Source of the DNA: Rhizodiscina lignyota | Lineage: Eukaryota | Assembly (NCBI GenBank): GCA_010015805.1 | Contig: ML978127.1 | Coordinates: 62,001-126,000, forward strand | Direction of reading: 5' to 3' | DNA length: 64,000 bases | Shown: in pieces, positions 1 to 64,000 of the stretch | Layout: each line of letters starts with the position of its first letter | Position numbering within the stretch: the stretch's first letter is position 1 | The notes under the pieces: model-generated | Database searches by the model: none | What the model was told of the DNA's origin: nothing | Seen by the model: only the letters and a program-made list of their open reading frames with translations | Position numbers and translations under genes: made by a program

Positions 1-1509
1 GCTGAAATCTCCTACCCAACCCACTTCAATATTCGCCCACTTCTGGAGAGAAGCCACGGGGTCGCTGGTCGCGCTGGCCTCCTTGGTCTCAGGGTAGTCG
101 TATCCCAACTTGGTATGATCTCGGACATCGTTTGACGTCCACCAAACCGTTTCGTCGCCGTTGAACGCTTTGCGGAACGGTGCCAAAGGCGTGCCCGGAG
201 TTTCGGGCTCATGTCTCGGCTCGACGTACGTCGATAAGGGAAAACCCAGACTATCCCACCACGCGACGTCGTCGCCCTTGGGGTTATTGATGCCTTGCCA
301 GATGGCCAGAATGCGGTCGATATTGCTAAGAAGATGTCAGTCCTCATGACAAGACAGGAAGATTCGGAGTAACTTGCGCATGGTGAAGCCAAAAGACTGG
401 ATCGAAGCTTTGGAGATTGTAAGCATTTTCTGGCGCTTTTTTGGGGGGGTCAGATTATCGACTTACCCAGCGACCTCCGGATAGGACATTTGGCCTGTAG
501 CACGGTCTTCACTCGTCCCCGGTCCCATTCCCATGTAGCCATGAATGTTATCGTGGAAGCCCTCAAGGCTGTTCACATTATAAATCCCTTTCCTTCGGTC
601 GTCGACTTCGAAATGGTTCGAAATGACCTTCCAGGGGTCTCCGCCAAAGAACAAATCGTACAGATACGCAGCATCCGAGCTCGACCGCTGCATGGTCGGG
701 CCATACTGATTGTTGAAGGTGTCCTTAACGTACTCGTGGTCAGCCGTCCCCGTGGGTTTATTGTAGCCTCGGATGGTCTTGGTGGACAGCACTTTGATAT
801 CTTTGGGCTGATAACCCTGGATCTGGTCCCAATGGAAGCCTCCCTTAGGGTCGTTAGGAAATTTGAACTGGTAGAGGGGATTGTTCATCGGTTCATAGTC
901 CGTCTTTCCAGGACGACGAACGTGGATCGTTTTCGTCATGAGGATGACTGGGATCCCGTACGTGTACTGCTCTTGGTCGACCAGCTTCTCACGGGGCAGC
1001 AAAGGGTCAAAATACGGGATACGGAATTTTGGCAGAACGGTATGCTCCTGGCCTAACGCTTTAGCAACCTCCGCCGCGTGTAAGTACAAGGCTTGCTACA
1101 TCAATCCCGTTAGTGTTCTGGTTTCGGAATCCAAAGCAATTCATACCTCGAATTGTGCAAGATAAACGCGGTGCCACGTGGGAAATAGGACGGAACCATG
1201 GGCACAGTAGCCTGCCCCACGTTTATTCGGTGGCTCCCCTGTTGGCGTGTATGGGACATTTTCGACTCCGTCCCAGGCCCGGTACGGCTGACCGTGGATT
1301 CCTGAAATTTCATAGTAGGAGAATGGCTGGGACGAGATGTCATCCTTCATGAAAGCTTCAAGAGCCAGGAAGTACAAGTTGGCTAGGTCGGCATCCGCCA
1401 AGAAATCATCGATCTCCAGGCGTAGCGCTTGGCTGCCATCTGTTGGAATCACACCAACAGTCAAACCGTTGTCTTGGGCAGCCTGTAGTGCGACCGTGTC
1501 AACAGACAT
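1..1509 (-). CDS. Tyrosinase (type-3 copper polyphenol oxidase); 3' end runs off the window
   Basis: Spliced exons 1509-1147, 1095-467, 407-378, 325-<1. CuA motifs IHG and YCAHGSVLFPTWHR; CuB motifs LEGFHDNIHG and [20 protein letters not shown] (the latter needs the GC-AG intron 377-326). No signal peptide. Confidence 0.93.
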
Positions 1510-3051
1510 CGTGAGGCTCTTTCTTCAAATAACTGACAACGAGACTGGACGCTTGACCGAAAGTTTGTGAAGATTTGGAAGTATCCTGAAAGAAAAAGGA
1601 CCGTTGTATCGAAGGAGTCAAGGATGTCTTATATGCTGATATCTTTTCAGCTCCCTCCTGCAGGAATTGCTCTTGTCCGATATCACATGTTCGGTGAACC
1701 GACACCTCCCTCAGGTTTTCCCACGACGTGTCCATCTTTCGACCAAACACTGCACGTCATATCCTGGAACGATTGCACGGAAAGTTTTAGATGTGGCGAG
1801 ACTTCTGGTTCAAAGTGACGACTCTCCCTACATTTCAGCCCTTCGTGCCCCGCAAGAAGCCTCGTGACAGCCAGTGGAGATGGGCCTATGTAGAGGGACG
1901 AGAAACAGAGGTAGGGCTGAAGAATGTGATTTTCATCCGTTCCAATCGTCTCCAGACACTTACCGCCGCCGCCAGGTGGACACCAGAATTGTCGTCGCCC
2001 AAAATCCCATATGAACTCTAACAAGAATACGGTAAAGGACTGCCTCCGACCTTTGTTCAGGTCAACAATCCCGTCCACGTATGTTGGCGGCCGCAATACG
2101 AGGAGGCGAATCAACAACGCAAAAGCGCGGGCTGAAAGCACTCTCGAGTCTAGACGCCTATCGAACAGTGTGACGGATGTCGTGTTTTGCGTGTTGCTGC
2201 ATACAAGCTGAGGGTGATCTGCTTTTCCACGCCAATGCTCGTCAAACTAAAGTACGCGAAGATGCGGGACATCCCGAAAACGCTTTGTCCAACTGATGTC
2301 CTGTTTCAGCTGCGGGGCCGCTGACCCTCCAAAATATTTTCCCGTCAATGCTATTCTACCATCACCATGTCTAATGCCTTGCATCCATTCTCTTTAGCGA
2401 ATGTCGTGAGTTTCGTTTTAGTCAAACTGTCAACAATGATCTACTTGGCGCCTTTTTTATTTCGTATTTCTGCCAGCGCTTTCGGTGCTTTATTTCATAG
2501 CCCGTGAGCCGTAACAAGTTCCCAGCTAGGCATGCAGAGCTTCCATCGTTGGAATGGAAACTGGGAAACTTATAAATACTGGTATTACAGCAAACGCCCA
2601 ATGTTTTCTCCTGGTTTGTCTGATCAAATCGTGCCTCGAAATGGAGCAAATTACTCATAAAAGAAAACCTTTTCGCATTGGGAGATCCCTTTTCAGCCTT
2701 CTCTTGTCTGCCGAGTTGCCTCGCTTAGAAAACAGCGAGTTAAAGAGGCCACTTTCAAGCCACCGACTGACTATCGAGTGTTCTCCTCCCAAGGCATGCA
2801 GGCTTATCACAACTTGATCATCAAATGCCGATCTCATTGTTCAGCTGAGCAGGGTTACTCTTTCTCGACATGCCTCTATGTCACGTAGACATCGCTCCGT
2901 GAGTTTAGGGGAGCAGATGGGTTTTTATTGCCTTCTGCTCCTTCTCCAGCCGGCCCCCTCATATTACTCTTGCTCTCTATCCATTCAAAAATTCCCAAGC
3001 AAATCACCGTACGTACCTCATCAGACCGATCTTACGCACCGACGGGTCGTC

Positions 3052-5236
3052 ATGAAGCTGGTTGAAAGGTTTTTGGCGGCTTTCACCCGTCTCTTGGAGT
3101 ACGTTACCCTGTCCCCCTATCATCATGAAGTGGCTCCTAGCTTCCAGCTCCCGCTGGCAGTTGACCACTACAACGATGTGATCGCTCTGCCGCCAGGCCC
3201 TATTTTCACGCCTCCGGGCTACGACACTTCGGACGACTTCCAATGCAACTACACTACTATGTTGGGCTGGACTCAATGCTGGACTCCCGGGAGTCATCTT
3301 GATTGCTGGCTAACCTCCCCGGATGGGCTGACAAACTTGAGCATTAATACTAATTATGAGAACGTGGAGAACACTCCCATCGGGGTTCACCGTTACTACG
3401 AGTACAATGTCACCGCCGGCGTCGTGGATGCAGACGGCCTCACCTTTCCCTATGGTAAACTCCTCAATGGGAGCTTTCCAGGCCCCTGGATCCGTGCCTG
3501 CTGGGGTGATACAGTTCATCTTAAAGTCAATGTTGACTCGGACTTTTACCAGGGCGTGTCAGTCCATGCGCACGGATTGAGACAATGGACCAAAATGCAC
3601 ATGGACGGAGTTCCCGGTATCACCCAATGCCCGATCGCTCCTGGAAGCAGTTTCGAGTACGTATGGCCCACAACCCAGTATGGCTCCTCTTGGTACCATT
3701 CTCACTACTCCCTCCAATACCCGGACGGACTACAGGGTCCTTTGGTAGGTCACGATACGTCCAAGGTATTTCGATGGATATCGAATAACTGACTTTAACT
3801 GTCCTTAAAACCAGACTATCCATGGACCAAGTAGCAAGGACTACGATTACGCCCCCGCGCTGCCATTGATTCTCACTGATTGGAGTAAGTGTCACGTTTT
3901 ATCTTTCACCTTACTGATCCATGAAGCTCATCGAAGTTCCTCCTTTCTCAGACCATAACTCCGCTTTCAACGAGTCGAGCTTATACCCCTGCATTCTATT
4001 GGGTGGAGTTGGAGACATTACGAAATGCCACCCTGGCACGACCAACGATACCGAAATAAAAGGCCCGCTTAGGCTCTCATTTCAAAGAGGCCAACGATAT
4101 CTGCTCCGCGTAATCAACACTTCTTATAGAGCCGGATTCACTTTTTCGATTGATAACCACGAGATGTGGATTGTCAGCGCCGACTTTGTCCCCATCACGC
4201 CGTACAATACCACCGCAATTAAGGTGAACATTGGCCAGAGATACAATATTGTCGTTGTAGCGAATCCTATCGACTCATCAGATGCGAATTTTTGGATACG
4301 AACCTACCAGTCACCCTGCGGATCAGTAGGCAGCCTGGGTCCTAACTACATGAACACTGGTATCATCAGCTACGACAATTCAACCGGACCCGATCCAACC
4401 TCCACCCAGTGGCCAAATGCACTGTCTAAAGAGTGTAAGGATGAGCCTCTATGCAGCATACAACCCATCGTTCCTTGGAACCCTCCTGGCCCGAGCAATT
4501 CCGATGTCCCGCGTGTCATCCTTTCAGGTAATCCACCACCTGACCTTCCCAACCTCTTTTATGCTATATACCCAAACAATTCCTATTTTCAACCACTCCA
4601 GATTCAGTGGGGGAATCCAACTTTTACCAGTCTCCAAAATATGACCTGGCAGAATTTATCTGTCATTGTACCGGAAGACTTTTCTGCAGATTTCAACAAT
4701 GTGACCTCCTTCACCTCAAAATGGGCAAGTTTTTCTCTTCCACTTTGTATCATCGTTGTATGCTTGGCTAAAATAACATGTTAGATTTATCTCAACATCC
4801 AATCCGACGGCAATCATCCAGTAAGTCAAAACAAACCAGATCAAATCAAATCAGCTCAGAACTGAGCACTCTCTCCCAGATTCATTTGCACGGCCATGAT
4901 TTTGCCATTTTCAACCTTACCTATTCCGATGGATCAGTTGAGCCTTGGGGTCCGTCCATTCCCCGACGCGATGTTTTCACAGTCCCTGGGGGAGGAAACG
5001 CCACAATTGCCTTCCCAGCAGACAATCCCGGTGCCTGGCTTTTGCACTGCCATATCGCCGATCACGCATCTTCAGGACTCGATCTGCAGGTCCTCGAAGA
5101 CCAGGTCGCGGCAAACAGCATTTGGCCCAAGGGTGACTCTCCTGCTCTTGCCACGGCGAGTAGCCTTTGTACCTCTTGGTCAAGTTGGTGTACAGCCCAT
5201 CCGACCGCGTGTGTTGAGACTGATTCCGGAGTCTGA
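3052..5236 (+). CDS. Laccase-like multicopper oxidase (AA1)
   Basis: Exons 3052-3744, 3815-3884, 3952-4724, 4785-4820, 4880-5236. Copper motifs HAHG, WYHSH, HPIHLHGH, HCHIADH..GL; C-terminal DSGV typical of ascomycete laccases. Confidence 0.93.
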
Positions 5237-6096
5237 TCCCGTTGACCGTTCTCCCGGCCACGTCTGTCTTATTGCTCATTTTCGACTCGCGAACATTTAC
5301 CCTCATTTCTACTGACCTTCTAATGCCGGAAATTACGATCTTTTACGAAGCTCCGAATATAGTAGCAATTATGCAATTACCATTGGCACGACTGGTGGAA
5401 GTCCAACATATAGCTAGCACCATCCCCTCGACAGCAAAACTCACGAATACATATACTCTATCCTCTGTGTTTCCCTCCCCTTTCTTTCTTGTATGGGCTT
5501 TTGAGTCTTCCACCCTTTTTCTCGAGGATTCCGGAAGGAGCTGTCACTGCGGAACGTTTATACGATGTTGGCAAAGTTTGGAGCCAGGAAGCGCTTGAAA
5601 GGTGGGTTGCTACTCTGGATAAGGTCAAGGGGAAGGCTTCAGATAAAGAGGGAAGGAAGGCCAGACTGAAGATGTCGAAAGTAAATTGGAGAAGCTGGAT
5701 CCTGGTGAAGATGGAAAGGCTATGTGAGACGACGGCGTCGACTCGAAGGTGACGAGAAAGTTGGCCACAGCTTTCAAGACACTGATCAGCCGTACTGTAA
5801 AGCACCCAATAATAATAAAGTGGACGGATTTTCAAACGGTCTGCTATCATTATATACACTCCGAAGAATGCAGAACCGTGTTTTCGGAGATAGTCTCGCT
5901 TACGCTGAAGTGTAAGTTTAACTTGAGCACTACAGCTTCCCCGGCGGCCCTGGATTTTATCACATTGAGGTACTCAGAGACTTGACAGCTTCTCCAGCTT
6001 GAAGTATATTCGTTGAGTCTTTCTAATCATGCATTGTTGAGTGAGCCGACGCATTCATTATTTTCGATTCAATCGGTTATCGTCTCCATCGCCGTC

Positions 6097-7185
6097 CTAC
6101 GCTTCTCCAGAGATGCAGACTACAGCTTTTGCGAAATGCTTTTGGTCCTCCACGTATTCAAATGCCTCCTTTGCGTCTTCAAACACGAATTTCTTCTCGT
6201 CGTATGCAAGTTTGATGTCCTTTCCCTCAATGAATCCAACCATCTCGCGGAACTGTGACCGAGTGCCCAACACAACGCCTCTCAATGTGCAGACATTCCA
6301 CATACAATCCATGATACTAGGCACATCGTTGGTCTCGGATCCAGCAATGATTCCGGCAATCGCTATCACGCCACCTAGTCGCACAGCCTTCAGAGATTGG
6401 GCCAAGGTTGGAGGTCCGCCCACATCAAGAACGAAATCTACGCCTCGCCCAGCTGGAGTTATTTTCTTCGCTTTCGCTCCCCAGTCTTTGTCGCTTTTAT
6501 AGTTGAACACTTCCGTTGCCCCCAACGCTCTTAATCTTTCCGCCTTCTCAGGATTCGAAGATGTGGCGATCACTTTTGCTCCCGCAGCTAACGCGAATTG
6601 CATTGCTGCAACGCTAACTCCACCACTACCTTGAATTAGTACCCAATCTCCAGGTCCTGGCGATTTTCCTCTGAGCCCAAACAGTGCGTTCCATGCTGTT
6701 AGCGCCGAGCAAGGGAGCGTTGAGGCTTGGCTAAAATCTATATTCGAGGGCATATGAACGAGGCAGGAGCTGTGAAAGACGCCGTATTGTCTTAAAGTCC
6801 CATCGATAGCCTGGCCCAATCCTTCTTGTACATGCGAGAGGCTTACGATTTCGTCGTCCGGGCTTGCAAGGTCCGCCGAAAATACAGTGGAAGGGATCAT
6901 GTGCGTGATGACACGGTCGCCTGGTCTGAACTCCTTAACTTCCGGTCCAACATCTAAGACTACGCCTGCTCCATCAGAGAGCGGGATAAGATTGGGCTTC
7001 GCGATCAGGCCGAGCGATCCTTTCACCATTACAATGTCCCGATAGTTGAAGGAAGTCGCATAAAGCTTGACTAGCACTTCCGAGGGTCCGACAGACGGTA
7101 TTGGTACGTCTTTCTCAAGTATAAGTTTATCGAAGCTACCTTGGGACGAGAGAATCCATTGAGAGGTTCTCGCCGCGATAACCAT
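6097..7185 (-). CDS. Medium-chain dehydrogenase/reductase (zinc-binding ADH-like / quinone oxidoreductase family)
   Basis: Single ORF with SFNYRD, PLSDGAG, LPCSALTAWNAL, QGSGGVS and GRGVDFVLDVGG motifs. ATG at 7185 chosen as the likely start. Confidence 0.88.
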   Translation of the reverse strand: MVIAARTSQWILSSQGSFDKLILEKDVPIPSVGPSEVLVKLYATSFNYRDIVMVKGSLGLIAKPNLIPLSDGAGVVLDVGPEVKEFRPGDRVITHMIPSTVFSADLASPDDEIVSLSHVQEGLGQAIDGTLRQYGVFHSSCLVHMPSNIDFSQASTLPCSALTAWNALFGLRGKSPGPGDWVLIQGSGGVSVAAMQFALAAGAKVIATSSNPEKAERLRALGATEVFNYKSDKDWGAKAKKITPAGRGVDFVLDVGGPPTLAQSLKAVRLGGVIAIAGIIAGSETNDVPSIMDCMWNVCTLRGVVLGTRSQFREMVGFIEGKDIKLAYDEKKFVFEDAKEAFEYVEDQKHFAKAVVCISGEA

Positions 7186-8163
7186 CTCTCCGAATGAAAA
7201 TGACGAACAAGGCGCCTTGGAGACGTGTGGAAGGAAGAAATTGTGACATTCAACAGGGTAATAAATGATGGGACTCTTCAACTACCTCAATTGAAGGTAT
7301 TTTTCTCCATGGGTGGCAGCCGGAGTTAGTTGGATGAACATATCCGATAAGGCCGTCTTGACGTTCAAATTGGCATTTCCCGGCATGTGAGATGGGTTGA
7401 TCAGTCTCATTTTTCACTGCTTTGTCCTCGAGAGCATTTGAGTCGGTACGGAGGTAAGATACTCGTGATGAGTGTAATAAGCTGTCTTTCGCCTTACAAG
7501 GATGCCCCTTTTCGTCCCGTGAACGCCACATCGTCGAATTATTGAAGGATCGCGCTCCTCCACAGGGGCTTCCTTAGCCCCGCTCTCTTGATTTGAGAAT
7601 GCAAGCAATTGTGCTTCTTGGTTTGCCGCTAGGCCTTGCGACAGCTGTCATCGAGCATGCTGAAACACACAGCTCGGTCCCCGATGTCGGCGATATGTGA
7701 GGTAATAATGGTCAGGCGGAGCTCCTGCTGCAAGCCTCAACAACCACAGCAGCATGTAGAGTCGAATGAGGTCAAGACGATCTTCAACAGGCCTCGCACA
7801 ACTGCAAAGAAAGGCAGTAAGAGCTCATGGAGCTACCCCTCCCCCGCCTCGCTGCAAAGCTCAACCATCCTGGTGGGCGTTCCGCGTGACGCGACGGTTA
7901 ATCCGTTTTTGCCCTTTGTCGTTGCAGAAGATGCTTCAAAAGGCCGCACTGCCGTCTCACGAGGCCAGCGTAGCACCAAGTCAGCAGGTCAATGCTCTTT
8001 GTCTACCGCTCCTTGCGGGCTTAGCTGGAGCACTCGTAACGGCAAGCAAGGCACGGCGCCGCCTTACATAAACCGAACAGCGGGGACCTTAAAGTGAGAC
8101 CGGAGAACGTACCGTTGTTCTCGGGCAATGGACTCAGGTACATGAGCGCTCGCGCCGTCGAGG

Positions 8164-9380
8164 ATGAACATCCCGATCTATGGCCTCGGACACCACTTGG
8201 CTGATGATTACAACAATGCAGTTCTGACAATCACCAATCGGTCATGTGCTGATCCGTACGTGATCTACGCGCATGGCAAGTTCTACATGACATGGACGGC
8301 GGGCAACCGCGTCGAGATATGGTGTTCGCCCAGCCTGCTGAATTTCGAAGAGAACTGCTCTAAGCACAACATATGGTATGATTTTCTGGCATGCTTTCTG
8401 AGTTTCTCGTTAGTGAGACTTTCCCACAGGCAGCCTCCGCATGGAAAGGAATATTCTGGTGACATCTGGGCTCCAGGTACGCTGACCAAAGCCTGATTTC
8501 CTATTTTCAAGAGGCTAATTTCCTATCTACAGAGCTGCATGCCCTCCAAGGCCGATGGTACGTCTATCTAGCTGCCGACGATCCTCAGCATGGCAACAAA
8601 TCGCATCGCATGTATGTTCTAGGCGGTCCGCCCGCATCAGAAGACCCATGCAATGGCGATTGGGAAATGTTAGGTCCTGTGCGCAATATGCCAGACCAGT
8701 GGGCCATTGACGGCACGGTGATCCACCTCATGGGGCAGATGTACTTTGTGTACTCCGGGTGGCCGTTCGAGAAACAAGAAGGAAAGAATGTCCAAGAGCT
8801 GTTCATTGTGAGGTTGGCAAGTCCGACAGAGACTAATAGTGAGGCTGTAAGAATCTCGACACCGGAAAACACCTGGGAATGGAGCGGAGACGCCGGAATT
8901 AATGAGGGCCCACAGTGGTTAGCAGCACCAGATGGAAGCTGGGTGGGCATGGCTTATAGCTGTGCCGGAAGTTGGACGAGAGACTACAAGATGGCGACAC
9001 TGCAATTCGTCGGAAACGACCCGCTCGACCCAAAGGCATGGAAGAAGAGCAGAGAGCCGCTGTTGCAGTCTGCCGATACGGCGCCGTTCGGTCCAGGACA
9101 CGGCTCGTTTATCGAGATGGAGGGCGATTTCATCGGAGTATACCATGGAACAGACAATGCCACGGACGGATGGGGCAACCGGAAAGCTAGATGCCAAAGA
9201 GTGCAGTTCACCGAGGAAGGGCCACACATGGGCAAATTCTGCGGCCCTCTGACTACAGACGCGGACGTTTTCAGAGGCATCAAACAACCCCCTGGACATC
9301 ACGTTCACGTCGGAGGTATGAAGAGCTTCCTGCGCAGGGCTTCGCTGAAATTGGAGTCGATTCCAAAAATTGAGCCTTGA
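8164..9380 (+). CDS. Glycoside hydrolase family 43 (arabinofuranosidase/xylosidase-like)
   Basis: Three exons. ADPY, spliced WAPELH, WAIDGT, INEGPQ and GPGHGSF motifs of the GH43 five-bladed propeller. No signal peptide evident. Confidence 0.88.
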
Positions 9381-9950
9381 TGAGAGCTCCGCCGCATGTC
9401 TGCGAACGGTGTCTGGCGTATTACATGTGGACCTAGAAAGCAAGCGAGCGCTGATTTAATCATTATTGGTTCACTGTAGAGCTTTTTCTAGGCCGTATTT
9501 GAGCGTGTTCACGCTTTGTTTAATGCAGTTAGAATGGGCGCATCCTTCGAATGCCAAAAGACGACACGAATGTGTATGGTACGACTTGCATATCATGTCA
9601 AAAAACCGCTAGACTATAATATCTGATTTTGATTTCTACATGGACATATATTCCGTCCTCTTCATGACCGGAGGTTTGAATAGGCTATCGACGTTGGACT
9701 TGGGCGCGGGTACATGCCGTCCTATTTTTTGGGTACATGACCCCCCTGCCCTTCCTGCGCCCTAGTCGGCGAGTGTCGGCGTCCGCCACTCACGGCTTGC
9801 TTGTTGGATAACCGTCGCCTCAGACTGGAACCGAGCCTCGGACATGAGGAACAAACAGGGATCTCTTAACCTCCGTCATCGTTACCCTCAAAGTCTGCAG
9901 CTCTCGTGAGCTCTTCAATATGCCCAATTGTGCACTTCCACATCTTCGAC

Positions 9951-11928
<1,978 letters not shown>

Positions 11929-12455
11929 TGGCGTCCTCAATATCAAAGCACTTCCATGTACATATTTTGCGGGGAATGTACGAAGAGATATAATACAGAA
12001 ATGAGCTATTTGTGGCCGATTTGTCTATGTAACTTACGCGAAGTGCCCAACAAGGGTAACAATCAATGCAATTAATGCTGGAGCGTGCTCAATTGAGGCG
12101 GTTGACTTGGTGGAAATTAAGATATCAGGCGCTGTGCCAGATGGAGAAGCTTTTACCCGCGATATTCTTGTGTCTTATACGAGTATTGTGTATTGCATGC
12201 TCCTCTCAGAGTCTCTTGATAAGCACACTATATATACACGGCCTCGAGGGTGATAAATGAGCTGGCTACCGGTCAAACTGTAACTCCCGAAGGCGAACAG
12301 TTCTTGCACTTTAAGGTGAGTGAGATTATTTCAGAAGGCTTAGTTTTACGTTTTTAGAGTGTATATGACAATAGCATTCCTATTGAAATCTTTCATAACT
12401 TATTGGCTATGGCGACAATATGTACTAGTTGTTCCGTGTCTTCAACCCTACGAAA

Positions 12456-13928
12456 TCAGTCTTCCCAGTCCTCCTCACGATGGTTCAACCACGGCCCCTC
12501 GCACTCATCGCACCAATCCGGCTTCCGGCACAAGTACTTCGCCAGCTGCTCGTGTGTGAACGCGACGTCATGGCAGTGAACCCAACTGTGATCAGAGTCC
12601 CACATTCCGCACGAGAACAGGATCCGGTGCGCTAAGCGCACATCCGCACTCTCGAGCGTGAGTCCGTTCTTTATGTGCCGCATAATTGCCCCAGCGCGGT
12701 ACAGGGAAGTTCCGTCCGTATGGTAGTCTTGGAATCCAAGCAGAATCAAGTGGCGTAGTGTCTCCTGGTGCCTTAGGAGAAATCCTCTGAGAGCGGCTAC
12801 GCTGATCCTTTGCTCTGTGATGAGCTTGAAAGTGTTCAGGTTCGGGAAGCGCACAGATTTGCTCTCCAGCCAGGCAGATAGGGCCTCCCAGTTGTTGTAT
12901 GGGGATGTGGCGAGTTCGAGATGTGTGACGGTTTTGAGATCGTCAGAGCAGTCAAAAATGGTGTCGAAGACCGGCACTAGCGTGACTATGCCGTTATTCA
13001 AAGCAATGGAAAGGGTTGAGATACCGTGTCGAACTATCGCAGACCTCAAGGACCTCGCATTCGTCGCGCTCTGCAGAAGCTGTTTGCAGATGTATTGGCT
13101 CGGTCTCGGAGTGCCTATCGTAAGGCTCAGAGGTTTACCTCTACGCTTCAACAGCAAATCCCCGTCCAAGACTCTGCACAGCCCAAGGAAGATATTTCCG
13201 CATGTCTGATTCATTTCCCGTATCAGCAAGTCTTCCGGACGTATTGTGGCACAGCGGCTTAAAGGGCACAAGCTTGGAAACCTTTCGTCAGTGATAGCGA
13301 GCTTATCATAGAACGACCGGCAGCACCATTCCTTCTGGATGTTGAATCCTGGTTGATCGATTGTGAATTGGTATTGGATCTTCTCGAGATTAGGAAGGGT
13401 CCAGACGGCCTTGCTCAGGTACTCCGCAAACTTGGCCTCCATTTCCGTTTCATCGAGTCCGGCCTCCATCCATTTCACAGACAGCACGACTATTTCCGTA
13501 ATACCTGGAGCAAATATGCGGTGAGAGCAGATATCCTTGAACGTTTCAAGCGACATCTTGGATGGATGGATGTAGACCTTGTGTAGTTGGCGTTTGACGA
13601 CTTCAGCACCGATCTTTGCGAACGCCGGGCTGACAAGCCGCATTCGTAGGACTTTCAGGACAGCATTTTGGCAGAACGGTCCGTAATCTTCGTGATGAGG
13701 TTTGTGGGTTCTACGGTCTGAACATTCGTAGGATAAGTCGATATACCCTGCGATGTGGCAGAGGACCTCGTCTGGCAAGTCGCCAATGCTGTAGCGTGTC
13801 TCTGCATCATGCTGGCGAATGGGCAGCGCCTTCTCGTGCCGTAGCGCGTTCATTGCGCTCAAGCATCGATCCAGCCGCCCTATTGACGAGAAGATGAGCG
13901 AAAGCGGAGACGGAAATTGGAAGGCCAT
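12456..13928 (-). CDS. F-box-like domain protein (fungal lineage-expanded type)
   Basis: Long intronless ORF; N-terminal IGDLPDEVLCHIAGYI F-box-like motif; C-terminal LRR-like FPNLNTFKL..LRGFLLRHQETLRHLIL. Start codon uncertain. Confidence 0.7.
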   Translation of the reverse strand: MAFQFPSPLSLIFSSIGRLDRCLSAMNALRHEKALPIRQHDAETRYSIGDLPDEVLCHIAGYIDLSYECSDRRTHKPHHEDYGPFCQNAVLKVLRMRLVSPAFAKIGAEVVKRQLHKVYIHPSKMSLETFKDICSHRIFAPGITEIVVLSVKWMEAGLDETEMEAKFAEYLSKAVWTLPNLEKIQYQFTIDQPGFNIQKEWCCRSFYDKLAITDERFPSLCPLSRCATIRPEDLLIREMNQTCGNIFLGLCRVLDGDLLLKRRGKPLSLTIGTPRPSQYICKQLLQSATNARSLRSAIVRHGISTLSIALNNGIVTLVPVFDTIFDCSDDLKTVTHLELATSPYNNWEALSAWLESKSVRFPNLNTFKLITEQRISVAALRGFLLRHQETLRHLILLGFQDYHTDGTSLYRAGAIMRHIKNGLTLESADVRLAHRILFSCGMWDSDHSWVHCHDVAFTHEQLAKYLCRKPDWCDECEGPWLNHREEDWED

Positions 13929-14213
13929 CTGGAGAGGGACACCAAATGATTGTGGGGATCTGTGTGATAAATTACAGAGCAAAGAAGAACGGTGGTTGAG
14001 AGATTAGACCTCAGCTGTACTCCGCGTTGAGCATTGCCCACCGCACCCACTCATATACAGTGTAAATTGATGAATGTGACTGAGCACGTGATGCGACCTG
14101 CCAACGACTCTCCTTGTCATTACCTTCATTAATTTTTTGAGAACCTCTCATTTAGCTGTAAATAACTCCGCTCGGGATCTAGCTCATGGCCTTCGTCATA
14201 ATATCTTCAGGCA

Positions 14214-14848
14214 TCAAGCCTTCTCAGCATCCTTCGCCTCCTCACTGCCCACGGGAACCAGCTTCCCAACCACCAAATACTTCTCATTGAATCTCTCTTC
14301 CCATCCTCTCAGCGACTCCATCTCATCAGGACCCAAATCGCTCAGGGTATCCAGCGGACCCTCCAAATCCTTGGTCAACATATCTTCATCGAAGCTCCCA
14401 CATGCCAAGCCTCTGGTTGCATCCCGGCCTGCGAAGTTGTGATAAGGTCCGCCAGGGCCATAGAAATTGCGGCCAGAGCTCACGTCGAAGACTTTGCCGC
14501 GTACGGCGAAGTAGACGGGCATATTGTTCAGTCCATCATACGGCAGGAGCGTTGGAGGAGTAAAGGTACGGAAGACCGTTGGTGGTGGAGCACGCGGGAG
14601 CGCGGGAGGGGCGCGAGGCTTGAGGCGGAGGTAGATCAGATAGCCGAAGAGGGAGAGGAGAATGAGGTTAATGGGAGTAATCAGTGGTGCACTGGAGATA
14701 TGTCAGTACATATGAGTGTATATATAGGAGGAATCCATCTTCCGGTTCGGCAACGTACGCTTCAGTCGCTGGTGGTACTGATGCTGGAATTTATTAGCTG
14801 GTAGAGTCTCTCAATGCTCGGAGCTTGCTTACAAGAATTGTCTGCCAT
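14214..14848 (-). CDS. DAP1: Membrane-anchored cytochrome b5-like heme/steroid-binding protein (MAPR family)
   Basis: Two micro-exons, then a TM segment (LILLSLFGYLIY) and VFDVSSGRNFYGPGGPYHNFAGRDATRGLA...KYLVVGKL. Confidence 0.9.
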
Positions 14849-15940
14849 GTTGTGCTTTCCGTGGTCTTCGCAGGAAGTTCACAGGTCGTCAAAGAAATGC
14901 GGGTGGAGGTGGGTGCATGTCCGCCTTTGACGGCGGGATGAGGTCAGCCCTGCTCGGAAGTGTCCCGGCTTCCAGTTATTAGCAGCAGGGGTAGGTGTGT
15001 ATGGCAGGGATCGATATTTAAGGGCCGGGATCTCCTTTCTCGCACAAACGGTACACCACTCCCAGAGTTAGCATCGGAATAGGCTTCAGGAGGTTCTAAT
15101 TATGTTCCGGCTGCCCCGCCGTTGGTCGTTAAGTCACACAACCCGGTGGGCGTCAGCCCTGCAATTATCCGCGCTTCGAGCTGTCCCTGGAAGCGTGGTG
15201 TTGATACTGCAGCAACGCAGTCCAGAGCCATTCAGACAGTTTGTTGTGAGCAGTGCGAGTAACTGGGCATTGACCACCTCACGCGGAGAAATGTTCGCCT
15301 TTCTTTGGGGCGTGGGCGGGCTCAACTTGAAACAAACAGTTGAAACAAGCGTGAAAGAGCGGAAAGCATGCTGCAGCGCCAATCTCCAATCTCGCATTAG
15401 CGCGTTGTGCCACACAAGGTTCGCGACTTTCTGCCATCATACTTACCACCTCACCCTTTCCTGTACACCTTCTTGCTGTCGAATAGTTTCTTTCATCCCA
15501 GCCTCCTCCTGTCCTTGCCCTCTGCCAGTACTCTTTACTCGTGTTAGCATTTGCGCCTGAGCGGAACCTCTTCGAGCACTAACGACGCGACGCCGCTTCC
15601 TTCTACACGCCTCTGCACCACAGCACCTGACCATCCACGATGAACTGATCTCTGTGCTCCTGATTGAGATTACGGAAGTTGTACTGGGCGCACTTGAGGC
15701 TAAACCGTTCTTTCATTTGTTCCCATTGGTAAGAACACCTCTGATTTTTCCTTGTTTGCATCGTACTCTGTCCGCGTCGATGACTTCAACACCATTCCTA
15801 CGACACTAAACCCGGAGAACCTGTTCGCCCCGTATCGGCTATCTTTTCACTGGATTACTGGAGTTTGGACAGCGCGTCATTCGCTTTCGTCGCTTCCATC
15901 TGTGACGAGAGGCAAAAAAGCTACAGCAAATAGCCTCCCG

Positions 15941-17404
15941 ATGGACCCCACTCTCCATGGCTTTCTTAGCTCCCTCCGCAATCTCTTCTTCCTCTCCCTC
16001 CTAGAAGCCCCCGCAGCTGTTATCCTCTTCGGTGCTGGCATCATTCTCGTTTGGATCAATATCTTCCTCTGGTTTCTCGGACATGTTGCGGCGATCATCA
16101 GAACACTGTACAGAGTCCACGTCATGTCCAAGGCTGTCGCGCAACAGTGGCAGCTTCAAATCATTGCCTGGTTGCAGGCTGTGGGAATTCCGATGCTCTT
16201 CGCAGATCTTGGGGTCGACCTTGACCTCCCTAAGTTAGATCTATCCTCGATAGACCTCTCGAACCTTGGATTACCCAAGCTGGATTTACCCAAGCTCGAA
16301 TTGCCCCAGTTAGAGCTCCCCAAGGTCGATCTGCCGGAAATCGATATTCCTCAGCTTGAAGTACCTGAATTAGACATACCAGGAGTTGAGCTTCCTAAGT
16401 TCGAGCTTCCGCTGCTTCAGCTGCCACCAAAGCCAATGCCTCTGCCTACGCCACAGGACGAGGTACCAGAATTCAAATTCCCTCCTGTACAACTTCCTCA
16501 GCTCCAGCTTCCACAGTTGCAGTCAACACTGAATCCGCAGCAGCCCGACGAACAACAAGTCGAGCCACCTAATATACAGTCAAATATCGAAATCGATCCA
16601 CTGGAAGGCCAGAGTTCCTTGGACGATGTTCGCAGCCTGGTCGAGACAAAGTTCGGTGAAGTTCAAGAACTCTTGAAGGAAGTACAGCGTAGATTGTCCA
16701 TACAACCTTCGGAACCGCCTGGCGGAGATACTACATCTGTGCCAGAGGGGGGAGAGGCTGCCGACGAGCCGCCTCCTGAAATTGCATCAATTGCAGACTC
16801 AACGCAAACTACTTCCGCAGAAGTCACAAAGCCTCCGGTCAGCGGGCCAGCCCCTAAATCGAAATTTACCACCAATCCCAAGCTCGATGCAACTGCAACA
16901 GTAAGCTCAAACGAGCCTTCGGTCGAGATAGCAGCTCCTGACGAGGGGAAGACTTCTGTGCGGGATGCTAGCGCGGAAGACAGGAAGAAATCTACCGCCG
17001 ATGTAGCAGCAAGCACCTCGCAAACATCCAAGATGCCTGTCCAGGCGAAAAGGCCCACAGTAGCAATCGCATCTCCTGCGGTCGACTCCGGCAAAGGAAC
17101 AGCCGAAACTCCTAAGGCCCCTATTGAAATCAAACAGCCTACTGTACCAGCGCAGAAACCACCTGTCGTTCCAACAGCTACAGTGAGCGCCGCCATTCCA
17201 GCCGCATCTAGCAATCCACCGGCAGCTGCAGCATCAGCGGCCAGCGGAACGAGGCCCACTACACCTGCCATTCCCGCTGCAACGGGACAGAAAATTTCAA
17301 TACCTGTTCCAATACCTGTTCCGAATCCAGCTTCAATTGTTGCAGCCGCCCAACGGTCCGTACAGGCCGCTACTCCAGCTCGGCAACCAGCTGTCCGCAA
17401 ATGA
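15941..17404 (+). CDS. Hypothetical membrane-anchored low-complexity protein with [LVI][DEQ][LIV]P[KQE] pentapeptide repeats
   Basis: Long stop-free ORF with N-terminal hydrophobic segments, a run of ~14 pentapeptide repeats and a Pro/Ala/Thr-rich tail. Confidence 0.65.
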   Translation: MDPTLHGFLSSLRNLFFLSLLEAPAAVILFGAGIILVWINIFLWFLGHVAAIIRTLYRVHVMSKAVAQQWQLQIIAWLQAVGIPMLFADLGVDLDLPKLDLSSIDLSNLGLPKLDLPKLELPQLELPKVDLPEIDIPQLEVPELDIPGVELPKFELPLLQLPPKPMPLPTPQDEVPEFKFPPVQLPQLQLPQLQSTLNPQQPDEQQVEPPNIQSNIEIDPLEGQSSLDDVRSLVETKFGEVQELLKEVQRRLSIQPSEPPGGDTTSVPEGGEAADEPPPEIASIADSTQTTSAEVTKPPVSGPAPKSKFTTNPKLDATATVSSNEPSVEIAAPDEGKTSVRDASAEDRKKSTADVAASTSQTSKMPVQAKRPTVAIASPAVDSGKGTAETPKAPIEIKQPTVPAQKPPVVPTATVSAAIPAASSNPPAAAASAASGTRPTTPAIPAATGQKISIPVPIPVPNPASIVAAAQRSVQAATPARQPAVRK

Positions 17405-17529
17405 TTCCAGGAGTGTCCGCAGTTGTTTTCTCGTTCACACTACTTAGTTCTCGGTAAAACTTGCTGACTCTTAATCGAATAGTAAACTATAACCGTCACA
17501 ATATCTTCTAATTCCCCTCGAAAATCAAC

Positions 17530-19535
17530 ATGTGGAAACGATTGAATTTTGCGAATCGGACAAAGGAAGCGTTCGCTGAAGCATCGCCGGCTGAACGTTC
17601 CGATGATGCCTTCAATGCTCGTCCGTACCGACTGGAACCGTTCGATTTGTGAGCCTGACTCTGGTAATGATTAATGGAAATAGTCAACTAACCATTTCAA
17701 AGCCGCGCTGTTCCTCACATGGCAAACCCTAATTCGGAAGACGCTAAACATCCATCCGGGGTCCCTACGATAGCAGCATCTTCCGTCTACTCTCAACCGA
17801 CAGCCTACAGCCCTAACCCGAGAGCCACATTAGCTGCACCATGGCACGATGAGTACCACGAGGACATCTCTCCCCCGAGCACTGCAGGACGAGAAATCCA
17901 TGGCGATGGAAGAGTTTCACCGATCGATGAACATCCACTTCCAACTACTCAGCCCGAACGCCCCAGTCCGAGATACACAAGTCAAATACCCAGACCACAA
18001 CAGGCTAGCTCAGGTGCGTCCCTAATTTTATTATAGTTTCAGTTTTCTTTGCTTAGCACGGGGATTGCACTTTTTCTTTGGAGGGCTATGCTAAGCATTC
18101 TACTAGGCACAAGATGGGACACGTACTCTGGCGAACCGACCAGCAATGCATCCGGAAAGACTGGCCAAGTCACCCCTGGCAACCCGCCCTATAATTCCAA
18201 CGACAATGAAAACATTCCTCCTGGCAATAGCAGCTTCGCGGATCAACTGCAGAAGAGAAATTCTCTGACGGAGCGTGCGTCTCGCTTTGCGCCGAAGAAA
18301 TTCGCCAAAAGTATAAAGCCTCAGGAACCATGGAGTCGCGCGATCGGCAGGACAAATTTTGTTGACCCGGTCAATGATACGCCTCAGGAACAGCGGATCG
18401 CTATCCCACCGCGAAACCCGAAGAGGACAAATGCAACTATTAGTCCTGTAGAAAGTCCCGAAAACGGTGAGACCCTTCTTGTTTCATACACGCATGAGCC
18501 ACTCTTTATGCGACCGGCAACCTGGAACGTCTGCATATGCAGTGTTCCCGGTGCACGTCCGCGCGGAAGCCCCACGTCACTGTCACTGCTATCACGGTAC
18601 CATATCAAACACTGACGCCCACTGTAGATAATTATGCATCGCGTAGTATTGGCGACGATTCCAATTTCGCTAGTAGACGCGACAACGAGGACACTCTTGC
18701 TGCGCTGACGGCTAGGCGTGTTAGTGACGTGGACGACAAGGAGCACCCTGTTAGCCGCTTCAGTTGGTCAACGCATGCTACTGGCACAACACACCGCACA
18801 TCGGGAGGTCACGATAGCACTTACGACGACCCAAGTACGCCGCCTCCAATGCCTCTGAACATGTCGATATTCAGAAAGAGCGTTGGCTCGAAGAATCCAG
18901 ACTCGCCGTCTCCCAGCCCGAGCACACAGAGAAAGCAGCTCCCAACGCCAAAGCAGGATAGCATCCTGGACAGAAAACGACCAATTCCTAGAGAGGATCT
19001 AGCTACTGAACCGCTAGTTGAACCTGCTCCATCCATCAAGTCCTCAACCTCAACTGCGCGAAAGCCTGTTGGTTTTCCGAAAGGCCTGGGCATCTCCACC
19101 GCCCCTGGCGTAAAGCATACTAATTCTATCTACGATTCATCTTCCACCCACTCTAAGACTTCATCCAAGGAGCCACGAACCAAGGCTCTCCCACCTGCTC
19201 CACGTATCCTTGACTCCACGAAGAACGGCCCAGTCGACCATGTCGACGAGCTGCGCGCCCAACTCGACGACCTTTCGTTGCGGCGCACTAATATCAACAC
19301 CGCGATCCATAATCTCACCAGAGCGCAAGCACGGAATCAGAATCCGATGGTAACGGATTGGCGCGCAGCGAGGGCGGCTGAGAGGAAGGTGCAAGCTTTG
19401 AGAGATGAGTTGGCCGAGATCAACAGGGAGGAGCATGATGTGGGTTTGAGGCTGCATCGCGCGTACAAGAGGAGGGAGCGACAAGGTGATTGGGAGGGAA
19501 CGAGTGCGCTGTGGGTTAGGAGAGTAACCAATTGA
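17530..19535 (+). CDS. Hypothetical Ser/Pro-rich protein with C-terminal coiled coil
   Basis: Four joinable exons with GT-AG introns (~17649-17702, ~18013-18107, ~18468-18542). C-terminal coiled coil ending LHRAYKRRE..LWVRRVTN. Confidence 0.7.
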
Positions 19536-19970
19536 GGGCTCGTGGAAGTGGAGTATCTTGGGCAAGGACAGCATTCTCATGGTGTTTCGTATGGAGTAGG
19601 ACGAAGACTGGCTGCTGGACAAGCTTGCACATTCCAAATGGAGATTGGTCTTGTGGGTCAGGCTGGTATTAGAAGGCTGGTTGCATTACTTTTCTTTGGG
19701 TAGAGTGAGGATCAGGGATCTCGCTCGTCTTCTTTTCTTCTTGATCGTGTCACTTTGAGTGGCTTCTTGGCAGCGACCTGTATGATAATGCTCAAAGATT
19801 CACGGCTACCACGGCAAACAAGGGGAAATATTATTATCCAATAACTTGATCGTTCGCTGTCATGCTTCGTCTATGTCGTGGTATCGGCCGTATCACCCTG
19901 ACAATAATCCCCGGCTCCTGGCAGAATATCCCGCTCGTGGCTTGATCGGAAAACATGGCAACGAATCCCT

Positions 19971-20408
19971 TCATTTCTTCCCAGACTTCTTGATGCCCTG
20001 CTGGCCAGTGTTGAGAGGGCCCTTCTTGCCGGACAGTTTGGAGGCCATGTCGGCTGCCGCTTTCTTGTCTATGATAAACCGAAACCATCAGCCTTCCTCC
20101 CCCTCAAACTTGATGTGTGGAATGGAGCGGTAGAGGGGATGGGGTGGGGTGACATTGCGTACCAGCCTGCTGCTTTGCCTTGAAGGCCTTGTCATCTTCA
20201 TCCTCGTCGGTCTTGGCCTTCTTCGGCTTCTTGTTGTGAATGGGGTTCGTGCCGGCTATGCTGATATGTTAGTGATGTGCGCGTAATGGAAGGCGAATGC
20301 TGGCGGTCTGGAGTCGGAGCGGGGTATTTGATGTAGGCATAGCGGTGGAAGGACGAGTAGAGACGAGAAATGGGAGCAGAAAGACATACTTCCTTGACCT
20401 GATGGCAT
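19971..20408 (-). CDS. TMA7: Translation machinery-associated protein 7 (not in the ORF track)
   Basis: Three exons splice to MPSGQGTGTNPIHNKKPKKAKTDEDEDDKAFKAKQQADKKAAADMASKLSGKKGPLNTGQQGIKKSGKK*. The GIKKSGKK C-terminus is the TMA7 hallmark. Confidence 0.9.
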
Positions 20409-20829
20409 CTTGTCGACGGTTTCGGGGTACAGATGAGGGGGATGAAGAGCGTTTGAAGAGGTGGTTAATGAGGCTCTGAGAGATCTGCGGCGGCTGGCTG
20501 GCGGGGAGAAAATGCAGGGTCTGGACTTCAGGTTTCGCTATCCCTAATCGGGACTAGTCAAGTATCGTCAAGTCGTCGTGACACTACAAATGAGACAGGG
20601 ACGAGTTCTCCGTTACATACTCCGTATCTTAGGAGTCATATCGTTTAGAGACGTATCTACGTAGATGATGCTGCTCATTGGAAGACCGTCATGCTTTGCA
20701 TTGGGCCCTTTTTATGATTATTACGGATAGATGAACAGTTTCTTTCTCTCCTATGCTCCTGCCTCTTCATGAACGTTCCAAATTAGTTCTTCATAATCTG
20801 AGTGAAGACTACCACATATACCTCTCGCC

Positions 20830-21561
20830 ATGGAGAACCCACCTGGAGACATGAAAGTACATGAGCACTTCATGCGTGAAGCGATCGCTATGGTGAGTAT
20901 ACTAGTCCCATCATATCCACAGCCCGTTCATTGACGAGTCCCCAAGGCTGAACTCGCCCTCTCAAATGACGAGACACCTGTTGGTTGTGTCTTCGTCCAC
21001 AACGGCGAGATTATTGGCAGAGGCATGAACGAGACGAACAAGAGCTTGAATGGAACGCGACATGCCGAATTCGTGGCCATTGCGCAGATTCTTTCAGAGC
21101 ATCCGGCGAGCATTTTCAAAGAGACGGACTTGTATGTCACCGTGGAGCCGTGCGTAATGTGTGCTTCGGCACTCCGCCAGTACGGCATTCGTGCTGTATA
21201 TTTTGGGTGCTGGAATGATCGTTTCGGAGGAACCGGGGGAGTCTTGAAAATCCATGAAGGGTCAGCAAATCGCACCAACATTAATATCTCCTTCTACAAT
21301 AGGGAAGCTAATTACATTCGAACTGCAGACCCGGCGTAGATCCTCCATACCCTGTTTACGGAGGCATCTTCAGAGAGGAAGCCATCATGCTCCTGCGGCG
21401 TTTCTATGTACAGGAAAATGAGAAAGGTATCTCTCACAGAGACATTTCTGTGTTTATGGAGTGCTGATGATCACCAAGCTCCTGATCCGAAGCATAAGAA
21501 GAACCGCGAGTTGAAAATGGACATCTTGCCGCTAGCAGTTGAGAAGGACCAGGAAACTTGA
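20830..21561 (+). CDS. TAD2: tRNA-specific adenosine-34 deaminase catalytic subunit
   Basis: Four exons; ETPVGCV, NGTRHAE, LYVTVEPCVMC, NDRFGGTG and LLRRFYVQENEKAP motifs. Confidence 0.93.
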
Positions 21562-21846
21562 TCATGGCGGTTAACCTGTCATTCACAAGAACCGCGCGTG
21601 CCTGCTGCAGGCATTTCCACCCATTGAAATATTTCTCCTTCCACACTCCTCAATACCCAACAGCTCCATTTCTTCTACACTGTTGTTCGAGATTATCCCA
21701 CGAACGAAATAACCAATAATTTCTTCGCCAATTCCCCCACACACTTCTCCTCGTGGAACTTGTGAAGTAAGCTGCTCTCGAACTTCCATACTCTGCACAC
21801 ATCTTCTAACACCAGTTTACCAGATTTTCTTTCTGGCCATCGGAAC

Positions 21847-23445
21847 ATGGATTGCGAGCAAGGGGTTTTACTAGGCCAAGTGACTTCAGGAGACTCTCCA
21901 CCCGAGCCTGTCATACCCGCCAGCACAAGCGATCCAAAAGCAGCGAATGCTCAATGGGTTTCAAGTGCAACTTTCAATGACTTGCCGAACGAGCTCCTCT
22001 CAAGCATCGCATCTTTCATTAAGCTTCCATGCTCGATCACGTCCGAGGGCACCCACCAAACGAACTCTGACCTCAGCAAGCTCTTGTCTGCGCGACTCTT
22101 GTCACGCTGTGTCGCGAAAATCGGCGGAGAAGTCCTTCGACATAACTTCACCCAGGTCTACCTCCATCCTTCACCGAAGTCTATTACGAATTTCAAACTC
22201 ATCTGCGAGCACACAGTTTTTAGACCGGCCATAGAGGAGATTGTCCTTCTCGGTGCTAGGTGGGATGGCGTCTATGTAGTTTGGCCCCCATGCACCTCGG
22301 AAGCCGAATCACTATCTATAGCCGACTTGGAGGCTTTGGGTAGAGAGCACGCCATTGCTGAACTCGACCTACAAAGTTATCTAAAAGATGCCGTCGCATC
22401 TTTGCCTAAGTTACGGAGTATACGCTATAAGCATACATTCTTCGGCGAGCAACAGGGTTTCAACATGACAGGACCTTGGGGCAGAGCCTCCGTGCACAAC
22501 CGTGCTTGGGCTGGTTGGCCTATCCTCCTCGATAAATTTCGCTGTCAGCTTGCAGTTTTCCCAGCACTTGTATACGCCCTTTCGTCTAAGAATCGCTGGT
22601 CTCTGGAGCTCTTTCTAGGCACAGAGTGCGATCCTTTCGAAGGAAACGCTATTCTGGAAAACGCATCCGAGGAGCGCTGGAAGCACTACTCCAATGTATT
22701 CGATGCATTCGAAGGAGTCACCATAAAGTTCGAGCACGACTCCAACCGATATCCCCCAAATATCGTGCTCAATGAGCTTTTGAAGGCATCCGGTCTCTCA
22801 CGTATTAGCCTATCCAGTCCCAGACCTCCCAAAGACCTCAATGCAATGCTCCGGGAGGCAAATTGGGCACGACTGCGAAAGCTTGAATTGATCGACATTG
22901 CAATCACCCTGGAGTTACTGGATTTGTTTCTGGAGCGGCATGCTGACACTTTGCGGGATCTGACCCTGAAAATGGCCATAGGGAATTCGATACATGACTT
23001 ACCGCATGACGGTATCATGCCATGGGTGCGGTCGTTAACGAAAATGCGCCACTGTCTTCACCTCGAGCGGGTATATGTGACGCTTGTCGATACAGGACAT
23101 GACATCAACAAGATCTGTCGAATACTGGAGCCTCGCTGTAAAACTTGCTGGCGAATCCGCGATTTGAGTTGGTTCGTCAGCTATAATCAGAGTATCATTC
23201 AGCGCTTTGTGTTTGGTCAGATACCCTGTGGTTGTTTTCGATGTAAGGGGGATGCTGGTTGGAAATTGGAAGGAGATGCTGATCTCGACTCAAACAAGTA
23301 CTTTAAGAGGACAGATGAGGATAGTGAAGGTGGTGAAGGTGGTGGTCTCTGCTCGGACATTTATTCCATTTGCCTCGATGAGTTAGACGATGAGGATGAG
23401 GATCGGGCATCAGTGTGTGGGTCTCATTTACCTGCCGCCGATTAA
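21847..23445 (+). CDS. F-box-like domain protein, paralog of 12456-13928
   Basis: 532-aa intronless ORF; FNDLPNELLSSIASFI motif; shares AKIGxEV...VYxHPS...FKxICxHxxFxPxIxEIV with the upstream gene. Confidence 0.72.
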   Translation: MDCEQGVLLGQVTSGDSPPEPVIPASTSDPKAANAQWVSSATFNDLPNELLSSIASFIKLPCSITSEGTHQTNSDLSKLLSARLLSRCVAKIGGEVLRHNFTQVYLHPSPKSITNFKLICEHTVFRPAIEEIVLLGARWDGVYVVWPPCTSEAESLSIADLEALGREHAIAELDLQSYLKDAVASLPKLRSIRYKHTFFGEQQGFNMTGPWGRASVHNRAWAGWPILLDKFRCQLAVFPALVYALSSKNRWSLELFLGTECDPFEGNAILENASEERWKHYSNVFDAFEGVTIKFEHDSNRYPPNIVLNELLKASGLSRISLSSPRPPKDLNAMLREANWARLRKLELIDIAITLELLDLFLERHADTLRDLTLKMAIGNSIHDLPHDGIMPWVRSLTKMRHCLHLERVYVTLVDTGHDINKICRILEPRCKTCWRIRDLSWFVSYNQSIIQRFVFGQIPCGCFRCKGDAGWKLEGDADLDSNKYFKRTDEDSEGGEGGGLCSDIYSICLDELDDEDEDRASVCGSHLPAAD

Positions 23446-23977
23446 GCAAGCGGGTTTCATTTGTATCTTTGTGGGGCATTTTAAGATAGTCATAAGAACC
23501 ATTGGAAATATATGCATCTGTTGTTCCACTCATGGGATAGATTGTAAATACGGAGCACGTAATGCCAATATCGAAATGTAAAGCACCTACAATTTGGCTG
23601 GCATTACGAAAGAGGTAGTTTCCGGCGAGCGAACGAGGCCTCCAACGCCGCTCCTTTTCCGTGATAACGATAAGCAAATCTTCCAAGGCAGACTAGGTAA
23701 GCCTCTCCCTAATACCCTCGAATATGACTTTGCCGATGTGAAGAGGCTTCTTAGAATTACTAGGGGCAACTTTAATAGGGTGATTCCGTAGACTGTTCGC
23801 TCGCTGGAACTAGCTCCTTCGTAGCTCTATCTCGACAGCTTCCCCCCAACCTTATCAATCCTTTCAATCTCTGTAAGGTATTAGCTTCGCAGCGAGCGAA
23901 GCACAAGTGATCAAGTATCTCTCACTGGTTTGCAAAAACATACTCCTGTTTTAGAGAAGGCCTAGCAATCACTCAGA

Positions 23978-26124
23978 ATGAATCACGGACGTGGTGTCCC
24001 AGATTGGATCGGCTCAATTTGGAGGACAATCGCCCTGCTCTCCATTTTTCAGTGTGTCACATGCTGGCAATTTCTAAAATCGTCTCCCAACGTATATCAG
24101 CGTCCCTTGTCTTCTGAAAACATATCATGGCAGGAAGCTGCGGCTCGAAAACGACTGGAGACATACAACAAGATCCCTCAGCAATGGATCCTACCCGAAG
24201 ACGTTCTCGAGGCGGCCAAATCGCACCGCAAAATCACAGGATCGTTTATTGAGGCGCTATTAGACAATGAGACACTCAAAATCACAAGCTTGGACCCCGT
24301 GGACATTTTGGAGCATATTCGTAATCGATCGTTTACATCCGTTCAAGTCACTACAGCATTCTGCAAGCGCTCCGCGTATGGCCACCAACTCAACGAAAAC
24401 CTGCTCGAGATATTCTACGACCTCGCCTTGGACAACGCTAAAGAACTTGATGCATACCAAGCCTCCCACAACAGCACCATCGGCACCCTACATGGCCTCC
24501 CCGTCACGCTCAAAGACCAGTTCCATGTAAAAGGTGTAGAGACGACCATGGGCTACGTAGGCTGGATCGGCACGTTCGAAGGCCACAAAGGCACTGGCAA
24601 GGAACGCATCATCGAAAGCGAACTGGTGCGGGAACTTCGCAGTCTCGGTGCTGTACCAATTGCAAAGACGACACTGGCACAGGCGCTCGCCTCAGGTGAG
24701 ACGAGCAATAATATCCTCGGCTACACAAAGAATCCAGTCAACCAGGAGCTCTCATGCGGAGGCTCATCGGGCGGCGAAGGTGCCGTGCAGGCATTGAGAG
24801 GAAGCGCTGTGGGATTTGGGACAGATATTGGAGGCTCGGTGGTCGTGCCGTCAGCGTTTAATGGTGTGTATGGGTTCAAGCCTTCTGTGGGCAGAAACGC
24901 ATACAGAGATGCAGCGAATGCTGAACGAGGCCAAACCGTCGTCTCATCCGTTGTTGGAATATTGGGTCCGTCGCTGGCGTCATTGAAGCTGATGTTTAGA
25001 GCGTTAATGTCGACTGAGCCGTGGAGGTATGATCATGATATCGTGCCTATCCCATGGTATGAAGAACTGTATGAGCAAAGTGAAGATTCCGAAGCCGTCA
25101 CCAAGTTGTCTTTTGGCATCCTCGAGTCAGACGGCTCAGTGTCTCCCCATCCACCAATTCGGCGTGCTATGAAGATCGCCGCAAAGGTGTTGGAGAAGGA
25201 AGGACACAAGGTCAGCGTGTCGAATCAATGACAATTGCAGAGCTAATATGTGGACTCAGACCATCACCTGGGATCCACCTTCCCATGCAGAAGGCTACGA
25301 CATCCATGTAAGTGCAACGCGCCCAGCAGCATATTCCATAACCAGCTTCAATGTCAAGCGCAAAGGCATATGGCGACCTTCGGAGGCCAAACGAGCGGAC
25401 ATCGACAGAGACTACACTGGCTCCAATCAATCCACACGTTATTAACTAGATTAAAGTGCTGACCCCTGTTCCAGTACGGTTTCATGGATGCGGGCGGTTA
25501 CAACGACAGCTTCACGCAGCTCGCACTATCCGGCGAGCCTCCAGTCCGTGAGATGATGCAGGATATCGGATACAGAACGAAGACCCCGATGCCAATTCTG
25601 GAGTATTTCAACCTCACGATTCGCCTGAAGGACTATCGGAATCGATATGCGGATTACTGGAAATCGATGGGTGCCGACGCTGTGATTATGCCAGTGGCAC
25701 CGCACGCTGCTGTTCTTCCTGGAGGAAATTATTACACTTACGGTTTGTATGCTTTGATCAAACAGAGTGGGCAGATAGTAACGTTCCACAGCGTACAGCA
25801 GCATCATCGATGCCCTTAATTACTGTTCGATTGTTATCCCAGTTACTACAGCAGATCAGCGCGTTGATAAATTCGATGGCAAATATAAGCCACTGAATGA
25901 TATTGACAAGAAGAATTGGCAAGCGTGTAAGTAGATGGACGAACAGTCTTGAATGCTCATTTATCTAATGAAGCTGACTGTAAGCAGATGATCCAGATAT
26001 ATATGATGGCGCACCTGCTGCCGTTCAGGTAATTGGCCGGCGACTGGAAGAGCAGAGGCTGTTCAGAATCGCACGAGCTGTCGACGAAGCACTCAGACGC
26101 CATGGCAAGCTTTTCGGAGCTTAA
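23978..26124 (+). CDS. Amidase signature family enzyme (acetamidase/FAAH-like)
   Basis: LHGLPVTLKD (catalytic Lys), GGSSGGEGA, GFGTDIGGS. Multi-exon 3' part ends GAPAAVQVIGRRLEEQ...; stop at 26124. Confidence 0.9.
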
Positions 26125-26184
26125 TAGATTCCAGATCCTTGCCGTAGTGGAAATATCATCCAAGTCCAAATTCACAGATACCCT

Positions 26185-27626
26185 TCAACCTTCCTCTCGA
26201 TCCATCTCATCTCTTGCTCTCTTACCACCATGCCTCTGCCTCAGGCCTCCCCCTTTCCTGCCTTTCCCTTCTTGCATACTTCTCAGCTCCCTCATCGCGA
26301 CTCGTTGTGCTTCATCTACGCGTTCCTTCAGCATCATCGCTTCTTCCTTCATATCAGGCTCTTCTGACAGCTTTTTGCCAAGCGCATTCTCGATCCTCAG
26401 CCATACCTCGACGTCATACTGGCTGACCAGACTGACTGCCTTCCCGCTCTTACCCGCTCTTGCTGTACGCCCGACTCGGTGGACGTACGTCTTGCTATCC
26501 GGCGGGAGATCGTAGTTAATTACCGCATCTACAGATGGAATGTCCAAACCTCGAGCGGCCACATCTGTTGCAACAAGGACATCCCGACCTTTTGTTCGAA
26601 ACTTCGACAACGCACCAAGACGAGCAGATTGGCTGAGTTGGCCATGGAGAGGAATAGCCGATAACCCAAGCGTTCGCAGCAGTAGCGCTATCCGCTGCGC
26701 CTCAACTACCGTCCGTGTAAATACAATTGTCGAATGTCCCGTCAAATCCGTCAACATGTGAACCAGATACACATCCTTGTGCTTCAGCGGCAGAAATATG
26801 TAGCTCTGCAGCAGGGTCTTGACCGTCTGATGTTCATTGCTGCTTATCGACACTTTCGCGGGGTTCCTCAAACTTGCCCTCTGTAAATTTTCCACCTTCG
26901 ATGACATCGTCGCGGAGAAGAGGTATGTGTGGCGGTGTTCGCGTGGCAGAATTTTGAAGAGCTTATCGAGTTGGGGTCCAAAGTCAAGGTCAAGTAGGCG
27001 ATCTGCTTCGTCCATGACGAGGTACTGTAGGTTGCGGAGGGAGAAGCCTTTGGTTTTTTCGAGGTGGTCCATCAGTCGACCCGGTGTGGCTACTACTATC
27101 TGAGGCACCGTAAGCATTACAAATATGCAGAGTAAAGCATTGTTTGACGAACGTGTGGTTTCTTGCCCAATGCAACACTCTGAGGCATCATTTCAATTCC
27201 ACCGACGAGCACAGCGCATTTGACTGATATCAAGGATCCCAAAGCCTCGAACTGCTGTGATATCTGGTATGCCAGTTCTCTAGTTGGTGCTAGGACCAGT
27301 GCAAAGAATGCCAAGTTGCCTTTGTGATTGAGAAGTGCTTGTAGTATCGGCAATGCAAACGCCGCTGTCTTTCCTGACCCAGTCTCTGCAACGCCTATGA
27401 GGTCGCGTCCTTCGAGTGCAACTGGTATCGCTTCTGCTTGAATTGGAGTTGGATTCTTGTATCCCAGCGATTCGCAAGCTTCGCATAAGGAATCCATGAC
27501 TCCAAGGTCTGCAAAGCTCTTCTGTCCATTCTGTGGCGTCGACTCTGTGGCGGGGCTGGCGTCTTTCGTGGAGAGCGGTGAGATCGAGCTTTCGCCATTC
27601 AATTTCCGTTTCTTCGTTACAGACAT
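26185..27626 (-). CDS. RRP3: ATP-dependent rRNA DEAD-box helicase
   Basis: Q motif, [29 protein letters not shown] (one intron), [20 protein letters not shown]3-type C-terminus DEMDREEG. Confidence 0.92.
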
Positions 27627-27834
27627 CTTGAAGTCGATCTGATAGCCTGACGGTGCTATCGTGTGCGGTGCAGTCTTCGCAGATGAGTTTGTGAGAGAGT
27701 GGAAGAAATTCCGCACAGCTGAACTTTTTTCTTGAAATCTGTGGCCAATCAGAGCGGGGTATAAATTTCTTGAACATCAACCTCCACAATATTTTCGTAG
27801 CTCACACAACCACCACACTTCCAAATCCACCACA

Positions 27835-29317
27835 ATGGCTCGACGCAGAGTAAAGAAGCATACGCAGGCCAGCGTGAAAGATGCGCAAAATGCGCAAAAG
27901 CCATCCGACCAGGCACCAAAGAGTATGGTCATTCGCATTGGCGCTGGAGAGGTCGGGTCGAGCGTCAGTCAATTAGTCAAAGACATGAGACAGGTTATGG
28001 AGCCTCACACTGCGATCAGGCTGCAGGTACGTCCTAACCCCTTTCCAAGTGAGGTGGTACCTTATGCTAAATATGATATCGACATAGGAACGAAAAGCGA
28101 ACAAGCTCCGCGATTACACCACGATGACCGGTCCGTTAGGCGTCACCCATCTGCTGCTATTCTCAAGGTCAAAGAGTGGGAATACAAACTTGAGGATTGC
28201 GATCACCCCGCGAGGGCCAACTTTACATTTTCGAGTGGACAACTACTCCTTATGCAAAGACATTGTCCAAGCGATCAAGCATCCAAAGAGCAGCGGACAC
28301 CAATCCTTCATGAGCCCACCCCTACTTGTCATGAACAACTTTACGAGCACAACCCCTTCCGCAACAGCAAATGGCGAGTCAAATAAGCAACAACAAATAC
28401 CGAAGCAACTCGAATCACTCATCACCACCGTCTTTCAATCTCTCTTCCCTCCAATATCGCCTCAGACGACGCCGCTCACATCCATACGGCGCGTACTACT
28501 CCTTGACCGCACACCTCAGGCCTCGCACAAGTCATCCGCAAACGGTCAATCTGAAGCCAATGGAGATGACACGTCCTCACATCCAAGTTACATCCTCAAC
28601 CTTCGCCATTACCATATCAGTACAAAGCAGACGGGACTGCCCAAATCAATACGACGGCTGAACGCCGCGGAGCGCGCGATAACCGGGGATAAGAAGAAGA
28701 ACGGGCGGGCACCAAATCTTAGCAAGATGGAAGATGTAGCGGACTACTTTCTAGGTGATCCAGATGGTAAGGGCGGCTACACGTCCGCCTCTGAGTCGGA
28801 GGTCGAGACAGATGCTGAGGTCGAGGTTCTTGCGCCTCAATCGCGTAAGATTGTAGGAAAGAGGGATAGAAATAGCATAGGAGCACAGAGCGGGGCAGAC
28901 GCGGACTCTGGATCGACGCGAAAGCCGCCGGTAGAGAAGCGCGCAGTGAAATTGACGGAGCTAGGGCCGCGAATGAAATTGAGGCTCACGAAAGTTGAGG
29001 AGGGTGTGTGTGCTGGAAAGGTGCTATGGCATGAATTTGTGACGAAGACGAGAGAAGAGGAGAAGGCCATGGATGAGATGTGGGAAGGGAGGAGGAAGGA
29101 GAAGGATGAACGGAAGCGCATACAGAAGGAGAATGTGGAAAGAAAAAAGAAAGAGAAGGCGGCTAAGGGTGAGCAGGGTGATGAGGGAGAGGAGGAATTA
29201 GATGAAGATGTCGATGATATGGACTTGGATGATGATGAGTGGGATAGTGAGGAACATGAAAATGAAGAAGTGGAAGCGGAAGAAGATGCCGAGGAGGAAG
29301 AGGAGATGGATGGGTGA
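27835..29317 (+). CDS. SSF1: Brix-domain ribosome biogenesis protein (Ssf1/Peter Pan)
   Basis: MARRRVKKHT..PKSMVIRIG, VMEPHTA, GPLGVTHLLLFS, PRGPTLHF, VKLTELGPRM; acidic tail; one intron. Confidence 0.93.
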
Positions 29318-29755
29318 AGTGGATCCCGCGAAAATCACGTTGAAATATTCTTCCATCATCGCGTGGCAAGTGATAATGGGAGGCTCAACCAAGAGAAATC
29401 CGCCCTCGCATCTCCCGGACTCTAATGTTGGACGATACGTCACAGCAGCGCCGAGATGAATGCATACGCGAGACTAGTCGAAAGCTACAGCTCATAGAAT
29501 GCGGTGCACTGAGCTTTCAACCTTCTCCATCTAGTGGCTATTCGATCCGTAGACTTGAGCAAAGCTCATTCTGAAGCGGGCTGCCACCTGCACTCTGCGC
29601 GCCTGATGTTGTGTAACCAATTCATCTGATATCCCTGACCAACTGGCACATGCAATTCGAAGTTTGTATACATCGTGACAGTTCTATTCCACGTCACTCA
29701 CGGAAACTCGAGTATCCCTAGTTCCAGGGGATCGATAGAAGAGCGATAGAAGAGC

Positions 29756-30015
29756 GATACTCCCGCTCGCCGAGTCAGTTTGGATCGCTCGTGGTATGTC
29801 TTCCATCCGTGCATAGCGGCGGAGCTTTAGTCGTCCGTCACCGCGAGCAATCTGTAACTCACGACTGGAGTCATGAAGGTGGCAGCTCCATACAATGGGC
29901 TGCATTTTATAACGACTACGAACACGAAGTCCTGGAAGTCACAAGGGGAAACCGTATTACGCTCACATATAACTTGTACGCCGAGGAGAGGACTGGCTGG
30001 CTCTACGTCGTTTGA
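29756..30015 (+). pseudogene. Relic of a 2OG-Fe(II) oxygenase gene (C-terminal core only)
   Basis: QFGSLVVCLPSVHSGGALVVRH...IQWAAFYNDYEHEVLEVTRGNRITLTYNLY. The upstream DTPRS motif is frameshifted, and there is no start codon or N-terminal half. Confidence 0.7.
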
Positions 30016-30414
30016 TCCCACTATGCTCCTCATTCTCCGACAGTTTGGTCAAGGATTTCAGATCGTTGGACATTGTTATATCCATAGTATCATGGATGGT
30101 GAACTCTTTAGGGAAGTTATGATTCCCAACCACGATGTGATGTCGGAGCTAGAGATCGTGAGCTCGGCTCGGGGCGGCTAAATTGCGGGTGCCCGTCGCC
30201 CCTGACGCAAGGCCACTGTTGCAACTAGAGGTGCAAATGCAAATGTTCTCGATCACCACTTCCAGTTCAGGCCTAAGCCTACCTAACCTAATATAGGCTT
30301 AAACCACGTGACACATGCTCTTAATTCTCATCTATTTGTGAACAGCATTCCCCCTCTCCATCTTTGCTCAGTTCAGAACACTCCACCTTTCAAGACAACA
30401 CAAATCCTGCACTT

Positions 30415-31779
30415 ATGGCTCGACACGGCAAGAGACACCACGACTATCCTTCTTTAGCGGAGAAAACTCTCATCATCGACAATGGCGCCTACAATATCAA
30501 AGCAGGCTTCTCGACAGAGAACCCAGACGTGAAAGAATGCCAGTTAATACCAAACTGCATCGCTAAGAGTCGGGAAAAGAAGGTCTACGTCGGCGCGCAG
30601 CTGTCAAAATGCAGAGATTTCGGGGATATGGTGTTTGTTAGACCGTTGGAGAAGGGCTTTGTTGTGAACTGGCCAGAAGAGAAGGCCATCTGGGAGAGTG
30701 CGTTCCTCGATTCGACAGCGGTGCTCAAGTGCGACCCTCACGAAACGAATCTCATTCTCACCGAGGCACCGAATTGTCCCCAGACCCTCCAGGTGTTCTG
30801 TGATCAGATGGTGTTTGAGGAATTTGAGTTCGCGTCGTATTATCGCTGCGTTGGGCCATCGCTGAACGCGTACAACGACATTCCTAGTCTCTTCGGGGAC
30901 AATTCAGAGCAGCCGCCCAAGCTTTCCCAGCTTCCAGCGGAATGTCTGCTCCTCATCGACTCTGGCTACTCGCATACGACCGTCACGCCCCTCCTCCATG
31001 GCCGTCCTATCCAGAATGCAGTGCGCCGGCTCGATGTGGGCGGCAAGTTTCTCACCAACGCTCTGAAGGAGACACTCTCGACTCAGTACTATAACGTACA
31101 AGACGACACGATTCCTGTGACTGAGATCAAAGAGAGTGCCTGCTATGTCAGCGACGACTTCAAACGTGACCTAGACCGTACGTGGAAACTGGGAGCTCGG
31201 CAGAGGAGGGAGATTGACTACAGTATTGTGATTGACTGGGTGCTTCCGGATTATGAGAACACGATGCATGGGTACAGTCTACCTCATGACCCGAAGCTTC
31301 CCTTCAAGACACGTACACTGCCGATGGGGGAGTCGGTGCTCCCAATGGCGAACGAGCGGTTCCAGATTCCAGAGCTGCTGTTCAATCCGAGCGACATTGG
31401 CCTGGCAGAAGGCGGACTGTCAGACATCGTGATGCAGAGTCTAGAGCAGTTACCAAAGGGACTGTGGCCTGCCATGCTCGGCAACATCGTGCTCGTGGGC
31501 GGGACGTCAAAGTTGAAGGGTCTAAGGGAGCGGCTGGAAGCAGAGATTCGTCAGAATACCCCATCTGACTTCCCTGTACGGGTTGCTCTTCACCCCGAGG
31601 CGGAGAAGGCGACATGGCTGGGAGGCGCTCGCATGGCGAATAACGAGGACTTGATGAAGAGGTTGTGCGTTACTCGACAGGAGTACCTGGAGCATGGACA
31701 TACTCTCATGCATACTTGGACGAATAGGCAGTTCCAAGCGCGAGCAAATGCAGTAGGCACAACTATGTTGGAGGGATGA
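30415..31779 (+). CDS. ARP6: Actin-related protein 6 (SWR1 complex)
   Basis: TLIIDNGAYNIKAG, CDQMVFEEFEF, IDSGYSHTTVTP, RRLDVGGKFLTN, NERFQIPELLFNPSDIG, VTRQEYLEHG. Confidence 0.9.
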   Translation: MARHGKRHHDYPSLAEKTLIIDNGAYNIKAGFSTENPDVKECQLIPNCIAKSREKKVYVGAQLSKCRDFGDMVFVRPLEKGFVVNWPEEKAIWESAFLDSTAVLKCDPHETNLILTEAPNCPQTLQVFCDQMVFEEFEFASYYRCVGPSLNAYNDIPSLFGDNSEQPPKLSQLPAECLLLIDSGYSHTTVTPLLHGRPIQNAVRRLDVGGKFLTNALKETLSTQYYNVQDDTIPVTEIKESACYVSDDFKRDLDRTWKLGARQRREIDYSIVIDWVLPDYENTMHGYSLPHDPKLPFKTRTLPMGESVLPMANERFQIPELLFNPSDIGLAEGGLSDIVMQSLEQLPKGLWPAMLGNIVLVGGTSKLKGLRERLEAEIRQNTPSDFPVRVALHPEAEKATWLGGARMANNEDLMKRLCVTRQEYLEHGHTLMHTWTNRQFQARANAVGTTMLEG

Positions 31780-31927
31780 AGGGGTTCTCTTGGCTGTCAT
31801 TGATATCGCTTTAGCGCGGCAAGCTTTTCGAGTGTATAACGTAGAAACCACAATACTTGTAGACGCTCCGGACTCCTCACCTATGCTACATGTGCAAGGT
31901 CTCAAATAGCCAATGAGTTGAGGAGAT

Positions 31928-33805
31928 CTAGAGCTCATCTTTATCAGAACCAGCTTTTGCGCCAGCATCCTTCTTGCCATTGCCAAAGCAAACAGCAGGC
32001 GTGCCGACCTCCATCCTATACACGCACTTCTCCTCCTCGACCACCTTCCAGATCTCGTCCTTCTCCGCGCAAGCCATCACCACCAGTGTGGATCTGGCTG
32101 GCCCATTCCAACAGTGCTGCCCATTCTCGTACTTCATCGTGATCCTTTCTCCCTCACCAACCCCTTTTCCATCTGGCGGTAGCTCCTCATCCACAACTAT
32201 CTTATCCACACCCACGAAGTTGCCCATGCCGGTATGTGCACCGCCCTTCTTGGGCTTTTGTGTCGTCTTGTCCATCCAGCACATCTCATAGGTGTATTCA
32301 CCGCTGTCGGTGCTGACACATTGGCCTTTGAGTGCACGAAAGATCTCGTCGGGGCCGTAGTCCTTTGTAAGGTCTTCTTGGTGGCGAGAGAGCTCGGACT
32401 GATCATTGCTGAGTTCCGACTCGGCGGAAGTGAGGCGGCTACGAGCTTCAGTGACAGCTTTGGACTCTGTGACCTCTGCAGATGAACCTCCAGCTAGGAC
32501 ACCTGATTCGACGAGGAAAACGCGGAGATCGCGCAGTTTAGCGTCGATCCAGTCTCGCAATGATGGAGGAAGGTAGTTCTCAAACTGGTACACTATGCCA
32601 TCTGTCAGTCGTTGCAAAAACGAAGGATCAGAGGAGCAACACTTACAAACATCGACGTCACTAGCTTCCCCAGCAGTGAAGTCATCCCAAACCAGGCCAT
32701 TGTCGGTATCGCTCTTCAATATCTCGTCCATGTCCCTATCCTGCGCTTCAGCGGGCTTGCTCGCCTTGTCTCGTGCAGCGTAGTCTTCCCAAGCTCTCAC
32801 TGCCCTCTTGACGCCCTCGTCGTTGAAATTGGGGTTATATTCCTCTTTGAACGTGGTCAAGATGCCCTCCAATTCCTCCATCCTCTTCAAACTGTCGTCT
32901 CTCTCCGATCGCACCCTCTCAAGCGTGTCCCGCAACTCTTGCACTCTCCTCTTCGCCAATTCGACGAGCGTTCCAAGCTTGCCACCTTCCTTGGGCGCTG
33001 TGATGACCTTCCTCTTATCGGCTTTCTCCGCCTCTTCCACCTCCTTCTTCATTCCTTGGACCTTCAGCTCCGCGCCCTGAATCTGTGTCTTGAGGGTCTC
33101 AATACGATCCTCGACTTCCTTGCGCAATCGTTTCGCTTCGGTGATGAGCTCCTTCCGTCGCTTTGTGGCAGCACCCATAGCCTTCTGCCTCGCTTCGTCC
33201 GCTTTCCGCCACTCCTTGCCAATCTCTTTACAGCGGTCCTCACATTTCGTGCCGCCTACGCCAGCCCACTCATCACTACCATCGCAGCAAAGGTCGTAAT
33301 CACAGATACCATCATTGACGGCGGTAAACGGGATGTATGCAGGCTGATGGCCCTTATTCTTGCAATAGAAGCCAGGAAGAGCCAGTGTCGTGTTTACAGC
33401 TGTGCCAGCGGCATCGTCGACGATGGGATGAGGAATTGAAGGGGGTGAGAGAGGTGACAGATGCGAACAAGCAGAAGTGCCGGGTTCGTCTGAGCCATCT
33501 GGACAATCGCAGTAGTCGTCGTTGAGCTGAGACACGTCGAGAGTGATTGATGGATTCGAAATGCAGGTGAAGCTCCCTGGGGACTTGTAGAACTTGGCAA
33601 CTACATGCTGGTTAATTGGAGCCCTTAAAGAGAGACTTTCGAAGCTCGATGCATCTTTCGACAGCTGAAGGAGCAGTGAGAAGCGCCAAGAGAAATACTC
33701 ACATTCAGGTCCTACGCCCTTGGGTCGAGGAGCATCTTTCTGGGCGTTGGAAAGAGAAAAGGCAAAGCTCAAGAGAGCAAATGCCTCAACCAGCGTCAAT
33801 CGCAT
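31928..33805 (-). CDS. GTB1: Glucosidase II beta subunit (PRKCSH)
   Basis: Signal peptide, NDDYCDCPDGSDEPGTSAC, coiled coil, MRH domain (CWNGPARS, CVYRMEVGTPAVC), C-terminal KDEL. Introns at 33702-33601 and 32646-32593. Confidence 0.95.
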   Translation of the reverse strand: MRLTLVEAFALLSFAFSLSNAQKDAPRPKGVGPECEYFSWRFSLLLQLSKDASSFESLSLRAPINQHVVAKFYKSPGSFTCISNPSITLDVSQLNDDYCDCPDGSDEPGTSACSHLSPLSPPSIPHPIVDDAAGTAVNTTLALPGFYCKNKGHQPAYIPFTAVNDGICDYDLCCDGSDEWAGVGGTKCEDRCKEIGKEWRKADEARQKAMGAATKRRKELITEAKRLRKEVEDRIETLKTQIQGAELKVQGMKKEVEEAEKADKRKVITAPKEGGKLGTLVELAKRRVQELRDTLERVRSERDDSLKRMEELEGILTTFKEEYNPNFNDEGVKRAVRAWEDYAARDKASKPAEAQDRDMDEILKSDTDNGLVWDDFTAGEASDVDVCKCCSSDPSFLQRLTDGIVYQFENYLPPSLRDWIDAKLRDLRVFLVESGVLAGGSSAEVTESKAVTEARSRLTSAESELSNDQSELSRHQEDLTKDYGPDEIFRALKGQCVSTDSGEYTYEMCWMDKTTQKPKKGGAHTGMGNFVGVDKIVVDEELPPDGKGVGEGERITMKYENGQHCWNGPARSTLVVMACAEKDEIWKVVEEEKCVYRMEVGTPAVCFGNGKKDAGAKAGSDKDEL

Positions 33806-34200
33806 CTTTCATAAGCTGGAGAGGCCACAGTGACCTTGAAGAAGGTCCACAACAATTCGTGTTTCGGCCAGCTTTCACGTCGGCGGAGCGGAAGACATAC
33901 TCTTGGCGGGCGGAACAGGGGTGCAGTTTCAGGGGCTTTGGACGCCCTGACGCCTATGCGTAGACAAGGACGAGAGCGATATGACAAGTTCCATAGACAC
34001 ATCAAAGATTGCTTTATTTAACATCGTTAAGCGCTGGTTGCCAGTATATGTATCCACGTATTGTTTATATCTAAAGTCTCTTTTCTTCCGTGATAAGGTA
34101 AGGCCAAGAGTAAAGGTAAGAAATATCGAACTCCGCGGCGTTGGCCAAGTCTTCATCAGATTTCTTCAGCAACCCGACATGCTTTTTAAGTCACATCTAT

Positions 34201-35007
34201 CTAAATCTCAGCAATAGCCATCAGGGTAATCCCGCTCTTCGTCTGGTCTCCCGTCGCTCCCATTGGCGCACCAGGCATAACGTATCTCCTAGCTTTCTCC
34301 GTTGAAGGAACTGCTCCTTGTGCTGGGGGGTTTGTCCGTCCTGCAGCAGGGCTACCAGCAGGCACATTCAGGCCCGGATTGACTATGACACCAACGCCGG
34401 AACCTTCTTGACCAGTACCGAGCTCGACCTCCGGCTGGTTCTTCATTGCGTTGATGGCGAAATTGAGCGCCTCACGAAATCCTTGGATCTCGCGTCGGAT
34501 GAGTTTAGCGTCTGAGGCAGGGAGGTCCGGTTCACGGATCTCGAGTGAGGGTTCGGAACGCTTGTGCATATTGGGGCGGGGGAGGAGATCAGAGGAAGGC
34601 ATCTTCACTGAGGGGTTTATGCCTTTGCTGATCATCCCGCCGACAGCGTCGGTTTTTGAGTCGACCACTTGCACTTCTGGAGTATCAGGTAGGACATCGT
34701 TGGCTTGGGCCTCGTTCCCGGGAGTATCAGGAGTAGCTGACTGGCCGGTAAGGGCTGGATTGGGTCCTTGTGTAATAGCAGCTTTTTGGCCTTCACCAGC
34801 GGCGGCACCGCCTTGTCGTTGGCCAGCTGTTGCGGCGCCAGAAGCAAGCGTCTCCATGAGCTCGCCGGCGTTTTGGGCTCCTCCGAATGAGATCTCACCG
34901 TCACCCACCACTAAGGCGGGAGAATAGGCGCCCAAGTTGATGTTAAGAGGGACAGCGGAGATGAGGCCAGTAGATACTAGGGCATAGAGGATATTTTGTG
35001 GGAGCAT
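34201..35007 (-). CDS. Putative secreted protein of unknown function
   Basis: Signal-like MLPQNILYALVSTGLISA, followed by VPLNINLGAYSPALVVGDGEISFGG; internal KR/RR sites. Confidence 0.75.
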   Translation of the reverse strand: MLPQNILYALVSTGLISAVPLNINLGAYSPALVVGDGEISFGGAQNAGELMETLASGAATAGQRQGGAAAGEGQKAAITQGPNPALTGQSATPDTPGNEAQANDVLPDTPEVQVVDSKTDAVGGMISKGINPSVKMPSSDLLPRPNMHKRSEPSLEIREPDLPASDAKLIRREIQGFREALNFAINAMKNQPEVELGTGQEGSGVGVIVNPGLNVPAGSPAAGRTNPPAQGAVPSTEKARRYVMPGAPMGATGDQTKSGITLMAIAEI

Positions 35008-36310
35008 GATGAGAGGGAGAAGGAAGCTGCCTTTGTAATGAGTGGCGGGGAAATGTGCAGACGAATTGAACTGCTGAGGAAGACGCAACGGCTGAAAGAA
35101 GCTCTATCGTCCCTGCGACAGAAGATTCTATGAAATAAATGAAGGAATGCGCTTGAACGAGAACTCGAGAGCAGGCTTGACGGAAGCGATAGAATTCTTT
35201 TGGAAAACTGACCTTCTCAGGAATGCTTTTATCGGCAAAAATGCAATCACGCTCTGACCATCTTACTATGAAGAAGCATGGCGAGGCCAAGGCGTAGCGG
35301 CTCCGCTCTACGCTTCACCATGTACGAGACGCTTCTGGGGGCCTGTCGCCAAGTATTTCGAGACTGCCCAGTCACGCGCACAGAAAGGATGAGAAGTCGT
35401 GAGCATGAGGCCGAGAGGTTTGGAAGTTCTTGGGCGCCCCTTGTCCGCTTCGAATTTTAGCCTTTTAGAGTATGTCCCTGCCACAGACGCGCCTGGTAAG
35501 GCAGCTCAGAAGGCAGTCTTATCAATGGTGTGCAGGCCAAGCTGTGAAGAGACAATGTCCAGACGGATGCTGAAGCCTTCCGGGTTCCAGCGTCGAGGCC
35601 AAGGTTGCAAAGAATCTGCAATTCCCAGGCAAACTTGGGACGAGAGTGTACATCCTGCCCATAGTGTTCTCTTGCGGATATGAAGGAAGAATTGCAGACG
35701 CGCAACGGTGAAGTTCTAAATCTCCACCGAACGCGCTAGCCCTAAAAGGCATGGCTTGAAGCCCCTTTTCTGCAATGCAGAGGCGGAATCTACGACGTTT
35801 CACGCACTGCTTCTTCCATCAAGCTGATATTATACGTCATTGAGAGACGAGAACTTGAAAGCTTAATACTCATTTGTGATGTGCGACGCAAAGGTTTCGG
35901 GCTTCGTTCGGCTCACGATGCTATGATTGGCCAGTTTTCCCGGCGCTTCTTGACTGAAAGTTTGACCGTGATTCCCCGTCCTTACATTCGCCATTCCGTA
36001 GTCCACTACCGTTGTAAAAATGCGGGTTTAGCGGCACCAAATCCCGCGGAGAAGACGAAAGGGAGCCATCCTGGGCATCGTCTAGATTAGTCACGGTTGA
36101 ATAATGAGAGACTTAGAGTCATATGGCGTATACGGAGTCTTTCTTCACATATTTCAACTTCCCTATATGTATCATGCGGAGTCCGAACATCACAAGCTAC
36201 AGAAAATACAGCAATTGAGACGATCCACTTAAATGAGCACTACAATATCGCTCGAGCGATTCGCTCGACAAAGCAACGATGCGGAACTCACTGATCTGCA
36301 GTCGAATAAC

Positions 36311-37700
36311 ATGCCAGAAGTCTCCGCTTCTGTATCAAATTCTGAATCGGCAATGACTTCGTCCTCTCGCAACAGGTATGATATTCGACATATACATCTC
36401 GAAGGTAGCTCTGGAAGATACTAACCGTGAAACCAGGCGCTCCATTTCCATCGTCATTGCGGCGTTTTTCCTTACGTTCACCGGCTGCGGTCTCAACTTT
36501 GCCTTCGGCGTCTACCAAGAACTCTACGAAACTATAGGGGGTCCATTTGCGTCTGCCACGCCGGCAACAATCGACCTCATTGGTACGCTTGCAGTCTCTC
36601 TGATGACCATGGGAGCACCACTATCATCAGCGTGGACAAAGACATACGGCCCTCGCAACGTCACACTCGCCGGCGGCCTCATTCTTGGCTTGGCAAATGT
36701 CCTTGCCTCCTTTGGACAGAAGCTGTGGCACTTCATTCTGACTCAAGGCTTACTGCTCGGAATAGGGACATGTTTTTCGTACATGCCTGCAGTTACCATT
36801 GCTCCAGGTTGGTTCGATGCGCGCCGCGGTCTCGCCATGGGCCTCGTTCTTTCCGGCACGGGCATTGGCGGCGTAGTCTGGGCTCCCCTTCTACGCTACT
36901 TGAACACTGTTATCGGATTCCGAAACACCCTGCGATTGACTGGTGGGCTCGGCTTCGTTATCATCTCAATCTGTGCGCTAGCTCTTCGTTGGGACCCAGA
37001 CAGTGAACAGCGTATTAAGGTGGAATTGGGCTCGAGAGGCCGCCATCGTGTACGCATCCCGCTCGTGAACTGGCAGATCGCAAAGTCGCGGAAATTCTTT
37101 GCACATGCCTGTGGAGCGCTTTTACACTCTGCCGCGTATTACACTCCTGTGTATTTCTTCTCTGCCTATGCAAGAACACTGGGATACAGCTCGGCTACAG
37201 GAGCAAACTTCATCGCCGCTAGCAATGCGTCCAGTGCTGGTGGAAAGATTCTCCTTGGATACGCAGCCGATCGCTTGGGGCGTCTCAACACGCTTTTGCT
37301 TTGCACACTCGTCGCGGCCATGACAGCTCTAGGACTCTGGCTCCCTTCAACTCTGTTCGACGGTTCTCAGGCCGGCAAGGCTCTTTTTATCACCTTTGCC
37401 ATCACCTACGGTATCTTTGCTGGTGCATATGTTTCACTCTTTCCAACATCGCTTGTCGAGCTGTTCGGTGCACAGCACTTTGCGAGTGTGAATGGATTTT
37501 TGTACATGATCAGAGGTATCGGGACACTATTTGGAACACCATTGGCTGGTACTTTCATCCACCATTCCGCGGGTTTTATGGGTACTGCGGTTGGATACGA
37601 GAAGGCCAGCATTATGGTGGGAGTCTTCCTCTTCGTCGCTACGATCGCGGTTGGCGTGGCTAGATTTGAGTCTGCTGGCTTGACAAGATTGAAGGCATGA
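36311..37700 (+). CDS. MFS monocarboxylate transporter-like (MCH family)
   Basis: About 12 TM segments; FAFGVYQ, WFDARRGLAMGLVLSGTGIGG, ADRLGRLN; one intron near 36377-36408. Confidence 0.88.
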
Positions 37701-38065
37701 GTGAAATGTGGAGTGCATCGGGCTCTAAAGTCGAACAAGTCGTGTTATTTATGGTGCTGCTCATTAGTTTTAGATATTCACTTGTCGTGTCACAACCTTT
37801 CCAGCCTGAAAACACGGTGTGCCTAACGATCTCGACTAGGCATACCTCTCTTCCTTTTATGTTTCTTTCTGAGCTCTGGAAGGCCCTTCAACCCAACCTT
37901 CAACTTCACTTTCAATAACACTTTCAACAACACAAGGATTCATAAGCTGCGCAATACTGCCGTCGAATATCGAGAATATTCCTGACCGCCTCGCTCTTCT
38001 CCACAGTTCTCTTCATCGAACCTAAGAGATCAAAGCCACACCAGCTCATCACCATACATTCAACA

Positions 38066-38554
38066 ATGGATAGCCTCTCCCTCGAGCCGCTCTCGACCTG
38101 GTCTGGTAGCGCGACAGTCTACACCCTTCCGCCTACCAACTCAACCCTCTCAAAGGTTTGGTCCACTCTCGCTGGCATCCTCGCTCCTCACATTCCGCCG
38201 AGCATTGCCCTCACTCTCGTTACCCACACACACCTCGCGGCCCACGAGCATGCCAACGACTACCTAGTCTATCTCACTGATATCGGGGAGGATGGCGAGG
38301 CGATCTTGGGCTTTCTAACGCGCTGCGAGCGCTGCATCGATTTATGGAACGTTGCAACTTCCGAGCAGTGCAAGCTGATAGATGAGCTGCTGGAGGATGC
38401 GGAGGGAGCTGGCGAAGTGATGTGGATTGAGCGCGTGAGAGCAGCCGGCGAGCGTTGGGAGTGGTGGTATGGACAAGCAATGAGAGTGCACATGAATCGG
38501 AAGACCTCGTTGTTGAGGGTGAGGGGAACAGCAGCGACGGGAGAGATCGTTTGA
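38066..38554 (+). CDS. Hypothetical protein (162 aa)
   Basis: ATG in good context (caacaATG) after a CA-rich leader; no recognised motif. Confidence 0.4.
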   Translation: MDSLSLEPLSTWSGSATVYTLPPTNSTLSKVWSTLAGILAPHIPPSIALTLVTHTHLAAHEHANDYLVYLTDIGEDGEAILGFLTRCERCIDLWNVATSEQCKLIDELLEDAEGAGEVMWIERVRAAGERWEWWYGQAMRVHMNRKTSLLRVRGTAATGEIV

Positions 38555-39241
38555 TCCTAAATAAGGGTGATGTTGAAATTGAAGAATGCGAAGACGTATA
38601 CGAAATTGATGAGGCCATGGAAGCACTTGAATTTAGCACGGCGTTAAGGAATTTAACTTCAGAAAACGGGGAACAGGCAGCCACAAATCTTGGACTATAG
38701 CCAAGGTTAGGGATATCTGGATTAATCAAACGGAAGCATAAATGGAAAGAATTGGGGAAAGGTATGAATCCGATTGGGCAATTGAATCACCATTGACGTT
38801 GCATGAATTGTGCTGGTGAAGTTCAAATTGCAAGCGGAGTACTCCGTACTACATATGCGTAGACCTGGACTTACGATAACTCACCAAACCCCAGGGCATT
38901 GCCGCATCGCTGGTCGTTGGATCCCATTAAAGGTCACAGATAACCATGAATGGAAAGAGATGCGTAGTGCAGTTTGTGTGAAGCAACCAGCCACAGGAGC
39001 GGAATAAGCGGAAAAGGTAACCCAGAATCTCGGTATCGGATGTCGGATGGAGTGCCCCCCTCTCCACTCCATCTTACTCCGTACAGTAAGGTAAGCTCCA
39101 GAGTTCACTCATCAACAAAGTGCGACTTCCCACCGCTTGCTGAATAGGTCAAAATGACCCCTAGTATCTCCTATCTCTCCATCTCCATTTAAGTTCTACT
39201 TCTACCTACCTATCTGTTTTCCACCCGATCACGCTGCCATC

Positions 39242-40060
39242 ATGTCGAAAGATGTCGCGCCCTCCAAAGTCTCTCACGATGCCCTCGCGAAGCTCTTCTC
39301 CTCCCCTCTCGATGCGCGAATCACTCAGATGACACGTATTCTCTCTACCGCTGCAGGCATTGACTCGACATTCTGCTTCCTCGGCTATAGCATGGTCTTC
39401 GTCTCGTCTCAATTGAGGTTATTGTCTGAGGTCTCGCCAACTCCGCTCCTCGAAAAGGTCTCATGGCCAAATACGGTTACATACAAAGCGAAGATGCTGG
39501 AGCTGGCAGATTCAGCCAAAGCCCTGGGAGGAGTGTGCAGTGATGCGCGGACATTCCTTCGTCTGTGGGGCCTGCTGAAGATATACGTCGGCATGAAGGC
39601 GCTGTACCTGAGCCCACCGAAGGATAGCATCATTAAATACCTCGCTTGGGGCCAGCTCACCGCTATGGGAGCCTACCTCATCAACGAGAACCAAGTATAT
39701 CTCGCATCCAAGGGCGTCTTGAAGGGCCGCACGCCTGCACAACTCGGCGTAAAGCTGCGTCTCGCGATATGGGTATTTGGGGCGTACTTGGTTCTGGACT
39801 TTGCCCGCCTATTCCGTACGTGGCAGGTGCAGCAGAAAGCTGTCAGTAGTGATGAGAAGGATGTCATTGCAAAAAGAGAAGAGGAGAACCGGTCTTGGTA
39901 TCGGTCGCTCTGGGTGGACTCTTCGTACTTCCCACTCTGCTTCCATTGGGGCGTGGAGGGCGGGTCTTTGCCGACACAGTGGGCGGATATGGTCGTTGGC
40001 CTTCTTGGAGCGAGCGCAGGTTTTGCGAATTTCCGGGAGCAAGTCAGGATCAATTCGTGA
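39242..40060 (+). CDS. PEX11C: Peroxin 11C-like protein
   Basis: ILSTAAGID, DARTFLRLWGLL, YLASKGVL, LDFARL and YFPLCFHW motifs typical of the fungal Pex11C subfamily. Confidence 0.7.
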   Translation: MSKDVAPSKVSHDALAKLFSSPLDARITQMTRILSTAAGIDSTFCFLGYSMVFVSSQLRLLSEVSPTPLLEKVSWPNTVTYKAKMLELADSAKALGGVCSDARTFLRLWGLLKIYVGMKALYLSPPKDSIIKYLAWGQLTAMGAYLINENQVYLASKGVLKGRTPAQLGVKLRLAIWVFGAYLVLDFARLFRTWQVQQKAVSSDEKDVIAKREEENRSWYRSLWVDSSYFPLCFHWGVEGGSLPTQWADMVVGLLGASAGFANFREQVRINS

Positions 40061-40334
40061 GTGGAAGGTTGAACGACGAAATCGAGCAATGGGCCCACCA
40101 TCGCCAGAGAGGTTGGTCTAACATTCGCTGATCTCATCGGTGTCACAATCTGGTGGAGGAAATCAAAAATGCCTTGCACGGGAGTACAAAGTTGAGTGCA
40201 AATATTATCTTTGCCCTTCCTATGGAGCGGCAATACGTTTTTAGGAGGGCGTTACCCTACTTTTCGACAGGCTGCAATGATTACATTACTGCATCCACTA
40301 ATACGCCCGAATTTTGGCTAGGTTATCCAGGATC

Positions 40335-41414
40335 TCACTGAATCTTTAGCAGCTTCTGCGCATTCTTATACGCAATCATCTCCCACTCGCTCTCCGTCAC
40401 CAGCCCACTCGTCTTCAACTCAGCCATGAACATACTTCCGTTGACACTATTCCCGAATGGATAGTCAACGCTATACATGATCCTATCCACTGCTGTGTTC
40501 CGCAGCATCGTCCCCATCGGGTTCAGAGAGAAGAATCCAGCCGTCGTCACCCAAGCATTCTGCGCCCACGTTTCTTTCAAACTCAACCGGCTCGTGTTCT
40601 TCGGGCTGAGGAACGCGTCCGCTCGCTCCAACATGTATGGGACCATCTCTCCCATATGACCCAACACGATCTTCAGTTTCGGAAATTGCGCGAATACACC
40701 TCCGCTATAGAGACGCAGAAAGTGCAGACCGGCGTCTTGATGCCAGCCCCAAGCTACGATGCCCAGATCTGCGGCTGTGAAGAGACTGAAGTCCTGCGGC
40801 GAAGCGGGAGCGTAGATTCCAGCGCCGATGTTTGTGACGTTGCCCACATTCGGTAGGGTTGGGTGCAAATAGATTGGAACGTCCAGCTCTTGCGCCTTGG
40901 CCCAGAAGGGGTAAAAAGCTGCACCATCGTAGTACGTCCCATTGGCGAGATGCGTCTCTACAAGAGCTCCGACGAACCCGAGCTCCTTCACACAACGTTC
41001 GAGTTCTGCAGCCGCGGCTTCTGGCTGTGCCATAGGCAGTCCTGCAAATGCTGCAAATCGATCTGTATTGTTCGATATTGTGGCAGCAAGCTGGTTGTTT
41101 GCGAGTGTGAACGATTCCGGTGAGTCAAGCGCTGCTGGGACTGTGACGTGCGAGACCACCTGTTTACGGATGTTATTCGCTGTCATGTTTTGGAGACGCA
41201 GAGGACCTAGGTCGCGTAGATGAGCAGGGAAGGATGGCGGATTGCTGCCATTGACGAGGAGCTGAAAGGCGATGTTGGAGAATGTTGCTGAGTCTAGGGC
41301 AGGCGAGAGCCAGTGCTCTTCCAAAGTGATGAAGAGGAGAGAATCATCTTCAACTGCTACGGCCGTCCAGCTAAAGCACGTACATAGAAGCGATAGTAGG
41401 AGTAAGTGCAGCAT
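40335..41414 (-). CDS. Amidohydrolase-2 family protein (2,3-dihydroxybenzoate/gamma-resorcylate decarboxylase-like) with signal peptide
   Basis: ITLEEHW, PIYLHP, AWGWH, IVLGHMGEMVP and IMYSVDYPF metal-site motifs; N-terminal MLHLLLLSLLCTCFSWTAVA. Confidence 0.88.
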   Translation of the reverse strand: MLHLLLLSLLCTCFSWTAVAVEDDSLLFITLEEHWLSPALDSATFSNIAFQLLVNGSNPPSFPAHLRDLGPLRLQNMTANNIRKQVVSHVTVPAALDSPESFTLANNQLAATISNNTDRFAAFAGLPMAQPEAAAAELERCVKELGFVGALVETHLANGTYYDGAAFYPFWAKAQELDVPIYLHPTLPNVGNVTNIGAGIYAPASPQDFSLFTAADLGIVAWGWHQDAGLHFLRLYSGGVFAQFPKLKIVLGHMGEMVPYMLERADAFLSPKNTSRLSLKETWAQNAWVTTAGFFSLNPMGTMLRNTAVDRIMYSVDYPFGNSVNGSMFMAELKTSGLVTESEWEMIAYKNAQKLLKIQ

Positions 41415-42693
41415 TCTGAAAACTCGACGAACGACAGTTCAGACCGTGCAGGCAATGAATGAAAGAAAAATCGCGTTGCGCCGCGTTTCTACGCGCTACT
41501 CGCATCTCACCTTTATAACTCCCCGCGGCAGAGCAGTCACTTGCACAGACACCTAGTAAATGTTCTTGAATTGAAGCGCACTACCGATGGTCCCACGGAG
41601 TTCACGCGGTGAAGGAAGCTGACATTACGTGGATCGTTGTGGGGTTACCGGCACGAATTCCGCGACCACGATGATCTGTTTGCGATGGAAAACTGACTGT
41701 GATGCTGAATGAAGTCATTTGAGGGGTTCCGAAGGTTTGAATGTCACTGCCTAGCAATGTCCAGTGGCATAATTGAAGAAAGTAGCTTCGAAATGCAACC
41801 ATTACGAATTTGCTACCGGACTTCCCGGAGTTCGAAGCTATTAAGACTAGTCGTCCATTGACTGTAACAAAGACATTGAACTCTGCTCGTTGTTCAAAGA
41901 GTTTGAGTAGAGAAATTGGAGCAAAAGCTTGGATTGGAAAGTTGTGATAGTTCTCGGAGTTAGAGTCCTGAGGTCTCCACAATCAAGGGTTGACAAAAGC
42001 TCAAGAGAAATACTTTAGGGGAATATCACCACACCGATAGCAAATTTGAACATGAACAGCGACTTGAAATGGGTTATGATGATATCAGACGGAGTTTTAA
42101 GACACGCATATCAAATTTGAAATACTGGGGAGAAAATCCCCGCTCGACCGTCGAGTGACTAGGAACTGGACCATCTGGGAGTCTGTGCAGAAGCTTGGTT
42201 CGGCGACGGCTATCTCCATGCGTGCATGAACACGAGATCCAGGAGAAAGCGGGCCGGAGTGATCTTTAAAGAATAAGAAGATAGGGTAGCTTCACGTTGG
42301 GCTATTATCAAAGAATCTCGGGTTGGCTAACTCTACTTCAGGCAGTAGCCCATCCTCAACCATAGCTTAGTAATCGGATTGGCTTGAGCCCTTCAAGCCC
42401 CGAGTTTAGAGAAAGAGGTCGATAATTGCGAGATTATAGCATGATTTTGGCTCAAAGATAGAGTGGACTTTGCATTCGACGGATTCTATTGTTTCGTATC
42501 TACGCCAACCATGACATCAGAGGCGCTTCTCGATCTTGGCGGATGTTGTAGAGAATACTCGACATCTTTTATTTACAAGTGTCATCGACCTCATATGCCA
42601 TTATCAGATGGGTGGTAGAATAATCCCATCGTTGAGGTCGCTTCAGCAGTAAACGCCGCGGCTGGACCACCAATACATGACATTCGTTTACAC

Positions 42694-43328
42694 TCAAGAG
42701 CAAGCAGGCAGCGCCCCCTGACTCGTTGCAGTCTCCGCAAGCTGGACCTCCGCTGCCCTCCGCTTCTGCAAACCACTCAAAACCTGGCCGTCAGATTCAT
42801 CCCACTTCGGCAACTCCTGAGAAATGACCGTGTCGACGTCTTCCGAGCAGGTATTTAGGCGCGAGATGAGCGTGGAGGAAGCAGCATTTCCGCATCCGAC
42901 ATTGAAAGCCAACGAGACCAGCGCGCCATATTGGTTCGCGTTGAGGACGACGCAGCTAGCGGTATCAAGAGTAATACAGTTTTGTGCGACCTGTCAACGT
43001 TAGATTAAATGTGTGTGAAGTAAATGGTATGAAGGTGTAATACAGCAAGATCCGATTGAAGGAGCGCTTGGCCATCCGCATCGCTGAGCGGAATTGGATA
43101 TGGCACATCAGAGCAGGAAGAGTCTGAGCATAGATGACCGTAACCGATCGTTGGATTGCCAGTAGGGTCTGCGTATTCCGTTGCTGAGAACCCTTCGAAC
43201 GACTCAACCAGGCTGAGAGTCGCTTGGTTCACGCCAGGCCCGGTGCAACGAGCCTGCAGGTGGGTTGGAATCGCGAGGGTGACCGGGAGGACAGCAAAAG
43301 CTGCGACTAAGAAGATATGAGAAAGCAT
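42694..43328 (-). CDS. Secreted GH24 (phage-type) lysozyme/muramidase
   Basis: Signal/pro-peptide; SFEGFSATEYADPTGNPTIGYGH (E-x8-D-x5-T triad); intron 43043-42991; exon 2 NANQYGALVSLAFNVG..GLQKRRAAE. Confidence 0.92.
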
Positions 43329-44345
43329 GCTAGGCTATTGGATTATTGTATTGTGATTTCTGGAATTCGGATGCAATTCTAGAGAGGACTTGCCCACCTT
43401 TCACGCCATTCTTATACCCTTAAACTATACAAGAAAGGTACCAAGAATTTGATGGGGTTGACGAATGCGGAAGCTGTACAAATCGCAAAAGTAGTGTCGC
43501 AGTCACTGACGATGAAAACTCGCCTTGCGCGAAGATACTTACCAAGTACGGGTTAAGGAAGAAGCCTTCGTCAAAGTTTTACTTAAAGAGACTGAGCGCA
43601 AGACCCCTAGTGCGACTCTCTGTTTTATTGTAAGAAACTGGGTTACAGCAAATCCGAGCGATTTCATGAGAACGTGTCACTACGTCGGCCTCGTGAACGG
43701 ATCTGAGAATGGAAGGTGATGCTGATCGACAGTCCTAACGCGTCGAGAGCCGAGAATCCTACAGTAGTACGGCTTGGACCTGCATGTCGGAATGACAATC
43801 GGCGGCCTAGTTGTTCGAAGTGTCTATGTACGTAGTAGTACGAAAGCCTGAAGGATGGCGGAGGCAGGCGGAATATTGACGGTCGTAACTTTGACATGAA
43901 AGCTCACATCCTTCGGCTTGACCGGAGAACTTTTATGCCGGTGCCAAACAGCTGAGCACAGGGCTATAAAGTAAGTCTGAAATATCGGAATGTGAGGAAG
44001 ACTCTGAAATTCATGCAGAGCATTTTTGACGCTGGGGAACTCATTGGTGTCATCCTGGAGAAGCCTGAAATTTTGCATAACTTGGACATATGGTATGGCT
44101 CCAGAGGAAGGCAAAATTAAGCAGTCTTTATATCATTTGCACTCCTGGCACATTTTGGTTCACAAAGAGCAAGTAGTAAGCTGGACGTAGTTCTTAGATA
44201 GCCATAATGTATTTAAGTAACCCCATTCAAGGCCCATTGAGCATACACTAGGTAGATACTGAGTACGTCCCTTGAAGATTCCTTGCCAATATCTAAAATT
44301 GCACCTGCAGTGTATACCACTTCCTCCTCCGAGCAGTGACCGATC

Positions 44346-44660
44346 TTAAGGGTTCGAGCAGTCAGCGCAGCCTTCCGATACGCACCCGCCGCATGTGCAT
44401 GTCGGGGAAACGCAGGACGCTTGCGCACCTAGCTGTGAAGACGATGTTAGTCAGTTCACAGCGACACTTGAGATAGGAGTATGAATTACATCGAAAGTGA
44501 ATGGGCCGCCATTGGGCAATGTGCCGGCACAGAAGGCCCCAGAACCTGTGCTCGCTTCGCATTCAGCCTGGACGGTGACGCCTTGACGGGCAACGAGGCC
44601 GTTGGAAGGAGCAGCCATGGCCGCAGCAAGGAAGGTAAGAATGAGGAGTGAACTATGCAT
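44346..44660 (-). CDS. Small secreted cysteine-rich protein, 85 aa, 8 Cys
   Basis: Exons 44660-44490 and 44432-44346; intron GTAATT..CTAAC..CAG (57 nt). Product MHSSLLILTFLAAAMAAPSNGLVARQGVTVQAECEASTGSGAFCAGTLPNGGPFTFDLGAQASCVSPTCTCGGCVSEGCADCSNP. Confidence 0.82.
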
Positions 44661-46542
44661 AGTGAAGAGTTTGTTTGTGATGAAAGTTTCGACTCGGTGG
44701 TTCTGGCAAATCAATTCGATGAGAGTTGGCTGGTTGAACTGTGATTTCGCAGTGGACCCGAGGGAGATTTATAGTTCTCGATAGCCACCTCTTTCCGCTC
44801 TTCGTATAAGCTCGCATTCAGAACTCCGCAAGAATTTCCTTAAATAAACCTCTTTCACTAGAATGGGTAGCAAATGGATGCCGTTAGACAACGAGACGTC
44901 ATGGTATCCCAGGTTGTATATAACCCCCTTGTCGATACAGCTGGCATTCCTTTCGGCTTCGGTACAGAAGTACCCGTATCCCGGGTGCCCTGAATACCCA
45001 AAATTTACATACAATTATCGATTTTTTGGTGCATATCCCCCTACGTGCCCTTATAAGTCCGGGTGCCCTAATACCGGACCGATGAATGCCGTGTCGACAA
45101 GGGGGATAGTTCAGACGGTCTTCAAATCCATGTCGGCACAGCCTGATGAATACCGTTGAATGATTGTTGAAACAAGATTTCGGGGGCGAAGTTGACAGAG
45201 TGACGGAGTCTATGAGCTTATTTATAAGGATCGTCGATGTTTCCATAGTAGAGTCTCACTCAGTTGTGGAACTGGGCGGATCATCGCTGATACGGACGTC
45301 GTGGGCGTACGAATGAAATGCCTCCTCTCGTCTCTGAATAACATGAATTAGTCGTACTTATAGCCACCGCAGGATACAATATGCCGGGCTCTAGTTGAAA
45401 CCCTCAGTACAACTGAGCGCTGCGTAAGTATTAAACGGAGGAAATATTCGAGCTCCTCGTCTCGCGGAATTTACTTGACTTGAACAGTGCAGAGAATATC
45501 ATGTTATATAATACCGCATAGCCGTCGAAGCTAGAGAGACAGTAGAGTCATTGCGACTAATTGTGGCTTCATTTGGTTAGTGATAGCATATTTTCCAAAA
45601 TAAAGGACACGACATGAAAATCCATCGCTGCCTCTTAATTCGGAATGGGAAGGCTTGTGGGTTGGGAATTTGAGAAGAAAAACGGAGATTCATTGTGAAA
45701 GTGATGTATATGAGTCTGACGAAAGAGGTGATCGAAAGACTCGAAGGGAAGTTTTCGAAGTTGAAAATAATTGAACAACCTTTGGCTGCATCGCTATTGG
45801 ATCCAGTCACGTTGCTGGGAATAAGAGAGGATAATGATTAGAGACTCCTATCTTAAAGAAACAGGGCAAGAGAGTTATTCTGGCATCTGTTACAAGCTGA
45901 CTTGAAAGTGATCCAATCAGTTTGCTCTGAACGTGGAGAGGAGATGTAGGTTGACAAGGTTGGGATAAACCGTAAACGGCGTCGGTACTCGAACTTTCAT
46001 CCTCTTTCAGTGGCATCACGAAAGAGCAGGTGCAATCGTTGTTAAGGCGGAGATGACAAATACACTGTTCCGAATACATGTAGTTACTGTATGGAGTTGG
46101 ACTCGAAGGTGATGGTGAACGGGGGACAGGGGGGACTGACGGAAATACTTATTCGTCCGTCTTCTCCGGCCAAGCCGACCTCAGTTCGCTCGGTGCGCTA
46201 ACTTCCATTACATTTCTAAGGAGTACGATTGCGGAATACGTCGTCTTACTCAGACAGAGCACAAGCTTTAGATTAAGCTTGCGAAGTAACGAATAGAGTA
46301 CTGAGATGCGCTGTGGCAGCATGTCGATGCTCCACAAATGTCTCGTTCAGCTTGCGAACGACCAAGATTTGCCTGTCCGGAGTTCAGTCACATCCGTCGC
46401 CGTTTACGATCTTGTCCAGGAAATAAGCCGATTATATGGAACATCCAGACCGCCCATCTCGAAGTACCGTTTAAGATGATCCATTTCCTATAAGTTCTGT
46501 TAAGGTTTGAAGGCTGAGGAATTGTGGTTTGTATTCGGCAAC

Positions 46543-47250
46543 ATGAGCAACGCGCCAGACGATCAAAAAGGTGCAAACCGACTCGGTCTTCTGCACCGTG
46601 ACGAGCTTCTCGAAGATGGGCAGCAGCTTCATGACCAAATAACGCAGCTCATGAATGCACACTACGATGACAGGTATGTTTCAGACACCCCAGCTCGAAA
46701 GCAAGCGCTGATCAGATCTTCCAGCGGAGTGACCACACAGCTCCCTGATGGGCGTTATATTGGTCCCCTGGCCATCATGCTGCGCACGCCGTCCATTGGC
46801 TCTGCCTTCTTCGGCCTCTCTGCCGCCATATCCCGTCTTGCTGCATCTGCGAAACTCACTCCACGCGTCCGAGACGTCGCCGTCAACACTGTCGTTGGAA
46901 ATGCTAAAGCAGCATACGCCGTCTATGCCCATGGTATACTTGGAAAGCGCGCTGGGCTTTCTGATGAAGAGCTGGACGCAATCTCAACGGGGCAGAGACC
47001 GAAGACGCTAGACGAGGCGGAGAGCGTAGCGTGGGAGATGGCAAGAGATCTTTGCGTACAGCCTGAAAGGGGAGCGTTACAGGATGAGCTATGGGACAGA
47101 GGAGTGAAGGTCTTAGGAGAAGAAGGAGCGATAGCGCTTGTTCATGAAGTGGCATTCTATCAGTACATCTCGACGGTGTTGAACGGGTTTGATGCGAGAC
47201 GGCCAGATGGGAAAAGATGGAATAGAGAGGAAGGAACATGGACACAATGA
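46543..47250 (+). CDS. Carboxymuconolactone decarboxylase / AhpD-like protein
   Basis: GPLAIMLRTPSIG, LTPRVRDVA, YAVYAH..GKRAGLSDEELDAI and LVHEVAFYQY motifs of the CMD fold. Confidence 0.78.
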   Translation: MSNAPDDQKGANRLGLLHRDELLEDGQQLHDQITQLMNAHYDDRYVSDTPARKQALIRSSSGVTTQLPDGRYIGPLAIMLRTPSIGSAFFGLSAAISRLAASAKLTPRVRDVAVNTVVGNAKAAYAVYAHGILGKRAGLSDEELDAISTGQRPKTLDEAESVAWEMARDLCVQPERGALQDELWDRGVKVLGEEGAIALVHEVAFYQYISTVLNGFDARRPDGKRWNREEGTWTQ

Positions 47251-47573
47251 ATCCGAGTGGAATGCAAGTAGCTCCCATTATCAGGTAGTGTATACCTCTT
47301 CTACAACATTTTACCGCTCGCACATCCGATTGAGGCTATTTCTTCGTTTGCTTGGTGTTTAGTGTGGCAGGGAAGACAAGCACGAGAATACCATGACAGC
47401 TGAATTTATGGCCCTCTCCAAGGCTCAATCGCGGCTCATTGATTTGAAGAGGAAGAAAGTTGAAAGAGAAGGGAAGGGGACTGGGAGAGTACGGCACTCT
47501 TGCTAGGCGCACCGCTCGGGCTCTCCCGCAGGGCTACGTGATTCACTAACAACATTCGTTGGACCCTAACACA

Positions 47574-47578
47574 TATAA
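47574..47578 (+). promoter_or_regulatory. TATA box of a putative Pol III ncRNA gene
   Basis: TATAA lies ~29 nt upstream of the predicted 5' hairpin at 47603, as in fungal U6 promoters. Confidence 0.55.
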
Positions 47579-47602
47579 GTAAAATAACTTTTACATACTA
47601 TC

Positions 47603-47801
47603 GCCTTCGGGCATCGTGGGGTAATCGGTACAGAGATTAAACTGAAAAGAACGGGTACGGTTAACGTGTTGCAGGGCGGTTCGATCCCCGAAGGGATCAA
47701 AATACTAACATTTAGGCGCTCAGTGACGGACAGCACCTTCTCGTGGTACTGGGTGTGAGTAGTCTTGAAAAAGATGAAACTAAGACTGTCCATTATTTTT
47801 T
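47603..47801 (+). ncRNA. Unidentified Pol III-type, intron-containing small RNA with an antisense element to U2 snRNA
   Basis: 5' hairpin GCC-TTCG-GGC; A-box-like TGGGGTAATCGG (47617-47628); CAGAGATTAAACTGAAAAGAAC (47631-47652); intron GTACGG..TACTAAC..TTTAG (47655-47715) containing B-box GGTTCGATCCC (47678-47688); T6 at 47796-47801. Confidence 0.75.
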
Positions 47802-47812
47802 GGCATTTTTTT
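47796..47812 (+). terminator. Pol III oligo-T terminators
   Basis: T6 (47796-47801) followed by T7 (47806-47812), directly after the structured RNA body. Confidence 0.65.
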
Positions 47813-49333
47813 AAAATGTTTATTTTATTTTTTGGGATCTGTAGGCCTTAAGCGGAAACCTACCTGCGTCTTGTATTTTTTTCACTGCACCTTTCTTTTT
47901 TTTTGACTTGAGAACATCAAAAGATATTACTGGAGTATATGTGTCACTCTCTATCTTACGACTCTAATCTATAACCTCTCGGACTCTCAATAGCTTGAGC
48001 TATTCTGTAGTGGAATTAGACTGGGGAAGCTTCGTTGAGCGCTGACCCATAGCGGGATCCTCTACAGAAGTTCATCATTTCAGTCTACCATCAGTGGCCA
48101 GAATAATTGGTTAATGTCATCGGTTCTACTAATATTGTACTTGAATAATCTATAACTGTGCCCCAAATACTATTATATACATGCCAGAGATGAGACGCTT
48201 TCAACTGCGGCGGTGAAGCCGATCATTTTACAGGATGCGCAACCACTGAACGAAATGAGATAGTTTCGGCATTCGAGGAGCGCATTAGCTACAGCAATTC
48301 CTATATTGGTCCCTGTGCCTTATGAGGTCTACTCAAAAGGGTGGATCGAGCATTTGACCCTTTTACTGCCGCCGTTGCAAGCTGCGAAACGCGAGTCGAG
48401 CAGCGCCGCCTTATTGGCCGCACGCACAATGAACGTCGAACAAAGAAAGGCGTTCGCACAGGCCTCTCCTGGCTTGCGCCAACCACGAGCCTGTTAAATG
48501 CCCGGTCGGACGTCGTACCTGCGCTAGCACCCGCCGTCTTACCCTCAAACTGCCGCCAAGCAGGCCAACCTGAGACGCTCCGAGCTTGAGAGGGCCACCC
48601 GCTTCTTCCTCTCCTTCACCACCACACTGCATGCTGCCGTGCAACAGGCGAGCTTGACTGGAGGTCGCCGCGCGCCCATTGTCGCCGTCTTTGTCGCGAA
48701 GTTTGATTTGATGCAAGCCTGCCTCGTGCGCTTTATTGTCCCTCCTTTCAACACCCCCACGGCGAGACGCTCAATATCGGGTACTTCCAAATCCCAACTA
48801 TAGCCCCCCTGCCGCCCATTGTCAGACGAAGAGACGCGCCAGCTGCCACCTTACAACGGCGCTTCTACAACTCTTCAACTTCGAACGGCGCAACATTCTT
48901 TTCCTTCGTTGAAACGGGATCGCTCGGCCGCACACGACGCGGAGACAGGAGCAGCGCGCAGAGCGGGCTAGAACGACATTCATTTGTAGCACCACCTCGA
49001 GCGCTTGATGCGGATCGAACCAAACCCATTTCAAGCTGCTGACGAACAAGCGGAAAGCAGCATACACTCCCTTTACGATCTTCTACCTGCTTTACACTCT
49101 GTGTCGCAATAAGCAAACATTGGCAGGGTATATACCGCTTCACTCGACAGCCGGACTGATCTGAAACGAGGCACTTCACCGTCACCCGAACCCTATTGCA
49201 AACACAACTTATGCTTGCAGTTATTTCCGGTATAGCTGGCCTAATAACTGCTTCACACTCGTTGCGCTCATTCCAATCTCACCGCAATTCTCCACCACTA
49301 TCACAAAGCGACAAGCAGGAGCGATAAGACACC

Positions 49334-51449
49334 ATGGGTTGCTGTGGAGGAGACAGAGAAAAGGGCCCAGTGTCTGAAGAGCAGAAGTGGGACTACATTG
49401 TGAGTTGCATCTCTTTACGAGAACTGCATAGCAACTGACCTGTGGATTTTAGACGCTGGACGACTTCAAATCCAAAGGCTGCTTAACGCCCTTCTCATAC
49501 GCTTGGTTGTGGATACTCATAATCATCGCCATTGGAGTCTACGCCGCCGACACTTTCACCGCCATACAATTGCTGGCTTTCAATCGATGGAGTTCCGAGG
49601 TCCAACCAGCGATTCCGTTCTCGGTCTCAAAGTGGATCTTCGCCGTTTGCATCATAATCTCGGTTGTCCTCCTGGCATATGAGTCTCTGCGAGCACTACG
49701 GGTAGTGCAAAGAGGCGGCGTGGCCGACAGCTATCTGGATCCCATAGCAGTGATATGGCAGAGCATTAGGCCTGGATCTGGAAGGGGCTGGAGGAGATTT
49801 CTGGTGTTCGCGGAGCTGACAAAGAGCAAGAAGGGCGTAGACTACACGGCGTTGTTCGTCTACTTTCAGTTCAAAGGTATGCCTCATCCGAAAACTTCCG
49901 GTCGAGATTAGAAGCTCACAGTGTATGGACAGGAGCCCTTCGCATTGTTCTTGCCGAAGGCCCCCGCCAAGTCATAAACGGAATAACATTATACTCGGTT
50001 TTTCGCCTTAATCTGCTACCTGATGGGAAGAATGCTCCGACAGACGGTCACAGCGGCATCCAGCAGTTCTGGCAGAATCTTGAGGTTCTTGCCGACAAAG
50101 ACAAGAAGCAAGCCGTCATTCTCGCTTCCATGTTGTTCACACTCGTTATCTGGGTTATTACGGCCATCCTGCTTTTGATCGCGATCGTTCTGTATATACT
50201 GTTTCTTTGGCACTACATCCCCAGCGCTGACGGGTCGCTGACGAGGTATTGCCGAAGGAAGATTGACAGCAGGTTGGATAGCATTGTCAGCAAGAAGACA
50301 AGGAAGGCGCTCGAGAAGCAGGAAGCCAAGAGAAGAAAGGAAGAAAGAAAGGCAATGAAGAACGGCGAGACTTTCGCCAAACCTACACTTCCTGACCTGG
50401 ACGACGACAAGGACTCGTTCATCTCTCGCACAGAGACGATGTCCTCTAAGCCTACTCTTGCTCGCACCGATACTTCTTTCACCAATGCCTCTACGCCTAC
50501 AATTCCGCAGATGACCCGACAGCCGACCCTGCCAGACGTTTCGGGTCGTCCGGCGCCCTCGAGATCGGCCACGGGCTCTTCGTATGCCTCAAACGCGCCC
50601 CTTCTGACTAATACGGGAGGAATGGGTTACTCTGATGAACCCGTCCCTACACTTCCGACGCCAATATCTGCCGCCTCTGAGCGTGACTACTTCTCATCGC
50701 CCTCGGACTATCACCCTGGCCCCCCAAGTCGTTCCTTGACGGGCTCAACACAACGTTCCTACGGTCCTCCCTCTGGGACTCCTGGACCGTACGGCCCTAA
50801 CGGCCCAATCACTCGTCCGCCTACCGCACAGTCTCGCCGTGGGCCAACGCCTGGCCCTCCGGCGCTGCAGCGAGTCCAGACTAGTGAGACGATGAACAGT
50901 AACTTCTCTCGTCGCGCGCCTGGTACAGGCCCCGTGACTCCTATCTCACCGTTCAACGATCCGCGAGACAGTCCACCGGAATATTTCGGCCCAAGCTACG
51001 AGATGAGTCCAGTGCGCACATCGCCTCCAGGTGGTACGCCAATGGGCGCCGTATATGACTATCAGCGTCCACCTACTCGTACTGGCCCGAGTCCCGCACC
51101 ATCATTTGCATCCGCTCCAGGATCTCGGCCACCACCGCGTTCCATACCCGAACGCTCAGGTACAGCTCCACCCCGCCCTTCAGCCACTCCGGCGCCGGCA
51201 AACGGAGGATATGTCGCCTTCAATCCGAACATGCATGCTCCGGCCGCGCCACCCAGCAGCGGAACGCCTGCACCACCTCCGATCAGGAACTTTTCGTCGC
51301 CGGTCCATGCAGCACCCAGAGCGAACACGGCCCAAGACTTTGAAGCCCCGACGAGGAGTTTTACGAGTCCGGTGATGCCACGGTTGCCGGAGGGTCCGAC
51401 CGGTAGGAGTGGTACAGCGCCTGGTGGATATGGTGGGGCTGAGTGGTGA
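49334..51449 (+). CDS. Kch1/Prm6-like fungal potassium transporter family protein
   Basis: EQKWDYI|TLDDFK, YAADTFTAIQLLAFNRWSS, WRRFLVFAELTKSKKG, LAEGPRQVIN, YCRRKIDSRL; long Pro-rich tail; two introns. Confidence 0.8.
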
Positions 51450-52040
51450 GAGTAGATAGGCACATGTGGATGCCTTTGATTCATGAGCTTATGATGGGGT
51501 TCGATCTAGAATCAGGCGTTTTTATTGTAACTTACGAATGAGGGTGGCGGTTTGGGGCCTAATGTTGATATGCGGACACTTTTTCCCCATTGTGCGTGGG
51601 ATGTTTCCCTCAATATGGCGGGCGAAAAGCACACTTTGATAGTGAATATGATTCTGAGATACCCAGTACTTCAATTCACCATCAAATCTAACAGTACTTT
51701 ACGCTGTCAAATCGACATTGTTCGCAGCTCCGAAACGTAGACTATTTTTTGACTTGTCCTTCTCTATGAGAGAATATACTCATTCCCGTTCTCGATATCA
51801 TAATCCGACAGCATCTAGTCTCTCCCTTTAGTTTACATGAACAATGGATAAATAGATCACTGTTGATACGAGATTAATTTGTGGTCCGTCCAAGGCGGCC
51901 GTAAGGGACACCGCAAGTTGCTCATCCGTCATCCATCTCGGATGACCAGGCAGACGTCCTATTCGCACAACGGAAATACTATACAACGGAAATATTACAT
52001 GAACTTCCGATAATTGCGGCATTTCAATACAATACAGCTT

Positions 52041-53477
52041 TCAGCTCTCCGCAGGCTTTGTGCGATAGTATTGCGTGAAGTCATGCATGACGGTATTCGC
52101 ACCCTGAGATTAAGTGTCAGCTATATCGGAGTCGCCCTTCTCCTACCATTCTCAAGATCAGGTTCACTCACAAGCGCCATATCCCGGCTCATTTTCCCTG
52201 TCTTGTCTGCCTCCGCTTTCTTGAGCAAATTGAAGAAATCGTCGTTCCCAATTGCCTCTGGCGAGGGATCCCACAGTCGCATGATATTCCCGCTGCTGAT
52301 GGGATCTATGACTTTCCAATACTTCTCACGGCGAATCTCGTCGTACTTGTCCAGAATACTGTCGTCTGCTTGGCCACTGTAAATGCCGTAGAGACAATCG
52401 TAAAGACCACCGACGTCCGCAAAGCCGCCGGTAAGACCCATGCCTCCGCTGGTTAAAGACTCAGCACGTTTTCGATGTTTTGAGGATAATGCGGATAAGC
52501 TGGTAGCCTGGTACTCACAATGGGTTGCATAAATGTGCAGCGTCGGCCGCGAGCAGAAATTTCCCGACCCTCAGTTTCTCGGCGCAACGCTGGTGGATCT
52601 TATATGGGCTGAAGTTGACCATCTTGTACTCGCTGGGCTCTGGAGCGCCTGGCACAAACGCCTTGTACTTCTCCGGCTGGCGTACGAGCATTTCTTCCCT
52701 GGTGAGGTTGCCCTCTTCAGCATATGTCGCACGCAGCATGCCATCATTGGAGATTTGTGCAATCATGGAGAAATGCTTTGGGTCGATCATGAAGTTGGAG
52801 CTGGTAGTCCAGTTGAACTCTTTCAAGCGGGGATAATACACCTGATCCCGATGTCAGCAATCTGCTCTTGCGGACCGAAGGGTAGGAGAGCGTACATTTG
52901 TCGCTACAATCTGCTTGTCCCAAGTCTTGCCTGGGAAATTACCAGGCCCGAAGAGCTCTCGCCGAATCTTACTGTTACCGCCGTCGCAGCCGATGATATA
53001 CGTTGCGGAGAATTTCTTCTCGCCGTCCGGCGTCTTGACGTCAACCCAAGCATGCTTGTCATCCTGTCCAATGCCAGTGACTTCGTGATTAAGCAATATC
53101 TCCGCGCTAGGATACTTCTCCAGATGGCTCGCAATCAGAGGAAGCAGTTCGTCTAATGGTAGCGACACCTGCCGCATGTCGTCTGGTAGGCCTTCGCTGT
53201 GAATGCCACAGATGTACGTCCCATCGATATGGCGCCAACTCACGCCGCTTGCCAGGAATGCTTTCGACTTGACGTCGTCCATAATGCCAGCTCGCCTGAA
53301 TTCGTGTCTGGCAGGCTCGCTGTAGAAGGATGCCCGAGGCTGCTTGTCGATTTCGTGGCTCCTTTCTAAAATGGTGACTTTGATAGATTGCTTTGCAAGA
53401 AGGAGCGCCAAGAGGAGGCCCGAAGGACCAGCGCCCACGATAATGATATTGAAGTCATCACTTGCTTTCGATGGCAT
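52041..53477 (-). CDS. FAD-dependent monooxygenase (aromatic hydroxylase, FAD_binding_3 type)
   Basis: [42 protein letters not shown]; three introns; stop at 52041. Confidence 0.9.
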
Positions 53478-54639
53478 TGTTGCGATGTATGTGTAAGATT
53501 ATTTACCTTCTATTATCGAGAATTCTACTGCTCTTTCTTAATGAGAGGGAAACGCAGCCGAAGGTCTTTAAGGTATGGGCTTAAAATTGATAGACAAGAG
53601 AGGAAGTATACAGAAAATCTACCCTACATATTTCTATTACGCCTTGATCGCGGAACGCGTGATGTCGATCATGGCACAGCGCGTCTTCGGTACATACTGT
53701 CTATCAGATGCCGAAGGATTGTGTGGGGAAGCATGTGGGGAATCCCTGACGACGATGTAGTGTAGGATAAGGATTCTCCGTGAAAGACCTCAGTGATCAG
53801 ATATCTGTGTCGTAGAGGCTTCTCGTACGACAGCCAAAATCGCGAATAACATAGGAGGGAGGGTTGTCAGTTAGCTGAGATCGTCGTAAGTAAAGATCTA
53901 AGTAAAGCTGGATCTCAGACGTCGGGCTGAAACAACCAAGAAATCTGCTTACCTCCTAGCCAAATTGAGGACATGCTCTCTCCAACGTATGCCATTTCGA
54001 AGCTGTTGCATAATCCCGCTAGCTTTGAAAAAGGGTTTCTTCTGTTTGAACTGCTCCCCACTTATGTGTTTGATGAGCGTAGAGACCACTCAATCCTTTG
54101 CCAGCCATTTAACGACTCTAACTTGTCTTGACATGAAAGTCTTGCCAGCCCTAGGCATTTGCTTGTCGTGTACGACTCGGGAGCTAGTTCTATGGATTCG
54201 AATACGTATAGGTAACCGGTAGCACTTTGTGCTCAATTATAACCCTTATAAATCACCATCACATTCCTCTTCTCAAGTGGACCATGCGAAAGATACAAGC
54301 GTGACGAATCTTGGTGGCCCGCCCGTTACGTACATAGAACCAATAACTTGGTATCCTTTTTCTCTTCAGGGACCGGGCATGCAATTAGCAATTTCCGTAC
54401 TCTTTTTATGGCTTACAGCATGCCCTTTCATTGGGTCTATTCCTCTTTTTATGATCTTCATCATCGGTTCTTAACCTCCGCTCTTCGCGTCCATTCTTCC
54501 GCAAGCTCCCCGCGCGGTGATCAGTCCGGGGTTTAGAAAGAAGATGCATATTCAAATCAGTTAATATATTTATGTGGAAGCATGGCACCCCAAAATCCAG
54601 ACCCCAAGCTTGTGGTAGGGCAACCTTCAATGCGACAAC

Positions 54640-56169
54640 ATGTCGGGCGAGGCGAAAACAACGGATGCGGTCCACGCTGAGACCACGAACAATATTGATC
54701 CCTCAGAACCGCCAGAAAAGACTCTTGCACAAGACCAAGCTGCTCTCGATCTTTCTGCTACCGTTCTCACCACCACTGCTTACGAGTACAGCGAGAAAGA
54801 TGCGACCCGCGTGCGATGGAAGATCGACACACACCTGATGCCCGTGCTGTTCTTCACGGGCATGATGTCTGCTGTCGACAAGATCATCATCTCCAATGCT
54901 GCACTCTACGGTCTCAAGGCTGACCTGCATCTCACTGGATCTCAGTATAGCTGGGTTGGCAGCATCATCTCCTTCGGTATCCTAGCCGCTGAATGGCCCG
55001 GTGCGTACATCGTACAGCGCTATCGCCTGAGTCGCGTTGTCGCCACAATAGTGGTGATGTGGGGCGTCATGGCATGCCTAACAGCCGTGGCCAAGGACTT
55101 CTCCAGTCTGATGGCGCTGCGGTTCCTCCTGGGACTGTTCGAGGGCCCTATTTTCCCTGCCTGTCAGGTATACGTTGTGATGATGTACAAGGCGGACGAG
55201 CAACCCCTGCGAATCGCCATATATCTCGCCTCCCTTGCAACGCTCTTCATCGGCCCGTTGAGCTACGGCATCGGCCGCAGCACTGGCGCATCTATTGCGA
55301 CGTGGAAGCTACTGTATATCACGGTCGGAGGCGTCACATTTCTTTGGGGCATCGCGTTGTTCTTCTTGCTACCAGACAACCCAGCCACATGGCGCATCCT
55401 TTCGGACCGTGAGCGCTATATTGCAATCGACCGTGTACGCGTGAACAGGACCGGTATTGAAAACAAGAAAGTCAAGTGGTATCAGGTCCGTGAGGCCTTC
55501 CTGGATCCGAAGTCTTGGGTTCTGTTATGCGGGCAAGTCCTGATCTGCACGTTCCTGGGCGGTTTGACGACCTTCGCTGCACTCATTGTGAACAACTTGG
55601 GCTTCTCGCCGCTCCAGACTGTACTACTCGGGATGCCCACCGGCGTGATCCAGACGGCGTCATCCATCATTGTGTCGTATGTCGGTACCATCTGGCCCAA
55701 TACGCGCTGCATATTCATCTCCGCAACGTGTTTGATTCCGCTCGTGGGCACGGCGCTGATCTGGAAGCTACCTGAGGACGCAAAATTCGCACGGCTTGGC
55801 GTGTACTATGTTATCTACCTGTTCTGGGGCGCGTACACACTCTCTGCCTCTCTCCCGGCCGTCAATACCTCAGGACACAGCAAAAAAGTGACACTGTACG
55901 CTATGACTTTCGTGGCATACACAACGGGATTGATTATCGGACCACAATATTTCTCGAAAAGCTTTAATAATGGCTACGTGGCGTTGATGAGCAGTGCGGC
56001 GATAGCTTCCTTGCTGTTTTTGTGTTATGCTTTGATCTGTGTATGGGAGAATAGGAGGAAAGACAAAGCCGTTGCGGCGGGCAAGTTTGACAATATGAAT
56101 CATGGCGTGGATGAGGATTTGCTGGACTTGAGTGAGACGGAAAAGAGAGATTTCAGGTATCAGTTCTAG
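54640..56169 (+). CDS. MFS anion:cation symporter (allantoate permease/Dal5-like)
   Basis: WKIDTHLMP, YSWVGSI, LRFLLGLFE, FFLLPDNP, RVRVNRTGIENK, NTSGHSKK, WENRRKD. Confidence 0.9.
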   Translation: MSGEAKTTDAVHAETTNNIDPSEPPEKTLAQDQAALDLSATVLTTTAYEYSEKDATRVRWKIDTHLMPVLFFTGMMSAVDKIIISNAALYGLKADLHLTGSQYSWVGSIISFGILAAEWPGAYIVQRYRLSRVVATIVVMWGVMACLTAVAKDFSSLMALRFLLGLFEGPIFPACQVYVVMMYKADEQPLRIAIYLASLATLFIGPLSYGIGRSTGASIATWKLLYITVGGVTFLWGIALFFLLPDNPATWRILSDRERYIAIDRVRVNRTGIENKKVKWYQVREAFLDPKSWVLLCGQVLICTFLGGLTTFAALIVNNLGFSPLQTVLLGMPTGVIQTASSIIVSYVGTIWPNTRCIFISATCLIPLVGTALIWKLPEDAKFARLGVYYVIYLFWGAYTLSASLPAVNTSGHSKKVTLYAMTFVAYTTGLIIGPQYFSKSFNNGYVALMSSAAIASLLFLCYALICVWENRRKDKAVAAGKFDNMNHGVDEDLLDLSETEKRDFRYQF

Positions 56170-56340
56170 GACACTGGGGAGCACCTAGGTAGTGAGCCGG
56201 TTGAGACAAACCTCTCAATTATGCAATGCTTGAATGTTTATGACCTCTCTGAACACCGCGCTTGCTCTTTTTAAGCATGCAGATAATATACAAGAGTGCT
56301 TCCGTTCACCAGTATATTTTGCCCCTGCGGCGATCTTCTT

Positions 56341-57915
56341 CTAGCCCCTCTCGCTGCCTCGTAACCGGACAGCTTGCCCGTATTTCTGCAACTTCGTGAT
56401 GAGCTGATCGCCCTGCTTCACCACATCATTGTATTGCTTGTTCTTGTCGTCTGGCCTGTTCGTTTCGATGATGCCGTTGACGCGGTCGATGGTGCAAGGA
56501 ACGCGGTCTGTTGCGATGAAGTTGGAGAGGTCCCTGTTATTGTGTAAGCAAGCCCGTCCACCAAATGAGGAGAGGAGAAATATGTACTTGTCAAGGAAGT
56601 CCACCGACACACCAAAATCGTTTGCCATGCTGTTGAGACCCACCACGCGATAACTTTGGAGCAACTGTTGATAGCCGCGCAGCCTCATCTCGCGCACGTA
56701 CCAGCGGCCATGCTCGTAGAGGTATCGATCATCGCAAAGGAAATTCTCCTCTACTTGTCCCAGCGCGGTGAAGAACGAGCTGTAGTTACCGTTGTACAAG
56801 CTGGCTACGAGATTTGCAAGTGGCTTGAAATCCACTGTTATCTCAGCGTCTACCTGTGCTGCGGTTGAGCCAAGAGCTGTCAGGTTGACCGCGGTTGTGC
56901 CTGGTGTCGTGGTTGTAACCATCGTATCCGTCATCTCTTCATCTCCTGCTGATGGCCCAGACGATAGAGCGCCGGATAATGCAGACAGTTTCTCATCGCT
57001 CTCTCCGAGGATCGCCTTGATTTCTGGCGCATCGACGACCTTTGACTTAAAGTCAACCCGCTTCAGTGAAACTGATCCGGCGAGCACAGCATAGATGACA
57101 AGTGATGAGTATGGGCAGAGCTCGTAGCTTGTGAATGTCGAGAGACTGTCGAGAAGAAGGGGTGCCGCGAGGCCATGGGAACGGACGGTGAGAAGGTGCA
57201 GGCCGTGATAAGCCTTTAGACGATTCCGGCGATCCCAATCACCACCGCTCTCGACGAGGGCACTAGCACGTTCGATGTTCTTCTTGACCAGAACCTTGTC
57301 TCCGAAGAAGAGACCAACTCGAATTATCGCGAGGACAAGATCTATCTTCGTCCCCAGTATGCCCGTCTTCTCAAACACCGCCTCGTACGCTGCTATTGCT
57401 TTATCCTAGAAGCAATATCAGTGACCTATTGGACATACCGTGTGAAATGAAGCTCTTACCTTGTCGCCAACTCTCGTCCAGAACTCTGCTCTCTTTCCTC
57501 GAGCACTCTGAATCTCTGTTTCGCCAGCCTTCTCGGTCGCCTCATCCTCCTCCTTCTGAATAGCCTCGAGCTCCTTCTCGTTATCCGCTTTCAGCTCCTC
57601 ATATAGTTTCTCGTCCCACGGCAGCGCCATACTAAGTGATGGTCTTCTCGTTGCCAGAAGTGTGGTGGCGCTTGACGAAGCTCGCCTTAGCTGTCCAGGC
57701 TGTTGCACCGTTCCCTCGCCGCGAACATTCATGATGCCATCGACCGGGTGTGCCAGATGCCGGTATAGTGGCGCCATCTTCTGCTCTTTGATCGCATTTT
57801 GGAGTGCGGTGAGGGACGACTGCTGTTTGGCTTTCGACGAGGATGGATTCGTAATGTGGAAAATGTGCTGCGAGAGCTGGAGGTCGGGATACTTCGCGAA
57901 CTGAGGGTCACCCAT
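56341..57915 (-). CDS. RPN7: 26S proteasome lid subunit
   Basis: MAPLYRHL, GGDWDRRNRLKAY, LDSLSTFTSYEL, YVREMRLRGYQQLLQSY, IETNRPDDKN; two introns. Confidence 0.95.
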
Positions 57916-58440
57916 GGCTGCTCTGGATGCGTTTGGGGTTGGAGAAGAGGTGTGAGGGAAATGGTAGGTCTTCTGAGAGCTTTTGATATAGAAAAGGCGT
58001 GTAGCTGGAAGCTTCACGGAGTGTCGGGGTATAGTAATTGCCGCGCGTCTATCGCCTAAACTTCGGCAAAGGCGACTGGGGACATTAACGGTCCTTTTCT
58101 CTACGACGACAACAGTTCTTGGAGTTGAAAGACATATTCCAACCCGTCAGTGCAATCCATGGTCTTCGAAGGCCAAAGTGGACACCTATCTTTGCTTCAT
58201 ACGTGCCGTACATTGCCTTACGAGGCCAAGAGATGTTCGACCGGGGCGTCGATTATCGGCTTATTTCTCATGTAGAAGCGGAGATTCGCAGAACCGGCCG
58301 TTGCTCGGTCTTTCTCCAGTCCAAAGGCGTAAGGGAGACTTGAAATTCCGTGATCGTGACCTCAAAGCGAACCGATCTTAAAACGTCCACATCTTTCTTT
58401 CCAAGCCGTTAGTTCACAGTTAAGCGTTATTGACGTCAGT

Positions 58441-59494
58441 ATGGCTCCTGTTAGCCAGTCTGTGATCGTCTTCGGCGGAACTGGCAAGATTGGGACGTAC
58501 ATTGTCGATGAGCTCTTAAAGTCCAGCAAATTTTCTATCGCCCTCTTCACTTCTCCCAATACTGTGCAGACGAAGGCCGACCAGATCGAGGCTTTGAAGA
58601 AGCGAGGATCTCGAATCATTGTTGGTGACGTACATAACGAACAGAACGTCAAGAACGCATACAAAGGCACGCATGTATCAAATGTAGCTATCATTCGAAT
58701 CTAATGTACAGCCAGATTTTGACACAGTTGTCAGTGCAGTCGGCAGGCCCGTGATACTTGACCAGATCGATCTCCTCAAGTGGGCAGAGGAAACGCCGAA
58801 TATCAAGCGCTTCTACCCATCCGAATATGGAACGGATATCGAATACGGCCCTCAGTCTGTCAATGAGAAGCCCCATCAGCTCAAGCTGAAGGTCAGAGCT
58901 TTTGTCAGAGAAAATATCAAGAGGCTTGAATATACTTACCTGGTCACGGGGCCTTATTCAGACATGTTCTTCGACGTATCAGGCAAGGATCAAAGAGCTG
59001 GGAGTTTTGATTTGGATGCCAAAAAATCAGTTCTACTTGGCACAGGGAATGATAAGATCAGTTTCACCACCATGAGAGAGTAAGTGAAGTAGTGAAGCCA
59101 AAAGCCTCAGCCGGCACTAACGAATGACAGTGTTGGAAGGCTCCTCGTCGCCTCTCTGCTTCACCCAGAGGAGTCGCGCAACAAGGCATTGAAGGTGAAC
59201 TCGTTCACGACTACTCCAAACGAAATACTTGCAGAGTTTGAACGACAGACTGGGGGTCAAAAGTGGGAGGTCAGCTACACTCCATTGGATGAGCTCAAAC
59301 AAATCGAGCAGGAAGCGTGGGAGAAAGGCGTGCCATGGGCGACAGGGTACACTCTTCGGCGAATATGGACAGAGGGCGGAACGCTCTACGAGAAACGTGA
59401 CAACGAGGCGATAGATGGCACGGATGTTGATACCTTGCAAGTCGCTGTGGCGGCCTGGATTAAGGAGCAGGATACTGGTAAAGCGAGCCTGTAA
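58441..59494 (+). CDS. NmrA/isoflavone reductase-like NAD(P)-binding protein
   Basis: [44 protein letters not shown]; two introns. Confidence 0.88.
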
Positions 59495-60182
59495 AGCCGG
59501 TGTGCTTAGCTTCGCAAGATAACAGAATGCTCTTGATGTAAGCGGAATTTGGACAAATGTCAAGCAGTGCCAAGCAGCTGTATCGAAACAGGTCTAAACT
59601 GTCATTCAACTATTACATTGATTCAACGTACGAGCTCTTCCCAAATGTTCGAGGATTAATTGTTCTCAGCATTTAAATCATTCTTGTTCTCGAAGTCATT
59701 GGCATCCAATATAACCCGTCAGGTTGTCCTCGTACTCAGACCGGCGCTCCCGAAATGCGTTTGGATTTGGAATGATCCTGCAGTTCATTTGATACCTAAA
59801 CAGTCATGCTCCCGATTTCTGGTCTCCAGTATTCCCAAGTGCAGTTAAGTCTCCTTATTAATGTCGAAGAGATTTCTTCCCATAATCTTGTCGTGCCTTT
59901 GTATGTGTTCTCGACGAATTATGATGTAAAGTGCAGGGATTAAGGTTTCGCCACATCTTAGATCTCGCATGTTGCAATTGCTCACCTCAAACTGTAAGCC
60001 AATTGTAGACATATATATACAAGCAGATAGTTCCTTCATCATGACATCATTGCCAAATTTATACATATACAGACTCGAACAGTCACTCAGGCCACCCTGG
60101 TCATCTATGTCAGCTACCTTCGATGAGCCCACCCGTTCGCAACATACTAGGGAATTTGATCAGATTAAAGATATTACCAACC

Positions 60183-61088
60183 ATGACTACAACAACTACG
60201 AAGACGTCGCTCTCCGAAGATGGCCCCAAGCCCGCTGGTCAGACACCTCGGACAGTCCAAGAGTTCCAAGAGAAAGGCCTTGCACACGCTCGTCATGCAG
60301 AAAAATTACCCGCGACTCAACGGTGTAGAGTAGAGCCGCTGAAAATCGAAGTCCAAGACGGGCCAAACGGTTTTGTACCAGGATTCTTGCATCTTCCCAC
60401 TGGCTTCGCGAAAGGTCTGGCAACCTCTCCGAACCAGACAGCGGCTATCTTGCTTTCCGGTGCCGGCGGAGGAGTCGTAGGTCCAAGCAGCATGTACCTC
60501 AGCATCGCGGACAAGCTTGCTAGCCTGGCAAATGGCATTCCATGCCTCCGGCTAGACTACCGCTATCCTGCACGGAATCGGTATTGCGTGCGCGATGTTT
60601 TCACCGCAATGGACCTGCTGCAGGACATGTATGGTCTACGGCGCTTTGTACTGGTGGGATGGAGCTTTGGCGGCGCACCGGTATTCACCGCCGGTGGTAC
60701 CGATGAGAGAGTTGTTGGGTGTGCGACTGTTGCTAGCCAGACGGCCGAGACGGAGGGCATCAAGCGGTTGAGCCCTCGGCCAGTGCTGTTGCTCCATGGG
60801 ACAGGCGATAAGACGCTGAGTCCGAGCTGTTCTCAGCGGTTGTATGATTGGTACGGGACTCAAGGAGACAGGACACTCAGACTCTTTGATGGAGATGATC
60901 ATGCTTTGACGAGAAATGCCGAGAAAGCGGAAATATTGATTAGCAGGTTCATCGCTACGTGCGCTGGACTGAAGGTGGATGAGATGGAACAGAAGCGCGT
61001 CTTGGAAAGTAAATTACTTGAAGACGGTGATAGGATTGAGAATATGAGGAAGGGTGGTGATCTCACAGGCCAAGAGCACCTGGAGTAG
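60183..61088 (+). CDS. Alpha/beta hydrolase fold protein
   Basis: LVGWSFGG nucleophile elbow, LLLHGTGD and GDDH give a Ser-Asp-His triad. Start at 60123 or 60183. Confidence 0.82.
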   Translation: MTTTTTKTSLSEDGPKPAGQTPRTVQEFQEKGLAHARHAEKLPATQRCRVEPLKIEVQDGPNGFVPGFLHLPTGFAKGLATSPNQTAAILLSGAGGGVVGPSSMYLSIADKLASLANGIPCLRLDYRYPARNRYCVRDVFTAMDLLQDMYGLRRFVLVGWSFGGAPVFTAGGTDERVVGCATVASQTAETEGIKRLSPRPVLLLHGTGDKTLSPSCSQRLYDWYGTQGDRTLRLFDGDDHALTRNAEKAEILISRFIATCAGLKVDEMEQKRVLESKLLEDGDRIENMRKGGDLTGQEHLE

Positions 61089-61610
61089 CAAAAGGCATAA
61101 CTACCAACTAATGATCAGTTCCGACTATAAAGTATCCGCTTCTGGCTTTCTAAATCATCTCAGGTCTTCACCAATTTCGTCTCGATTTTAAGGAGGTCAT
61201 CAGAAGGACGAGTTTGTGCCCGTGATAGAACGCAATCGGTTTTCTAAGAAGAGACAATTGGTTGTTGTAGAGCTAGAGTTATTCCTGTTCTCACTACACT
61301 GTGCATCAGGTTGAGCGAATACCAAATGAATGAATGTTGCATGAGACAAAACCCTTCAGGACTTTGGGACTCCATAAAGTTACTGAGCGCTGATTGGCGG
61401 TATGCTGAGTCATTAGTCGCTTAGGCCTGTGCGCATCAGTGCCAAGACCGGGGCTGAAGCTGGGGCTTTAAGGCCTCATCTCTTATTCTCTTTGACAACT
61501 CACAGCTCCCAGCACTTCAACAACAAGCACAAAGTCTCCACGCCGAATCAACAACATCCGCACCAGCTTGATAGAGGACGTTCTCTATCAATCAAAGAGA
61601 CCCTACAGCC

Positions 61611-62726
61611 ATGGATCCGCCGCCTCCGCAGGAAGAACCACCAAAGTCACCCCCCCGCAAGCGGCCAGGTCGCACGAGCGTGTTACCAGCAGCCAAACGC
61701 AAGCGTGATGAGGAGGAGGAACAGCCCGATTCGCGACCGCAGAAGCAGAAGCAGCCCGCCAACAAAGTTCCTGACCGCGGAGTTGAAAATATCGTTCGTG
61801 AACATTACAACAATGTGCCAGAACGCGGCGCTAAATGGCGCACAACCGACTCAAAGATCACTGGCTTGCGAGTCTATAACAATTGGTGCAAGTCGGTCCT
61901 GATCAACAAAGCAGGACATGGAACGCATCGCGCCAATGTGCTTGATATTGGATGCGGCAAGGGTGGAGACCTGCAGAAATGGGCACCGCAACACATTGCG
62001 AACTACATCGGCCTCGACATCGCGGATGTCTCCATTCAACAAGCAAAAGAGCGGTACCGAGAAGGCTTCAACAAACGAAAGCTCCGGTTCCATGCAGACT
62101 TCATCGCGAGAGACTGCTTTTCGGGTACTCTCGCAGACGTTCCCCAAGTGGCATCCATCGGGTACGACACATCAGGCGGAGATAGATGGGCCCAAGGTGG
62201 AGGTTTTGACGTCGTATCTATCATGTTCGTCATGCATTACGCATTCGAATCCGAACAGAAGGCACGAACGATGCTTCAAAACGTTTCAAATAGCTTGAAG
62301 AAGGGCGGCAAGTTTATCGGAGTCATCCCAAATTCCGACGTGATCTCGGACAAGGTTGCGAAGGGTAGTAAGGAGTGGGGCAACAGCATCTACAGCGTGC
62401 GGTTCCCTGGAGAGGTCCCATCAGATGGAGTGTTCAGGCCACCGTTTGGTTGGAAATACATATATCATCTTGAGGAGGCGGTTGATGCACCGGAGTACGT
62501 CATCCCCTGGGAGTCGCTGAGAGGACTTGCAGAAGACTACAACCTCGAGCTTGAATTTCGAATGCCGTTTAAGGAAATTTGGGAGGAGGAGAAGGACGAC
62601 CGAGAATTTGGCATGCTAGCAGAGAAGATGAGGGTCAAAGATCCTCGGACAGGAGAATTGCGCGCGTCAAAAGAGGAGTTGGAGGCGGCGTATCTTTACC
62701 AAGGGTTCATTTTCTATAAGGTCTAG
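61611..62726 (+). CDS. ABD1: mRNA cap guanine-N7 methyltransferase
   Basis: VREHYN, LRVYNNWCKS, VLDIGCGKGGDLQKW, MHYAFESE, GNSIYSVRF, PEYVIPW. Confidence 0.95.
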   Translation: MDPPPPQEEPPKSPPRKRPGRTSVLPAAKRKRDEEEEQPDSRPQKQKQPANKVPDRGVENIVREHYNNVPERGAKWRTTDSKITGLRVYNNWCKSVLINKAGHGTHRANVLDIGCGKGGDLQKWAPQHIANYIGLDIADVSIQQAKERYREGFNKRKLRFHADFIARDCFSGTLADVPQVASIGYDTSGGDRWAQGGGFDVVSIMFVMHYAFESEQKARTMLQNVSNSLKKGGKFIGVIPNSDVISDKVAKGSKEWGNSIYSVRFPGEVPSDGVFRPPFGWKYIYHLEEAVDAPEYVIPWESLRGLAEDYNLELEFRMPFKEIWEEEKDDREFGMLAEKMRVKDPRTGELRASKEELEAAYLYQGFIFYKV

Positions 62727-63129
62727 CGGATATCCCCAAGAGCAATTTGCTTTAAGGTGTTACATGTTGAGGCAGGAAGGATTGCAATGGATCTAGCTTT
62801 GAGCAGATACATGGCTGTTGGCCGGCTGACCTTGGGTGAGGGCGACCCTTCTGATCAAGTGCGTTGGTAGAGGTCCGTTCCACATAATAATCGCTACCTG
62901 CCTCATATTCGGCAATCCGATGCCCAAGTCGTTCAAATGCGGCCGCGCGCACTCTTGTGCGGCGGTAGGAGTGCCAATATGATGAAATCCACCAGTCTTC
63001 CGTTGCCGAGGCTCTCGCGTGTCAACCGCTATCACGGGCTTAACAATGCCGGGGATCTTCATCCTCTGGATTCCGTGAATATCTCACCTTTCATTCTACA
63101 CCTACGACACACCAGCGAAGTTATACAAT

Positions 63130-64000
63130 ATGGTCGCAGACGCAGTCATTTACCACCCGACTGTCTCACATTACCTCAAGTTTGTCGCGACGACCAGTAA
63201 GTGCATCCTCCGCGCCTTCACCCCCGCCGCAAATGCCGAGCAGCGTGACAAAGGAAGAACCTGAAGTTATTCTCTGCACCGGAAGCTGTCACGACGTCGA
63301 ACTTCTTTTTCACTGCGGTCCAATTCGTCAAGTAACAAAGCTAACATCGCATTTCCTCCGCAGCCGGTCGCGACAAAGTCCTCCGAACTCTCCAATACTT
63401 CGCGCGCTTCTACGCGTGGTACCTTTACCGCACAAACAATCCGCAATCTGCGATCGCCCCCTATGATGCGATAAAGAAAAACTTCGGCCTCACGCGCAAG
63501 ATCCTGCGCTTTGGCAAAGTCGTCGAGCATGTCAAGGCTGCTGCCATAGCTGCGGACGCCAAGGGCGGCGACGAGGTTCTGCGCGTTTGCGCCGTCGGCA
63601 GGCAATTGGGATATGCGGGGTATATGTTCTTGGACCATCTGACTATGGTGAGTACATGCGGTTTGCCTCGTGAGAGATGGCTGGAGTGGGACCGTATGCT
63701 AATGCTTGTCTAGTTGGATTCTGCGGGTATTCGGCCGTCGCCGAACGCGAAGCGCATACAGCGAGAGGCGTATAAGGCCTGGCTCGCGGCTCTGACGTTC
63801 AGCGCGGTGGCGGGCGTATACAAGCTGTACGGGCAGCAGCAGCGCGCGCGAACGCTGAACAAGCAGGAGGCCGAGGGCGCAGTTGAGGTCAAGAAGTTGG
63901 AGAGGGAGAGGGGCGAGACTACGAGACAGCTCATCAGCGATCTCTGCGATATCACAGTGCCGACATTCGCTTTGGGATACTCGAATGTACTCGATGATGG
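63130..64000 (+). CDS. PEX11: Peroxisomal biogenesis factor 11 (3' end beyond window)
   Basis: MVADAVIYHPTVSHYLKFVATT|GRDKVLRTLQYFARFYAW..KKNFGLTRKILRFGKVVEH..QLISDLCDITVP; two introns visible. Confidence 0.92.

Follow-up and report, generated by a model that had tools for sequence, protein, structure and literature searches.

Genomic context of the locus

The locus lies in a 2.1-kb gap between two + strand genes of the window (the whole 64-kb stretch of DNA that was analysed), a CMD-like gene and a KCH gene. This was also the position given in the initial annotation, and it was confirmed here by a UniRef label for the first gene and by Pfam PF16944 for the second. The upstream CMD-like gene (46543-47250, +) contains a single in-frame intron of 51 nt (GTATGT...CAG) and its stop codon is located 350 nt 5′ of the locus. 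The CMD-like protein had one match among 5.8 billion clustered proteins, with 93% identity over the unspliced frame. The matched protein is a hypothetical protein of Rhizodiscina lignyota with the UniRef label carboxymuconolactone decarboxylase-like, and it is apparently the window's own product. Judged from this protein search, the CMD-like gene is lineage-restricted. The KCH potassium-channel gene was found approximately 1.6 kb downstream of the locus, and its two exons matched Pfam PF16944 with E = 8e-58 and 2e-35.

Elsewhere in the window, two adjacent frames at 42697-43334 on the − strand matched the N- and C-terminal halves of Phage_lysozyme (PF00959) with E = 2e-09 and 4e-21, the first of them with a signal-peptide-like start. 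Together they look like an intron-split gene for a fungal secreted phage-type lysozyme. An ordinary FAD-binding monooxygenase-type frame (Pfam FAD_binding_3, E = 1e-26) was identified at 52857-53498 on the − strand.

Sequence elements of the locus

The elements identified at the locus are as in Table 1. The TATAA at about -29, the UUCG hairpin, the A-box and the T6/T7 runs that had been described in the initial annotation were all found on the + strand at most one base away from the positions given there. The 61-nt intron frame (GTACGG, TACTAAC, TTTAG), which had been said to hold a perfect B-box, was present as described. All nine specified letters of the B-box consensus are intact in GGTTCGATCCC and the branch-point motif has 7 of 7 letters, while the A-box-like element TGGGGTAATCGG has one mismatch to a relaxed A-box consensus. 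The predicted intron has GT and AG ends with the branch motif near the 3′ site, and its size of 61 nt is typical for the species, compared with the 51 nt of the intron in the neighbouring gene. Overall, a TATA near -30, an A-box-like element near +15 to +20, a B-box and a T-run terminator make up the plan of a Pol III gene with a TATA and A/B boxes.

Table 1. Features of the locus, with positions in the window
Feature	Position	Strand	Description	Basis
TATAA	47574-47578	+	approximately 25-29 nt 5′ of the predicted start	motif search
Exon 1 (predicted)	47600-47654	+	approximately 52-55 nt	start inferred from TATA spacing and 5′ hairpin
5′ hairpin GCC-UUCG-GGC	47603-47612	+	resembles the loop of the U6 5′ stem-loop	
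A-box-like element TGGGGTAATCGG	47617-47628	+	begins approximately 15-18 nt past the predicted start	
U6-like block, ACAGAGA and flanks into ATTA	47625-47639	+		by-eye comparison with human U6
ACAGAGA box	47630-47636	+		motif search
Intron (predicted, spliceosomal), 61 nt	47655-47715	+	GTACGG (47655-47660) ... TACTAAC ... TTTAG	
B-box GGTTCGATCCC	47678-47688	+	predicted TFIIIC site inside the intron	consensus match
Intronic hairpin, 6 bp	47683-47698	+	overlaps the B-box	folding, -9.4 kcal/mol, z = -1.97
Branch-point motif TACTAAC	47703-47709	+	7 nt 5′ of the AG of the intron	
TTTAG, 3′ end of the intron	47711-47715	+		motif search
Exon 2 (predicted)	47716-47799	+	approximately 84 nt with the U tail	
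Possible shrunken remnant of the U6 core/internal stem-loop	47757-47780	+	AGT in place of the U6 AGC	
U6-like block AAAGATGAAAC	47770-47780	+	3′ strand of the U6 internal stem-loop, 9/11 letters	
U6-like 3′ end TCCATTATTTT, into the first terminator T6	47789-47801	+		by-eye comparison with human U6
T6, first terminator	47796-47801	+	TCCATTA directly 5′	
T7 terminator run	47806-47812	+		
Further T runs (back-up)	T7 47806, T6 47828, T7 47876, T9 47896	+		

Within 47600-47795, the span of the predicted transcript (approximately 196-200 nt), T runs of four or longer are absent. The + strand of the window has 13 runs of at least six T, and five of these are located at 47796-47904, directly 3′ of the locus. 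The GC content drops to 0.34 in the 200-nt bin that starts at 47800. The cluster of T runs at 47796-47904 may serve Pol III as a multiple terminator, or it may be a nucleosome-free zone of the poly(dT) type.

Rarity of the motifs and chance control

GGTTCGATCCC alone matched the B-box consensus on the two strands of the window, TACTAAC occurred twice and ACAGAGA 13 times (both strands), hairpins of 3 bp with a TTCG loop were found nine times in 128 kb (both strands of the window) and TATAA was found 34 times on the + strand. For the chance control, 400 windows were simulated with a first-order Markov model and the motifs were counted per window on both strands. The B-box consensus was present in 41% of the 400 simulated windows, and in 5 of the 400 a B-box lay within an intron-like frame. 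None of the 400 contained the full composite of a TATAA followed by an intron frame with a B-box and then by a T6, compared with one occurrence in the real window. The ordered co-occurrence of the motifs at the locus is far beyond chance. The same composite upholds the earlier reading of the locus as having the plan of a fungal U6-type gene with an intronic B-box.

Searches for RNA families, tRNAs and homologues

A search of the whole 64-kb window with Rfam gave no matches at the gathering score, and the threshold of U6 (RF00026) was not reached. With E ≤ 10, the region 47400-48000 produced six unrelated rows of 11-17 bits against thresholds of 38-60 with no U6 among them, and exon 1 and exon 2 searched alone produced one unrelated row each with no U6, even partial. 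Overall, no described family was matched by the window, by 47400-48000 or by either exon in this Rfam check, which had been proposed with the initial annotation. The earlier statement that the locus is not a canonical U6 was borne out, with no Rfam U6 match at any threshold tried. The E-values were multiplied over 4227 families, so that a single family could be matched weakly without this becoming visible. No U4 or U2 was found in the window by Rfam at the gathering score.

No tRNA was found in the window with ARAGORN, and none at the locus with the thresholds lowered down to 70%. At 60% of the thresholds, four calls were made in 401 nt, including a poor cloverleaf over 47602-47698. Calls at this setting were at noise level and, with no tRNA at 70% of the thresholds or above, the reading of the locus as a tRNA was rejected.

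The predicted folding was no better than that of shuffled sequences, with z = -1.05 for exon 2, -0.16 for the unspliced transcript and -0.02 for exon 1. Two hairpins had been proposed in exon 2 from the sequence (tagtctt/aagactg and ggacag/ctgtcc). The two helices have three bases in common and are therefore not both formable in full. A self-comparison with blastn showed that the first 17 nt (47600-47616) are complementary at 15 of 17 positions to the intronic hairpin region 47682-47697. This pairing may reflect a long-range helix of the precursor or an acceptor pairing like that of a tRNA, or it may have been left by an inverted duplication.

No paralogues of the locus were found within the window with blastn. 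A metagenome scan with a pattern of ACAGAGA, B-box and branch point returned 27 loci, among which there were no U6 genes and no homologues of the locus. Each of the 27 turned out, when inspected, to be a tRNA T-arm or unrelated sequence. A search of viral contigs for a 26-letter U6 core motif found none.

An absence of any Pol III gene, with the locus being a decayed tRNA-like relic or a set of chance motifs in a Pol II UTR or intron, is quite improbable. Such an origin would be in line with the poor cloverleaf at 47602-47698, with the 15/17 complementarity of the 5′ end to sequence past the B-box and with the end of the upstream gene only 350 nt away. However, the 60% setting that gave the cloverleaf made calls at the level of noise, nothing was called at 70% or above, the composite of motifs was not reproduced in any of the 400 simulations, and the U6-like blocks described below would be left unexplained.

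Comparison with U6

U6 is the central RNA of the splicing machinery and the most conserved spliceosomal RNA. The locus was compared by eye with the human U6 sequence, as given in the available part of PMC5976757, and shared four collinear blocks with it. In the 5′ stem-loop block, 11 letters are common to both and the locus has two single-letter insertions. The block at 47625-47639, aligned with a single gap of three letters, agrees with human U6 in 13 of 16 letters. In AAAGATGAAAC, 9 of 11 letters are those of the 3′ strand of the human internal stem-loop, and TCCATTATTTT has 10 of 10 letters of the human U6 3′ end plus one extra T, all by the same by-eye comparison. The probability of at least 9 of 11 matching letters for AAAGATGAAAC was 1.26e-4 per offset and rises to 0.009 when all 74 offsets of exon 2 are considered. 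From the rates of ACAGAGA and of the hairpin in the window, the chance of an ACAGAGA within 60 nt of the hairpin was approximately 0.006. A 5′ stem-loop followed by an ACAGAGA box is a U6 feature that is present at the locus, and a 3′ oligo-U of the Pol III termination type is also present by sequence (T6 at 47796 and T7 at 47806). Both ends of the predicted RNA are therefore U6-like, so that the locus looks U6-derived and not unrelated to U6. The description of the product as a 'distinct' small nuclear RNA was for this reason overstated, as far as the by-eye comparison of the two ends goes.

The middle of the molecule showed a different picture. The only AGC past the ACAGAGA box is located at 47732-47734, which is 95 nt away in the unspliced and 34 nt away in the spliced form. 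The corresponding gap is 5 nt in the human U6 of PMC5976757 (available part), compared with the 34 nt of the spliced form here. The distance from ATTA to the 3′ strand of the internal stem-loop is 130 nt unspliced and 69 nt spliced, compared with 15 nt in the same U6 reference. The similarity to U6 ends exactly at the position of the AGC triad, and the locus has neither the 5′ strand of the internal stem-loop nor the U4-pairing stretch. In a weak and subjective comparison by eye with the U6 core of that reference, 47757-47780 agreed in 15 of 24 letters when a 7-letter gap was allowed. When folded, the stretch 47757-47782 gives a weak stem-loop (-3.9 kcal/mol, z = -1.53) whose loop is GAAA. The initial annotation had stated that the catalytic core of U6 is absent. 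This holds insofar as there is no Rfam U6 match and the triad and the stem-loop are out of register; however, an AGC does exist and the 3′ strand of the stem-loop is retained in 9 of 11 letters.

The point at which the similarity breaks off coincides with the intron site of fission-yeast U6, as far as that site is given in the available part of PMC5855946. According to the same part of this source, the B block of fission-yeast U6 lies inside the intron and the intron adjoins the AGC triad. Fungal U6 genes are also reported there to have at most four introns, which lie mostly close to the ACAGA box and to the internal stem-loop, and fungi to have a mean of 2.3 U6 copies per genome with a maximum of 20. 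Since fungal genomes often carry multiple copies of U6 (PMC5855946, as above), extra copies are to be expected.

A number of up to four introns in fungal U6 genes (PMC5855946, available part) would allow the locus to be the working U6 gene of the organism, masked by further introns. This is extremely improbable: no combination of GT...AG frames was found that restored an AGC 5 bases past the ACAGAGA box or the 5′ strand of the stem-loop, and the core was absent from the whole window by Rfam. Overall, on the evidence of the shared blocks and of the gene plan, the locus very likely descends from a U6 gene, and it is probably a disabled or repurposed U6 copy.

Proposed nature of the locus

The reading preferred here, which is held with middling confidence, is that of a fungal U6 gene copy without the catalytic middle, a catalytically dead U6 paralogue that would most likely be an expressed pseudogene. 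Judged from the motifs, TFIIIC would bind the A-box-like element (47617-47628) and the intronic B-box (47678-47688), and TFIIIB would be placed on the TATA at 47574. Pol III would then start at 47600-47603 and stop at the T6/T7 at 47796-47812, which would give a transcript of approximately 196-200 nt. The spliceosome would excise 47655-47715, as in the fission-yeast U6 precursor, and the predicted spliced product of approximately 138 nt would carry the UUCG hairpin near its 5′ end and a U tail at its 3′ end. With the 69-nt gap, no AGC 5 bases past the ACAGAGA box and neither the 5′ strand of the stem-loop nor the U4-pairing stretch, this product would be unable to act as U6. The absence of an Rfam U6 match fits such a core-less copy. 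The locus would be paralogous to a working U6 of the organism.

Points in favour of a pseudogene are that extra U6 copies are common, that the structure is unremarkable and that no repurposed fungal U6 paralogue was found in the literature searched. The unremarkable folding energies taken alone argue neither way. On the other side, the U6 core is unrecognisable, although the signals for transcription, splicing and termination are all intact. This pattern would not be expected from uniform neutral decay and counts against a pseudogene. As a rough inference, a divergence of 8% would leave the approximately 47 letters of the signals intact about 2% of the time. The contrast between signals and core speaks either for selection acting on the locus or for a rearrangement in the very recent past.

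Alternatively, and more tentatively, the locus may encode a functional small nuclear RNA under selection, in line with the small nuclear RNA of the initial annotation. It would then be a U6 paralogue put to a new use, or else a Pol III gene of separate origin with the same plan. Such an RNA could keep the ACAGAGA, which pairs with 5′ splice sites, and the U tail for La/Lsm, and it could compete with, or regulate, either U6-binding factors or the way in which 5′ splice sites are recognised. Intact expression signals together with a lost U6 core are the pattern that would result if expression and not U6 function were selected. The approximately 196 nt of the transcript without any run of at least four T, and the lack of a match to any Rfam family, are consistent with it as well. 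Against it, the predicted structure is no better than that of shuffled sequences, and no repurposed U6 paralogue was found in the literature searched, with only U6 copies in the available part of the U6 review. The prior therefore favours a pseudogene, within the limits of these sources. For the narrower case of a repurposed U6 paralogue, with a spliced Pol III RNA of approximately 138 nt that retains the 5′ hairpin, the ACAGAGA box and the U tail of U6, in which the core has been replaced by new sequence and which would be a non-catalytic competitor or regulator of splicing, the reading is doubtful.

TFIIIC-only sites can serve as boundary elements in yeasts. The perfect B-box and its A-box-like partner are located in a 2.1-kb gap between two + strand genes, and the locus could be a relic U6 copy that is kept as a TFIIIC-binding chromatin boundary between them, in which case any RNA would be irrelevant. 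This is unlikely, however, and it does not account for the terminator cluster, the 5′ hairpin and the splice signals all being intact.

Comparison with known systems and significance

The closest known gene is the U6 of S. pombe. As at the locus, it has an upstream TATA, an internal A block and a B block in an mRNA-type intron that adjoins the catalytic region (PMC5855946, available part). Both also have the 5′ stem-loop, the ACAGAGA box and the U tail. The S. pombe U6 is complete, whereas the locus lacks an AGC at the distance seen in U6 as well as the U4-pairing stretch and the 5′ strand of the stem-loop, and has approximately 54 extra nt after splicing. SNR6 of S. cerevisiae has a TATA near -30, an internal A block, a dependence on TFIIIC (predicted for the locus) and a T-run terminator, whereas its B block is downstream of the terminator and it has no intron (PMC5855946, available part). 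Multi-copy fungal U6 genes, as described by Canzler et al. 2016 and cited in the available part of PMC5855946, have multiple copies, clustered introns and flexible promoters, while the locus fails the Rfam U6 model entirely. For human, more than 900 U6-derived copies are given in the same part of PMC5855946, most of which are likely pseudogenes. The human copies are without internal promoter elements or introns, whereas in the locus these are the best-preserved parts.

A second RNA of the U6 kind is U6atac of the minor spliceosome, which is also a Pol III product. U6atac retains the AGC triad and the internal stem-loop, and the locus gave no Rfam match to U6atac. A minor spliceosome is not known from Ascomycetes.

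Among the small structured RNAs that are often interrupted by mRNA-type introns, U3 and U6 alone are described in the available part of PMC5832005. Nothing specific on a U6-like Pol III RNA of fungi was found in the literature searched. No details of U6 introns were found in the accessible parts of the CRISPR literature searched. The plan of the gene, described otherwise for U6 alone, supports descent from U6 together with the block similarities. Overall, the locus is probably a core-less derivative of a U6 gene, in which the promoter, intron and terminators are intact by sequence and the catalytic core is absent.

Introns are thought to enter U6 through reverse splicing. If the locus is a dying copy, it would be an informative snapshot of the death of a U6 copy, with the break at the presumed reverse-splicing intron site. 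If it was recruited, it would be a spliceosomal RNA gene turned to a new use, and a repurposed paralogue, if true, would be the first U6-derived RNA of such a kind in fungi. In either case, the locus is an unannotated Pol III-type locus that is invisible to ORF-based annotation, and it is a test case for the spliceosomal splicing of a Pol III transcript other than U6.

Follow-up and report, generated by a model that had tools for sequence, protein, structure and literature searches.

In S. pombe, the U6 gene is transcribed by Pol III and has a TATA box, an A block and, inside an mRNA-type intron, a B block (Frendewey 1990 in Didychuk et al. 2018, PMC5855946, as related in the accessible part of that article). 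Pieces of U2 snRNA have been described in repetitive DNA: the accessible part of Kojima 2015 (PMC4494074) presents SINEU, SINEs reported only from crocodilians, with heads derived from U1 or U2 snRNA, and that of Kojima and Jurka 2015 (PMC4640811) presents Utopia and Keno, non-LTR retrotransposons that target U2 genes and leave U2 fragments starting from nucleotide 39, and does not report them for fungi. In Dothideomycetes, introner-like elements form repeated units with complete spliceosomal intron signals (Collemare et al. 2015, PMC4457414).

Here we examined a locus in a 64-kb stretch of contig ML978127.1 of Rhizodiscina lignyota (64,000 nucleotides in total, hereafter the window) that shares traits with each of these systems. 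Its surroundings are non-coding, with a CMD-like ORF on one side and a KCH gene on the other; a Pfam search of nine ORFs between 46.5 and 51.5 kb returned nothing for seven and only KCH for two. The plus strand of the locus carries a 22-mer, CAGAGATTAAACTGAAAAGAAC, directly followed by GGGTAC. The 22-mer is the exact reverse complement of fungal U2 snRNA over the 5' strand of stem-loop IIa, the loop and half of the 3' strand. An exact-match scan of metagenome contigs recovered at least 117 loci with the same 22-mer. Among the matches listed, GTATCT stood directly 5' of it (in U2-sense orientation) in 114 of 117; of the three others of these at least 117 loci, one reads GTACCT and two are interrupted at the GTATCT site. 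Rfam identified U2 at 19 of 20 loci sampled among the matches listed, with 69.9 to 160.4 bits. In the window, the 22-mer occurs a single time even when up to three mismatches are allowed, and none of 100 shuffles contained it. Since one given 22-mer is expected by chance about 4e-6 times in 35 Mb, the match is explained by shared ancestry with U2, not by chance. The first-pass annotation, which had called the 22-mer antisense to U2 and had given the U2 sequence correctly, was thus borne out in that observation, and its preference for something other than a decayed copy of the whole of U2 also fits the data.

The latter point follows from the extent of the homology. In inverted orientation, the piece covers the last 3 bases of the branch-binding box, UCU and most of stem-loop IIa. 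An nhmmer search with a profile built from 34 intron-less U2 genes, gave a sole match, on the minus strand (47658-47607, 20.2 bits), with high posterior only at profile positions 36-63 and a low-confidence part that ran on to profile position 84. When 47540-47850 was compared by blastn with the at least 117 loci, all but one of the 120 alignments fell on the U2-like piece, mostly at 47631-47658 and in a few cases extending to 47623; the lone exception covered 19 nt at 47601-47619 (locus L077, E = 0.31). The Rfam U2 model (RF00004) had no match in the window at its gathering threshold (46 bits) and none at E ≤ 10 in searches of 1.4 kb or 226 nt. Homology does not run along most of U2 (stem I, GUAGUA box, stems IIa/IIb, Sm site, stems III/IV). 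Confident U2 homology is limited to 28 nt, and the locus is therefore not a decayed full U2 gene.

A minus-strand remnant, that is, a decayed U2 copy or a U2-derived repeat in U2 sense to which all plus-strand features would be irrelevant, is highly unlikely for the same reason, even though the only profile match is on that strand. Such a remnant would agree with the weak continuation of this match as far as profile position 84 and with a hairpin that follows the 22-mer about where stem IIb would be, and U2 pseudo-fragments are known elsewhere, such as the isolated fragment at metagenome locus L076. However, confident homology ends on both sides of the 28 nt; the 5' half of the branch box, stem I, the Sm site and stems III/IV are missing, with the Rfam U2 model silent at E ≤ 10 on 226 nt; and the approximately 155 nt of repeat that would lie upstream of U2 position 36 contain nothing U2-like. 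Moreover, uniform decay would hardly leave 22 nt unchanged, place two changes in the 6 nt next to them and erase all similarity farther out. A minus-strand U2 exon between introns was also rejected: by eye, no AG precedes the piece, and the sole candidate behind it, GTACCG, is poor.

The 28 nt are embedded in a repeat of about 240 bp (Table 1). Evidence on copy number came from one DNA sequencing run (X1), of which 28 contigs aligned to the locus. Their summed depth was 166.5 to the left of 47570 and 151.5 to the right of 47812, compared with 660 to 3210 inside the repeat. Contigs ended loosely before 47573 (four contigs), behind 47801 (three) and behind 47812 (four), and contigs from the unique flanks stopped at 47625 and 47775. 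On the right, the repeat ends sharply at 47801/47812, and past 47812 the flanks are unrelated. The repeat is multi-copy. Its identical core includes both the U2-like piece and the intron-like segment, whereas two contigs over the TATA region showed 5 differences in 53 to 54 nt. By bin, the summed depth was about 1840 (47597-47623), about 864 (47624-47650), 660 (47651-47704) and 1845 to 3210 (47705-47812), values that double-count where unitigs overlap and are not copy numbers. Four other copies share about 72% agreement in the stretch before 47573, in which the window copy departs from them, so the window copy may be a truncated piece of something longer.

Table 1. Features of the repeat and of its U2-like piece, with positions counted from the first letter of the window
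Feature	Positions	Strand	Basis
Repeat, ~240 bp	47573..47812	+	Contig depth and loose ends in DNA run X1
Identical core, 146-nt unitig	47597..47742	+	Depth 648.9, ~4x single-copy, 0 other letters
TATA-like box TATAAGTA	47574..47581	+	By sequence; 23-26 nt upstream of the identical core start; putative promoter
5' hairpin GCC-UUCG-GGC	47603..47612	+	Predicted folds and sequence
GGTAC direct repeat, left copy	47627..47631	+	Sequence; contigs stop at 47625/47626
U2-complementary 22-mer	47631..47652	+	Exact match to fungal U2 (stem-loop IIa region)
GGGTAC extension	47653..47658	+	Pairs with U2 GUAUCU via two G.U; overlaps right GGTAC copy (47654-47658)
Putative 61-nt spliceosomal-type intron, GTACGG...TACTAAC...TAG	47655..47715	+	Motif configuration
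B box, exact consensus match GGTTCGATCCC	47678..47688	+	Pattern scan; inside putative intron
Hairpin GATCCC-CGAA-GGGATC	47683..47698	+	Predicted folds
Downstream module ("exon 2")	47716..47795	+	Highest summed depth of the repeat; two hairpins predicted
T6 (47796-47801) and T7 (47806-47812), Pol III terminator-like	47796..47812	+	T-run scan; sharp 3' edge of the repeat

No second copy of the repeat was found within the 64-kb window, and the repeat matched no Rfam family (gathering thresholds on the whole window and E ≤ 10 on 1.4 kb and 226 nt, with chance-level matches only and nothing for U2, U6, any further snRNA, snoRNAs or tRNA-like RNAs). A 22-mer from exon 2 had no occurrence in prokaryotic genome contigs or viral contigs, and no orthologue of the locus was present among the listed metagenome matches to the U2 22-mer. 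No target-site duplication was found around the whole element, the only common word of at least 6 nt being TAAAAT. At the 3' end, the sequence is rich in T instead of A, and SINE-like mobility is thus hypothetical. Just outside the left boundary, a telomerase-template-like string was seen near 47560-47571.

On its plus strand, the repeat resembles a small unit of Pol III type. The B box agrees exactly with the Pol III B-box consensus GGTTCGANNCC; it is the sole match on both strands of the 64 kb, with 0.43 matches expected per window and at least one match in 37 of 100 shuffles. A diverged paralogue keeps a B-box-like GTTCGACCC (loose end at 47703). The GT of the putative intron (47655-47656) falls within the 6-nt extension, its TACTAAC lies at 47703-47709 and its AG at 47714-47715; when the 1-kb spacer was simulated, 7 of 300 runs contained one or more intron-like configurations of this kind. 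At a paralogue loose end at 47713, the upstream sequence differs, while CTAAC and TAG are kept at the same junction. One paralogue, read over 30 letters, has two compensatory pair changes and one broken pair in the hairpin at 47683-47698. A weak alternative 5' splice site, GTACAG, is present at 47628 in the left GGTAC copy. Given the independent TATA box, exact B box, T-runs at the 3' edge and intron-like segment, all on the plus strand, a plus-strand RNA is plausible.

At the sequence level, the motifs of a putative U6-like gene layout (TATA at about -30, B block, T-run terminator and spliceosomal intron) are there. As far as the accessible description of the S. pombe U6 gene goes, the two have in common an upstream TATA box, a B box in a short intron, a 5' hairpin of UUCG type and a terminal T-run. 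They differ in that the repeat, known here from its sequence, has no Rfam U6 match and no convincing A block; the only candidate is a loose D-loop-like pattern at 47617-47628. The locus was also rejected as U6 itself: the string ACAGAGA at 47630-47636 arises where GGTAC meets the U2 complement, and neither U6 nor U6atac was found by Rfam at E ≤ 10.

The Pol III-like and intron-like motifs could also be chance features of a non-transcribed DNA repeat, such as a transposon fragment or a segmentally duplicated spacer, with a captured U2 fragment. This reading, which we regard as unlikely, is in line with the frequency of the B-box pattern in shuffled sequence, with the lack of an Rfam family or tRNA-likeness, with the possible truncation at 47573 and with the predicted fold of the window copy (47585-47815), which is no more stable than that of shuffles (z = 0.15), but it sits poorly with the arrangement of the motifs. 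Several independent signals (TATA box, B box, TACTAAC intron, terminal T-runs) share one orientation and fit within 240 bp, the 3' boundary of the family falls exactly at the T-runs, and the branch/3' splice motif and the B-box-like motif are kept in paralogues despite differing surroundings. Neither a terminal inverted repeat at the family boundaries nor a target-site duplication speaks for such a transposon fragment; the best pair of inverted repeats of the kind that delimit a MITE (47581-96 and 47816-31) falls outside the 3' boundary of the family.

A tRNA or a tRNA-derived SINE head was considered and rejected. ARAGORN found nothing in the window at its default setting and, with introns allowed, nothing at 100 to 80% of its threshold; a match appeared only at 75%, where 300 shuffles gave 290 matches. 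Of the traits of a tRNA-derived SINE, the internal B box is present, and a tRNA-like head, a target-site duplication and an A-rich or LINE-like 3' tail are absent.

We calculated the pairing of the element with U2 from metagenome locus L007, which stood in for the U2 of R. lignyota and in which stem IIa folds as UUUCAG/loop/CUGAAA. With RNAduplex, the 22-mer alone gave 22 bp at -32.3 kcal/mol, and inclusion of GGGTAC gave 28 bp with two G.U pairs at -42.4 kcal/mol, versus a mean of -14.0 and a best value of -23.2 kcal/mol for 500 shuffles of the 28-mer. Any RNA from copies that bear the U2 piece would, according to this model, be able to form the 28-bp duplex with U2. The claim of the first-pass annotation that GGGTAC pairs with U2 GUAUCU through wobbles therefore held. 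Its claim that pairing reaches the branch-binding GUAGUA held for the last 3 nt of that box and not for the box as a whole, the remainder of the paired region being UCU and stem-loop IIa. It had also placed a 5' splice site inside the extension, where the GT of the intron-like segment indeed lies, and had concluded that splicing would change the pairing and might allow self-regulation. With splicing at 47654|47716, the energy of the predicted duplex moved by only about 1 kcal/mol, to -46.8 from -47.8 kcal/mol, and so self-regulation by splicing has no energetic support. The argument that wobble-compatible differences favor selected pairing proved weak as well: both differences are transitions, the commonest kind of change, and a real U2 (L104) already reads GTACCT. 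A classical modification guide is unlikely, given that no C box (RUGAUGA) occurs on either strand of 47573-47812 and that no snoRNA or scaRNA of Rfam was matched. The repeat shares antisense complementarity to U2 with box C/D and H/ACA guides (scaRNA/snoRNA); its lone CTGA (47642), the D-box motif, lies inside the duplex and does not flank it, and a duplex of 22 to 28 bp exceeds the usual length of guide duplexes.

The pairing could nevertheless be what the repeat is for. Plus-strand transcripts of about 204 nt unspliced, or about 143 nt after splicing at the same sites, would then form a family of functional U2-antisense small RNAs whose 28-nt element pairs with U2 nucleotides ~36 to 63, opening stem-loop IIa and masking half of the branch-binding box, and which would sequester or chaperone the U2 snRNP. 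Alternatively, such transcripts would recruit U2 to the element's own intron and aid splicing of the Pol III transcript. The strength of the duplex relative to the best shuffle, the G.U compatibility of both departures from identity on the plus strand, and the promoter, terminator and intron signals on that strand agree with this proposal. So do the predicted accessibility of the 28 nt (unpaired probability 0.57, versus 0.44 in the rest of the RNA) and the combination of about four identical cores with differing TATA regions, a pattern typical of multi-copy RNA genes. We still consider a functional family of this kind improbable. The piece is apparently present in only part of the repeat family and has an insertion-like bracket, the wobble pairs and the shift on splicing carry little weight for the reasons given above, and box C/D motifs and an Rfam match are lacking. 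Furthermore, because four copies are identical throughout the core, the perfect match of the 22 nt says nothing on selection there. The more specific proposal of an intron-bearing Pol III RNA family, in which a subfamily with the 28-nt anti-U2 element titrates or remodels the U2 snRNP or pulls U2 to its own intron, appears quite doubtful. A selected U2-binding role is, on these predictions, possible but unsupported. Of the findings that the first-pass annotation had named as refuting its reading, none came up in the analysis.

Our preferred reading, held tentatively, is that a genuine piece of U2 was captured, in inverted orientation, by a dispersed low-copy repeat of about 240 bp with a Pol III-type layout, and that the pairing is a by-product and not a selected function. 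In this Dothideomycete, Pol III would transcribe the plus strand of the repeat, which carries the TATA box some 25 nt upstream of the conserved core, the exact B box and the T6/T7 runs at the 3' edge. A short, presumably spliced, spliceosomal-type intron would interrupt this unit and contain its B box, an arrangement known from the S. pombe U6 gene. Most likely, the U2 piece was inserted at or next to the 5' splice site of the element, and it would then have spread with one subfamily of about four copies that share the identical 146-nt core, and its complementarity to U2 would have arisen through capture without selection. Spread with one subfamily is suggested by the GGTAC bracket and by the piece seemingly missing from some copies. 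A GGTAC bracket arose in 668 of 20,000 trials with shuffled flanks, and contigs stop at 47625/47626, the point at which the bracket begins; being insertion-like, the bracket offers a second possible origin for the GGGTAC extension. The U2 piece seems to be present only in a subset of copies. As the sequences of the other copies are known by 30-letter loose ends alone, both this subset and the insertion are read from the depth bins, and a contig stop lies at 47626, versus the 47631/2 expected for a clean insertion of the bracketed 27 nt. The identity over 22 of 22 nt and the pairing compatibility of both adjacent differences would also be expected under selection for pairing.

Capture of a U2 fragment has counterparts among the described elements. 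Like SINEU, in which U2 pieces were probably acquired by template switching or capture (accessible part of PMC4494074), the fungal repeat is short, dispersed and U2-bearing. According to the same part of that source, the U2 portion of SINEU is in sense orientation, forms the 5' head and is much longer, and oligo-T stretches inside it argue against Pol III; in the fungal repeat, the U2 piece is 22 to 28 nt long, internal and antisense to the putative transcript, and a LINE-like tail and target-site duplication are absent. As with the fragments left by Utopia and Keno in the accessible account, the fungal U2 piece begins at about nucleotide 36 to 42 and lies beside repeat DNA, but the junction bases differ (CCC versus TCT) and the piece does not reach the end of U2. 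A Utopia or Keno remnant was rejected, with no reverse transcriptase or endonuclease ORF nearby (only KCH by Pfam) and a U2 piece that stops after 22 nt. Introner-like elements occur in the same fungal class and are likewise repeated and equipped with intron signals. They differ from the approximately 240-bp, low-copy repeat, whose window copy lies outside identified protein-coding genes and whose intron-like part is the least repeated. The low depth of this segment (about 660, versus about 150 to 166 in the flanks) and the extension of the repeat well past it led us to reject an introner-like element, in which the repeat unit equals the intron and many near-identical copies lie inside genes.

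The locus would be the first example we have found of an inverted U2 piece inside a small dispersed fungal repeat; the literature (main texts) otherwise gave only the crocodilian SINEU and Utopia/Keno, and for fungi it describes, as far as we found, neither a U2-antisense RNA nor a repeat with U2 sequence. If the piece is a captured fragment only, it is a modest curiosity that would add to the evidence of snRNA sequences being shuffled into fungal repeats, in fungi with unusually intron-rich snRNA genes. Should the plus strand give rise to an RNA that does bind U2, a core snRNA of the spliceosome would have a naturally occurring antisense partner that regulates or recruits it. We know no other case of such an RNA, and it would provide a handle on the dynamics of U2 stem IIa in vivo. 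With its TATA box, B box in an intron, T-run, multiple copies and lack of an Rfam match, the 240-bp unit is a candidate for a new Dothideomycete family of Pol III small RNAs or mobile elements, and as such is of interest independently of U2.

The 22-mer CAGAGATTAAACTGAAAAGAAC at positions 47631-47652 (+), adjoined by GGGTAC at 47653-47658, had been described in the first-pass annotation as complementary to U2 snRNA. To check the U2 sequence assumed there against real genes, metagenome contigs were scanned for exact matches to the 22-mer, and at least 117 loci (L001 to L117) carried it. Among the matches listed, GTATCT lies immediately 5' of the 22-mer (in U2 sense) in 114 of 117 loci, while L104 has GTACCT and L006 and L034 are interrupted at that spot. 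On the 3' side, AAAC, AAAT or AAAG follows in 113 of the 117 listed loci, and beyond it come a stem IIb hairpin and a stretch resembling an Sm site. Of 20 sampled loci, 19 were identified as U2 by Rfam (69.9 to 160.4 bits). The assumed U2 sequence was thus correct. The counterpart of the 22-mer in the fungal U2 of L007 folds as stem-loop IIa, running from the 5' strand through the loop to halfway along the 3' strand. In the window, the 22-mer occurs once even at up to three mismatches, and none of 100 shuffles matched. By chance, any one 22-mer would turn up about 4e-6 times in 35 Mb, so the match reflects homology. The reverse complement of the 22-mer is a highly conserved stretch of fungal U2.

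Many fungal U2 genes among these loci are broken by spliceosomal-type introns at varied positions. The 5' part is uninterrupted in 56 of the 109 listed loci with sufficient 5' flank and interrupted in 35, which show a branch-like CTRAY motif immediately upstream; the remaining 18 are of another kind, several also intron-like. Intron sites lie within the GUAGUA box (L006, L034) or directly after stem IIa (L056, L071, L083), and intron-interrupted genes are still scored as U2 by Rfam (e.g., L009, 105.6 bits over 267 nt). L104:259-451 is a U2 gene (135.8 bits) with a variant branch-binding region, where GCGTAGTACCT replaces GTGTAGTATCT. L076, the sole sampled locus without an Rfam U2 call, harbors at 560-660 an isolated U2 fragment of ~42 nt, GTGCAGTATCT + 22-mer + AAACTGCTC, within purine-rich DNA.

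A profile of 34 U2 genes lacking introns was searched through the whole 64 kb and matched one site, 47658-47607 (-), with 20.2 bits; high posterior support was confined to profile positions 36 to 63, i.e., the 28 nt of 22-mer plus extension, and the second-best match in the window had an E value of 8.9. Comparison of 47540-47850 with the 117 listed loci by blastn yielded 120 alignments. All except one fall on the U2-like piece, where 101 cover 47631-47658 and a few extend to 47623. The exception is a 19-nt alignment of 47601-47619 with L077 (E = 0.31). Rfam showed no match to U2, U6 or another family at gathering threshold, and relaxing the cutoff to E ≤ 10 gave none either, down to a search space of 226 nt. 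With profile support limited to the 28 nt, blastn confined to the piece and no Rfam U2 match, a decayed full-length U2 copy was rejected, and a minus-strand U2 remnant seems very improbable. On these comparisons, the stretch is a short U2-derived piece.

The predicted duplex of the 22-mer with real U2 has 22 bp (-32.3 kcal/mol) and grows with the six extra bases to 28 bp including two G·U pairs (-42.4 kcal/mol), compared to a mean of -14.0 and a best of -23.2 kcal/mol for 500 shuffles of the 28-mer. Pairing can extend via G·U wobbles as proposed; of the GUAGUA box, the extension takes in only the final three bases. The wobbles had been taken to favor selected pairing, a weak argument because both differences are transitions and one is present in a real U2 gene (L104). 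Transitions are the commonest kind of change. Splicing at 47654|47716, proposed to alter the pairing, shifts the predicted duplex (with context) only from -47.8 to -46.8 kcal/mol, and a suggested role as a classical modification guide is unlikely, box C being missing from either strand of the element.

The piece lies in a multi-copy element of ~240 bp (47573-47812, +), located in non-coding DNA between an ORF at 46543-47247 (+) and a KCH potassium-channel gene beginning at ~49.45 kb. The ORF shows 93% identity to a hypothetical protein of Rhizodiscina lignyota (Dothideomycetes, order Aulographales) annotated as carboxymuconolactone-decarboxylase-like. The interval from the repeat to KCH (48300-49400) is GC-rich (0.55 to 0.61), its longest ORF on both strands is at most 137 aa, and five ORFs tested there (48.3 to 49.3 kb) gave no Pfam match; it may represent a long UTR or a promoter, a gene rich in introns, or a non-coding RNA. 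At 48042-48083 (-), some 230 nt past the 3' edge of the repeat, there is a weak box C/D-like match with an ATGATGA motif (Rfam sn2429, E = 1.4, 18.6 bits where the gathering score is 50), probably by chance.

Contigs of one DNA sequencing run (X1) were placed on 47300-48100 at ≥80% likeness, which yielded 28 contigs, 16 of them placed only in part. Depth was 166.5 in the left and 151.5 in the right flank, and summed depth within 47570-47812 was 660 to 3,210; contigs of the unique flanks end at 47625 and begin at 47775. A 146-nt unitig (47597-47742), spanning the 22-mer and an intron-like segment, had a depth of 648.9 without a single difference, pointing to some four copies that are identical over this core. 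Loose ends mark family edges at 47573 (4 contigs), 47801 (3 contigs) and 47812 (4 contigs), and beyond 47812 the sequence is unrelated. Summed depth, which is not copy number and counts overlapping unitigs twice in bins near junctions, was ~864 at the U2-like piece, ~660 over the next 54 nt and higher at the end modules (1,840 at 47597-47623; 1,845 to 3,210 at 47705-47812). We read this as two end modules common to more copies than the middle, the copies being known from depth and loose ends. Neither a second copy within the 64-kb window nor a target-site duplication around the element was found.

Plus-strand features of the repeated element
Feature	Position	Strand	Remark
TATA-like box	47574-47581	+	23-26 nt upstream of identical-core start
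Hairpin GCC-UUCG-GGC	47603-47612	+	
Pol III B-box consensus match	47678-47688	+	sole match in 64 kb
Intron-like segment GTACGG ... TACTAAC ... TAG	47655-47715	+	
T6 and T7 runs	exactly at family's 3' edge	+	

As ~0.43 B-box matches are expected over the entire window, one inside these 240 bp is unlikely; of 300 simulations of the 1-kb spacer, 7 contained one or more such intron-like configurations. Two diverged paralogues were each glimpsed in the loose end of a single contig. One is unrelated upstream of 47713 and yet retains, at this very junction, CTAAC shortly ahead of TAG. The second retains GTTCGACCC and a hairpin which, read by eye, departs from 47683-47698 at three pairs, two of them changed in a compensatory way and one broken. 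These glimpses hint at kept intron and B-box motifs. Given its motifs, a plus-strand transcript of the element is plausible, and it could pair with U2. A selected U2-binding RNA would draw on such a transcript and on the moderate accessibility of the 28 nt (predicted unpaired probability of 0.57 versus 0.44 overall), and we consider it unlikely. An inert repeat carrying these motifs by chance appears similarly doubtful. Complementarity of 13 nt (92%) between 47604-47616, in the 5' hairpin region, and 47682-47694, with the hairpin beside the B box, could close a large domain of the unspliced RNA. Just past the 3' edge, a terminator-like motif, TTATTTTTTGG(C/G)AT, is locally duplicated (47793-47806 and 47825-47838, spacing 32 nt).

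ARAGORN, with introns allowed, found no tRNA down to 80% of threshold; a match appears only at 75%, where 300 shuffles yield 290 matches, leaving a tRNA-like SINE head unsupported. The predicted fold of the element is no more stable than those of shuffles. In the S. pombe U6 gene, the B block is described inside a spliceosomal intron (Didychuk et al. 2018, PMC5855946), the layout that the B-box match and the putative intron here would share. U6 identity was rejected, with no Rfam U6 match and ACAGAGA at 47630-47636 being a product of the junction with the U2 complement. SINEU is described from crocodilians only, with U1/U2 pieces in sense orientation at the head (Kojima 2015, PMC4494074), and differs from the element in these respects. 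Utopia and Keno are reported to leave U2 from nucleotide 39 onward adjoining a retrotransposon (Kojima and Jurka 2015, PMC4640811), whereas the element has no RT ORF and its U2 piece stops after 22 nt. Introner-like elements are described as introns inside genes in hundreds of copies (Collemare et al. 2015, PMC4457414), whereas in this element no segment is repeated less than the intron-like one. A literature search of main texts found neither a fungal U2-antisense RNA nor a fungal U2-bearing repeat.

A direct repeat, GGTAC, brackets the U2-like piece (47627-47631 and 47654-47658); comparable brackets arose in 668 of 20,000 shuffled-flank trials. Because the right copy provides most of the six-base extension, two explanations of the extension compete: it may derive from U2 and have undergone two transitions, or it may be a target duplication or a microhomology resembling U2 by accident. 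Two changes in six bases beside 22 unchanged ones could equally speak against a U2 origin of the six. The X1 contigs break at 47625/47626, near the left copy and coinciding with GTACAG (47628), a possible alternative 5' splice site, though a weaker one. Ancestral exon 1 may have ended near 47627, with the U2 piece inserted at the old 5' splice site. The break is consistent with such an insertion, which we infer rather than observe because a clean 27-nt insertion predicts a break at 47631/2. An isolated U2 fragment is also known from another locus, L076. Our best explanation, held tentatively, is that a fragment of U2 was captured within a low-copy repeat that bears an intron and is probably of Pol III type.
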